A stretch of 64,000 bases of DNA, from assembly GCA_000320545.1 (NCBI GenBank), contig ADNK01001199.1, positions 57,389 to 121,388 on the forward strand, written 5' to 3'. The stretch is from Bigelowiella natans CCMP2755. Lineage: Eukaryota; Protista; Cercozoa. Position 1 is the stretch's first letter, and each line of letters opens with the position of its first letter. Shown here piece after piece: positions 1 to 64,000 of the stretch. The notes under the pieces were generated by a model, which saw only the letters and a list, made by a program, of their open reading frames with translations, had not been told where the DNA came from and ran no database searches. A program made the position numbers and the translations under genes.

Positions 1-2
1 TA

Positions 3-3000
3 AACGAGACGCAGTGCTGCAGCGTACATAATTCTTCATTATTACGGTACCTAGCAGCTCAATCGAATGTGCCTGATGAGCTTATCGAGCGCGGGGAGAC
101 AGTCGCAACTTATCCCTTTTTCGCATCGTATACCCCTGCTCCCGTCAAGCTAACAACTGAAGATGCCGAGAAAAAAATTACTAGCGGTGAAAGCTGCGAT
201 GATGACGATAGCAAGAACACGAAAAACATGGACAATAATAATGCGTTCGTCGTTCCAAGCGGAACGTCGTTGGAGATTGTTAACCCGTACGGAATTGCAA
301 AGATCGCTCCGCATCTCGCCGGCGGCACAGAACTCAAGCTCAAAGCTGACAAATCATTCAGCATGAGGGCTCAGCCAAAGGTGTCGGGAATGGAAATGGG
401 ATCCGGACGATTTTTCTTTGAAGTCGATTTTCACTATAGTAAAGTCAAAGATATGGATGCTGATCCAAAGAAAGAAGAGAGATATGTTAGTTTGGTACAG
501 TTCCTAGGCAACAGCGTCGGGGGTCTCTCTAGCCAGCGATTGCTGCCGAATAGTTTCACGTCGTTTGAGTCAATGTTAGTCTCTCCCGCCATGCAATTCT
601 CGCAAGTAGTAGAACAATGGACACCAGGCGCTGAGCTTCTTCTAGATACACACACAGATACATTGTGTATCAACCTCACCAGTGCCAAAGGCAGTATCCA
701 TGGAAAGCTTCCAAAAACTGCCTTCACGAAGGTGAAACTTGCAACCGATAACTGGAACCGGGTTCAAATCATGACTACCCCCCGCGAAGTGCATGCCTAC
801 ATTAATAAAGAGCTGGCATTGAAGGTAGAGTGGCCTCTGGCACGAGGAATGGCCGTCTTCTCGGTCGAGGACGCAAAGAAAGGCGTATGGAGTCTCGGCT
901 ACCTGGAATCCTTCACTCCTCTTGCTTCGTCTGCTGCTGCTGCTGCTGCTACAAAAGGTGGTTCGGGCAACAAGCCGAATACTGAAGATGATAAGGTCAA
1001 GCAGGCTAAGATGAAATATGTCAATTATAAAAATGAGCATGTGGAGACCGACTTTCCTTCAAACGGCATTATCGCCACGTTTGTGCGGCTGAACAAGAAG
1101 CCAAAGAAGGGCATGTTCGTGATGATGCGCGAGAAGTCAGCAAGCCACAAGCAATGGAAACTTGGGCGCGTAATCAAGATCGAAGCCCGTCGTCCTGATG
1201 GCCCTTTCCTTCTCGACATCATGGAGCAGTCTCAGCAAGAGAAGCAGATCCTCAAGGAAGGCGATAGGGTTGAGGCACAGTTCAGAAGAGGCAGCTGGTA
1301 TAAGGGCAAGGTCGTAAAGGTGAATCGTAATCCTTTGAGCTACGACATTCAATTTGATGACGGCGATCAGGGGCCTAAGACTCCTCCAGACCAAGTAAAG
1401 CTGTTGGACAGCTCTTCTGGTGACAGTCAAAAGCCCAAGATCCACACCAAGATGCCGTACAGCCTCGATACTTTTAGCGACATTATTCCTATAGAACGCC
1501 ACGATTTACCCACTGACGTGCGCAAGAAGGCGGAGAGGCAGCAAAAACACAAAATAAGAAGAGGTGGGGAGCGGGGCAGTGGGTTCGGGTTCTCCGGTAA
1601 CAACCCTGTTGACTTGTCTCGTGATCTTGACTGGGAGACCATGCTTTCGATCCAGGAAGCCTTCCCCAACGAGTTTAGACACCTACGAGAGATGGCCTTT
1701 AACTCGGGCCGGTGTGCGCGCGCTTTGCAAGTAGCACAAGGAAACCTGGAGCAAGCTGTCGAGTGGGCACTGCAGAATCCGAATGTTCCTGATGTCCAGT
1801 TCCCTTCCAGTTCTCCAACTACCACTTCCACTGATCAACCGCAAACGGGAGGAGGAGGAGGAGGAAGCAGTACCGGTAGCAGTACTGAAAGTAATGATAA
1901 TAGGTCAGGAGGCAGCGGCAGTTCCAATAATGACACTGACGAGAAGACTTCAGGCAACGAAGATACGAAAAAGACACCACCACCCCAAAATCCCTTTGGT
2001 GATGGTGATAGAAAAACCAGACAGGACGGTGATCAAATTTGCCTAGGTTTCGAGTCATCACAACTGCCATTTGGAAGTGGAAGAAGGGACAACTTGCTGG
2101 CTGGCTATAACCATGATTTCTATGGAGAGGGCTCTGTGAGGCTCTTTGGCCGAAAGGGTGCCCCTGCCCATGTTCGATTCCAGCTGAAGCAGGTCCGAAT
2201 CCATAGGATGGATGTTAGTTGTAAGAAGAAGAAAATAATGGCAAAGCTGGTGTGTAAATCCCCATTTGCGTCTGATGGGGGCCGAATGGATCACTGCCTC
2301 GCTCCGGAGACAAGAGCATTGGCTCGAGAGCTCATCCAAAAGCTTCATTTAAACCTTCCTGCACCAGCTGACAAGCTCAGTGACTCCGATAAAATAAAGA
2401 TGATCAACGTTGTGTTGGAACACGCGGCCTATGACGTGTCTTATGTTGCCCGTCTTCTGACCAACGAAAAGTTTGTTCATGAGGCATTCCATAGCTTCAA
2501 GAATTTCCAAAGTGCTGAGAAGCTCCTTTTACTTCAAAGACTTGATCTCGACAATACACATGCCAAGCCCTTCCTCAATAATGGGGTAGGCCTCCAGGAG
2601 ATGATTTATAGCCTCTCGCTGTCATCATCCTCTGGTGAAGCTTCCCGCTCCTCTCCCTCCTCATTTGTAGCAACTATGGATTCGAAGCTTTCGTCATCAT
2701 CATCATCATCATCTCCCCCCGTAAAGAAATGGAGGTCTCCGTACAGCTGCAAGTCGCGCGAGCAGTTCCATCCAATGGCCGATTTGATGTTGAGGTGGAA
2801 AGAGCTCACAGAGCTAGGGATCAGAGCAGGCGAGGCGGTGTCTATTGGACCTGTTGTTGGCAACCAAAGGATATCGGATAAGCATTGGCAAACTCTCGAG
2901 CAAGAGATGCTACACATCCAAACCATCGCTAGAGATGGGGTAGGAAATGAAAAGGAGTTGACAATGAGGGCGCTAATTCACACTGAAACTATTCTTGCGT

Positions 3001-6000
3001 CGAAGCACGCGGTGCTTTGCTCTCTACGTCTGATGAGAGCCGCAGAGCGTCTCAAAGAAAGAGAAGGAAAACAAGCAAACGGCAGTGGACAGCAGAACTT
3101 CTGGTTGAAAAGGAGTCCCTTGCTGCTTTTCGAAGCCGAAGAGAAGAAAGAGAAGGAGGCAAAGCACTCCAGCGATGCGAAGGAAAACGGTACTACGCCG
3201 ACGCAGGTGCAGCCGTTCTTTTTGAAGCTTTTGAGGTTGCTTCACATCTCCCAAGATGAGAAAAATCGCGACATGCTGGCGAAGGCCATTGCAGTGGAGA
3301 CCTCACGTTTTGCTAAGAGTGTAGAGTCCGGTGGTCGCAGTGGTCGCTATACACAGCAAGAGGCCAAGATGAGATCGTTCTTCATGTCTGCCCTTACTGC
3401 TGAGTGCGTGCTGCATCTCGTAGGTTACGACATCAACCTCGGTAAGGGCGACGATGTGTCCTCCAGCCCTACTACGCAGAAGAAAAGCGAGAAACCACAG
3501 CCAGAAGTCACGCTCGACCCGAATGCGCCGCGAGTGTTAGCGAGCTTTCCAGTCGGAATGAGAGTCGATCTTATGGATTCAGGCACGTGGAGAACGGGTG
3601 TCGTTCGCCGGCACCCAGGTGCTGGGGGTGGGCAACCTCATCAAGTGTACGTGCACTTCGAGGGGTGGGCTGATAGCTGGGATCAGTGGGTGGACTTTCG
3701 AGATCCAAATCAAATCGCCCCACTCTGGTCGCATGTGCCCAGGGGAACGTATACTGGAGACAGTCAGAGGAGACGACAACAGAATAATAACGGCAACAGC
3801 AACGATAACAACGGCAACAACAATAACAATAACAATAACAGCAGCTTTTCTCCGAACTTTGAGGAAGACATTATGTTTGGTTCCGATTTCCACGTCGGTA
3901 GTAACAATAATCGCAGTAGTGCTGAGGGTGAGAACGGTAACAGCGGCGAATCGAGCTACTCAAACTCGCTCCAAGTGAAATTGTCGCACAGACAAGGTAT
4001 CTTGAACCTAGCATCTGATGCCATCCAAGCGCCTCAGCCAAATCTCGCACTCTTACTCCTCAATATCGTTACGCAAACGCTTCAATCAGATGAAAAAGTT
4101 CCGAAGGTGCTGATCGCAACCTTGTTCAATATTGCACGCGGCTATTCGAAGGGTGAGAGAGTGGGAACCAGCCTCTACCATGACAGTCTCCGTGTTGCAG
4201 CAGTGCGCATGCTGTCGCAGCTTATCATTAAGTCTTGCAGCAGCAACTCACAATCCCCGTCGTCATCATTGCCTCGAAGAAATATTACATCCATCCTATC
4301 TTCCTCTCAAGTACTTGAATCGTTCACGTACATGACTAAATACCACACGGGCGACAGGGACACAGACAAGGCGATAGCTTCTGTACGTGTCCAAGTCCAA
4401 AACGCAGCGACCTTCGGAGTCCAATTTGAGCCGCACGATACCATCGTGCAAAGCGTCAAACCAGGCTCTAAGGCGGCAAAAGAAAAGCTGGTGAAAGGCA
4501 TGGAACTCGTAAACATTAATGGCAAACCGGTATTTTCGAGCGTTGAGTTTAGCAAAACCTCGACGCCGCTAATAGCGATATTCGTCGACAATCCACTGAG
4601 CACCAGTGGGCAGTGTCCGTTGTTCATGGCCCTTCTCCAGCTCAACCTCCTTGTATGCGAATCCAAAGAATCAGCTCAACTCATAGCAAAGGAGAAACAG
4701 CCTCGGTGGTTCAAGAGGCTCGAGAAACTCAAACGCACTCTGGGTGCATTTGCACAGAAGTCCTCGATCCCACCGTCTGTTGGTGGAAATACTCTTGATC
4801 AGAAGATGCTTGATTCCTCTTCCCAATCCGCATCTGCCTCTAGGGCGCTCAATGCCTTCCTCGAAGAGGGCACGCTCAGAAATTACATCGTCAAGGGCTG
4901 GCCAACCCTCCCCCTTGCCTTTAGCATAGCAAAGCTGCTAGCACGGAAGGAGGAGCTTGCTGAGAAGGAGAAGGATTCTAGAAATGGTGGTGACAACGAC
5001 GAAAAGGTTGATACTCCAGACTCTGACGATGTTAAAGAGCTGCATCCACCCCCCCAAAAAGCCGACCCGGCGACCACCGCTCATCCACTGAAACTGCTTA
5101 TCGAGATCTTCGGGAGTAAGAAGGCCAAGCAGAAGCAAAAGATGACAGCGATAGGAACTCTAATCTATGCCCTCCGAAGCTTACCGGATGCTGGGAAATG
5201 GGTGTCGAAGAACTACTGGAGCCGCAAAGACCCTCCCACGAAACCCGAGAAGTACCCACTTAACTGGGCGGTGGACTTCTGTGTGAAAGGTATCCAAATG
5301 GTGGACGAAGAGAAACCAGCCCAACCCAAACTGCGCGTCAACGACCGCGTTAGGGCACGATATAGGAATCAGGGAGGCACCCTCTATCCCGGTCGGATTG
5401 AGAGAGTAAACGACGATGGGACGTACTGCATTCACTACGACGATGGGGATATATGGCAGAACGCGCCTGAGAACTTCATCCAGGGCAGGGAAAATGTGAA
5501 AGACAAGAACACCAAGAAGAGGGAAAACCGATTCGTGCGCATCTTGAATCGCCTCAACGAGACCATCAAGAGAGTGCTCAAGGCCTACCAGGAGGCCAAG
5601 GCCAAAGATAAGAAGTCGGACGGAAAATCCAAAGATAAGAGGTCTAGAGGGAAAGTCCCTCCTTCTGCTGTTTCGAAGAAGCAAGTTCTGGACAAAAACA
5701 ACTACATGAATTTCTTGGAGACTATCGAAGAGAACTTCAGATTGATGCCTGGCGCGGATGAAGAGTTGGTGCGACTTGTCAACCAGCAATATCGTGATGA
5801 TGAGCTCAATGATATTGGGGATCTTGAGCCCCAAAACCTTGATCCTTCGGGCATGGCTCTCTCTGGATACCCGCGGCTCAACTCTGCATGTAGAGGCTTC
5901 ATCGCCCTCGCTCAAGTCCGTTTCTTGATGCTGAGGATAATGAATAAACTTGTGTTCCGTAGCTTGACCTACATCGATTTTAACGACATGCTCATACCGA

Positions 6001-7259
6001 GGACCCTTGAAAATTCCATACACGGAATAAGAGCCAAGCTCTTCTGGGCTCCCAAGTACAAATGGATGACCGACGTCATGAAGAACGGGAAGATTGGGCA
6101 GAAAGGTATCTTGAAACTGAGGGCGATGAAGGCACAGCTCGCAGAGGGCGATGTTGACAGGGACGGCACTCGAACCCTTTTCGGCCAAGCGTTCCAACAG
6201 ATGTACGACAAGGACTGGTTCCTAGTAGATCCTGCCAGAGTCGGTGAGGGGGCGCGTGCTTTTAAGGTAAACTTTGAAGATCTCGCCGCGATTGATGCTG
6301 GAGGGCCATACAGACAGGCTATCACATCAATGTGCCGCGAGTTGCAATCCTCATACCTCTCGCTCATGGTCCTCACCCCCAACTGTAACGCCGAAGATCA
6401 GCAGAAGCAACGGCAGTTATGGCTACCGAATCCAGCTGCAACCTCAAGGAACGAAGCAAGGATGCTTCAGTTCATTGGCAAACTAATGGGCCTTGCCTTC
6501 CGCTCTGATCGCTTTCTGGAGCTCGATCTTGCTAGTTGCGTCTGGAAACACTTGCTGCACCTAGAGGTCGGCCTCGCAGACCTCAAGCAGATTGATGAGA
6601 ATTGGTACATAATATACACAAACTTTGAAGCCATGTTAAAGCGTGGATCCGAGTCTAGCTTCGAGGGTCAGGGCTGCACGTTCACATATCGCTCCCTTGA
6701 TGGTAGAACGCTGGAGCTGATAAAAGGGGGGATGGACGTTGAGGTTACATTCCAGAACTGTGGAAAGTTCCTCAGGCTATACCGCAGTGCACGTGAGCAA
6801 GAGATATCCAGACAGTGTAGGGAGATTCGCCGTGGATTGTGCACTGTCGTGCCTCCTGAAGTTCTTGCGATGTGTAGTCCAGCAGAACTCGAGGAACGGA
6901 TTTGTGGCTCCCCCGTTATTGATATCAACTTGCTCGAGAGGCACACTGACTACAACGGATTCAAGCGCCACGACAACATCATCAAGTGGTTTTGGAAATT
7001 AATGCGTGAAAAGTATAATGAAGTCGAGAGGAGAAAGGTCTTGAAGTTCGCATGGGCTGCATCTCGTCTGCCCGTTGAAGCTAACTGGGGATCTACGAAA
7101 TTCCACATCGCAGCTCATAACTACGCAGACAAATTGCCAAGAGCTGAAACGTGCTTCTTCACGCTCAAACTGCCCAAAACCTATGAATCATATGAAGATA
7201 TGAGTGCCAATTTCCTCCGGGGAATTGAAAACTGTGAGGGAGCAATTGATGGTGACTGA
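3..7259 (+). CDS. Giant HECT E3 ubiquitin ligase with LamG-like, Tudor/Agenet x2, UBA, MBT/chromo-barrel-like and PDZ-like domains (5'-truncated by window edge)
   Basis: The frame is open from base 3 (NETQCCSVH...), so the GTG at 69 is not the true start. C-terminal HECT motifs: FKVNFEDLAAIDAGGPYR, FIGKLMGLAFR, IIKWFWKLM, catalytic LPRAETCFFTLKLP. Tudor-like: GDRVEAQFRRGSWYKGKV..YDIQFDDGD and DRVRARYR..YPGRIERVNDDGTYCIHYDDGD. UBA: LREMAFNSGRCARALQVAQGNLEQAVEWAL. MBT/chromo-like: VGMRVDLMD..VHFEGWADSWDQWV. PDZ-like: FGVQF..VQSVKPGSKAAKEKLVKGMELVNINGKPV. Confidence 0.92.
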   Translation, partial: NETQCCSVHNSSLLRYLAAQSNVPDELIERGETVATYPFFASYTPAPVKLTTEDAEKKITSGESCDDDDSKNTKNMDNNNAFVVPSGTSLEIVNPYGIAKIAPHLAGGTELKLKADKSFSMRAQPKVSGMEMGSGRFFFEVDFHYSKVKDMDADPKKEERYVSLVQFLGNSVGGLSSQRLLPNSFTSFESMLVSPAMQFSQVVEQWTPGAELLLDTHTDTLCINLTSAKGSIHGKLPKTAFTKVKLATDNWNRVQIMTTPREVHAYINKELALKVEWPLARGMAVFSVEDAKKGVWSLGYLESFTPLASSAAAAAATKGGSGNKPNTEDDKVKQAKMKYVNYKNEHVETDFPSNGIIATFVRLNKKPKKGMFVMMREKSASHKQWKLGRVIKIEARRPDGPFLLDIMEQSQQEKQILKEGDRVEAQFRRGSWYKGKVVKVNRNPLSYDIQFDDGDQGPKTPPDQVKLLDSSSGDSQKPKIHTKMPYSLDTFSDIIPIERHDLPTDVRKKAERQQKHKIRRGGERGSGFGFSGNNPVDLSRDLDWETMLSIQEAFPNEFRHLREMAFNSGRCARALQVAQGNLEQAVEWALQNPNVPDVQFPSSSPTTTSTDQPQTGGGGGGSSTGSSTESNDNRSGGSGSSNNDTDEKTSGNEDTKKTPPPQNPFGDGDRKTRQDGDQICLGFESSQLPFGSGRRDNLLAGYNHDFYGEGSVRLFGRKGAPAHVRFQLKQVRIHRMDVSCKKKKIMAKLVCKSPFASDGGRMDHCLAPETRALARELIQKLHLNLPAPADKLSDSDKIKMINVVLEHAAYDVSYVARLLTNEKFVHEAFHSFKNFQSAEKLLLLQRLDLDNTHAKPFLNNGVGLQEMIYSLSLSSSSGEASRSSPSSFVATMDSKLSSSSSSSSPPVKKWRSPYSCKSREQFHPMADLMLRWKELTELGIRAGEAVSIGPVVGNQRISDKHWQTLEQEMLHIQTIARDGVGNEKELTMRALIHTETILASKHAVLCSLRLMRAAERLKEREGKQANGSGQQNFWLKRSPLLLFEAEEKKEKEAKHSSDAKENGTTPTQVQPFFLKLLRLLHISQDEKNRDMLAKAIAVETSRFAKSVESGGRSGRYTQQEAKMRSFFMSALTAECVLHLVGYDINLGKGDDVSSSPTTQKKSEKPQPEVTLDPNAPRVLASFPVGMRVDLMDSGTWRTGVVRRHPGAGGGQPHQVYVHFEGWADSWDQWVDFRDPNQIAPLWSHVPRGTYTGDSQRRRQQNNNGNSNDNNGNNNNNNNNSSFSPNFEEDIMFGSDFHVGSNNNRSSAEGENGNSGESSYSNSLQVKLSHRQGILNLASDAIQAPQPNLALLLLNIVTQTLQSDEKVPKVLIATLFNIARGYSKGERVGTSLYHDSLRVAAVRMLSQLIIKSCSSNSQSPSSSLPRRNITSILSSSQVLESFTYMTKYHTGDRDTDKAIASVRVQVQNAATFGVQFEPHDTIVQSVKPGSKAAKEKLVKGMELVNINGKPVFSSVEFSKTSTPLIAIFVDNPLSTSGQCPLFMALLQLNLLVCESKESAQLIAKEKQPRWFKRLEKLKRTLGAFAQKSSIPPSVGGNTLDQKMLDSSSQSASASRALNAFLEEGTLRNYIVKGWPTLPLAFSIAKLLARKEELAEKEKDSRNGGDNDEKVDTPDSDDVKELHPPPQKADPATTAHPLKLLIEIFGSKKAKQKQKMTAIGTLIYALRSLPDAGKWVSKNYWSRKDPPTKPEKYPLNWAVDFCVKGIQMVDEEKPAQPKLRVNDRVRARYRNQGGTLYPGRIERVNDDGTYCIHYDDGDIWQNAPENFIQGRENVKDKNTKKRENRFVRILNRLNETIKRVLKAYQEAKAKDKKSDGKSKDKRSRGKVPPSAVSKKQVLDKNNYMNFLETIEENFRLMPGADEELVRLVNQQYRDDELNDIGDLEPQNLDPSGMALSGYPRLNSACRGFIALAQVRFLMLRIMNKLVFRSLTYIDFNDMLIPRTLENSIHGIRAKLFWAPKYKWMTDVMKNGKIGQKGILKLRAMKAQLAEGDVDRDGTRTLFGQAFQQMYDKDWFLVDPARVGEGARAFKVNFEDLAAIDAGGPYRQAITSMCRELQSSYLSLMVLTPNCNAEDQQKQRQLWLPNPAATSRNEARMLQFIGKLMGLAFRSDRFLELDLASCVWKHLLHLEVGLADLKQIDENWYIIYTNFEAMLKRGSESSFEGQGCTFTYRSLDGRTLELIKGGMDVEVTFQNCGKFLRLYRSAREQEISRQCREIRRGLCTVVPPEVLAMCSPAELEERICGSPVIDINLLERHTDYNGFKRHDNIIKWFWKLMREKYNEVERRKVLKFAWAASRLPVEANWGSTKFHIAAHNYADKLPRAETCFFTLKLPKTYESYEDMSANFLRGIENCEGAIDGD

Positions 7260-7349
7260 TCAGAGAAAGCAATGTGGTTAGCGCAGTTGTTCGTAAGCGT
7301 TTGAGCAACAAAGCACCATGTCTAGTGTGTCTCTTGTACTTACTGTGCT

Positions 7350-8200
7350 CCAACTCTAGATGTACGCACTCGTTACAAACACCGCTGCGCATGAATGCAT
7401 GAGGTCACAATGTTGTCTTTGAAAAAACACACGTGCGTTCAAGATGAAACCCGTTTTGCATGAAATACTCATGACATCAATGACCATGGCATCATGCCAT
7501 TAATTTCATGCGCTCGCTGTCTTGCATGCATGCAAAGCTAGAACGGCGAACAGCTAGCTAGCTAGACTGTCGCGCAGATTGTGCATCAGTGTTGATGTCT
7601 AGATGTAGTGCTTTGCTCACGTGCATGCAAGCTAGCAAGCCATCCGATCCGTGGCGGCGCGTTGTCACGCACGCTAGCACGCTTGTGATGATGGCATGTC
7701 TAGATGTGCGCTAATGCACTCTAGCAGCACGTGCGTGCCAACACTAGAACAGCCATGCTAGCATGCTGACATGCAAAAATCAGTGTGCATCATTTTGCAC
7801 CGCGAGACAGACGAACGAAACTGGGGCATCTGTGAGACGGATGGATTTGGTTTGCATGATTAAATCTGATGTCAATGATCGATCATCTGTAGACGCAGGC
7901 TAGCTAGCTAGCAAGAAGCACTGTGCATTAGGATGACTATTGAAAAGACTTGATCACTTCATCACGATATCCGTCTCGCAAGTGGCACCTTTGCGCATTG
8001 ATTGCTAAATTGCACGTTGCGTTGATCGATGACAGCGCGCTCGCCAACAGCGATCGATCATGCATGTTACATCTCATGATTAACAATCACAGTAGCTGCT
8101 GTAACGAGCAGGGCGATGCGTTTGCTTCCTGCCCATGCATGGTATGCACCGATGAGGTGTATAAAACAACGTGACCTGCATGAAACTTGCTAGCTCAAAC
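7350..8200. repeat. Convergent-spacer tract rich in (TAGC)n, TCTAGA, GCATGC and TGCA
   Basis: AGCTAGCTAGCTAG at ~7553 and ~7899, TGTCTAGATGT at ~7597 and ~7697, many GCATGC/TGCA/CACGTG. Lies between the 3' ends of the HECT and UGT genes. Confidence 0.75.
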
Positions 8201-8294
8201 GACATAAAACTAGTTCTGAAGTTATTTTTACACGTCGGGTCCGACTAGCCGAGCCCGTGGGTGATTTGCATTTGGGACATTAGACTAGAATACC

Positions 8295-11200
8295 TCACAC
8301 CCTGAGACGTGGATCAGGATGAATAAATTCAACTTTGTTCAGAGATTCAGCATTTTCATGTTCCTGGATTCCTCGAATATCCAGGATCGCCTTAAGATTG
8401 CGCAGAATCGTTTCCTTCTGCTTATCGGTAATAACTATTTTGGATGTGTCGATATCTTTGATCTCTTCGCTATAGCTTGGCATTCCGCCATATACCCAGT
8501 TGAAAGATTTATATCTATGAATAGCTGTTGGTTTCTCAGCGAACCATTTTGGAGGAGATTCGATAAGGGCTTTAAGCGATTTCTCACCAAGTTTGAGCTT
8601 CCAATTCGGCACCCAAAAGCGCGCTACATCCGACTGGAAGAGATCGCACGATAGTTGGCCAAGATTAAGCTTTTCATGGAATACGCGCACCGCCTCTCGC
8701 GCGCCACACTCGCGCTTAAAAGCTTTAGACATCTTTAGGGCCGCACGTTTTTGCTTCTGAGTGAACATCGACTTGAATTTCTCCGCAAGAGATTCTGGTT
8801 TCCAGTCCTCAACCGACGTAGGCTTTGGTCCTGCTCCAGCATTGGTAACCATCTGGCCCCAAAAAGGCTGATCTCCAAAGAAAGGAGCTATTAGCGTTGG
8901 TTTTGCCGCCTTTAAACCTGCATACGTGGTCCCTGCTCCTCCATGGTGTACGACACCTGCAACCATATCAAACAACCACGAATGTGCCACACGACCAATG
9001 ACCAAGCAGAAGTCTTCTCTGGTAAGATCGAGCTCAGGAGCTTCTGTTCCATCTTCGTATTTTGCACCCTTGACGAAACTTACACCGTCCAAACCCTTGA
9101 GAGATTTACCCAATCCAGCCCATCCCTGCTGAATTATCACCCGAATTTTGGCTTCTTTTGCGGCTTTATATATGGTCTCTGCAACTAGCTTCGAGTCCGG
9201 GAGCACACAGCTTCCAAAGCCAATGAAAATAGGAGGCCTCAGCTCATCTTTTTTGATCCAGTCGTCAATATCTTTGGGGGGGGGCTTTGTAAAACCGCTC
9301 CCTGGTAGCTCAGAGAAGCCAACCACATCGATATGCTGCCCCCAGTCGAGAGGCTTCGGGATCAAGGACGGACTCCAAATGTAGGAGAACGGTACCTCGC
9401 GATCGGAGAGGATTGAAGATCCTTCTTTCCATTTAGGCTCGATTCCGTGCTCCTTCCTAAACTTTTCGAACGATGCCCCCATGCCCACATGCATCATCAA
9501 GTCCACCTTTCTGTATGAGAACACATTGTCATCGACCCAAGCAGACTTGGTCTTCCCCTTGAAGTGCTTGTACATAGCCATGAAATCATTCACTTCTGGT
9601 TCATCGATCTTGTTCTCATTCAGATCCCTATAGGCCACGTTCCCCATAGGGTGCGGGAAAGCGGCTGTGGGGCTCCATGGCATCTAATTATGTGGGGAGG
9701 AGAGTTTTGCGGATTAGCTTCAGTTATACAGAAATTACTCTAAAAAGAAAAGTACCGTAAACATCATGTGTAGCGGCACTCCCATAGCCTCCGCACAATG
9801 CACGTGAGAGTATGTAGGTGGGTTAGAAATGATGACGTCCGCGACGAAATCCTTCTTGTCGCCTTTTTCGTCTGGGCTGTTTGCTCCGTGCCACACGCTC
9901 ATGATGATGTCGTCCATCATCTTCTTTCGTTCATTGGTATCTCTCCAGAATTGAGGGGACACAAGCTGTCCGATGCCAGGCATCAGCTGCCCTTTTGTCT
10001 TGACCATATATGCCATAAGCTCCTTCGGATCTATTCGAGCATTAAAAGTAACAATGAAGAAAAGGAAATCTTTTGAATATGTTAGGAAGATTAAAATCAC
10101 CTCCGCCGATTGGGTAAAACTCCAAGCCATTCTTCGTGACAAAATCCCGGAAATTTTCGTGTGTAGCGAGTCTGACCCTGTGTCCAATTTTCTTCAAATT
10201 TTGGCCGATAGGAATGAAGGGTTGCACATCTCCCCGTGATCCGCAGATCATAATCACTATATTCATCTTTGGAGCAATGTTGTACAAATGTGACGGAGCC
10301 ACGCACAAACCTAGGATCTCGGAGCACAGTAAGCGTGTACGTGTAATCGTTTGTCCTTTATCGTCATCAAGAGGACATACAATATTCATCCACTCCCAGA
10401 AGGTAACGTCTTTCTGTTTTTGTAACTTCTCGATTGATTCTTTCATTTCATCGTAAATCTTTAATGTCCGTGGGTCTTTTGCTTTTCGACTGAACCACCG
10501 ACTGAAATGGCGAGTGTCAACAACACTCTGTGCCTTCATGTCTAATGCATAAAATGGCATGATCGCGGCTTCGATTTTTGCTCGTGAATACTGAATGATG
10601 GTGTATCCGACAGTCGATATGATTTCTTTATCGATTGTTCGAAAATACTTTTTAAATTCCTTCTGGTTAATGGTCTGCGATTTGTCGTCATCGCCCTGTG
10701 CGAGCATGTCTCTTACAACCTTATCGGCTGAAAGACTTCTGAAGGCATTTAGCCGCACAAAGCGCTCATTGAGTACCCAATCAGTCAGCTCGCCCAGCTC
10801 TAGATCGCCTGATGATTATCATTGCTTACACGAGCGAATTCGGATAAATCCGAATTTAGTGTACTTACCGTCTTTGTTGATGTCAAGGGCATTCCAAAGT
10901 GTAGAGACATAAGTATCTCGAGAGAGTTTAGTCGGTTTTAGACTCTTCTTCCCTTGCCCTAATATATCTGACACCTTGACCGTTTTTGTCCCCGCGGTCG
11001 CCGGGGCTCGTACGTGTAGAGACCATTGGCAGGTTTCACTATTCCGCTCTGTTGATAGATCGTACACAACTACGTTGTAGACGCACGATGCTGATAAACC
11101 CTATTTAACAACACCAAAGTTTTGTCAAAGCAGTCCGATATTTATCCTCAGCAAAGCACTGACCCTATCTGTTTTTCTGAATGTTTTCCCGGGTGGGATG

Positions 11201-11295
11201 CTGACAGGGGCACCAATTCGCATGCCTCCTTTAAGCTGGATTTCACCATAAACTCCATGCTTCACATCGTTCTCTATGGCTAATGTGATCCCCAT
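8295..11295 (-). CDS. Sterol 3-beta-glucosyltransferase (UGT80/ATG26-type, GT1) with N-terminal EF-hands; 5 exons
   Basis: Motifs [90 protein letters not shown]. GT-AG introns at 9684-9755, 10031-10100, ~10809-10868 and ~11101-11163 join the ORF pieces. Probable start MGITLAIEND at 11295. Confidence 0.9.
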
Positions 11296-12658
11296 TATTT
11301 ACGGGTAGGATAGGAAGGGGGAGGCGGAATATGAATTTCCTTGTAACGAAGGTGTTGAGCGTAACCGTCGTGAGGATTGAGGGCATTTTCCCTCTACGAC
11401 AACATCTGACCATCAATATGTTCAAAATATGAAAAAATACTTTCCATTCCTTTCTTAGACATGAAAAAAAACATAAAAAGCAAAAAAGTTTAAATGGACC
11501 GGCTGAATATATCCGGAGACTACCCAGAGATCCAACGCGAACTGCTGGACTACCATTTTTGCCCACGAAGCAGAAAAACGCACATGAAAAGGATATCACT
11601 CAAAAAAGAATTAAAATTCCTGGGAAAGTTTGTGGGGATTTTTGAAAATTAATTGTAAAAATGGAGCAGTTTAGGAAGAAATAATAAGAGCACTCATTTT
11701 AAGTGCGAAGGTGAGTCAAGTCAGCGTCACGGTGAGGGTATTGCCCTCGTACATCAAGTCTGATCGCTTTTTATGGGTAAATTGGCCTGCATTTCAATTT
11801 TTTGATATCCGCTCGCAATTTGATGGTCCAAAATTTGGTTTTTTCACCGGTAAATGGACTATCACATTGACCTTCACGTCTTTTGTACACCATCAACGAA
11901 ATTTGAAAGACTTGATAGAAAGACGCATTATCCGAAATCAGGAGCTAATTCGAAGCCGTATTCAGGTTTTCAAACCAATATTTGGAACGAACCCATGTTG
12001 AATGGATCCTGTTTTGGTGATAAGATGAATACATCTGTGTCACACTAATCCTTGCATCTATTCTGGCAATCACTCGAACAGCTTGCTGCGCACGCATTCT
12101 CTCCCAAACCATTGGTATGTTCTAGTTACATCATGATGATCCGAAGGTCGCAACATTAATTCAGAGCACGTTAGAGACAAAGTGAGGTGGTGGTAACGAG
12201 GAAGTTAGGATTAAACGGGTTAGGTATTAAGCCGCGCGACGGACAGACGAACACAGGTGGAGCCCATCAAACGTAATCGGATATCTTCTGGTGGTTTCAA
12301 ACTCCGTGGAGGTTGGGATTACGGAGCATCCTTCAAACGTTTAAAGTGAGAGAATAGTGTCTAAGATCGCTCTCCCAAAAAAACAGGTTTGTATAGTTGT
12401 AGCTGTTGCTCAAATGGTATGGAGCTGGAACTCAGTGGTGCTTCTGTTCAATTAGTCTAGACCCTCATGCATCAACAAATAGTCTCTCTTATTTCTCACT
12501 ACGTTCGTAAACAGAGGGAAAAAAGAACTTTGGGAGGTTGGACCGTGCGGAGATCTTAGTGCTTCCATTGCATCGCCTACCACCACCACCCATTGACCAG
12601 CTGACCACCCCGCCAATATCAACGAAGCACGGATAGGGGACGTGATAAATCGTTCAAA

Positions 12659-15159
12659 ATGTCAGAGGGCAACACTGGCAATGAAAACTCGTTCCCCAAT
12701 CTCATATCTGATGCAGGGCTTAAGGATTTTTTAGGGATGAGTAGCGATGAGTTCTTTGGCTTTCCGCATCACCCAACCGATGGCTTCCACATCATGGAGC
12801 AGCTTTTTAACCCAATCGATACCAAAAACCTGCCCCCTCCCCCTAGCATACCAGCACCCCAGGCATCCTTTCCCTCGGTCACGCATGCCTCAGGTATGGC
12901 GCCAAATCCTTCATCATGGGAATCAAACCATTTTCAGAAAGGAATGCTAGGAGGCCTCACCCACAGTCAGATGCCCATAACCATGACCGAATCTCCCCGT
13001 AAGAAAAAAATACCAAAAAAACAGCAAAAAACGGAGCGGCACTCATCGTCGTTGAATATAAATGGGCCTCAACGAAGTCCGTACCCTGTTTCGCCTCTCC
13101 CCCCCTCGCGGAACGCCTACGACGCACAAGTAGCTGGTAATCAGGGCCACGTCTCTGTTAAAGATGAGAAGGCCCTTATGGAAGAAGAACAGCCGACAGA
13201 ATCCGGCTGTAGAATCGTGAATGACACAAAGATACAAGGAGGTAGGCTTGATACGTATACTATGTAGGAGTTCTCTAAAGCAAGCTTGTTGGATTTATCA
13301 GGACAATTTTCCACCAACGAAATGAATAATACTCTCCCAAATGCTGGAAGCTTTGACACGGGTCTTACTGTATGTCTAAAGATATCGAGAGGAGACTATA
13401 ACATACAATTCTATCGTAGGGAACCAATGTAGAACGAAGTGCGCAGTACAGTCTTTTGATGCTGCTACCAAAGCTCTTCCTGGATTCTCGGTAAAGCCCC
13501 TCACAGTACCTTTTAGACGTTTCTAAAGTTGTATTTTCAGAGGAAAAAGGGATGTAAAATCGGGCATCTTTTATGCAAAGCAATGAAACGTAAGCATATC
13601 TTTTTAAATGAATTTCTAATCAGTTGGTAAGACATTCCGTGTTCAGTACCTCGAGAGACGGAGGAGGAGATATCCCTCGGGAAGCCATCAGTTGCTCCTA
13701 CTATGTCCAAAGACCTTTTCGTAGTGGGGACCGATAATCCAGACAGCAAACTCAACTACTTAATATGTGTCTCGACAAATATAATGAAAAATACCGTTGA
13801 CGGCAATCCAATCGTGAGTACCGTGCGTCTGAGTGAGGTAATAGAAGAGATTTAGTGAGAAACGTGTTGTTGTGTGAGAGGATCTGATATTCTTATTTCA
13901 TGATCCTTCAGCATATCCGTGATACTCACTGGATAAACAGCAACTTGGTTCTCTGTGCAACTGGCAAAGATGTGGAGATAATCCAAGTAGAAAATGAAGG
14001 GAAAAACATGAAAAGCAGAGGTACTTCTGATACCCATACAAATCACCTCTTATCCCTGGAAACGCACATGGATATTTAGTTTATTATTATGCCATGATCA
14101 GGGAAAAGGACTCTGCATCACGACCTCATTCGAGAAATTGCACCTCATCCCATAAAAAGGCTTGAAGTGGCATCAGGAGGTCAGGGAGAGCACACGCTAT
14201 ATGTTTGGATTGTGGAATTAAGTTTTTATGGTTTTCAGGTTACGACAAGAAGTTGTGCGTGCATAACTTGCAGAAAGGCACTCGACTTCATGAACAAGCA
14301 ACTTCGGATACGATTGGATCAGTCAAATGGCATCCTTATCAAAGTGAGCAGCATTACTCATCAGCAGATAGCACGCAGCTTTATAGTATTTCTTCCTCCT
14401 CCCCACCCCTCCTCTCCCAGGTGACGTGCTTGGATGCACGTTGGACTATGGAGGCCTACAACAATATGATACAAGACTCGGTCTTTCGAAGCCTACGTTT
14501 AAGATGAATACAGGGAAGCCGGTCAATTATTTATATTTGTATTCGATGTTTATCAGTTTATACTGATGTGATTGGACGTTGTTAGGAGCTGTACACGCAC
14601 AGTTGCATTGATGAGTATGGCATGCTGCTCGGATATGGAGACGGAATTATTCAATATATCGATCAAAGATATCCAAGAAAAATGTAATATTTTTATATAC
14701 TTGATTTAGTCATTGGTCTATAGCTGAAATGATTTATCTTATCGATAGACTTCTAAGAGTGGAAGATCCATATGTTGGAGGAATCGGGGACATCATCTAT
14801 AACGACCAATCGAAATCATTCGTCGTATCTGGCCTCACTGAGTACGATAGTCAATTTAGTAATTCAGTTATCTCTGATGTCTTAATGATGGTATGTCGGG
14901 TTATAGTTTCTCTGTGTGGAAGATCGATGATTCTCAAAGGAAGGCTTATATCTGGTTTGTACTTCAATTATCAAATAGTTACTATATTCGCGTTTTTACT
15001 GATGTTTCGTGTTTATCTAGGAGTCATATGCAAATGACAAACAATGCTATACAAAATCAGTACAGCTTTGCTACATCAGCTGCATATTTGGACCCGAATA
15101 CCATAATAAAGTGCGACAGAAGGGGTTACGCATCAGTTTTCCAACAAGGATTTTCTTAA
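12659..15159 (+). CDS. WD40-repeat protein with low-complexity Pro/Ser-rich N-terminus (multi-exon)
   Basis: The spliced chain gives WD-like repeats: IREIAPHPIKRLEVASGGYDKKLCVHNL, TIGSVKWHPYQSDVLGCTLDYGGLQQYDTR, LLGYGDGIIQYIDQR, IGDIIYNDQSKSFVVSGLTDFSVWKI. Short GT-AG introns throughout. Confidence 0.7.
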
Positions 15160-15339
15160 AAAAAAATGCTATTGGTATCATCCCAGTAATTAATGAGGGG
15201 GCTATGATATTGGTGGCATAGTAGTCCAAAGATATATAAATAGTCAAATTACACCAGGAAGATGTAGTGTAGATGGGCATTGTAGGCCTAGCAATGGCCA
15301 TTGTTTACTCTGTGGTTTAGTTAGTGCATAGACAAATAT

Positions 15340-15815
15340 GGAATTTACGCGCACGCACGTATGTAGACGTTACTAATTCTCATTCACGTGATCGTGATGT
15401 AAACAAATCTAGCGACTATACGTACGTATGCACACTGACGACAAATAAATACAAGCATGCGTATTATATGCAGCAACATATGAGACGGATGCAATGAATA
15501 TGTTAAAAATTTCAATTGTCATCCTTATGTAGCGATGCTAAAGCTTTGGCTACAGCGCTTACGCAGCAACGATGTATTCAGAAATCTAGGGATACTGCCT
15601 GCTGGATGTCTATTTCTAGGCGGTTTGCTACTCGCGCTAGCGATGTGTGTATATCTAGATGCACAGGTTGTGCGCATATAGTGATCGATCAGCTAGCGTG
15701 ATCAAATAATGAGCTACTTCAACTGTGCACGGCTAGACTATAGCTTGGTCGATCAATGATTCAATGATGTTAACCCGTGCAATTTTAGAGCTGCTATGCA
15801 TGAATAGAGCACATG
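15340..15815. repeat. Convergent-spacer palindrome / alternating purine-pyrimidine tract
   Basis: GCGCACGCACGTATGT, TATACGTACGTATGCAC, TATATCTAGATGCAC, GATCGATCAGCTAGC between the WD40 and GT34-like 3' ends. Confidence 0.65.
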
Positions 15816-15867
15816 AGGTTATAAGTAAGGTATTTTATTTATTTTCATTTTTCACAGACATACACAA

Positions 15868-16355
15868 TTAAGCTTCGTCCCATTCTACAAACGTTATTCC
15901 TTGCGCGCTCATGCCATTTCGGCTCACAGCAACTCTCTTCGCAAGATCCTTTGAATTCGGTCCAAAGATATGCGCTCCTTTTGGTATTGCAAGAGAACAT
16001 CCATGGCTGATATGTTCGACCTCTCGCTCGTGATGATCCATACTGAAGATGTGGAACGGTGTGATCTTCGTTTCGTCCATATTTGACATTGTAAGCGCTG
16101 GTGGGGGCACATGCACGGGGCCTGGTCTATATGCGCGCCCGAACGTACGCTTACGCTTCTCTTCAGAACCCAAGAAAGGATGGAAGCTGGTGATTATGAT
16201 AATGGATAAAATTATAAGGACGTAATATGTGACAAGTATGTTCACTGATATAAGTGGTATCAATACTAATTAAAGGGTTCATGAACATGTATACGAATAC
16301 AAGTACACATATGGATAAATATGTATAATATTTTATACAAATAAGTATATTGAAA

Positions 16356-16394
<39 letters not shown>

Positions 16395-19068
16395 TCAATT
16401 TCAGACGTTTACACATTCTCATATTCTACTTCACCCGAGCGTCTGAAAAGCCTTTACATTACAGTTAATAAAACTGCATCCACACATCATCGGACCTATA
16501 CAAACAAGCATACAGCAGCAACATGATGTGGATTCAATATTGCATTATCACTATCATCAACAGTAATAGGCACCTGGCGTGGTCCACGTGCATCTTCTGC
16601 TCTTTGCACGCTGCTTAGGGTCGAAGCAATTCATTCCTTTCAGAAACCGCATTGCTTTTTCCTTTAGTCGCCAGACAAAACACAGTAGGATGATGAGGAC
16701 ACATTTGTATTACCATTCTTGTTGGAGCGCTGCATACGACCCATACCTTATTCTCCGGACTATATCGCTCATCGCACGTGTGCTTAGCTTCGTCTATGCT
16801 CGATGCGTTCACTCGTCCTTGCACTGACAACCCAAATGCACACAAATATATAGCATTAATACAAATAAGTTGATAGTCATGTGCCATAGAAATACGGTGT
16901 GAATGAGTTATACTAAATGTCGGATAAAGCTGTTTGTGAAGCTTACATATTTCTTGATGCTCATAGAGGTACGATGAGACCCATCGTAAGACCTCAAGGT
17001 AATACGCGCCCTAAAACAAGGGATATTTGGTCCAAATTATCGATCGTATCAGTTACCCCCCTCTCCTCTTTTAAAGCGCTCTTAATGTAGTAATGACAGT
17101 GGTAATAGTACCTGGTCAACCCAGCACTCACAGTCGCTATGTCGTATCCACATACGCAAAAACCTGCGACCACATAGCTACTGTTAGAGAGAGGGTAAGG
17201 GTGGGGAGAGAAGATACGCACTGCACGCACCGTATTGCTTCTTTAGATCTCCGCAATATGATTATATCATTGTTCGTTGGACCTGACGAAGTAAGTAGAA
17301 TAAATTATCTTCCATATTATGAAGCCTGAGCAGCCATATATTCATACCTCCGATAGGCCCTGTGTGCATTATGATCATATGGTATAGATCCCAGTCGTAT
17401 CCGCTGCTTTCTGCAATGCCCTTTGCGTGTTCAAAGAGCTCTTTCATGCCAATCTCTGGTAGTCCTATCTGAGAATTGTTGTCAAACATATTAGAGAGAT
17501 GAGCAATCTTAACGAAGAGAAGCACACCTCTACGTCAGGATCCAGATAAACGACCCAATCAAAGCCTTTGCCTATCATTCACAACACCACACATATTTGA
17601 TTGCATACAATCTCACACCAAAGGTAGATAATCAATCTAAGTTCCTGAAATGATAACTTTATAAATCAGAGTTTATGTGCCGGAGTAAACGTAAACATTC
17701 TTCTCTCACATGTTGGCAAAGGGTGATGAACGTGTAATTCATTTAATTGTATATCTTATCACCTGTCTCCAGGAGAGATAGAAGGCTGAAGGCCTTACCC
17801 CACGCCCATCGCCATCTTTCGTATTTCACAGAATCACGACATCAAGATTGATTCAATATGGATGTAACGCAGAGAACAACATACCCGTGATCTTGATACC
17901 ACGACATATTTCCGTAGTACTTGCCTACGTCCTCCTGAGGTTTAATTCAATCGATTGTCCATTCAGTTATGCATGGAGATAGAAAGAAAGCCATAGATGA
18001 TACCTCTTTTAGATGAAGTGCATCGTAGATCTGAGAGAGACAAATCATCAAGGTTGCATTCTATGAGTACATGATATGTTATATGCAGGCACGTTCTCTC
18101 TTTCTCCTACTCTCTGCAAATGAATTCTCACTACCTCATACATGTTTCTCGTATCTATAGCGCGCGCCATATTGTGACGATGAGCGTAGCAAGCCTTTTC
18201 ATCGAACAGGACCAAACAAACAACAGTTAGAACAAATCTGCAAAAATGAATGCGAGTTTTCATTTCACCTGTCTTCGAAGCGTTGCATCAACACCGCGGC
18301 GATATGATTCACCTTAATAGCAAAATGGTACAGTCATACGAATAGTATGGATACATAGAATGCAGCAACATACCCACTGCGACACTGAATAGTACGACTC
18401 GAGGCTGTGAGCAGAAACAGGGTACATCAGCAAACATATGTGCGTCACATGATAATTTCACACAATAAGGCATATGGTTCACCGTGTGGAAGGGTTTGTG
18501 ATTCTCATTCTTCTTAGATTCTTGCTTTTTGTTTTTTGTGTGCTTATTTTTAAGAGGAATGAGCTGCCCGTCCTGCACGGTGCCATCCTGCATCGTGAAT
18601 AGCATATCATCAGCATTCTGCTCCTTTACTGCTTTCACTACAATACGCTTCTTTCTACAACATACCTTCTCTTTCACTTGGACTATACCCCCAGATTCAT
18701 CCTCCTTCAGCAAACTGCTATCGTCCTAAACAGAATTCGTCATCATTCACATCATCGCTGTCGTCATCGGGCGATCTGCTTCCGAAAATTACGTGTTTCA
18801 ATGATTTGACGCAGGGATAACATGAAATTGCAAAAATACAGAAATGCGCCTGGTTATCCTCACCATTCCAATAATGACAAAGTGAGAATCTGGGTCATCT
18901 CTGTTATATTGCAGGGCCACGAAGCCAAGCAGCATCTAAGTCACGTAGGCAAGGGGAGGGACAAGAGTGAGGGATAAGGAGAACAATACTCTGGTTAACG
19001 ACGGCGCCATCCCTTACCAAGACCATGAGGAAGTATGGCGTTAGGGCACATCGAGGCCCTTCTTGCAT
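15868..19068 (-). CDS. Type II membrane glycosyltransferase, GT34 (galactosyl/xylosyl/mannosyl-transferase)-like, many small exons
   Basis: Hand-spliced exons: N-terminal anchor MQEGPRCALTPYFLMVL|MLLGFVALQY, then PRVVLFSVAVGESYRRG, ACYAHRHN (cf. GT34 'YA..HGY'), KGFDWVVYLDPDVE (DxD motif, ~17528-17571) and GPTNNDIIILRRSKEA. The last exon lies within ORF 15868-16263. Some internal junctions are unresolved. Confidence 0.55.
16360..16392. repeat. (TA)n microsatellite in intron
   Basis: Uninterrupted TA dinucleotide run. Confidence 0.95.
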
Positions 19069-19754
19069 AGCCTCCCCACCCTTCCCTGCAACGCTTCTTC
19101 CCGATAATCCAGAGTCGTCTGGCTGCGGTCGGGATGATCCTTGAGAATCTTCGAAAATAGCATTTATTCCGGATAGACGACACGCTATATTTGTTGGTTC
19201 TTGTTCTAAAAACCCATTGCGTATTTTTCGTGCGACATCGTTTCAGATTATAAATATGCTTGAAACTACCTATATTTTTGCTTATCTCTGACCGACGCTA
19301 ATTTGCACGCTGATCGATCGATCGCCGTCGCGAAGAAAAGGTGCTTCGAGCTTCGGTGGAATGATGGGAGGAGGGAGGAAAAGGGAGAGGAGAGAGAGCA
19401 ATATTTGGGAGGCAGGAGGGAACTTAGTGAAGAAATTCTTGGTTTGCGGGGTCTTCTTTGATGTTTTATCTAAATGAGCTGCAACCTGCTTGCGCATATC
19501 GCAACACGGCGATAATGGAACATCGTAAGCTAATGAACATGTGAATGCAGGCCTGACTCGTGATTTACTGTGCTCAATCGAAGCAATATATCTTCAGGGT
19601 GCTATCCGTGCTGTTCCAACTGTCGCTGTTCTCCTGTCTCAACACGTTCGTGCTCAACCCTCTGCTGCTTCGACGCGCATCATCAACTAGCAGGACACTT
19701 CCTCTCTCGAAAGCGTTTTTACTCCAGAAGTTCTCAACGTCGCCAGCAATTGCT

Positions 19755-20585
19755 ATGCCTTACAACTGGAGACAACACGTGAAGGGCAAACGGTACATAT
19801 ATTCCCATTATGCGTGTCGCAATATGCGTACCACGTTCTAACGTCCGCGATTTGTATTATTTGCTCTGTCCTGCTCTCCTCTCCTCAGGGGTGGCGGTGG
19901 TGGTCGCGGCCGCGGCTATGGTGGAGGCCGAGGCTATGGGGGAGGAGGAGGAGGACGAGGTATGGTAACATGCGTTTCGTAGTAGGTATTTATTGTGACC
20001 AGGTTTTGTGCTTTCTTCACATAGGAGGCGGAGGGGGGTGGAGAGGTGGTGGTGGTGGTGGCTGGAGAGGAGGACGAGGAGGACGAGGAGGGGGCGGGGG
20101 ATATGGAGGGGATAGTGCACGGAACCGAGGAGGAGGAGGAGGCATGAGGACGAGTACTATGGAAGATCTTCAGAACATCCTGCGAAACATCGACTCAAAG
20201 CAATACCCCGCATACAGGGACCTTGAGGGGACTTCTTTCCAGTTTAAAGGTGTTTGAAGTGATGGCAATGGTGGTGGTGATAATGATAATGACGAGGACA
20301 AAGCATACCGTATGCTTATGTACACTATATCCGAAAATGTCCATTGTGCAAACGACGTTGAATGAATCGAATCGTTTCTGCTTTGGCATCATTCAATCAG
20401 ACTTCAGCCTTATCGTGGATCGAGTGCAGTCAGACGCCTATGCGCCTCCATCACGATTTCGTGTTCGTGTGCCCATGTCTAAGGCTGGCTTTCCAAAGGT
20501 CTTTGTGTGATCAGTAGTGATATTGTACTTTCTCCTTCCTTCCTTTTGCTTCTTCTATCTCTCCTTCTCCTCTTAAATAACACGT

Positions 20586-20617
<32 letters not shown>

Positions 20618-22742
20618 TATAATCATCACCAGGAGCTGTACAGTCCAAATTCGTCGGCGATGAAGAACCCTCCAACAAAACGTATGAAGAAGGGTGAAGG
20701 TGCAGACGGAGCAGCTCAAGAGAGGAAGCAAAATGGCCCTGCGTTCCCCCATTCTTTCGCCCGTATTCGCAATGTCGCGTTGTGCGATTATCTTGCACGC
20801 ATTTTCCATGCTTATCAGGTCGTGCAATCCACCATTTGAAGACAACAACAACATTATACATCTATGCACCACACGTATTTATGGATCGAACATCGATTTG
20901 CTGATATGCTATGATGGTATTGATCGTAGGAAGAGGCTCGGCAGAAGGGAAGACAAGCAACAGGCGGAGGTTCTTAATTAAAAGCAGTAGTAAACATAGT
21001 CGATGTGTGAAAGTCACAGCTGTGCTGATATATAGGAGGATGGCATGGGGAGAAGGGTGGAGAGTTGAAGATTGTTGCTCCTGGCCAACACATTATGCAG
21101 CGCACTAATGTTATCGTCACGGATGAATACGTCGAGGCCAGGTCAGCGATGGAAATAGAGAGAAGAAGAAGAAGAAGAAAGGAGAAGATAGGAAGAACAC
21201 GAAGAGTCGCTGTTTCTTCAGCCTCCACATAGCAACACATAAAACTACAAGTCAATAAACACGCTCAATTAGATATTTGTATTGAATTGGCAGATTCACC
21301 GTGTCGCTGCCTGCACAAGGGAGGCGCATTCTGGGAAGATGGTAATTGGCCTCCTCGCTGATGTGTAAACGCCCAACAAAGCTGAGTAGTGATGTTTGTT
21401 TGCTTGCAGGGCATCTGAGATCTTCCTCACGAGCGTTCCCTACATCGTCTCTCGATCGTAATAATCAATGCTAACGACATGGAACTTTAAGAAGAACAAT
21501 ATGTTCATTTGTATATTCATATCGTCCTCTAGAAAACCTACCACCCATCACGCACTTAGCTGCACGATATATCGACTTCATATGTATCATGATAGCTCAT
21601 TCAATTCAATAATGGTGCTCTCCCCTCCCCTTCATCTAGACTCTTTGCGAGGTCCCTCGAAAAGGAGAAGGTGTGGGCACATATTAAGTCGGCAGAAGAT
21701 CAGGTGTCTCCTCATCACCGGATAAATAACGCACAGCTAACATGATAGAATTGTTCGTAGTACCTTACATATCTTACATATACTATAGCATGCTAGTAGA
21801 TTATTTATACCCCCACCCTCCTCCCCTCCAGTCTTTGATTGTTGATGTATTGTTGTTGTTAATCTACAGGAGTACCTGAGGCTCTCTCTCAGCGCTAACG
21901 GCTTAATCGCATTCGTTCGTAACGGTGATCTGCAGCAACAGGCCGTCGTTGTCGTATTGATGTGTCTTGATGTTGAACAACGATTGCTTTTTATATCGTC
22001 ACAGGAGCCATTCTTCCGCGTGCGTCTGGGGTGTCAGACAAGCCGCTAATGGACGAAAAGGCACGTAGTAGAAACAACGCTATGATAGCGATGATGGCTC
22101 ATGCAAAAACCCTTTATTGATTGTCTGTGTGTATATCAAATGTTATCATTGAGCGTGAAAATCGTCATTTCCATTGTAGGTCGTGCCGTTTAAGTCTCCA
22201 AAGTCTCTCGAGGTATATATATCTTTAATAACGCACCAGTTGTCCATATCAGCCCCTCTCCCCCCCCCCCCTCTTCTTCTGCGTGGAAATGTCGTAATTG
22301 GTATATTTGCTATACTTGGTGCTCAGGTGGAGATCCCGTTGCTGCACGGAAAGGTGAGGATATGTTAGTATAAACACTGAGAGACAAAGAAACCAGGAAA
22401 GAGGAGGGAGGCTTCTCATTAGTGCTCAATCTGTTTGGCCGCTGTGTTGTTGTTGTTGTTGTTTCGTTTTTAGCCCGTGACTGGAATGGGCGTCAAAGCT
22501 GGAATCACCTTGATAGTGGTAGTTAATACAAACACACACCGATCTGGAAAATATAACAACGTTTATAGATTCATTTACGATTCTTCTGCATAATTAGGGA
22601 GGGGGATTCCACGGCAAGAGTACATTGCTACAGGCGTTGGAAGTGGGTGTGTACAATCACATTCCAGGAGATGGAAGAGAATTCGTCTCGAGCGTCAACA
22701 CGGCGGTTAAGATCAGGGCAGAGGATGGGTCAGACGCACACA

Positions 22743-22784
<42 letters not shown>

Positions 22785-23769
22785 GCAAACAGAACGCACA
22801 TGTAATGGATGCTTTGTTGTCATGATGATGAGTAGGTGACTGGTATTTACTCACGCCTCTCTTTCTTTGTTTCTTTGTATAAATCTGCCAGACGATCTGT
22901 GGCGTGCGTGGACATCTCGCCATTTATCAACAACTTGCCTCAGGGAAGACCTACTCATAACTTCAAAACGAAGGATGCTTCCGGGTATTTAACGCATATA
23001 TTGCAACAGCTCTGAACGCTAGGAATGAAACAGAATAATGCAGCAAATAATATCTCATTATCATCATCATTATCATCATCATCATCATCACCCACCAAGG
23101 CACGCATATTATCACGATGTGACGATTCTCTGCACGATTTTAGATCGACGTCTCAGGCGGCCAACATCCTCGAAGCCATGGAACTGGTAAGCTCAATACT
23201 CAAAAAGACCAACATTTCTTAATACATTTGTATTCATTAGGGTGCTACAGCGTTATTCCTTGACGAGGTGAGTTGTTTTGCCAATACACTATCATCTTAG
23301 CAATACGACATGATAAATTATGCATGTTTTACGGGTCTCAGGACACATGCGCTACGAACTTCATGATTCGTGACCGAAGGATGAGAATGTAAGTAGACGA
23401 AAACCAGATTTCTTTCAATTAAACATGTTTGTTATTTGTGTTCTTCCCTTCTAAAACGGTGATGCGATGGTGTGATGCTGCAGGTTGGTATCTTCGTCAA
23501 AAGAACCGATTACGCCGTTTATCTCCAAGATCAAGTCGCTGTATGATGACCTCAAAACAAGCTCCATCTTGGTAGTAATAGTAGTGGTAGTATTAGTTGT
23601 TATTGTTGTTGCTGTGTAATATGTAGTATCATCGATGCATTTCACAAGATCTAAGTTCCAACTCTGTGTGCATTCTATGCAAGGTTATTGGGGGTAGTGG
23701 CGACTACTTCACTGTGGCAGATACCGTCATCATGATGGACTCGTAAGTTATAATCACGACGCTAAGAGC

Positions 23770-23814
<45 letters not shown>

Positions 23815-23915
23815 TGCTTACATATACAACACACATCACAGATACGTTCCAGTTGATGTGACCGGTAAAGCCAAGGAAATAGTTAAACAACAGGTCGTTG
23901 AAAAGGAGGAGAGAC

Positions 23916-23968
<53 letters not shown>

Positions 23969-24470
23969 TACTGCTTGGTTATTGAATACGTTTCTGCAAT
24001 ACACAAATATATAAAACGATGTAGACTCTCTCCGTTGCTTTTATGCTCGTGTGATGGTTGTATTATGATTTTACTCTTTTCCTCCCCCCCCCCCATTGCA
24101 GGCGAGAACCGACGGCGAAGATGAGCAAGTCAACATTGAATTTGGGAAGGTAGTTCGTTGTGCCTTTGGAGAGAGGGAGGTATGATGCACATACTACTGT
24201 GTTTACAATGCTTTCATTATGAATTAGATCAGAGAACGTGCGGTTAACTCAGCTTCCATAGAGCGATTAGGTAATCGTATCTCACACAGCTGCCTTGTGC
24301 TGTAATATCGACCAAATCATCATCATCACCATCAATCAATGATATATGTGTGTGTGCGTGTTGTGCGTTGTACTGCTCTTCTCCATAGGGAGTCGCACCA
24401 AGACCCTCAGCCTGACGAAGGCGGTGAGTTTTATACAATAGACTATTTAGTAGAGATCCTGTTGTGTGTC

Positions 24471-24510
<40 letters not shown>

Positions 24511-25331
24511 TGACTACATGCGTTCTTTTACACTTCGCTTGACGTCAAATGGAATACACAAGATAGCAGCGCATCACTTATAATTATATGCGTAGGCTGT
24601 GGGAGATACGGATTTGGATCTTTCCGGCCTTGAGCAGGTGCTAACACGCCCTCCTCGTCATCACTATGGCTATGGATGTTTTCCATTCTTCTTCTTACTA
24701 TTCTCCGATCATTGTCGTGATATTGTGTCTCTGTGTGTGTAGTTGGTGGAGGTGTCGCAAACACGATGTATCACCGACCTCATTGTCCACGCCATGCCAA
24801 GGCTTCTAAGGAATGGTGCTACTCTAAGGTACGGTGTATTAGCAGCTTTATTTGAGCTACCGGGAGAGTGCTGATATGCGAATGAACATAACAGGAATGC
24901 TATCGATGCTCTGGAGAAGGAATTTGATAATCTTGGCTCGACAAAGGTAGTGCCCCCTCCCTCCCTCTCTCCCTATTTGCATCTCCTGCTGAGCACCATC
25001 TCTGCTCTAGATGACGTATGAGATGTGAGCGTTTTGTGTGAGTATCACGGTGCGTCTGAGTATTCTTCTTCTTCTTCTTTTCCATATATAGCGAGTGAGC
25101 GGGTTGGACTGCGCAGGTCAATGGGAAGCAGGATCTTATTCACGACCGAGGCGATTTGAGGTAGTTGGACCTCCACAATCATTGAAACTCCAATGCACAT
25201 TGCTAAAACCACCCTCGGCTATTTTTCTTCAGATCGCAGCGGCGCTCAACCGATTGAGAGATGTAGAGTTTAAAATGTCTGCTACCGGTGGCGGTGCCAC
25301 CAACTCCGAGAGAGATGCATGGGGAAAGTGA
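19755..25331 (+). CDS. ABC-class ATPase domain protein (Pfam ABC_ATPase PF09818 family; trypanosome MRB1590-like) with RGG-rich N-terminus; very intron-rich
   Basis: Exon chain: LRNIDSKQYPAYRDLEG, VDRVQSDAYAPPSRFRV, RNVALCDYLAR, LIAFVRNGAILPRASGVSDKPL, Walker A GITLIVGGGFHGKSTLL, GVYNHIPGDGRE, KIRAEDGRSV, DASGSTSQAANILEA, Walker B LFLDEDTCATNFMIRD, KEPITPF, VIGGSGDYF, RPRRFEIAAALNRLR. Confidence 0.88.
23774..23960. repeat. (TC)n at 23774-23811 and (GA)n at 23926-23960 microsatellites in adjacent introns
   Basis: Direct reading; the two runs are mutually complementary and flank exon 23842-23893. Confidence 0.9.
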
Positions 25332-25339
25332 ATCAGAGC

Positions 25340-25795
25340 TATTATGTAGCGATCGATCGTACTGCTGCCGTTGTTATTGGCCAGTGAAGTAACATTGTAC
25401 GCTCGAATCGAAGTGATTAGCATGGTAGCAACGTGTTTAAAACATGTTACTGTCAATCATCAAAGCGATATAATATATCTAAATATATCCGTGCTAGCAC
25501 AGAAACTAGCTTTGCGATCATAATTAGCAATGATGTGCATGATGAAGAAACGCCGTTTCCAGGCTGCGTGGTAGCGCATTTGCTAGCATTATTGCAATTA
25601 GCGCACACGTCAGCTAATTTGTGCAATGCGACACATATGGCTAGATGGGTGTTAGCCTATATTTATGCATGTACAGAGCAAAATATCATGATAGCCAACA
25701 CACTACACTAGGCATAAATCCCTTTTCTTTATTAAGTCAAAGTTTGTATGTGATGCTGACGCATGGACTACTATGCAGCATCGCACGCACACAGC
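25340..25795. repeat. Convergent-spacer palindrome-rich tract
   Basis: GCGATCGATCG, GTGCTAGCAC, TTGCTAGCA, GGCTAGAT, ATGCAT and TGCA clusters between the ABC-ATPase and hydratase 3' ends. Confidence 0.6.
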
Positions 25796-25799
25796 CCTT

Positions 25800-28364
25800 C
25801 TACCGATGAAATAGCACATATGCTTGATTGATGACCACCCTATCCGTTTCCATGACTCTGACTTCAATCGTATATGCATCCGTCGAATCGTCCAAAGCTG
25901 GTATAATGCCGTCTGTAGGCTCTGCCTTCCACATCTTCGTCACCAACGTGCTTCCAGGGTCAACAGGAGCAGCAAATCGTATTTTAAAGCCTTTGAGCTG
26001 TTAATTGATGATGATTTTTACATGATATTGAGGATGAAATTGTAGGAAATGAGTTTCACCTTCGTTGGATCGTCTTCTGCGCATAGCTTGAGTGCGTGTT
26101 TGATGGCAAACCCGAGCGTGCATAAGCCATGCATTATGGGGCCTTCCAATCCTGCTTCTGTTAGAGAATGGAATAGTTGATTTTAGGACATATTGTAAAA
26201 TAATATATAAGCTTTTTTTATGATATCTTCCGTTATTGTACTGCTACTATTTATTACTCTGAGCAATCTCTGGATCAATGTGCAACGGGTTGAAGTCGTG
26301 AGACCCTAGTCGGTATAAAGTTGGCTGGCCTTTGCAGACGTATACATCAACATTGCGTTACGATTACCAATCTCGCATCATTGAATCGAAGCTGTCTTGG
26401 TTAAGAAATATGACAGTTGGGTAGGGTGTTTCACCGGAGAATGTCTTTTCTGAGATTTCGAAATCTGCCGCTCTCTCTGGACGCGGGATCTTCACACCCA
26501 AAAGACCTGAGTAAATAACACGATAAGATCTCTGCTCATTCTATACGTCAATTCCACAAAATACTCAAGCTTGAAAAGAAAACGTGTGATTGCTAGCATC
26601 ACCCGTTGGGTTTCCGGCCGATTCGAAGCCAGAAAGATCCTGCGATCATACACACAGTAGCACACCAGAGCAAAGCAAACAGCGCCCATTAGAACATTAG
26701 ATTGCCTCCTCCTCCTTCTCCGAGAAGCAATAAAAAGGAATATAAGAATATCCCCTCCAAATGAACATCAATTCAAGGATGGTATGAAATGGCAAAGACT
26801 GTTAGTACAGAGTGGAAGTAGTTACCCTAATGAAGCTCCCTGTGAGCATCTTCGCCAGTATAGTTTCGCCTTCAAACACAGGGTCATCACCACAGAAGCG
26901 AGACTTCAAGTCTTCGGCAGACTCCGGTGGAGTAACCACACGTAGATCTCCTGGACTTGCAATGTCACCCGCTGCTTCTTGTGCTTTCTCCTTACTTATT
27001 TCACTTACAATGTGCTCGGTTTCGACCATCGTCCTATCATGTTTGCATGGTTGACTGTTATCTTGCGTGTAATATCATTCTTACACACACGCACACAGGA
27101 GCGCGCACACACATAATATGAACACTTCAGCACAATAATTATCCTGCGTATATTGCTCACCCTATGCGCTTGTCCATGATGTTCACATGGCGTGATGTAA
27201 TTCGAAAGGTACCTCCCTATTTCCAATATCAAAGGAACATGAATCTCAAGATGGGAATTAGAATCTGGCTACCAATTAAATCTACTACGGCATGGTTGTT
27301 GTATGGCTGTCGTATGGGAGGCCGAAAACTCACAAATCGATAGTTCAAGACCGGTCAAATGTTTTTTGGGGGGGGGGGCATGCTTCAACAAGAACGCATA
27401 TGGCGAATACAGTATTATGACGACCGCAACGTTATTAACAAAGCAGCGAAAATTACCTGAGGTGGCAATTGATTGTATATCTCAACGTATCTCTCAGCAT
27501 CCAAGAACCGATATGGCTGCAAAAATGCCATTCCAGTCACATCGCCACGTGTGATAGCAATAAACACAGCATATTGTATTTCACAGAAGTACAAGATTGG
27601 GGATTATACAGCATACCTCAATCGCTGGGAAACCGGGAATTGGGGTGAGATAAGGGTTCTTCACTAGCTCTGGAGGCATGCTTGTGTTGATTGATGAAGA
27701 ACAAGAACAACAACGACGACGACAACAACGACCAACACTCAGGATAAACAGCTCCCTTCATTTCCGTCAATGTTAGATTCACATTCGCGTTATTCTGCAC
27801 CTTTGATCGTAGACCACTCTCTCAAGCATTGTGCCACAAAAGCTCCATATGCACGGCAGTGTAGGAAACACACTAAACTCTGGAATGTGGTACATGGCAA
27901 CACAAGTTGGTGCGTATGAGATTAGGCATTGCATTGCTATTAGGAGGAGGAAGGGAGAGGAGAGAGGGGTAGGTGACGATGGAAAGAAGACCTGGATGTC
28001 GTTCATACGAAAATTTAAGATTTTCTCCAGCACCAATTCCCAGCGAGTAGAGAATGGAATCCTTTGGAGTTAGTGTCACTACACGGCTATTGTCCCAACC
28101 TAGGAGGAGGAGGAGCATGGGTATGATCTTTCTCTTGAGTGCACTCACATGCCCTTACACTAAAGGTCTTACCAGCATCTATGGCCTTTTGAGCTTCTAC
28201 TTCCACACTACCAGAATGAGAAGCTGAAGACCTGCCGCCGTATACGTACAGAGTGTGTCTGTCTACTATTAGTCTTTGCTTCACTATCTTAAAACTTACA
28301 TCGTGGCTCGTGGAGGCATTCCAACCGTTTTGCGTATGTAGTAAGCCCGGCGTAGGGCTCGCAT
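25800..28364 (-). CDS. Enoyl-CoA hydratase 2 (MFE-2 hydratase / MaoC double hot-dog fold), stand-alone
   Basis: Spliced: TPKDSILYSLGIGAG..LKFSYERHPEFSVFPT, LDAERYVEIYNQLPPQGG, catalytic motif [56 protein letters not shown]. Stop TAG at 25800-25802; start MRALRRAYYIRK at 28364. Confidence 0.88.
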
Positions 28365-28794
28365 AGTTCGCGCAGATAACGCTTCCACCACGACTGTGCT
28401 TCTGATTTCTCGGGCAACAAGCAGGGTGGGGGCCGGTGCTCGAATAATAATGACAAGAATCTTCTGCACATCGAGATAGGAAACAATAATAGTTATTTAT
28501 CGCAAAACTTCGAAAAAATAATTTCTAAATTAATTCCTACCCCGATTACTGACGCCTTCTGTAATCAACTTTCTGGACGTCTCCTCGGACATAATATGGG
28601 CGAATTAATTCGTGAATTAATGTTGGTTTTGAAAATACTTTATCGGTGTTGTTACTATTCTAAGGAGACTAAATTTAGGAAAATATCCTTGGATATATTG
28701 CCGATTGTCATTGGACCAGGAAGCAATAGGCGATTTGCGCATTTGCCGCAACGCACCACGATCGCTCCACGCCCTCCCCCCGAACGTCGGGTCG

Positions 28795-32513
<3,719 letters not shown>

Positions 32514-32569
32514 AGAGAGATGGTTAAAGCAATTAAAAATGTTACTGTATTTCGCTATGTCTCGTATTA

Positions 32570-32920
32570 TCCCGCTAGCGCACCCGACTCATCATGCACG
32601 CAAACATGGGGGCTGTTTATGTCTGAGCTGAAACGCCGCCTCCGGCTTTGGAACATGCGCATCCTGCTAGCCTGTGCAACATGCAAGATTCTACAGCGCG
32701 GCATGCTAGCCTGCTACTTCAAAATATGTGACAATGGCTACATATCGAAGTTTCCCATGCCCTTACCATCTATCATTGACATGCATATAGCATAGCTTTA
32801 ATGTGCACATGCGACAATTTCTGATCTAATTGCGCGTAGCCGGCGGAGCAGAAAGCGCTACCGCGCTGGTGAAAATCATCAACATTGGACTAGTAAGCAT
32901 GTATAGCTGAGTATTAATCA
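32570..32920. repeat. Convergent-spacer palindrome-rich tract
   Basis: CGCTAGCG, TGCTAGCC, GCATGCTAGC, ACATGCAT and GTGCACATGC between the U2SURP and PAN-protein 3' ends. Confidence 0.6.
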
Positions 32921-33133
32921 ATTAATATTTATCATTGTTAAACGTGATGCAAACTATGTCGTCTTGGGGCTTGCTTGCATGTCTATCTGTTGTTCCAGCA
33001 ACCTCATGATTGATGAACACTATCGTCATTTGTAGTGCAAAAGTTATCAAAAAGACTAATCGCGACCAAATATCGGGGCTAGTTCCTCCGAGAAATAATT
33101 GCATTAAGAATGAGAATGCTTCTGCATATTGCT

Positions 33134-34395
33134 TTAGCAAAGCATCTTATGATTTAGGTAGCACCCCAAGTTGCTTTGTCCAGCAGCCATTTCTACGATA
33201 TTTATGGAATTTAGTTAAGACCAAATGTACTTTCATAAATGTGTTAACGTATTCATGATCTGAATTTCTCATCAATCTATTCTGACTAGGGAGCACTATA
33301 TCTTCGAATATCCCTCAATTCTCCCCCCCCCAAATTTCTTAAATGCGAATATGACAAATATTAATTCTGTGAAGCGAAATATCAAAGTGTATGAAATGTT
33401 TTTTGTCTTAAAGAGGTCCCTTCTTTCTCCCTAAATTTTGAGCATATATTTGATATATGAAAATTATTGCGTACCTTGATCGGGATGGCTAATTTGGAGA
33501 TTATGCAAGCCTAATTCTCCAAACGTCTCGGACTGTCAGATATTTGGTAGGACATTTGTGAGTCTGCTGCTGTATGAATCTCAATTGAAATATATACTTA
33601 CTTTAACGAATTCACTATACGTCCAGCAGATAGGATCTCTCCTTCGGCCCAAAGCCTCATATGAAACTTGGAAAGCAGTGCATGATGATTGTCCATCGCA
33701 GGCATCCTTGCAAAGTGCTTCCATTTCCACTGCATTCGTGCTCGATAAATCCATTTTGTGAAGTTCGTTTCCCATACATACATCCCCAACCCGGTTGTAC
33801 TTCATGGAATGCGCACATTGGTTGGTATTGATGTAGCAACCAAGAAGAGGAGACTTTGCGCCTGAGTGGTGTGAAGTCAGCAGGAAGAATAGCAACATTC
33901 ATATTATTGCTTACCGTTGTGAAGATCTGCGAGCCTTAGGTGACCCACGAAGGAACTCCCAAAAGTTTGTGCCTGCAGTAGCAGAACATGGGAAATTGAT
34001 AAATGAATTTCTATCATATATGCGATTTGCATTTAACACTGACTGACCCCTGTGATTTCGGAATACTTGTAGCAGGTAGGCTGTTGCTCTGTGCTTATTC
34101 CCACTTCATATGCCACGTTGAATGCTATGCAGCCGGAAGTGGAGAGGCAGGACTTCTTACACTCCGTAAACATGTTCGAAGGGGTCAAATCTGTGAGATT
34201 TACTCTGTTGAGTGACATTTCTGTTCCTGTGCAGACGTCTCCTGTTTTCGTATAAGGATTCTGCGGCGTCACTGTCGAAAGTAGCGCATTCGTCTCATTC
34301 TGCACGTTTTCATCGAGCGGAATATCTAAATAATTAAGTGCCACAGCCCCATAGGATAGGGAGACGAGCAAGAGGATGGAGCGGGAATGGATCAT
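33134..34395 (-). CDS. Secreted protein with two tandem Cys-rich PAN/apple-like repeats; 5 exons
   Basis: Signal peptide MIHSRSILLLVSLSYGAVA. Repeat 1: GDVCTG..ECKKSCLSTSGCIAFNV..TCYKYSE|AQTFG..|..LGCYIN. Repeat 2: GDVCMG..LCKDACDGQSSCTAFQV..ICWTYSE|SETFG..|..LGCYLN. C-x3-C-x5-C-x-AF is the PAN/apple pattern. Stop at 33134-33136. Confidence 0.7.
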
Positions 34396-34817
34396 TGCGA
34401 ACTCGATGTGTGATAACACTCTCTGGATTGTGCCAATTTATTATTTGTAACGCCGAAAAAAGTAAATAAAGTCATTATGCAAAAAATGACCTATAATCCT
34501 TTAAAGCGACAGACCTATGATCCCGAGAACATCTACCATTTTATGTCTGCGACAATATTATCATCTTTGGTATTTTCTTTGTGTGAAATACTCTGGATGG
34601 TTTCAGGTGATTTCCCGATTATGAGCTTATTTTACGTTTTTGGCCTGCATTTAAGCCATCATTGGGGCGCATCCGCCCACTGATCACATATTTTCTGCAT
34701 ATTTTGTTTTGGATAAATACAGGGCCTCAGAGGTACGCGACAAGGAGATAAGGTCATATCGGAATATCGTAAACCGAAAACGCTCACCCCGCTGAGTAGA
34801 GACCACTTCAGAAGGAC

Positions 34818-37806
34818 ATGTTGAAGCGGAGTTCGACCCTCCTGGTTCTTGCAACCCAAATTGTCCTCTTAGCTGCACTCCAAGATTCGTTGGGGGATAG
34901 GTTAGATGTTTGGAAATTGCACATGGCGACATATATGAGTGTTGTTTGTCTCTATAATAGGGTATTGGAATCGGAAGTGCCAGGCTCTCATGTGGATGAT
35001 TACAGTAATTTCTTCTTGTCTATCGTTATCATTGCTGCCTTTAACAATCGCCTTATATCTATCAGGAAATCTTGATTTAATGGATCAAGACTTCAATGAA
35101 TATCTACCTCAAAGTATCTTGATTGCAACCCATGCATTCTTTCCGTACTTTTCTTGATATATGGTTTTACCAACCAAAATACTGACAGACAACAAATTTT
35201 CATTGACTGCCTGTGCTCTTATTCATTCCAATTAACCAGAAGTGATATTGAATACCACGAATCCCGAAGCAGAAGAATTCAAAAGGCTCCTTGGGTAGGT
35301 CCAAACATTGCGTGTCAATATACCACATTTCATTTGAGATCCTTGTCAGGCATCTTCTGAGTTCCAGATGCTCGCAGCCGCGAAAACTTACATCAATACT
35401 AAACTTTGGTGGCTTTGGCTCAAGTTTGCACTCGACGGTGAAACCGCTTATGTGGGGTACGTTATATCGATTGAATCTGCATCATCTAGACTGCTGAGCT
35501 GGTTCATTATTATTTGATTCAGGAATGAAATACGGATATTGCATGGATGTAAGTTTTAAAAGTTTTGTTTATGGAAATTCTACCAAGTATTTCCAAGCAA
35601 GCTTTCCAAACAACACGGATGCTTTCACTCCAGCTGCAGGTGACAACTGTTTTCATAATCTACATCTCCGATTTTCTATGGCAAAACGTACTCAATAGAG
35701 AATTTTACTTCCACATCCAGATACTTTTGAGAAAGTTCCGGATTGCAATCTTGATCCTGACGCTCAAACCATTCGGGCCACTCGCTTCAATGTTCCCCTC
35801 GATGGGGAGGAGTCATTTGTAGCGACTGATGGAAGTAAGTGATTTTCTCCTAAGAGGTGTACACTTTCAGTGCTGTGCTGCAATGAAATGTCTTTTTGTT
35901 TAAGAGTAACATTCTCACACAATCGTGTCATCTGGTCATTCAGAGGAGAAACACCCATGTTGGAGAGAACTCTCAATTCTCGGTCAAAACTCAGAGGATT
36001 TCATGCCAAAGGTATCCTTATTCACGACTATTGAGGTTTCAGGTTGAGAGTTGATTTCTTTCTTCTTTGTAGTCATTCTACGGACAGCCAGCTTTCTTTG
36101 CTGTTAGTAACATCATCAGCTCAGTCTTTGCTCCCTCGAACCGAATGAAGAAGAAGATAGCTGGTAGTCACTGACATTTGACATGTGCTGCCTGATGTAC
36201 ATCTCCGATTAACGTCAAGGACCCTAGATACCTGTTTCAACTAATCGATCACAATTTACGTCTCCTACTCCGCACTGATTGCTTACATGATGCTGTCAGT
36301 AATGAAGAAGAAAATTGGCTGGCCTACTGACCGCAAAGTTCTCGGCCTGCATGTTCGCCTTGGGGACGCATGTAATCCAAATTAGGAACGAATATATCAT
36401 TATGAACATAGTGACAGCCCCTGATGTAGTGTTGAAATCAATGAATCTCATTATTAAAGGCACACAGCCCAAGTGTAGTAGCGTATTATTCGAATGTAGT
36501 AACGTATTGCTGGTGATAGGCACCGATGAGACTCAAACATGGAGAGGAATCACGTGTTACCCTTTGAGCTACTTTATGGACAAGGTGCTAGATAGAGAAG
36601 AAACACTGAATAAGATGCTACATGAGATGGAACAATATTATATGAAAGAAACCCCAACCACCCAACTCAGTGGAGTTTTCCCTTATGTCGGTGTCATTTC
36701 CTTAGGTTAAGGAAGTGACACGGCTGTACGGCATCAAGGACATATTCCTTGTTTCGGAGAGTAAATCGACCTTTCAGGAAACGAAAAAGTGAATACTACC
36801 TAATTCTAAGGCCAACCTTTAATTCAGTGTGTGTCGTGTATCTGCGCATTGACAAGATGTTATCTTCGGTTGGAACTAGATATCCCGAATTCAATTGGAT
36901 TTCGAATGGGGCTCCGCCGGCAATCCCTGAGAACATTGCCATTGAACAAGCCCTCCTCGCTAAAATAAGTAGCCCTCAAGAGGTAACTTCTGTGGTCAGC
37001 CTCGCAATCATTATTTAGTTAAGTCGTTCGACAATGATTCATCTGATATAGGAAGATGGCGAGTAGTACCCTGTTTATATTTATTTTGATCTTCCTCGAT
37101 ACCTAGGTCGGAGAAAGGTGGTATCTCGAAATGATGCTGATGGCGGAGAGCTATGCGATGATCGGTGCTGGAACAAAAATGATTGATTCACCGACATAAC
37201 AAAATCACCTCTACAAACATCATGACCGATTTCATATTTATCTTGTCTCAGGCAAGTTCTCCAGCAACTTCTTCCGTGCAGCTCTGGAGTATAACTTTGG
37301 TAGTGATTCAATCACAGAGATGTTTTCTGTGTTCGCTAAACATGAATTCACTTATACGCACAAATATACAATACATATTGATAAATTTGTATTTGAGTGA
37401 ATGCATTATTGAGCATGAATGCTGGAAATTAACGAAAGAAAAAAGGATGAATGAGGAGATAATCACATAAACACAACCTCAGGTTCAACATATACGTTGA
37501 AGCCATATGTTGGCATGGATTCTTCATGGTAAAAGACGAAGTTATTTCATTTTCTTAAAGCCAATTACATTTCAGTAGTTGCCGTACTACCGTTGAGGAA
37601 AATCTAACTCATTTTCGATTAAAGGTGCTTTGCATACGGCGAGCTTCATCCGCTCATTCAAACAGTTTCTGATGAGGTACTTACATGTACTAAATTGACG
37701 CGTATGTTCGCCAGGATTAATTATTATTCAATTTTTGCAGATTGAGATGGTATTCCAACCGGAGGGCCGAAGAATATTCTCGGATAGACACAAGTTCATA
37801 TGCTGA
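34818..37806 (+). CDS. GT23 / alpha-1,6-fucosyltransferase (FUT8)-like glycosyltransferase, multi-exon
   Basis: Signal/anchor MLKRSSTLLVLATQIVLLAAL; GGFGSSLH; motif I KKIGWPTDRKVLGLHVRLGDAC (~36302-36372); motif II YGIKDIFLVSE; motif III LMAESYAMIGKFSSNFFRAALE; PYVGMDSSWCF. Stop TGA at 37804-37806. Confidence 0.72.
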
Positions 37807-38253
37807 TAATCATATGCAACGGTTTATGTCGTCATATTTTATCGTAGCATAATTGTAAAAGACTTTAAATATAATGATTTTATTTAGCGTATGGTGAGTT
37901 TCGTTATCGAACATGCAAGATGTTATGTAGTCTAATTTTTAAAAAGATAGAACATCATAGGAGGCAATAATTTTGTTACATGCATGGATGCGGTGTGGGA
38001 GCTTTGCAGGAGACTACGTCGAGGGAGTATGTTGTGTTGTTTGTGGCCTGGAACGCAACCTATTTGCAATGCCAGGCCTGGGCGCACAGTTGCGTCCGGC
38101 CATATGTGCTCACCCTCACACATGCACCACACAGCTCAGCGCATCATCATCGAAACTGTCGTCTAGAATGTCCATTGGCCATGCTAGTATGATGTTGCAT
38201 GGTTGTCGCGGGATGGCATCAGTCATCAACAACGACTCACAACAAGCGCACCA

Positions 38254-38669
38254 TTTTAGCAGGCTTGCGGTAGCTGCTTAGCTTTTGTGCGCGGGACTGT
38301 GCTGATGTCACTGAGTGTCAACACGCGGTCCTGTGTGCGTTTGAATTGTGTTGATGACTTGTGACTTGCGCTGCATGCATGTGCGCATTGGGTTCCGGCG
38401 CATTCGCGAAGATTCTCGAATCTTCCAGAATTCTCTCGAATTCTCTGGAAGATTCTCGAAGCTTCCGGAATGCTCTCGAAGATTCTGGAAGATTCTCGAA
38501 TCTTCCGGAATGTTCTCGAAGCTTCTGGAAGATTCTCGAAGCTTCTCGAAGATTCCCGAAGTTCTGAGAACTTCCATGCGCATGTGCGCAGCGCAGCGTG
38601 CAGCACGAGTGGACGTGCGCATGCTGCGACAGCTCCTTGATCGTGGGTGGCGCGGCCAGACCGCTGACA
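38254..38669 (-). repeat. 3' LTR of Copia element
   Basis: Direct repeat of 44366-44781. In element sense it begins TGTCAGC and ends GCTAAAA; preceded by a short G-rich PPT-like ATGGGGGCG (38670-38678). Confidence 0.95.
38401..38570. promoter_or_regulatory. Heat-shock-element-like array (17 x 10 bp nnTTCnnGAA) in 3' LTR
   Basis: All 17 decamers end in GAA; 13 of the first 16 are exact nnTTCnnGAA, i.e. alternating inverted nGAAn units. Confidence 0.8.
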
Positions 38670-39056
38670 CGCCCCCATGGACGTGGTGACCACGATCAGA
38701 GTGCTGATGTGCACGTGCCATTTCTGCCATGGTGACAGAACTTTTGCACGGTGCTGCACATGGACGCCATTCCCAAAGGTTTCGGAGTCCGAATGGTTGG
38801 CAAAATTTTGCCGACCAAACATCGCACCACCAGACGCCTGAAACTCTGTGCAGAGGCACAAAATTCCCAGGCTTGCAACTGGGCAAGGTGCCATGGGCAT
38901 GGTGCACTCCGAAATCGGCAGGAAAAATTCTTGCCTGACTGGGCAAGGTGCCACCATTTCGGTACGAACTGGGACTTGTCCAAAAAATTAATTTTTTAAA
39001 CGACACCAGTGTGCTTCCAGAAAAAATTCTGGAATCCCTCACGTGCTTCCAGAAAA

Positions 39057-39096
39057 CATTCTGGAACATTCTGGAACATTCTGGAACATTCTGGAA
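39057..39096. promoter_or_regulatory. Second HSE-like array (CATTCTGGAA)x4 in the element's 3' untranslated region
   Basis: Perfect tandem decamer matching nnTTCnnGAA, preceded by two TTCCAGAA units. Confidence 0.6.
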
Positions 39097-39738
39097 CACC
39101 GATCTGGTTTCCCATAGTCAGGTCCCCAAATTTAGGAACTTCGATCGACCGTGCTTTTAACTCTTCACCTTGCCCCACCTCTTGTGATGAGGCGAGCTAC
39201 GTACACGTCCACGTCCCCCAATGGAGCTCTTCCCTGAGAGACGAAATTGCGGGCTGGGCTCCAAATACTGTTGGCTGGCTGGGTTGCAGCCATGCCAGAT
39301 CGAGAAGGAATGCCGAAGAGAATACAGTCTGCCTTCGTGGGTCTGAAGGCATCATACTCTGGTCATAGCGACATTGTTCTTCCACACCTCCACACAGGGA
39401 AGGCAGTTTTTTTCTGTCTTATTTATTTTTAATTTCGTAGGTATCTCGTAGTATATAGCCTTATATCTTGTTCTTGTTTTGTAGGTATCCTGTCTTTGTT
39501 CCACATTCGCCCCCATGATTGTGCAGTGTCTGGAAGACAGACACTGTGCAATTATATAATCCATAGCGTAATTTACATTCGCCCCCATCGGAGCTGTGCA
39601 CATAGCTGTGCATATAGTCCATAGTAAGATACGCAAGGAAAGGTACACACATATAAAGATGTGTGCCATTAAAACCTTGCAGCCTATATGTTCATATGTT
39701 GTAGGTTTCTAGATGGACGTGGGGCTTTTATAGGGCGT

Positions 39739-42700
39739 CTAAGCGGACGTGGGGCCGACAAGGCGAGGGAGCTTGTAAGGTAGAGCCTTTGTTGTTATTT
39801 TTCTTTTTCTGGTGCCTTGTAGCATGATGGTTAGTTTTTCTCTGTATGATATAGGGAACAAGAAATCACAGTGTTTCTTGTTGCTAGGTCCTGGTAGAGC
39901 CTTGGTAAGTATATCAGCGGGATTGTCCTCCCCAGGTATTTTGTTTATGCAGATCTGCTTGGTTTGATAGTTATCACGAACATTGTGATATTCTATCCTT
40001 ATGTTCTTGCCTTTCTGTGTGAATCCAGGCTTGGCTGCAATGGAGATAGCTGCTTGAGAGTCACAATACACAGGTACAGGGTTCGGTATTTTCATTTTTA
40101 ACTCCTGTAGTAACTGAGTGACATACACTAACTCTCTGCATATATCTGATAATGCTATGTACTCAGCCTCGCCACTGGACATAGCAACGACCTTTTGCTT
40201 GTTGCTCTTCCAGACAACAGGTGCGTTGCTTAGCGATATGAAATATCCTGAATATGATTTACCCGTTTTCTTGCAGGTCTTCCAGGAAGCATCGACGTAG
40301 GCTTTAAGCTCAGGTTTGGACGCTGCTTTAAAGGTAATTCTTTTGTCCTTTGTGTTGACCAGATATTGTAGTAAGCGCACTGCAGCGATGTAGTGTATAG
40401 TTCTAGGATCTTGACTGTAGGAAGCTAGACGAGATAGAGTGTAGCAGATGTCTGGCCTAGTAGCCACCGCTGCATACATTGCTGCTCCTATGATGGATCT
40501 GTATGCCTTCTGATCTACTTTTTCATGTTCCACGTATTCGTCTAACTTTGATCCTGTTATCATTGGTGTTTTTGCTCTTTTCGTAGGCGTGATATCATAC
40601 TTCTGGGCGAGTCTGGTGAGGTAATCTTCCTGCGATATCCAATAGTTTCCCTCATTGTCGCTACCAACTCTTATGCCCAGTGTTTTCTTTAGCTCGCCTT
40701 CATCGCGAAACTCAAACTTGTCGCCTATTCGCTTCATGACAAAGTCCAGGTCTTTCTTATCTTGATATGCTATGCATATGTCATCCACGAAACATGACAA
40801 TATGATGATTCTTCCTTGTCTGTGCATTATCATTAGGCAAGGATCGGAGTAAAGCTGGACGAAGCCAATGGCGTTGAGATGCTCGAGCAAGGTAAGGCTG
40901 AATATTGCACTTGCTTGTGTCAGCCCATAAATGCTTTTATTTACCAGTAGGGCTAGTGGAAGGCCACTGTTGTATAGCCGGATTTCATCAGGTGTCTTCG
41001 GCTTCCACCCTTTAGGTATTTCCATGTATACTTTACAGTCCATCTTTCCAGTTAGGAAAGCTGTAAGTATATCTATCCCGTGTAGTTTTAGCTTGAGGAT
41101 AGATGCTATGGCTAACATTATCCGAAAACTATTTAGGGACAACGTCGGGGAATAAGAGAAGAAGGAGTCTTCTCCCGGGATCTGCGTGAACCCTCGCGCG
41201 ACCAGCCTTGACTTATACCGAATGGTATAGTCTACATTTATTTTCTTCTTGAATACCCATTTAGATGTAACGAAATTTGTATCCTTAGGTCGCACTACCA
41301 GCGTAAACGTTCCAAGTTTTCGAAGCTGGTGCAGTTCCTCTTCCGTAGAAGGTATCCAATGCTTCTTATCATCTCCTGTGATTGCATCGTCATACGTCTT
41401 AGGAAGGTCCTCGATCTCATGTACTGATGGAGCTTTTATATTCATCAGGCGGTCGTAATAGCTACCAAGTATTCCGTAACGAATACCAGGTACTCCCCTA
41501 TTTTCTCTATTCGACCTTCGAGGCTTACTTTTTGCTTTTGTTTCAGGCCCACCATCCTCTGGCAACTCGTCAGTTGCACTGGATGGTTCGGGGGCGTCCG
41601 CGTCGGCAGGACCTTCTGGATAAAGGTACGCCAAAGCCGAATCACTAACTTTGTTTCTCTTCAGCGAAGGAAACTTAAACACTGTGTGGTACCATTTAGT
41701 TACACGGACTCTTTTAATTTTCAGCGTCTTCGTGGCGACGAGAAAAGTACCAAATCTATCGTCATATCCCAACATACGTACGTATTCACCTCTAGCACCC
41801 ATACCACCTGCAGGTCGGAGTTCCTTGTCAATGTGGTTTACTCCGATGCATCCCCAGGTAGTTAGATTCTTTAGATTTGGTTGCTCATGGTGCAGTAGTT
41901 CTTTAGGCGTTTTTCTACCAGGTGTGCTGCGATGTGAGGTGACGTTGTGGAGATATGCTGCAGTCTGAGCTGCGTAGGACCAGTATCCGACCGGTAAGCG
42001 TGCATGTTCTAACATAGCTCTTGTTTTCGCCATGATAGTCTGTATGTGACGCTCGGACATTCCATTTTGCTCAGGTGTTCGGGCGGTGCTAGGAACCCAT
42101 TTTATTCCTTCGGAGGTGAGCCAGCTATGTAGCTTTGCGCTCATATATTCACCTCCACCATCCGATCTGAATTCGTCTATGCTTCCACAACCTGGAAGCT
42201 TTCTGATGTGCTTTATGAACTGTATGGTTTTCTGCGTAACTTCGCTTTTCTTTCTCAAGAGCTCCAAGGTAACCCACCTTGTTCCTTCATGTACGAATAT
42301 TACGAAATACTTGTAACCATCCATGCTGTTAGGCATGGTCTTTACATCAGAGTGAATTCTATTCCACATCCGGTTTTTCTTGTGGATATCAGGTACACAT
42401 TTTTGCTTCTTTTTGACAGCATCGTCCTCAATCTTTGCTTTATTCCGATGCTGTTTCATCCTTTCTTGGGCGCTTGGATCAAAGATCGGAGATCTTTTTG
42501 TTTTGGCTACATCACAGGCCTTGCAAAAGATCTTCTTTGGTATTTTTATCGTCTTGGAATAAGGTAAACCTTCTGTAACTGCATAGGTGTCTCTTATCTT
42601 ATCCGCTGCGATGTGCCCTAGGATGTTATGTGCGTGCTTGATTGAAGATGGCTGTTTCATTGGGTAGGATTTAAATCTTTGTGTTTTTGTACTTTTGTTT

Positions 42701-44182
42701 ATTTGTTTATATCTCAAATAAAATAGGCCGTCGTCTTGAAAGTCCCCGAACGCGTATTCCTCTCCGTTGGCGGTAATGCTTATTCCTTGTTTTGTTCCTT
42801 TGTACTCGCTGCCACTCTTAACTAGTCTGTTTAGAGAGATCACATTGCCTGCAGCTTCTTCAGAGTACAAAGCTCCTTGTAGAACAATTTTGTGCATCTT
42901 TCCTTGCTTGTTTTTAGTAGTTAGTTTGACGTCGCCTGCATAATTCACAAAGAATCCTGTCCCATCTTTGCCAACTTCTATGTATCGTGGTTGAATAGGT
43001 TTCAACTCGTTGAAGAAGTCGCGGTCACAGAAGAAGTGGTTGTTGGCTCCGCTGTCGAGAAGGATCAAAGGCTTATGGTTGTACTTCAGCGTTTGCAGGT
43101 AAGAATTGTCGCGTGCCATCTTATTAATGTAAGAGGGTCTTTGGGAAGGGGAGCCATGATCAATGAAGGAATAGTGTTTTCCTTTGTTCTGCTTGCCTTC
43201 ATCTCTCATCTTGTTTCTGCATTCCTTTTCCCAATGTCCTTTCTTGCCACAGTAATGGCATTTTGTTCTTTTCTTTAAGTTCAAGAAATAGTCTTCTCTC
43301 TTTTGCTTCTTGGAATTGTCTTGATATGCTTCGCTGTTGTATCTGTTCTTTCCCTTTTTGAATTTTCTCTTGTAGGTATTCAGCTGACCTGTAAGTTCGT
43401 TTAGCCTTTTCTCCAAGCCATCGTACATCTTCACGTATTTGTGTTCTGCACTGGTGTGTCCTGCATTTTTCTTTGAAGGTCTCTGCCCGTCATCGAGCGA
43501 TCGGGAGTTCATGTGGGAACGTATCATGTCCACTGCAGAGTCGAAGGTACCATCTTTCTTGTTGTTGATGACTGTAACTATAGTCTCGTATTTTTCGCTA
43601 GGTACAAGTCCTCGAAGTAGAGTGGCAAGCGCTTGGTTGTCGGAGTATCCTTCGTGCTGTGCCCGAAGTCTTCTGATCGTCAAGTCAAGGTCAGAATGAT
43701 GCTTTGTGAAGTCTCCATTGTACTGACCCATGTTTATATCACTTAGTTTCGAATAAAGTTTCCTGACGGCTACAGGATTGGTAGGCTCGTACTTCTCCAG
43801 CAAGGCTGCTAAGGTAACTGCTACGTCTTTGGGTTTTCCTTCGAGTAGATCGAAGAATTTATCAGGAAGGGTAGCAGTGAGGAAGAATCTTCCTCTCTTT
43901 CTTTTGTTTATCTTTTCTTGTGATCCTCTTCCTTCAGGTTTGGGATTGAGGATATCGAATTGCTCCGGGGATAGCTTGAGTACTTCTCGTCGGTGAGCGG
44001 GGTCGGTGCGTACATTGACTTCTGTCACCTTTCCTTCTATTTCTATGTTGACATTGAAGCATGATTCCAAATCCGCTGCTTCAAAGGCAGACATTAGCTT
44101 GTACATGTAGGGCTTGTAGTTGCTACCATCGTACTTGAGGGTGAAGTTTTTTTAGTAGGGAGTCTATCTGCTTTTCTGACAT
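39739..44182 (-). CDS. Copia gag-pol polyprotein (open 39739-44106; likely true start 44182 separated by a frameshift in an A7 run)
   Basis: Zinc knuckle CHYCGKKGHWEKEC; protease LLDSGA; HNILGH..CKAC zinc site; integrase IHSDV/SDGGGEY/NGMSER; RT YKSRLVARGF..FVDDI; RNase H YVDASW..EAEYIAL..ADILTK. Integrase before RT is the Copia order. Confidence 0.95.
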
Positions 44183-44353
44183 GTTGTTTCGTTCCTATTT
44201 TCTTTGTTTTTCAGTGCTTTGGAGGCTTGACCGAAGATTGGCTGAGGGAATGCTGTTGTCGCTTTCAGTTCCTTCTTCTGGAAGGATGTAGCTGAAGGGG
44301 GGTGGGGGGTTGCTTGGTTCTTTTCTGAGTTGGTTCTCTAGCAAGTCCTCTTG

Positions 44354-44365
44354 AGGCTCATGACC
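44354..44365 (-). other. Primer-binding site GGTCATGAGCCT (half-tRNAiMet type)
   Basis: Directly follows the 5' LTR. Resembles GGTTATGAGCCC, the complement of the tRNAiMet anticodon stem-loop used by copia/Ty5-type elements. Confidence 0.75.
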
Positions 44366-44781
44366 TTTTAGCAGGCTTGCGGTAGCTGCTTAGCTTTTGT
44401 GCGCGGGACTGTGCTGATGTCACTGAGTGTCAACACGCGGTCCTGTGTGCGTTTGAATTGTGTTGATGACTTGTGACTTGCGCTGCATGCATGTGCGCAT
44501 TGGGTTCCGGCGCATTCGCGAAGATTCTCGAATCTTCCAGAATTCTCTCGAATTCTCTGGAAGATTCTCGAAGCTTCCGGAATGCTCTCGAAGATTCTGG
44601 AAGATTCTCGAATCTTCCGGAATGTTCTCGAAGCTTCTGGAAGATTCTCGAAGCTTCTCGAAGATTCCCGAAGTTCTGAGAACTTCCATGCGCATGTGCG
44701 CAGCGCAGCGTGCAGCACGAGTGGACGTGCGCATGCTGCGACAGCTCCTTGATCGTGGGTGGCGCGGCCAGACCGCTGACA
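44366..44781 (-). repeat. 5' LTR of Copia element (HSE array at 44513-44682)
   Basis: Direct repeat of 38254-38669, followed in element sense by the PBS. Confidence 0.95.
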
Positions 44782-44786
44782 CACCA

Positions 44787-45630
44787 TGCACACTGGCACA
44801 CGCTATGCTGTGTAGCATGACGTGTGTTATAGTGTTGTGTGTTGCACACCACGATGTGAGGTGCGACTAGATGGTTGCGGCGGCGAAAATGCGAGGTACG
44901 GTGTGCGACCGTGCCACCAACAAGCTAGCCGCTAGCCTGGCCTGCTAGCCTGTTGCATCTTGTCAAGAGTTTTGACTCACATTGCACGTGAGCCCCAGCG
45001 TAGAGCCGGCGAAAGCCATGCATTTGGGAGCCGGACGACACTTGTCTCGATTCGTCTGCGACTGTTGCAACGGCGGCATTCCAGCACGTCTACGTGTAGC
45101 AGACGTGCGTGAGACGATCGAGTGTCCCATCGATCGTGCGCTAGCTGGACTGTGCTAGCTAGCTAGTGTGCTTGCAAGTGCTTGCAAAGCACTCAAGACC
45201 AAAGCGGACGCAGCTGTGGGCCACACTGTGAAATGGCTGCGTCCATGGCCCACAGCTAGCTAGCTAGACAGCACCTGCCTGGGTCTTCCTGGACTTTCAC
45301 TTGTTGCAGTGCAATGTCATGCAACATCATGACCATTTCCCTAGCCTGCGTTCATTGATGGCATTTCTGGCCTCCACAGTGCTTGCACCTTTGACGCTTT
45401 GACAACTAGCACACGACCATGGTGTTCTGCTTGTGTTGTTGCCGATCAACCCGAGCGATCGAAAGAAAGAAAGCAACTTGATGGCCGGCTGCACTTCCAA
45501 AGTGCGCATTGCATGGCACTCGCAAAGTGCGAAAAAATGAATCCTCTGCAAGCCAAGAGCTTTGAGGTGGACACCTGAAGAGTGTCATGTGTTTCACCTC
45601 TGTCAGATTCAGCCATCAGACATGGATCTG
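44787..45630. repeat. Palindrome-rich, TpA-poor spacer (continues 37970-38248 on the other side of the insertion)
   Basis: (TAGC)3 at ~45154 and ~45255, GCTAGCC x3; all 9 TA dinucleotides in 45100-45630 lie in CTAG. Confidence 0.7.
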
Positions 45631-45875
45631 GAGCTAAAACAATGCCCACTTTGTTCGGCGAGAGTCTGCATGTGAAACGAGAGTTTCTAAAGGTAGTTTT
45701 CAGCATTAATATTTGACTTGTGGCAGATTGTTGCAGTCTTAATATTTTGTCCAAACTCAAAATGTGTAGAAAAACACAGATTGTTTTAGTATAATCTCGA
45801 GTAATCTCGCATAAATTATTATCTAATAACATCTACTAATTCCACACTTCTCGGCCCGCTGCCCGGACAGAATAA

Positions 45876-48236
45876 ATGGAGGAGGTGTGCACCTGCAGGC
45901 TTTCGGGTTCCCTTGTACTTCCTTTCCAAATAAATGGTCTATTAATACAGGTTCCCATTAAGCTGGTGGTAGTTGGGGGTAAGGGCGTCGGGAAGACCGC
46001 AATTGTGCACCGATTTAAGAAGCGAAAGTAGGCCATCATTTGTGATGTGTGTGGGCGATGAGAGGCAGTTGCTAATGACATTTCTTCTATTCGTTTTCAG
46101 CTTTCACCGTGAATACGTACCGACCGTCGGGTTTAACGTCAATACCTTCCAGGTGAACGAGCAAATTTTTACTCAGTCATGTCATGCGTAATTATGATCT
46201 CTAACCCTGCTCTCTCCCTCCCTCCCTCCCTCTCCCTCTCTTTTAGCTCACCAAAGCCATCCAGAAGCAGAGCTTAGACATCTGTCTCCAAATCTGGGAC
46301 GTTTCGCATCTTGAAATAGACGGTTGGATATATGTTGATATTACTTTCCAGCAATCATCTCCCAAAACAGATCGATCCCTCTTATTGTCAGGTTTTCATC
46401 TCGAGACAATCTTCGAAGATGTATCCGGTGTTATGATCGTCATAGATCCATCCGACTCAAAGAGTTTAATGGTCATCACACCACAAAATACAAAACACAC
46501 AGAAGGAGGAAATGATAGTGGGGAAAGCGGGCAGAAGATAGAAGCTCTAATAGTGTCTCCTCATTGTTAGGCCTTCGACGACTGGTTAAATGTAGTGCGG
46601 GATCTTGTCCCCAACACCAAGATTCCAGTCACGCTGGCCGTCACTAAGCTCGACTTATGCAAAGACCATACAACTTCAACAGCGTCAGTAGCACTTCACG
46701 CAAAATCCTATGCATGAAACATGTAACAAAGAGTTCTACGTGTATGTACACACGCCGATATTTTATGTGCGCTTATCTCTAACATTGCTATTCTCCCTTT
46801 TCAGGTCCTTGATTGCGTCCTCCATCGGCCTAACGCCACAATCGTCATTGGCGAAGCTCTTTGGCGCAGGGGGCAGCACCCAGGGGGAGCCAAAAAAGAA
46901 AGTCTCTGGTGCAAGAGGAGACGAGAAAACGGGATCGAAAGACGGAAGTGAGCAACTAATAATCTTCAAAGAACTTCATTGATTTTGTTCTTTCATTAAT
47001 TTTGTTCCAAATATCTATCCATCGGCGCCTGTGTACAAAATAGGAGTATTGCCCCCTTCATTGGAAGAGCTACGGTATTCAATACTAAGAACCATCTTAG
47101 CAGATTAAGTCGAGCTTGGTCGCGTCCAAATAGACTACATACTACCTCTATCTGAAAAAATATGCAATATTACTTGCTCGTAGCCCTCGGGAACAAGCTA
47201 AGATCCTCGACAAGTTCTGCGCCTTGGCAGGATTAGCGGAATGGAAGCAATGCAGGTTGTAAGATAGAAGGCATTGCAATATGACGTAGAGAATGAAGCG
47301 ATGCACTATAACTACGTCTGCGAGTACGATTGTAGTTGCTTCTCATTGATTGGCCTCTATTGTTCTCTTCTACTAGCTCCAAGACTGGGAAGAATGTCAA
47401 GGTGCTTAGCGAAAACGTTGCCAATTGCAGTGAATTCAGTGTTAAGTAGTTTCTTTTGCCAGAAGCAATACTTTCTCCTATTCGCAACAAAAACCTTCAA
47501 ATGTAACGCTAATGTATTTATCTCATGTTCTACGTTTGAAATGTGATTAGTGTCCTGGGTCAATTCTTTTGTAGAGCAATAGTTTATTTGAGATTCCACT
47601 CTGACGTATTTTCGCTTTCTCACTCAGGATGCGCTCTATTCGCTTGTCAATCTGAGCTTGCAGCCGCTCCTTGAAACGAGGAAAAAGAGGGATATTATAG
47701 AAGTAACCAATAGACATCATACTGCTGTCCATCATTTTGTTGTTGCATGTATTATGATAGTTTTCCCAGAATGTCATGATGACCCCCGCCCCTCCTTATG
47801 CTGTAGTCGCGCAAGAAATCATACATATTCCCAAATGATTGATATTTCATGCAAAATATTCTTCTGATCTTGATCACATGAGAGATTCCGTGTATCAGTG
47901 CGTAGTATAAAACACATCTTTGAATAACGGGCATAAAGGTTTATTGTATTCTATCTTTGTTATTGGGTCGTAAATAGGCAGAAGAAAAAATGAGGAATAA
48001 GTCCTCTGCGAAACCTTTCTTCACCCAAAAGTTTTACGAAATCCCTTCACACAAGTACTAGGCAGTCTAGTCTTCCCTCCCCCCTTTCACTCCCTTCCAC
48101 TTTTTATCTCCTCAATTCTATTCTTTGTGAGATCTTTAGTAATCCAAATATGACTTTCTGATACGAATGTATATGTGCCGTTCTAACTTTTTGTCTTGCA
48201 TGCATTTTTCGCTACAGAAAGAAAAAGAAAAGATGA
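45876..48236 (+). CDS. Atypical Rab-like small GTPase, multi-exon (3' end tentative)
   Basis: G1 KLVVVGGKGVGKT, G2 YVPTVG, degenerate G3 LQIWDVSH, G4 AVTKLD, G5 WKQCS|SKTGKNVK (~47240-47401), then DALYSLVNL. Probable last exon gives a ..HKKKKKR* polybasic end. Confidence 0.72.
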
Positions 48237-48284
48237 CGTGGGTTCTAATATGTAATTTGGCCGTACCTTGCGATGCGAAGTAGT

Positions 48285-49075
48285 TAGCTGAATTTACACC
48301 TTTAGACCTAGACATGTAGAGAAATTGAAAACTTGTATCCAAGCGCAAGCATATCGCATCTTGTCATCAACAATGCATATATGCAACACGTGCACTATTA
48401 TCTTGCAACCTAGCAACGTTGCAGTGCAATAATTATACCAAGCTGCGCATGCATGAGATGGATGTAATGATCGCACATGATTACGATGCTGTAAATCTAT
48501 AAATCTATAGAGCATAGTCACCCTAATGTAGCTTTTTTGCAGCGACTATGTTCCATGATATTGAGCTACAGCAGCATGTGCACACGCTACGTACATAGCT
48601 AGCTAGCTAGGCCAGTACCCTTCGATTCACATTTAGATAATTTTACGTGTAGAGATGTCTTGTTGGAACTTGCGATGCGTGTAACTAGATCTAGAGATAG
48701 CTAGATAGCGCCATGCATCGGGACATATAAGCTAATTGGATGTAGACGAAATGTCTGGAATATGCGCATATATAGCGCCGCACACATGCTAGCTAGCTAG
48801 CTAGCATGTCACGTCACAGCACGACCATGCATGCTAGCAGCATGACGTACGTACAACTAGACAAGCTAGTACATTCTAGCATTGAGAGCTCATCTAGTAC
48901 TGAGTACGTCATGTCACATTTTGCTCGATTGTCAAGGGCGGGGCCAATGCTAGATATATACAATAAATGCGCTGCTGGAGCGTGTCGATCTTCGTACGAT
49001 ACCTATATAGCAGCTTCCTCTACACACCTAGACATGCACACTTTTTGACATGACATTGACTAGGTCTACTAGAAC
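48285..49075. repeat. Convergent-spacer tract with (TAGC)n and TCTAGA motifs
   Basis: AGCTAGCTAGCTAG ~48597, CTAGATCTAGAGATAGCTAG ~48686, GCTAGCTAGCTAGCTAGC ~48788, CCTAGACATG x2, GTACGTAC. Confidence 0.75.
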
Positions 49076-49324
49076 CCCGCCAACGCATTTTTGTAATTGC
49101 TGGTTTCAAATATCTCACACGTGTTATGATAAGATGGGTTCTTTTCTGGATATCATCAGAATACCAGTCCCAATAATACGCTCTCAAGCATTCTTTCATG
49201 GATGAGAACAAAGATTTACAGGCAAAACTAAAATTTGCTTTGAAGATTCAATTTAAAATTCTCTTCTTTCTTTTTGTCATTGTCAGCCGCCATACTAACC
49301 ATAATGCAATGGAACTTTCTATTC

Positions 49325-49584
49325 CTATACACGGATGTTGACGTCAACTCCGCTAGGAAGATCTAATGTCATTAACGCATCCACGGTTTCTGGAGATAGA
49401 TCTGTGACATCCAAAAGACGTTGATGTGTCCGAATCTCAAAATGTTCGCGTGAATCCTTGTTCACGTGTGGGGAGCGAAGGACACAGTAAATTCTTCGCC
49501 TTGTAGGAAGCATGACTACGCCACTGTTTTAGAGGGGAAGCGGAAGAGGGACGGAAAATGGGGGAAATGAGTCTTTTATATCTA

Positions 49585-49634
<50 letters not shown>

Positions 49635-50218
49635 TTCAATTTTTATGCGTACAAATACCTGCAAGTTGATCCTGTAGAGGTTGTAGTAGATTGAATCATA
49701 TCAACAGCCTCCTTGAGGTGGTCCTTCGAGTACGACTAAAATAGGCACACGAACTTAAGATGGTAGTTACGATTATGATACTATGAAGAATATGTACCCT
49801 CAATTTAATGCGAAGCTTTTCTGGTGTATCGCTGGATACTGGCTCAGATGATGCCATCTCTGCGACAGTCGAACCGACAGAGAACGGCTGGTTTGAAGAA
49901 CGGACCAGTGTGGGCAATTTTCGTGACATTCTATTTATGGTAGTAAGTCCTGTAGGTGCATTTCCAGATATCCTTTGTACGAGAACTCTTTCCAAATTGT
50001 TTGGGGTTGAGAAACCCCTGAAGCATGCCCATGCTGAGAGAATTACAACCACCTGCGAGGAAAGTTACATAAGGCTCCCATCCCAGTGGATTCCGTGCGT
50101 TGGATAAAAATATATTAAAAATTACCGAGATGATGGAGGCGAGGATGGATTTCTTCACTCTAATGCTACGCTGTCTTGCGTCATTTGAGGAGAGTGCTTG
50201 GTAATGAGGCTCCATCAT
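49325..50218 (-). CDS. rps10: Plastid 30S ribosomal protein S10, nucleus-encoded, bipartite targeting leader; 4 exons
   Basis: [57 protein letters not shown] (plastid/cyanobacterial-type S10). Leader: hydrophobic ILASIIS|[11 protein letters not shown] followed by a Ser/Thr/Arg-rich transit-like region. Confidence 0.92.
49588..49631. repeat. (AT)n microsatellite in rps10 intron
   Basis: Uninterrupted AT run. Confidence 0.95.
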
Positions 50219-50929
50219 TCGGTGGGGGAGGGGGTATTACACTCGGGTTGTAGTGAGAGAGTGACGAATTTGTATCTTGCGACAATATGATTCTCGTGTC
50301 GCTATTCTGATTTCCACAGTTTTTTTAACATGATTTCCATGGCAGCAGGCTGCACAAAGGACCGGAATGTTTAACAAATCCAGTATGTGAGGATATTAGA
50401 TATCTGCGACAACATAAATGTACCTCAAAGCTGCTGTTTTTGGGAATTATCGCATCCAAAGTCGCATAAATCTCCGGGGTACGACCGCGGCTGGCAGTGG
50501 CTGAAAAAGGACCATGCCCGATTTATTTTTGAATATTGATTTATTCGGTGATCAACTTGAATTCGAATGTGACCTCCAGATATCCTCCAGAGATTATGGC
50601 TCCGAATAAGTTTTAAAAAATCGCTCGATCGGCGAATTGCCAACCCGAATTCAAGACAAAGTGGTACGAAACTAAATCCTGGATGTCTTCATATTTTACT
50701 AATAGTCAATTAATATTGTGTGTCGTATATTTATTTTAGTATGCTATTAACAAATTATATATATTTCTCAAGAGAATAGAGAGGCTGAGCAAAAGGTCGG
50801 AGGTTCAGAGGTGCGTGGGCAAGATTCTGAAATATTCTCTCTGCGACATAAAATATTTCATGTCGTTGATTACAAACTACATCAATTCATTCTTAGAGTT
50901 TTACAGTAAGGAGGTCTCCCCCATAAGCC

Positions 50930-51658
50930 ATGCCTAAGTATAGCGTCGAGCCGGCAGATCCTTCGAAGTAAGGGACCCCATTCCTTTCATTTAACAAATA
51001 ATATCACCCACGCATTATAATCTGTTTATTTTATTATTAACGGTGTGTGATTTTTACTTCGAAGGTCTTGCAAGGCTCGTGGATCGAACCTTCGTGTTCA
51101 TTACAAGGTGTGTATTATTCTTTTTGCTTACATTCGCATTTCTTCTTGCGTGGCTTGTATTAAAATAAATAACTTTTAATTCAGAACACCCATGAGACCG
51201 CAGAAGCTATTAAGGGGCTCTCCCTCACACGTGCTCAGCGTTATTTGAAGGATGTTATTGCACACAAGGATGCTATCCCATTCCGTAAGCATATGGGAGG
51301 TTGCGGTCGCAAGGCTCAGGTTAAGAAATACAAGGGTGCTACTCAGTGCCGTTGGCCAGAAAAGTCATGCAAGTTCCTTCTTGACTTGCTCACCAACGCT
51401 GAGAGCAATGCTGAAATCGCCGGCCTTGAGGTTGAGTCTCTCATCATCACTCACATTCAAGTCAACAGGGCACCTAAGATGCGCAGAAGAACCTACAGAG
51501 CTCACGGACGTATCAACCCTTATATGTCGAGCCCTTGCCACGTAGAAATGATCCTTTCGCCAAAATCCGAGAAGGATACTGTAAAGAAGGGAGAGTCCAA
51601 GGATAACAACGCTGTTGCTCGCCGCGTGAAGCAGGGTGGAGGAGGATTTGAATCTTAA
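50930..51658 (+). CDS. RPL17: 60S ribosomal protein L17 (uL22); 3 exons
   Basis: [13 protein letters not shown]|[14 protein letters not shown]|[11 protein letters not shown]...RWPEKS...[25 protein letters not shown]. Confidence 0.97.
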
Positions 51659-51914
51659 ATGTTGAGAGCACAAGATTGAAACCCCATTGTTTTACATGTG
51701 ATAGTCACATTTCATTAAAGTGCTGTTGCTGTAATTACGAATGTCACTAGACCGGTGTGGGTTGCGTCATATTCGATCCTTTTCTGTGGGGCGGTGTCAT
51801 TGCTATTTATTCTACATAAATCTACTTGATACATAGAGATGATCAATACGCATAAGAAGCACACAAAAAGAGAAACAGTGAGAAAAGATACGAGTTTATG
51901 AACGGTTGCGCTTT

Positions 51915-52630
51915 TGCTACGTCTGACATAGACTAGCTGGCTAGGACGATAGATCGAGTGCATTCGCATGTGTATGCTACGATGCGCGCTATCTGTTCAC
52001 ACCATGCATGTGGCGTGGCTATGCATATACCAACAACTAGACATAGCACAAGTAGCATTTACGCTATCTAGCTATCCACATATCCACACTAGCACGTATG
52101 CACTTGCTGCGTGATATGTTGCCAATGAGTTCCACGCAAGCAATGCGCTGAAAATTGCTACTCATCAAATCTTGGAAAAATCGCGATCAAACACCCACTC
52201 CAATCACATCTCACGGGCAAGCTAGCAAGCAATCGATGTGCACTTATTCGCACATATTGACTTCAGTCTTCAGTTCATGTTTTCATCGATGAAAACATTC
52301 TAGCTCACACTTTCATGTCGTCGTCATATAGCGTAGCATCGCAAAAAAAAAATCCAAACACTCGGTTTTCACAGTGAACATCACTAGATTAGTGAACCCC
52401 TCCTCCTCCGTGGCACAAGCTAGACGTGTGATGTGGTTCTGCGCAGATCTAGATATGTGTGCCATGCAGCGTCATTGTTCGCATTGCTGTATAGCGTGCA
52501 CATCTAGACATCTACGCACGTGAATCGAACAACAAAATCTTCAACAAAGCTCAGACAGTGTCACGACATTTACATCTCTAGATCTAGACATGTGTAGACA
52601 TTGCTACTAGACTACGCAATGCTGCATCGA
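51915..52630. repeat. Convergent-spacer palindrome-rich tract
   Basis: CATGCATG, TATCTAGCTA, AGCTAGC, AGATCTAGAT, CATCTAGACATC and TCTAGATCTAGACATGT between the RPL17 and TBCK 3' ends. Confidence 0.7.
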
Positions 52631-52635
52631 ATTAT

Positions 52636-54430
52636 CTACAAGCCATTTCCACGAATCACGGCAATTTTCTCTACGCCCTGAAGCATAAGACGACTTGCAA
52701 CTTTTTGCGCCTGAATCTGATGGGAACCAACGACTATCACCCACGGATCCATGTTGATCTGCACTGCATGAATGCGTGATGAAGACGGTACTCTTCGCGA
52801 CTCGCGCGCCTTCTTTCGTTCTTCTGATATTTTTTGTGCTATCTTCACGAAAGTACCTTCACACACACAACATAGCACAAAGAATCAGATAAACTTGGGA
52901 GAAATATGATGCTGACGATGCTACTGGCGAATGCAGGTTATACTTTAAACGCATCTAAAAATAACCAGGTTTGAAGGGCCATATAGTCTCGCCATTAGCC
53001 GGAGATCGTTGCTCGCTTGCTGCTGCAATTAGGGATAGCGGGCGCGAAATAAGGGACTTGGCATGTCCTAGTGTAGATGTGACGGTAGACGTAACCGTCG
53101 ACGCAAGTGCGAATCCTCTCTGACTCAAGTTGTTTCCGCCCCGATCACTCGATTCTGTTCGATGTTTTGATTGCGAAGTGGCTGGGGGATCTGCTGTCTG
53201 CATATCATTTGTTTCTGTGCCGCCTCCCCCCCCCCCTCCTTTGTCGTGATCATCAGACTCCAAAGGGGTTGGTGGAGAGGAGGAGAACGAGAAGGCGCGG
53301 GCAGCTGAAGAGACTGGACTGATATAATCGATGCTGCTAATATCGGCCGCGAAACTCTGCATGGAATACGATGGTGATGCGAACGATAAGGACGATGGAG
53401 AGGTGGGGCTTGGGGTCTTTGCGGTGACAGTAGATGGTGACTTTGTAGAAGATGTAGATGATGATTCTAGTGTGAATCGAATGGCGCCAGGCAATGTCAA
53501 TCTAGGTTGTATTAGCAAACAAGCGTTACCATTTATATTTGAACTATGGATAGATGTATCTTAATGAGAGATTTTCTGTGTAGCACACACATCGACACAT
53601 ATATTTTATATACCTACATAAATGCATTCATAATGATATAGTAACTTGATACGAATTTCATATTCCATCCTCTTCTTCTTTTCCCCCTTTTCCATTTGAC
53701 AATAAGCACACACCGTTGGTCTTCGCCATCGTTCTCATCCGTCGTTTGGGCACTTCCTGTCGCTACTGCTGCCTCCCTGACATCTATGATAATCGGAGCA
53801 CAAAGGCTAGGAGATAGAAGCTCGACGTTGAAGATTGCCCTCTCCTCCTCATCCTCCTCATAAAAACTGCTTATTTGCTTTTTCATGCCTTTCCTTTCAT
53901 CGTTGACCAAATCGCCCTTGCTACTGGCCGATCCGATCGTTTTCCTTCTAAGCCGCTTATTCTTCGGGTTTCGTGGAGGAAGCGGTGACAAAGGAGATGC
54001 GAGCAGATTGCGGAGTCGTGTGACCAGCATAAATTCGTCGTCTCCATCAGCATTCAGCTCTTCCTTGGTTGGTTCTAACGACGATTTTTCCTTGAGACTA
54101 TTTACGCTACTATCTGTGCTGGCCTGGCCTGTCGTGTTCTTATTCTTCCTTTTCTTCTTCTTCTTAGACTCTGGAATCTTATTCATCTCAGTCGATTTTA
54201 GAAGAGCGAGGAGTTCCGCGGCACTTATGCTTGGGGACACAATCTGGAGATCAAACGAAATGATTTTGCACGGTGAATCGTGTGAGTTAATTGGGAAAGA
54301 ACAATTGAAAGACGACCATAATAACTCTATCAGTTCTTGTGTTAATAGAGAATACAAGTATGGCCATGTAGCAGTTTTTCTATCGCTATGTTTTCCAAAT
54401 ATTATGCATAGATATGAATAACCACACACA

Positions 54431-54471
<41 letters not shown>

Positions 54472-56322
54472 TCGATTAACGCTGGCTTTCCTCCTCGTCA
54501 GCTACACACCTCGTCAGCACTCTTAACGTACTTCTCCTCCCCTGCTCGAAATCGTTTCCCCTCTTTGCCAACGATGCGATGACCCGTTTTTGGCTCTGCA
54601 TCTACACAGCTGCTGTTAACACCACCACGACTGTGAACGAAGGAGTCATCACTGGAACAAAGGCTCTTTCTCTGAATATCATGCTTTTCTCCTCCCTTTC
54701 CTGCTTTGCCCTCTTTCCTATCTACATCCTCATCGGGGACGCTGTTATTATTATCTTTTATCTTTCTATTGGCAACGTCATTTTCTGCCTTTGATGCCTC
54801 TTCCTCCGCCCCCTCTCCCCCCTCTTTGCCTTGTGTTACTTGAGAACTTCCCCCAACACCATCCGACCTAGCCTCAATAGAGGAATCCAGCCCTCTTTCC
54901 TCGCCAGATTTTGGACTTTTGGTAGTAGTATTGCTATCGATGATAGTTGAGTAATCTTCATGACTTCTTTGGTCCGACAGCGAAATCCCTTGTTCGGCCG
55001 CCTTCTCCTGCCGTCTCCTCCTCCTCTCCCTCCACCTCTCATTCTTGAATGCCGATATTGAGGGCTCGCTGAAGGGAGGGGTCGTGGCCCAATCGTACAA
55101 ATGCGGAGGCGTCTGCAGGAACAGCGCATGTGCTAGTTGCACGATAGGGAGGGGAGGCGTTGGAGGGAGGCGCGACAGGTACGACAGCATATCGTTCATG
55201 TCAAAGCTAAGCATATTCTCACTGTTCAGCAAGATCATCGCCAAGATGAGGAAAACGGGGAAAGGATTGTTGTTGGGGGTGTTGTCTGAAGGAGGAGAGG
55301 AGGAGGAGGAGGTCGATCCTTTGGTCTCGGCGTTGCTTGTCGCATGAATGAAGCAGAATAATGCATCCCAGATGGGGAAGATAGGGTGCACCGACTGCCG
55401 CGACACAGAGAACCATTTCGATGATGACTTTGAGGAGGGGGAGGAGTGCGTGGCCCAAGCGGCCTTAGACGCGTCCATTTCGTGTGAAAACAGATGAGTG
55501 AAGAGTGGTAACACCCACGACGTTATGTACATATCAGGGTAGACCCCCAGCTTGCGAAGGTGAAGTGCAAGCGAAGGGCAGAAGAAGTACATCAACTGCT
55601 GCAGCAAGGCCCCATGAGCGGGCAGGCTGCTATGCTTGCCATCCACCAGCAGATACCGGAGGTACGTTTCACCCAGCTTCTCAACAAGCTGCCACGCATC
55701 GCTCTCGTCTTCATAGACCGTCAAAGCGGTCGCAGCAACCGAATCAAATCCCTGCCAGTACCGTCGGGAGCCCTCGGAGCCCCCCCCCCCTGCCCCCCAG
55801 GTACGAAGGATCCTTCGCAGTTGGGTGCGCTTGCGGATGGTAGAGAGCGTGGGGGAGTCTGAGCAGCACCGTGGGAGGTCTAGGGAGAGCTGGCGGAATA
55901 GTTCTCGCAGCCTATCTTGCATCGCCTCATCACCCACAACACGTGACTCGAGTCGTTGCATCCTGTATAAAGGCTCTGCGTCGGTGTGCAACCCTAGCAG
56001 ACAACGCCACACCGCCGGTCTAAGCTGCGAGGGCAATGAAATGCCGTTTGTGCAGCAGAGCACCATAACGGTTCTCCGCACACGTTCAGCATTGACCTTG
56101 GAATGGATAAGAAGTCTCCGAAGCCTGCACGTAGCTCTGTAGGCTATGTGCACACGTTCAAAGGCCAAGTGTTGAGGTGACACGTTACTGCTGCTGCTAC
56201 TGCTACTGCTGCTGCCGTGTTGCTGTGTCTGTCGCCGTTTTCGAGTGGTTTTATCATCGTCTGAGGCTCTCCGAGCCTTGTTGTCCACATCCGGAGGTGT
56301 CATCGTCAACTTCATCAACAGC

Positions 56323-56357
<35 letters not shown>

Positions 56358-58764
56358 CGGCAATGATGGCAATGATGGTGATGACTCGCAAGCTTGCAAA
56401 AGAAAAGACAAATCAATGTCTCGTGATTCAATAGTCCCCAGACTGCCGGAAAATGGCGCCGAGCCCGCAGCTGTTGCAGCGATTTTGTACTCACGATTGA
56501 GTACAAAGGAAGATTGAGGGGAAGCAGGCGATGGTTCGTGTGAAGAGGAGGAGCGACTTGCCCATTCCCCTCCCCCTCCTCTCCTAATCCTGCTACTCCC
56601 TGATCCTGACACCACAGGCCTCATCGCAAGAGGTAATGCTGCAATGGATAGGATAGGTGACAGCAACCCCTTCCTCAATAACCACTCAGTAAAATCAACG
56701 GATATTGTCTCGAGGTAGATGTTCAGCAAATACCACAAATCAGCACCGCTCAAAGCATCGAGAGAGGCGCAAGGAGGGGGTGCATCATCAGCCTGTGTCT
56801 TTTGACCAACATGAAGCTTTTTGGGGTCTGAAACTGATGATTCTGCTGCCGCTGCTGCTGCTGGTGATAGTGCTGGTGACGGGGAGGAAAATGGCACGTT
56901 TGGCGTAGTCAGATGGGCGCTATCGAGTCTAATCCTTTCTCTCCATTTATGAGCTCCACGACGTAATCGCACTAGCACAGTTTTGTTCTCAACCTCCTTC
57001 CTGTGAGAAGCCGTGGTGCGCCGAACATCGTTATTATCGTCGTCACTATCACCATCCTCCAGAAGTAGCTGCTGCTTTTGCGGCATGATAGGTCCTTCCA
57101 AGAGGCGAGAGAGAGCTGGATGCTGCAGCAACTGTCGCGCTGATGGCCTCGACTCCGGGTCCACGCTCAAGCACAAACGCACTATCTTCTTCAAATTTGA
57201 GTCTACTTCGACATCGTCCAATCGGAGCCATTCCTCCACTGCCCGCCTCTTCCTCGGCTTGTCGCTGTGCTTTGGAAGGAGGCTGCTTCCAGATCTTCGC
57301 TTATTCGCTAGTATTGAAAGACGTGCGAGAGCATGGATAGCTTGTTCAGGTTGTACCGAGCCTGATGACGACTCATCAGCACCTGCAAAAAGTGCCCGAA
57401 TCTTGCTCAAACTGTCCTTGGTGGGTTGATGGGAGAACCGCATGACTAAGGAGGACACCCCTGCATCTTCCTTCTCACCATCTACACCGCCACTACCACC
57501 ACCATGGTCATCATCGTCGTCGTCGTCATCATCATCATCATCATGAACATCATCGCTCTTTTTCACAGCAGTTGCCGCCCCGAATGGACGAGATGAGCCC
57601 CTGATTAACTGAACCAGTATGATTCCCAACGACCAGACATCCGACCGACGATGACGACGCCGGCTGCCATCTACACCGGCAGCACCAACGAATCCTTAAG
57701 AGAGGTTAAGAAAGCATCTCACAAAATGACGAGTGTGTTGGAGAAAGAATACCGCCTATTACCTTGCGGTCCTCTCCTTAGCGTTTCAGGTGGCATGTAG
57801 AGGGGGTCTCCTACGACTCCGCCCTCTGCAAGAAACTCGCCCCCACACAACATGTGGAAGAAGTAAACACCGCGAATCTTTATGTGCGAGTTCTCCGTTA
57901 ACCTGCATGCACAGGTTTTAGCTTCCTTCGTGAACGCACATGTGGTTGTTTCAAGCGATAAATTGGGTGTCGATCGTTTACCGGATCGAGTCGAGCGTCA
58001 GTGCTCTGTGAGTAATGCCTGAATAATGTTAATGGTGGACATGGGATTCGTGATATTAGGGTAACTCTAGTGCTGAAAAGGGTTCTTTCTCATTTATTAT
58101 TGCTAGCACCATTGTGTTCAAGATGCGCCAATCCTTTGAGAATCTCGACAGCAACTTTCCCTATGACTCCATCACGCTCAGGCTGCGGCATGGCGGAAAC
58201 TGCCGTCTGATGATTAATTTACGGAACAAAAGGGTCTGTTCACTACTGAAAACGCGAATAAGAACATCTCTATTTTTCAGATTTGTTTAGCGTTGCGTTG
58301 GTGAAAACGGAGGCAGCAACGACCTGAATTCCCCTCAGACACTTAGGCTCGTGCTTCTCAACTACAATGACGCTTTGCTGACTGCGCACAACTGCCACAC
58401 CCTGATGGCCAAGGTTAGATGTAAGTCCAGCTTCTATGATAATAAAAATTAAACTGCGTTCGACCTCACACCAAATCCCGCCAGCTTTCCCATTAGTTAC
58501 TTCCCGAATTTCCTGAGAACGAATAATGTCAAAAGTCTGTAGAACAATGTCACATGGTGGGCGGGACCAAGCGCGCAAACCCATGTATAAAATGTGTACA
58601 TGGAATCTCCCTTCGATCTCGCGGAGCTGTTCTTCCCCTCGCCCATCGTAGTACGGCTGAAGAGACATTGACTTAGCTAAAGTTTGTTGAGTAGAAGGAA
58701 ACACCCCGGAAGAAATTGTGTTGCGTTCGCAGACCTTAAGCCTCAATCGGGTGGCGTGGAGCAT
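52636..58764 (-). CDS. TBCK: TBC domain-containing protein kinase-like (pseudokinase + TBC RabGAP + rhodanese)
   Basis: Kinase C-lobe SDVWSLGIILVQL..CLSVDPESRPSARQLLQHP. TBC: LRPAVWRCLL..QLSLDLPRC..YWQGFDSVAA..PDMYITSWVLPLFTH. Rhodanese-like: PSISAAELL..IIIDVRE..LPGAIRF..VIVVG..VASRLMLQG..IAVIRG. Domain order matches TBCK; 5' exons approximate. Confidence 0.82.
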
Positions 58765-59422
58765 CAGATCATCAGCAACCTTTCCAGAGAGGAGATGAGG
58801 TACGATGGCTCACGGACAGACGAATCAGAATGAATCGAGTCTTCGAATGGGCGATGGTGTTCGAATTCTAGGAGAGGGGGCGGTCAGGCCCTACTCAATC
58901 AAGACGACGACATCAAATTTAAAAATAGTAAAATGATTTCCCTCAAAACAGCTAAAATACAAAAGAATATTCAGTCGCGACAATCGTATATGCCAGACTT
59001 ACGTGGAAATTCCGTGTTGATTGTTATTACAGATCCATCCGGTGGTGTTCTCTGTTTCGTTTTAGGTGAAAAAAGATGGGGCAAACGTACGGAGAAACTT
59101 CGGAGAAAAAGGAAGATTTACTGTTGCAGAGACGTGGGCAGCAGCGACAACAATAACAATACTGCGAAAATTTATGGCATTTTTTTTTCAGATATATGTT
59201 CATCAAGATTTTCCTCTATCGAACCTTTCTTTGGCGCGCGGGAGCAGAAGCATAACGAGAACAGTTACGGTATTGAGCGTGGTCTCGATTGGACATTTTC
59301 CCATAGCGACAAGGATAAGTTCTCTATTTTTTAAGTGAAACAGAAAGAGCCCTCGCAAAGCTCATCAAGATAGCATTGCCCCCCCTTGAATCTGAGGGTC
59401 CATCGCCCATTCCACGCTCGCC

Positions 59423-60421
59423 ATGTCCGGCTCTGACTTCTCCGCGAATGACTCCCAGTTTGTCACTCCGCGATCGGACAGGTTGAAAGACGGAGAATTA
59501 CAACTTGAAATTTCTGTTTTTGGGTGATGTTCATCAAGATGAGTTAATATATCTTTTCAGGTCTGATCTCTTCGTGACGCCGAGGTCGAACACCCAAGTC
59601 AATGACGTACTGTCACCCAACCGTTTGGATGCTTTCGTCACTCCACGAGGAGGAGAAGATCAGGTGGGAGCCTACCTCAATAAAAAATTATATTGAGTTC
59701 AACGCATCACTTCTTTTTTTCACATTCATTACTTTTATTTAGGGCGAAGGCCCCTTCCCCTTTACCGATGTTCATCCACTGGGAGGAGTAAGCTCTCGAA
59801 GCACTGCTGACAAAAAAGGAGAGAACTTGCAATGGAACATTGGAGGGAAACAGTGGAGTAAGAAGGGCACATCAGACAAAGTAAAAAATAAGATGCAGGG
59901 CGATGCCAAGCTGAATGAACAGAAGTTACTCGCAAAAATGTTTCAATCAGCTAGACACTGCAAGAAGAAGGAAGTCGAGGCTATTTTGAAGCAGGGCCTA
60001 AAAATTGATACTGAAGACAAGTTCGGCAACACCCTATATCTAGTTGCATGTCAGAATGGCCACAAGCGAATTGCGAAGGTGGCCTTGCGTCAAGGGGCCA
60101 ACATCAACCACAGAAATGTAATTTCCTCTTCGTTCAGATGAATGCTTTAGGTTTTAATAATCTCTGTCACCTTCTCAGAAAAAGGGATGTACTGGACTTC
60201 ATTACTGTTTTGCATACGGCTACAAGGAGCTTGGTAAATCTCACACCACTTTCACTGTTGGCCAACGTCTGATATTTTTGCGTGATTGATACTCAGGTGA
60301 ATACCTTATATCAAAGGGTGCAGATGTCACCATTCAAAATGAAAACGGTCTGACATGTTATGAAGGCCTTCACCTGAAAGATGATAAGGATAAGGAGAAG
60401 GATGAAGAAGAGACAGCGTAG
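59423..60421 (+). CDS. Small ankyrin-repeat protein with N-terminal FVTPR repeats
   Basis: IDTEDKFGNTLYLVACQNGHKRIAKVALRQGANINHRN|KKGCTGLHYCFAYGYKEL|GEYLISKGADVTIQNENGLTCYEGL; start MSGSDFSAND. Confidence 0.85.
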
Positions 60422-60544
60422 GTGAAGACTAAGGAGCGTTTCGATGCGAAGGAAGCAGTCTTTAGGAAGATGAAAATCTGTATATAGCAAACAGCAGCAG
60501 TCTTACCAGGCAAGATAGATCGACGTTGCAAACTAAAAAGGTGA

Positions 60545-61360
60545 CGTTGCTAGTTTGTAGCGTCATGTGAAAACGTGCACGTTCTTAATTTTTATCAAGA
60601 TCAATGAAGGATTAAAGATGTATGTATAGTATGTGTAAATCACTTGATCCATTATGATGCTGCCGTTCAAGAATCGACGGGATGTTGCGTCTGTCTATGC
60701 GTAAACGCGCGTACAAATCGCTGTACGTAGAATATTTGATGCAACAATACCAACATGAGACGAAACTACGTACTGAATGTTTTGAATTTTTCAATTGTCA
60801 TGTCAAGTCGCAGCTTATTATACTTTGCAATGCTACGGCTGCAGCACTTCAGACAACAGTCGTATCTCTTTGTCTCCGCTATTATTATATCGATCATGCA
60901 TATGAATGCATTGTCGTCATTAGGTCGCACATCTAGATGTGTATGCATGGTGCTGCGCGCTAGCTAGTAGAGCGATGCGATGCGCGTCTCTTTTTGTTTT
61001 GCAGTTAGCGCTACATTGTTGTGTGATTTCGTCGTCGCTGTCCAAACAGGCTAAGCTAGCTAGCTAGTAAGCTACCTTGCTTGCTATGCGTGCCGCATCC
61101 ACTGCATTACATCACTATCTAGCTAGCTAGACTATATGGGCACTTATTACCGTTTGGCGCTTCGACCGATCAACACGCTATCCTAGTATCGATCATGATT
61201 CGATTCCTGTATGTAAATTACATGAGCTATGTCTAGACATGTACAACTAATTCGGTAAGCTTGGTTAGCTCTTATGCGTACATGCCTGCTCGGTAATGGG
61301 GATATCGACAACGATCGCACGACGCGCGCGTGCGGCATCCCAGCACTCGCTAGAATGTGT
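60545..61360. repeat. Convergent-spacer tract with (TAGC)n and TCTAGA motifs
   Basis: ACATCTAGATGT ~60929, GCTAGCTAG ~60959, AGCTAGCTAGCTAG ~61054, CTAGCTAGCTAG ~61119, TGTCTAGACA ~61230. Confidence 0.75.
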
Positions 61361-61576
61361 GTGTGTATAAAACAACGAAGCTTTACATTGAAATTCAAGT
61401 TCGCCTTATTTTGCTTTATTTGCAACTTAAAAAAGTTCTTGCTTGCTGGCACAAATGTACATTCCTATAATTATTACGCAGCTGTTAAGTGCAACTCATA
61501 CAACATACACTTTTAAAATAATTGAATCTGGATCCTTCTTATCTTCGATGTAAAGAGTGTTCCCTGCTCTGAAGGT

Positions 61577-63157
61577 TCATCGAAAGTTGTTTTCTGGGCT
61601 GAGGAAGTGGCTCAGGACAAGATGTGCCTTGCCAGCTCCGTCATCTTCGAACAGGCACTTTGCGAAAACTGGGACGAGGAGATCGACACTACAACAACGA
61701 ACAGAACCAAAGCAAAGCGAAGCAAGAATACTATCAGCGGCTTTATCTCCATTCTATCTCCTTGCTTTCACCACACGGGTTATCATCGTGCTGGATGCAT
61801 CGAAACTGAAAAACAGCCCCTCTCCAAAATTCATTCCATGCGCGCTGCACCATTCCTCTAGCAATATTACTTCTCCTCCTCCTCCTCCTACTATAATCTA
61901 CTACTACTACATTGGATGGATATGGTGATTTGTACCTGAGTTTGTTGTGCTCCTTGTGCTTTAGAATCTCACGAATGAAAGAGACCACGTACGTGAAGAC
62001 ACGGTACTGAGAACAACGACATCAAACCAATAATGAACGATGCCTCAGCATTCACTGCAACTCAGGTCATCACAGACACAGTTCCATGAGTACATGGATA
62101 CTACAAATGCGCGCACATACAGAGACAAAGAACGCATCTTGCGTGTATTCCATAATTCAGATCGCATGGAGAAACAGCAGCGTCTACGAATATCCAGGGA
62201 GATGTGTAGATGGAGCGTGTAGAATTGTTGGAGGGGAAGAGACCTGCAACGGGTTAAGCTGGCGCAAGCTGAGCCTGCAGAAGCTGTGGATGTTGTCTGT
62301 TTTGCTGTGGTGCGCTTGATTCACTTTTCGAGGGGCGTGCAAGCGAGTGACGACGTAGCAAAATACGTTTGGCAAACAAACAACAAAAGCAAAAGGCAAA
62401 AACAAGAAAACCACACAAAATGAGCACCGAAACTAAAATTACTCTTGGGGAGATATCAGAAAGGCATTCGAGCTTGTCCTACTTGATCAACACTGCGTGG
62501 GAAAATATATTTACTATACATGTTGTGATGATTTGTTCGTATGTGTGCTGTCGTTCGTTACAAATGGCTGCTGAGAAGACGTGAAACTCCAAGCTGCTGA
62601 GGAATCGCACTAAAGTCTCGGCCTGATTAATGTCTCAATCATTAGCATGCCAAGTTCATGAAACACACACACACTCTTCCCCATCATTCGATAGAGAATA
62701 ACACACACGCGTAAAATAGTAGTCCTGTAAGTGTGATTCTATAGGTTTTCGTCGTAACGGGTTATCAACAATTCGTCAAACGATAATCTATCTCGCTCAA
62801 TCACCATGGAATGCAGCGAGACCTTTTCAAACGGTTCCCCTACGATGAACATGGCAATTTTGGGAGATTTAAGGCGCAGCAAGCATTGTGTGTAGAGGAC
62901 AATAATCGGCGCTTTCATTATTGTATTGATATTGCATGAGGACCATTCATCATCATCATTCATCATCATCATCCATCATCATCATCATACTTATTCACTG
63001 AAGTTTCTTCCGGCATCATCGACATCTAATCACATACCGCAATCTAAGCTTTCCATGATTCCCTTGACCTCGTCAGGATATCCATCAGTCACAAACAGCT
63101 CCACCTGATGGTGATGATGATGATGATGATGACGATGATGATGATGACAAATAGCAC

Positions 63158-63193
<36 letters not shown>

Positions 63194-63279
63194 ATAAATC
63201 CATAAGAATATTCGTGAATAGGGTTCTGGAAGAGGTAATCGGCGCATAAAATGCTCTAGGTTGTCGCAGGTGCATATTC

Positions 63280-63316
<37 letters not shown>

Positions 63317-63555
63317 GAGAGGCAGAGGTAACAAGAGAGACTTAGACGCAAAAAGGAGGCACACCTCATAGAGCCCCCCCCTCCTGTAAAGGTGATCTAC
63401 TATCCTCCACAGCTCTTTTGGGATCTGACAGCGATGATGAGGGGAAGGGAGGCGATGTGGGAGGGGGAAGATTAACATTATCAACATGTATTTATGAGCT
63501 TGCCAGTTGGCTGCTACGAACGACACAACACACATAAACACACACACACACACAC

Positions 63556-63604
<49 letters not shown>

Positions 63605-64000
63605 TCATAGGAGGAGATGGTATTAAAATCGATGGGTAGTACTTTGTGCGCTTCATTAGATGGTAACGTTCTAAGCCTGATGTATGGATAATAACAAGGC
63701 AGGGACGAATGGCTCACTGGAAGGAATCTCCTGCCTCAACTGACCGCTCCGAAATTACCCTCCCCCCCCCCCCCCCCCCCTTTTCGGATGTGTAGAAAAA
63801 ATTGAAAACCGATTGGAACCCACGGGGGCCGAAGCTTTAACAAGATAATCTAACGAGCAGCCGAAACATGACTTCATATCCCTAATGGAAGGTGTATGGA
63901 ATAGGTTTTCACAGGCAATTAGCCCGTGGGAGAAGAATGAGAAAGACACACACAAGAGGAAATGAGATTGATCGAAATTCGTTCTGTTTTCATGCGCCTA
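61577..64000 (-). CDS. OCRL/INPP5B-like inositol polyphosphate 5-phosphatase, C-terminal ASH/RhoGAP-like exons (5' part outside window)
   Basis: Exons KSCFGCSLDYLV, IPKELWRIVDHLY, ELFVTDG..IMESLDC, SLHSM|AETLVRFLSSL and YRVFTYVVSFIREILKH follow the OCRL RhoGAP-like domain pattern. Stop at 61577-61579. The phosphatase domain is not in the window. Confidence 0.75.

What the first reader, a model, noticed from the sequence alone, without database searches (positions are those of the whole stretch)
44513..44682. Copia LTR carries a very large heat-shock-element array (about 34 nGAAn units)
Seen: 170 bp of each 416-bp LTR is a 10-bp-periodic array (cattcgcgaa gattctcgaa tcttccagaa ...). The TTC and GAA positions are held while the 'nn' positions vary, which fits selection on a binding motif better than simple slippage. 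It sits 100-270 nt into the LTR (U3). Established: HSF trimers bind alternating nGAAn units, and heat-activated Copia elements such as ONSEN in Arabidopsis use LTR HSEs, generally with far fewer units. Inference: a strongly heat/proteotoxic-stress-inducible retrotransposon in an alga. Its two LTRs could also make the flanking GT23-like and Rab-like genes heat-responsive.
Basis: partly seen in the sequence, partly recalled or inferred. Interest (0 to 1): 0.8.

Follow-up and report, generated by a model that had tools for sequence, protein, structure and literature searches.

The report
Copia LTR with giant heat-shock-element array
A young, intact jumping gene of the alga Bigelowiella natans carries in each end repeat a row of about 32 correctly spaced binding motifs for the heat-shock transcription factor, far more than in known heat-activated retrotransposons; its RNA is already abundant in ordinary RNA data, and heat induction is still untested.

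Summary
The window carries an intact Ty1/copia element on the minus strand (38254-44781), with identical 416-bp LTRs and a 5-bp TSD. Each LTR holds 35 GAA/TTC triplets. Of 32 slots in strict 5-bp alternating phase, 29 are perfect and 3 read GAG. In sense orientation the array lies at LTR positions 97-270.

The scan found this family before on other DNA of this genome. New here:
- The organism is Bigelowiella natans, by exact protein matches.
- It has HSF genes with a conserved recognition helix.
- Its small-HSP promoters carry 4-6-unit HSEs of the same grammar.
- All ~40 LTR copies examined (78-100% identical) keep the array, at 13-39 triplets, with length differences almost all in 10-bp steps.
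- Base conservation is moderate and depends on the method: core/spacer change ratios of 0.34, 0.37 and 0.67. It is concentrated on the G and first A.
- One element's two LTRs differ only by a 20-bp array indel, so slippage is fast.
- Four spliced RNA runs hold the element. Poly(A) tails place the R/U5 border at LTR position 335-340, downstream of the array.
- GT..AG joints on the opposite strand show a spliced antisense RNA.
- A second, internal 8-unit array exists.

HSF binding, heat induction and the TSS remain untested. Verdict: a new variant of the ONSEN-type strategy.

The parts
38254..44781 (-). Complete Ty1/copia LTR retrotransposon (6.5 kb)
   Evidence: Identical LTRs 6112 bp apart. 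5-bp TSD TGGTG at 44782-44786 and 38249-38253, read on the minus strand. One 1455-aa ORF.
44366..44781 (-). 5' LTR (416 bp, starts TGTCAGCGG, ends GCTAAAA)
   Evidence: The first aligned column varies among copies, so the LTR starts at the TG.
38254..38669 (-). 3' LTR, 100% identical to the 5' LTR
44513..44686 (-). HSE-type array in the 5' LTR (sense LTR positions 97-270): 32 in-phase slots (29 GAA/TTC, 3 GAG) plus 3 out-of-phase triplets at the upstream edge
38401..38574 (-). Identical array in the 3' LTR
39055..39098 (-). Second, internal array: TTCCAGAATG x4 (8 perfect phased units) in the element's 3' untranslated part, about 425 bp upstream of the 3' LTR
   Evidence: Present with 6 or 8 units in other copies, and with spacer substitutions in a diverged subfamily.
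39739..44106 (-). gag-pol polyprotein ORF, 1455 aa, uninterrupted
   Evidence: Pfam hits: Retrotran_gag_2 (aa 80-198), Pol_BBD (349-432), rve (583-678), RVT_2 (933-1183). Integrase lies before RT, which is the copia order.
44443..44448 (-). Poly(A) addition sites, marking the R/U5 border at sense LTR position 335-340 (equivalent to 38331-38336 in the 3' LTR)
   Evidence: Non-templated T runs of 22-23 nt to the left of 44443 and 44448 in RNA contigs of run X1. Numbering.
44347..44365 (-). Putative primer-binding site directly after the 5' LTR (GGTCATGAGCCTCAAGAGG; GGTTATGAGCC in most copies)
   Evidence: Conserved downstream of every 5' LTR of the family. The tRNA match was not tested.
38670..38679 (-). 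Putative polypurine tract (CCATGGGGGC) directly upstream of the 3' LTR
   Evidence: Identical upstream of all 3' LTRs of the family.
43096..44214 (+). Region with GT..AG splice joints on the plus strand, i.e. a spliced antisense RNA over gag and the 5' UTR
   Evidence: Joints 43096>43374/43477, 43544>43600, 43687>43745, 43811>43936/44213 and 44000/44004>44214; the 43544, 43687 and 43811>43936 joints are in all four RNA runs, the others in one to three. Splice-site letters read on the plus strand.
45876..48392 (+). Neighbouring Rab-like host gene, spliced and expressed, divergent from the 5' LTR (first coding exon about 1.1 kb away)
   Evidence: GT..AG joints in all four runs. P-loop exon seen.

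Best explanation
The 170-bp array is a cis-regulatory row of heat-shock-factor (HSF) binding sites in the promoter-bearing part of the LTR of a recently active Ty1/copia family of Bigelowiella natans.

Proposed mechanism:
- HSF trimers bind three adjacent inverted nGAAn units.
- 32 contiguous in-phase slots could seat about ten trimers side by side and recruit the transcription machinery to a core promoter in the conserved block just downstream. Transcripts end at LTR position 335-340.
- The array grows and shrinks by slippage or template switching in 10-bp (two-unit) steps, which keeps the phase. Purifying selection on the transposing lineages keeps the HSF-contact bases (G and first A).
- The result is a tunable, very strong HSF-dependent enhancer. 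It probably gives high basal transcription and, by inference, a further rise under heat or proteotoxic stress.

What is shown and what is inferred:
- Shown: the anatomy, family-wide retention, the host HSF and HSE regulon, transcription, and the poly(A) site.
- Inferred: HSF binding, enhancer activity, heat response, and a TSS downstream of the array.
For: 1. HSE grammar. There are 29 perfect and 3 GAG units in strict alternating 5-bp phase, with a 17-unit perfect run. The window has 51 three-unit HSE matches against 1.0 expected. The genome has 466 seven-unit matches against 0 for the reversed control.
2. Retention. All ~40 LTR copies examined, 78-100% identical and including old solo LTRs with TSDs, keep an array of 13-39 triplets at the same place; in most the span is 10n+2 bp.
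3. Base constraint. Fitch changes per column are 0.36 (core), 1.04 (spacer) and 0.98 (rest of LTR). An MST over 42 distinct in-phase 10-mers gives 2.8 (core) against 7.7 (spacer) changes per site, p=5e-4. Within the core, the G and first A change 1.5 per site and the third position 5.5 per site.
4. A host system that reads this grammar. There are two HSF-DBD loci. One is a 289-aa expressed protein matching the human HSF4/HSF2/HSF1 DBDs at E=2e-21, with recognition helix SFVRNLNMYGFR. Small-HSP genes carry 4-6-unit HSEs 250-295 bp upstream of the ATG, with the same CTC-type variants. HSP genes have 1.95 HSE-like clusters per 1.5 kb against 0.65 for controls, p=3e-4.
5. Position. The array lies upstream of the poly(A) site at LTR position 335-340 and directly upstream of the most conserved LTR block.
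6. Activity. The family is intact and young, with LTR pairs differing by 0-5 substitutions, and it is present in four RNA runs.
7. Precedent. HSE-bearing LTRs drive heat activation in ONSEN (PMC5059998) and in Macrostomum elements, where HSE mutation abolishes the response (PMC12801592).
Against: - There is no HSF-binding or heat-shock data. The four RNA runs have unknown conditions and are contigs only, so they show neither level, strand nor TSS.
- The conservative nearest-unit test finds only a 0.67 core/spacer ratio (p=0.14). The alignment-based test is biased towards in-phase alignment. Splitting the core into G/A2 and A3 positions was done post hoc.
- The array has clear minisatellite dynamics: a 40-bp higher-order unit, and a 20-bp indel without substitutions between the LTRs of one element. 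Much of its length could therefore be neutral expansion of a few functional units.
- The HSP70 and HSP90 promoters have no perfect 3-unit HSE within 1.5 kb.
- If the TSS lay upstream of the array, the array would be in R rather than U3.
Confidence: 0.6

Rival explanations
1. Plain minisatellite. A short HSE-like or accidental palindromic 10-mer in the LTR expanded by replication slippage or reverse-transcriptase template switching. It is carried along neutrally, and most or all units have no function.
For: - A 40-bp higher-order repeat with 89% matches.
- Length polymorphism almost all in 10-bp steps.
- Two LTRs of one element differ by a 20-bp array indel and no substitution.
- The internal array consists of 100% identical 10-mers with 6 or 8 units among copies.
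- The conservative constraint test is not significant.
Against: - The array is kept in every subfamily down to 78% LTR identity.
- Its spacers change as fast as the rest of the LTR, while the cores change about 3 times more slowly in two of three tests.
- The changes that do occur avoid the G and first A.
- Pure slippage predicts equal diversity at all ten positions.
- The same grammar sits in host small-HSP promoters.
Confidence: 0.2
2. The array works as a nucleic-acid structure or as sites for another factor, not for HSF. Because GAA and TTC alternate, the strand is self-complementary. As part of U3 it is transcribed at the RNA's 3' end, where it could form long hairpins (for packaging, dimerisation, stability or small-RNA production). 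As DNA it could form a cruciform or a 10-bp-periodic structure that affects nucleosomes.
For: - The RNA fold is -88.4 kcal/mol, z = -6.35 against shuffles.
- The array is present in RNA contigs.
- Sense and antisense RNAs coexist.
- The opposite-strand self-match is 73% identical.
Against: - Strong folding follows automatically from HSE grammar, so it does not discriminate.
- The commonest junction, TTCGAGAA, has no complementary TTCTCGAA on the same strand, so the spacers do not pair, and no compensatory pattern is seen.
- The third-position tolerance (CTC, GAG) matches the variants in host HSEs.
- A 2-nt spacer fits HSF and not STAT-type TTCnnnGAA sites (established knowledge).
Confidence: 0.1
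3. The array is an orientation-independent element whose main output is the antisense RNA (copy-number control or host silencing trigger), not sense genomic RNA.
For: - GT..AG joints on the plus strand over gag and the 5' UTR in the RNA runs, three of them in all four, at contig depths similar to the element's other contigs.
- HSEs are symmetric.
- A second array lies inside the element near its 3' end.
Against: - The start of the antisense RNA is unknown.
- Sense transcripts with poly(A) tails in the LTR also exist.
- This reading does not exclude the best explanation.
Confidence: 0.1

Closest known systems
ONSEN/COPIA78 and other heat-responsive Brassicaceae Copia elements (TERESTRA, COPIA37)
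   Same: A Ty1/copia element with adjacent nGAAn motifs in the LTR. In ONSEN these motifs are bound by HSFA2 and drive heat activation. New HREs arose there by duplication of a proto-HRE (PMC5059998).
   Different: ONSEN has a cluster of four nGAAn and TERESTRA up to six (PMC5059998). Here there are 32 contiguous in-phase slots (13-39 triplets across the family), plus a second internal array. The host is a rhizarian alga. Heat response and HSF binding are untested, and RNA is abundant in ordinary RNA runs.
HSE-containing Ty3/Mdg4 LTR retrotransposons of the flatworm Macrostomum lignano
   Same: LTR promoters independently acquired canonical HSEs. HSE mutation abolishes heat induction. The authors predict more such cases across the tree of life (PMC12801592).
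   Different: One to four HSEs per LTR, mostly in a different superfamily, and experimentally validated. Here the array is an order of magnitude longer and unvalidated.
Helitron-embedded HSE clusters in Caenorhabditis (Helitron1_CE)
   Same: Repetitive, overlapping tandem HSEs carried by a transposon. In C. elegans the high-density HSE clusters occur only inside that TE family. Some genomes have more than 50 HSEs per 1-kb window (PMC6927752). Here all long arrays found in the genome also belong to one TE family.
   Different: That is a DNA transposon (Helitron), not an LTR promoter. There HSF-1 ChIP shows binding, and nearby host genes are rewired.
Host HSEs of B. natans small-HSP genes
   Same: Same alternating 5-bp grammar and the same tolerated variants (CTC, GAC/GAG), located 250-295 bp upstream of the ATG.
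   Different: Only 4-6 units, and not tandemly expanded.

Membership tests
Ty1/copia LTR retrotransposon | Two direct LTRs flanked by a 5-bp target-site duplication | tested here: met
   416-bp LTRs are 100% identical and the TSD is TGGTG. Other copies also have 5-bp TSDs.
Ty1/copia LTR retrotransposon | gag-protease-integrase-RT order (integrase before RT), with an RVT_2-type RT | tested here: met
   Retrotran_gag_2, rve (aa 583-678) and RVT_2 (aa 933-1183, E=6e-45) lie in one 1455-aa ORF.
Ty1/copia LTR retrotransposon | PBS after the 5' LTR and PPT before the 3' LTR | tested here: inconclusive
   Conserved GGT(C/T)ATGAGCC after all 5' LTRs and ATGGGGGC before all 3' LTRs. No tRNA complementarity was tested. 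The LTR ends in AAA, not the usual CA.
Heat shock element (HSF binding site) | At least three contiguous inverted nGAAn units on a 5-bp phase | tested here: met
   29 perfect units in 32 in-phase slots, with a 17-unit perfect run.
Heat shock element (HSF binding site) | The host encodes an HSF with a conserved DNA-recognition helix and uses HSEs at heat-shock genes | tested here: met
   PF00447 hits at two loci. E=2e-21 to the human HSF DBDs, helix SFVRNLNMYGFR. 4-6-unit HSEs upstream of small-HSP genes, and enrichment over controls at p=3e-4.
Heat shock element (HSF binding site) | Bound by HSF | not testable with these tools
   Needs EMSA or ChIP.
Heat shock element (HSF binding site) | Located upstream of the transcription start (U3) | tested here: inconclusive
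   The array (positions 97-270) is upstream of the poly(A) site at 335-340. The TSS is not mapped because contigs cannot show RNA starts.
ONSEN-like heat-activated retrotransposon | Transcription strongly induced by heat through the LTR HSEs | not testable with these tools
   No heat-shock RNA run was identifiable. The four RNA runs, of unknown conditions, already hold the element.
Minisatellite (tandem repeat evolving by slippage) | Copy-number polymorphism in whole repeat units among alleles or copies | tested here: met
   13-39 triplets across copies; most array spans are 10n+2 bp (62-212 bp). A 20-bp indel lies between the LTRs of one element.
Minisatellite (tandem repeat evolving by slippage) | No position-specific constraint within the unit | tested here: not met
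   Core/spacer change ratio is 0.34 and 0.37, p=5e-4, although 0.67 with p=0.14 in the conservative test.

The most novel reading that the evidence does not exclude
The family's arrays are the only long HSE arrays found in the 91-Mb genome. They total over a thousand nGAAn units across at least 40 LTRs plus the internal arrays. They could therefore be the dominant HSF-binding sink of the B. natans nucleus: a length-tunable 'rheostat' enhancer that drives both sense RNA and spliced antisense RNA. That would couple transposition, its own antisense control, and possibly the host heat-shock response (by HSF titration, as with human satellite III stress bodies) to proteotoxic stress.
Probability: 0.12. 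Interest if true: 0.8.

Novelty: new variant of a known kind. Interest (0 to 1): 0.55.

Why it matters
Retrotransposons that hijack the heat-shock response have been validated only in Brassicaceae plants and one flatworm, each with one to six motifs. This case would add a third, very distant lineage (Rhizaria). It is also an extreme design: about ten potential HSF trimer sites in a row, varying in length by two-unit steps among otherwise near-identical copies. That natural series of 13-39 triplets is a ready-made test of how HSE number sets promoter output. It would also help ask how a transposon promoter evolves under slippage plus selection. Finally, it gives a compact, probably strong promoter for B. 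natans, an alga with few genetic tools.

Tried and rejected
- A strict search for perfect 3-unit HSEs within 1.5 kb upstream of six HSP70 paralogues found none. Only after allowing one mismatch and adding small-HSP genes and controls did a host HSE signal appear. HSP90 shows nothing convincing.
- The nearest-reference-unit constraint test first gave an inflated result, because I had left the last reference unit out. Corrected and de-duplicated, it is not significant. I report it beside the two tests that are.
- The alignment-based Fitch test is kept, but it is biased: MAFFT aligns non-orthologous units in phase.
- RNA contigs could not give the TSS, the strand or expression levels, and read laying is capped at one call.
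- The exact polyprotein is not in the protein collection, so no transcript contigs could be fetched by that route.
- The RNA fold of the array does not discriminate between models.
- A literature search found no B. natans transposon or heat-shock RNA-seq paper.
- The big protein searches, structure prediction and complex prediction were not needed.

Full report
**1. What is there**

The reported stretch (44513-44682) is a period-10 tandem array. An identical copy lies at 38402-38565. The two arrays sit in two 416-bp direct repeats that are 100% identical and 6112 bp apart.

Between the repeats, on the minus strand, is one uninterrupted 1455-aa ORF (39739-44106). It has copia-type gag, integrase and RVT_2 reverse transcriptase in the copia order. 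The element (38254-44781) is flanked by a 5-bp duplication, TGGTG. It is therefore an intact, very young Ty1/copia retrotransposon on the minus strand. The LTR at 44366-44781 is its 5' LTR.

**2. Anatomy of the array**

- The sense strand has 35 GAA/TTC triplets.
- From position 111 to 266 there are 32 consecutive slots on a strict 5-bp phase with alternating orientation. Of these, 29 are perfect and 3 read GAG. The longest uninterrupted perfect run is 17 units.
- Three triplets at the upstream edge are out of phase.
- The three-unit HSE pattern occurs 51 times in the window against 1.0 expected.
- The array also has a 40-bp (eight-unit) higher-order period with 89% matches. Part of the spacer variety is therefore inherited from a duplicated 40-bp block and is not independent.

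**3. Second, internal array**

A second array lies inside the element at 39055-39098. It has eight perfect units (TTCCAGAATG x4) and sits about 425 bp upstream of the 3' LTR.

**4. Organism and host machinery**

- An HSP70 ORF and an HSF ORF from the same assembly are exact matches to EukProt/JGI models of Bigelowiella natans.
- The genome has two loci with the HSF DNA-binding domain.
- The 289-aa HSF matches the human HSF4, HSF2 and HSF1 DNA-binding domains at E=2e-21 and keeps the recognition helix (SFVRNLNMYGFR).
- Host heat-shock genes use the same grammar. Several small-HSP genes have 4-6-unit HSEs 250-295 bp upstream of the ATG, some with CTC or GAC in place of TTC or GAA.
- Across 19 HSP70, HSP20 and HSP90 loci there are 1.95 HSE-like clusters per 1.5 kb upstream, against 0.65 for 20 tubulin and EF-Tu-family controls (p=3e-4).
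- HSP70 and HSP90 have no perfect three-unit HSE.

**5. The family**

- The LTR has at least 40 copies in the 91-Mb assembly, at 78-100% identity. They include at least nine full-length elements, whose LTR pairs differ by 0-5 substitutions, and old solo LTRs with their own TSDs.
- Every copy examined carries the array at the same place. The arrays have 13-39 triplets, and most spans are 10n+2 bp (62-212 bp).
- Seven-unit HSE windows occur 466 times in the genome against 0 for the reversed control. All listed hits are this family.
- A pattern built to exclude the LTR array found only the element's own internal array (19 hits). Within those filters, long HSE arrays in this genome belong to this one family.

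**6. Selection or slippage?**

Both are seen.

*Evidence for slippage.* There is the higher-order repeat and the 10-bp length steps. In addition, one element's two LTRs differ by a 20-bp array indel and by no substitution.

*Evidence for constraint.* Three tests give different strengths.
- Fitch parsimony on a MAFFT alignment gives 0.36 changes per core column, 1.04 per spacer column and 0.98 for the rest of the LTR. MAFFT aligns non-orthologous units in phase, which favours this result.
- Assigning each diverged unit to its nearest reference unit is biased the other way. It gives a per-site ratio of 0.67, p=0.14 (after correcting).
- A minimum-spanning-tree count over the 42 distinct in-phase 10-mers gives 2.8 (core) against 7.7 (spacer) changes per site, p=5e-4.

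In the last two tests the core changes concentrate on the third position (TTC>CTC, GAA>GAG). The G and the first A hardly change (1.5 per site). This split was made post hoc. It agrees with the variants tolerated in the host HSEs and, from my own knowledge of HSF-DNA contacts, with the lesser importance of that position.

My reading is moderate evidence that the HSF-contact bases are maintained while unit number drifts.

**7. RNA evidence**

The four runs laid (four studies, contigs only, conditions unknown) are RNA:
- The neighbouring Rab-like gene appears with six GT..AG joints.
- The intergenic stretch 44800-45800 is empty or nearly so in three of them.

All four hold contigs of the element, including the array. 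Their contig depths are orders of magnitude above those of the Rab-like gene. Depth of summed multi-copy contigs is not a measure of expression. I conclude only that the family is clearly transcribed without any known heat treatment.

In run X1, two contigs carry non-templated T runs to the left of 44443 and 44448. These are poly(A) tails of minus-strand transcripts ending at LTR position 335-340. This sets the R/U5 border 65-70 nt downstream of the array. The TSS must lie upstream of it.

The block directly after the array (GCGCCGGAACCCAATGCGCACATGCATGCAGCGCAAGT) is the best conserved part of the LTR. It is my candidate core promoter, but the TSS is not mapped. 'U3' is therefore probable, not shown.

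**8. Antisense RNA**

Unexpectedly, all listed joints inside the element (43096-44214) have GT..AG on the plus strand, with good AG|GT exon borders and pyrimidine tracts; three of them are in all four runs and the rest in one to three. They are antisense to the polyprotein. A spliced antisense RNA therefore covers gag and the 5' UTR. Its start is unknown, because only 43000-48999 could be laid.

**9. Comparison with known cases**

- ONSEN LTRs have a cluster of four nGAAn bound by HSFA2, and TERESTRA up to six (PMC5059998).
- Flatworm LTR elements have one to four HSEs, which are necessary for heat induction (PMC12801592).
- Caenorhabditis Helitrons carry overlapping tandem HSEs at densities above 50 per kb, bound by HSF-1 (PMC6927752).

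This element combines the ONSEN-type location (a copia LTR) with Helitron-type density, in a rhizarian alga. I file it as a new variant of a known kind.

Membership in 'heat-activated retrotransposons' cannot be claimed, because neither heat induction nor HSF binding was testable. The claim made here is 'works like'.

**10. Verdict**

An HSF-site array is the best explanation (0.6).
- A hitch-hiking minisatellite (0.2) and structural or antisense-centred readings (0.1 each) remain open.
- The scan reported the same family before from other windows of this genome. Those notes served as leads only.

Noticed in passing
window 43096-44214 (+): Nine listed GT..AG joints on the strand opposite to the polyprotein, three of them in all four RNA runs and with alternative acceptors and donors. 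They show a spliced antisense RNA over gag and the 5' UTR of the copia family. Its promoter and full extent are unknown.
   Followed up: partly
window 39055-39098: An internal perfect HSE-type array (TTCCAGAATG x4) in the element's 3' untranslated part, followed by further TTCTGGAA and TTCCAGAA half-sites. Other copies have 6 or 8 units. A diverged subfamily has spacer substitutions with intact cores.
   Followed up: yes
L018 vs L025 (contig C2046, two LTRs of one element): The two LTRs of one element differ by a 20-bp (two 10-mer) indel inside the array and by no substitution. The array length therefore mutates faster than single bases, or changes during reverse transcription.
   Followed up: yes
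window 44366-44781 and 38254-38669: The LTR is strongly TpA-depleted (observed/expected 0.14, against 0.72-0.83 in the flanks and 0.75 for the whole element). It is also GC-richer (53% against 43-46%). Another first-stage note (s1-730582) flags the same depletion. The cause was not examined.
   Followed up: no
window 44687-44705 and 44480-44500 (sense LTR positions ~78-96 and ~283-300): The array is bracketed by a direct repeat, TGCGCACATGC. The upstream copy is part of the palindrome CATGCGCATG and the downstream copy of GCATGCATGC. Both are conserved across subfamilies. They could be further factor sites or a footprint of how the array arose.
   Followed up: no
L059, L062, L063, L064 (small-HSP genes of the same genome): Paralogous small-HSP genes share a 4-6-unit HSE about 250-295 bp upstream of the ATG (for example TTCggGACagTTCtgGAAtgTTCccGAA). 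This appears to be the first sequence-level hint of a canonical HSF regulon in a chlorarachniophyte.
   Followed up: partly
window 44366 / 38254 (LTR 3' end): The LTR ends in ...GCT(A/G)AAA rather than the usual ...CA. The terminal inverted repeat is TGTCAGCGG / CCGCTGAAA. The putative PBS, GGT(C/T)ATGAGCC, was not matched to a tRNA.
   Followed up: no
window 44365/44366 loose ends in runs X1, X5, X9: RNA contigs run from the LTR end into different host flanks, including this copy's own 3' flank (38224-38253) in X1. This suggests read-through past the LTR poly(A) site into neighbouring host DNA.
   Followed up: no
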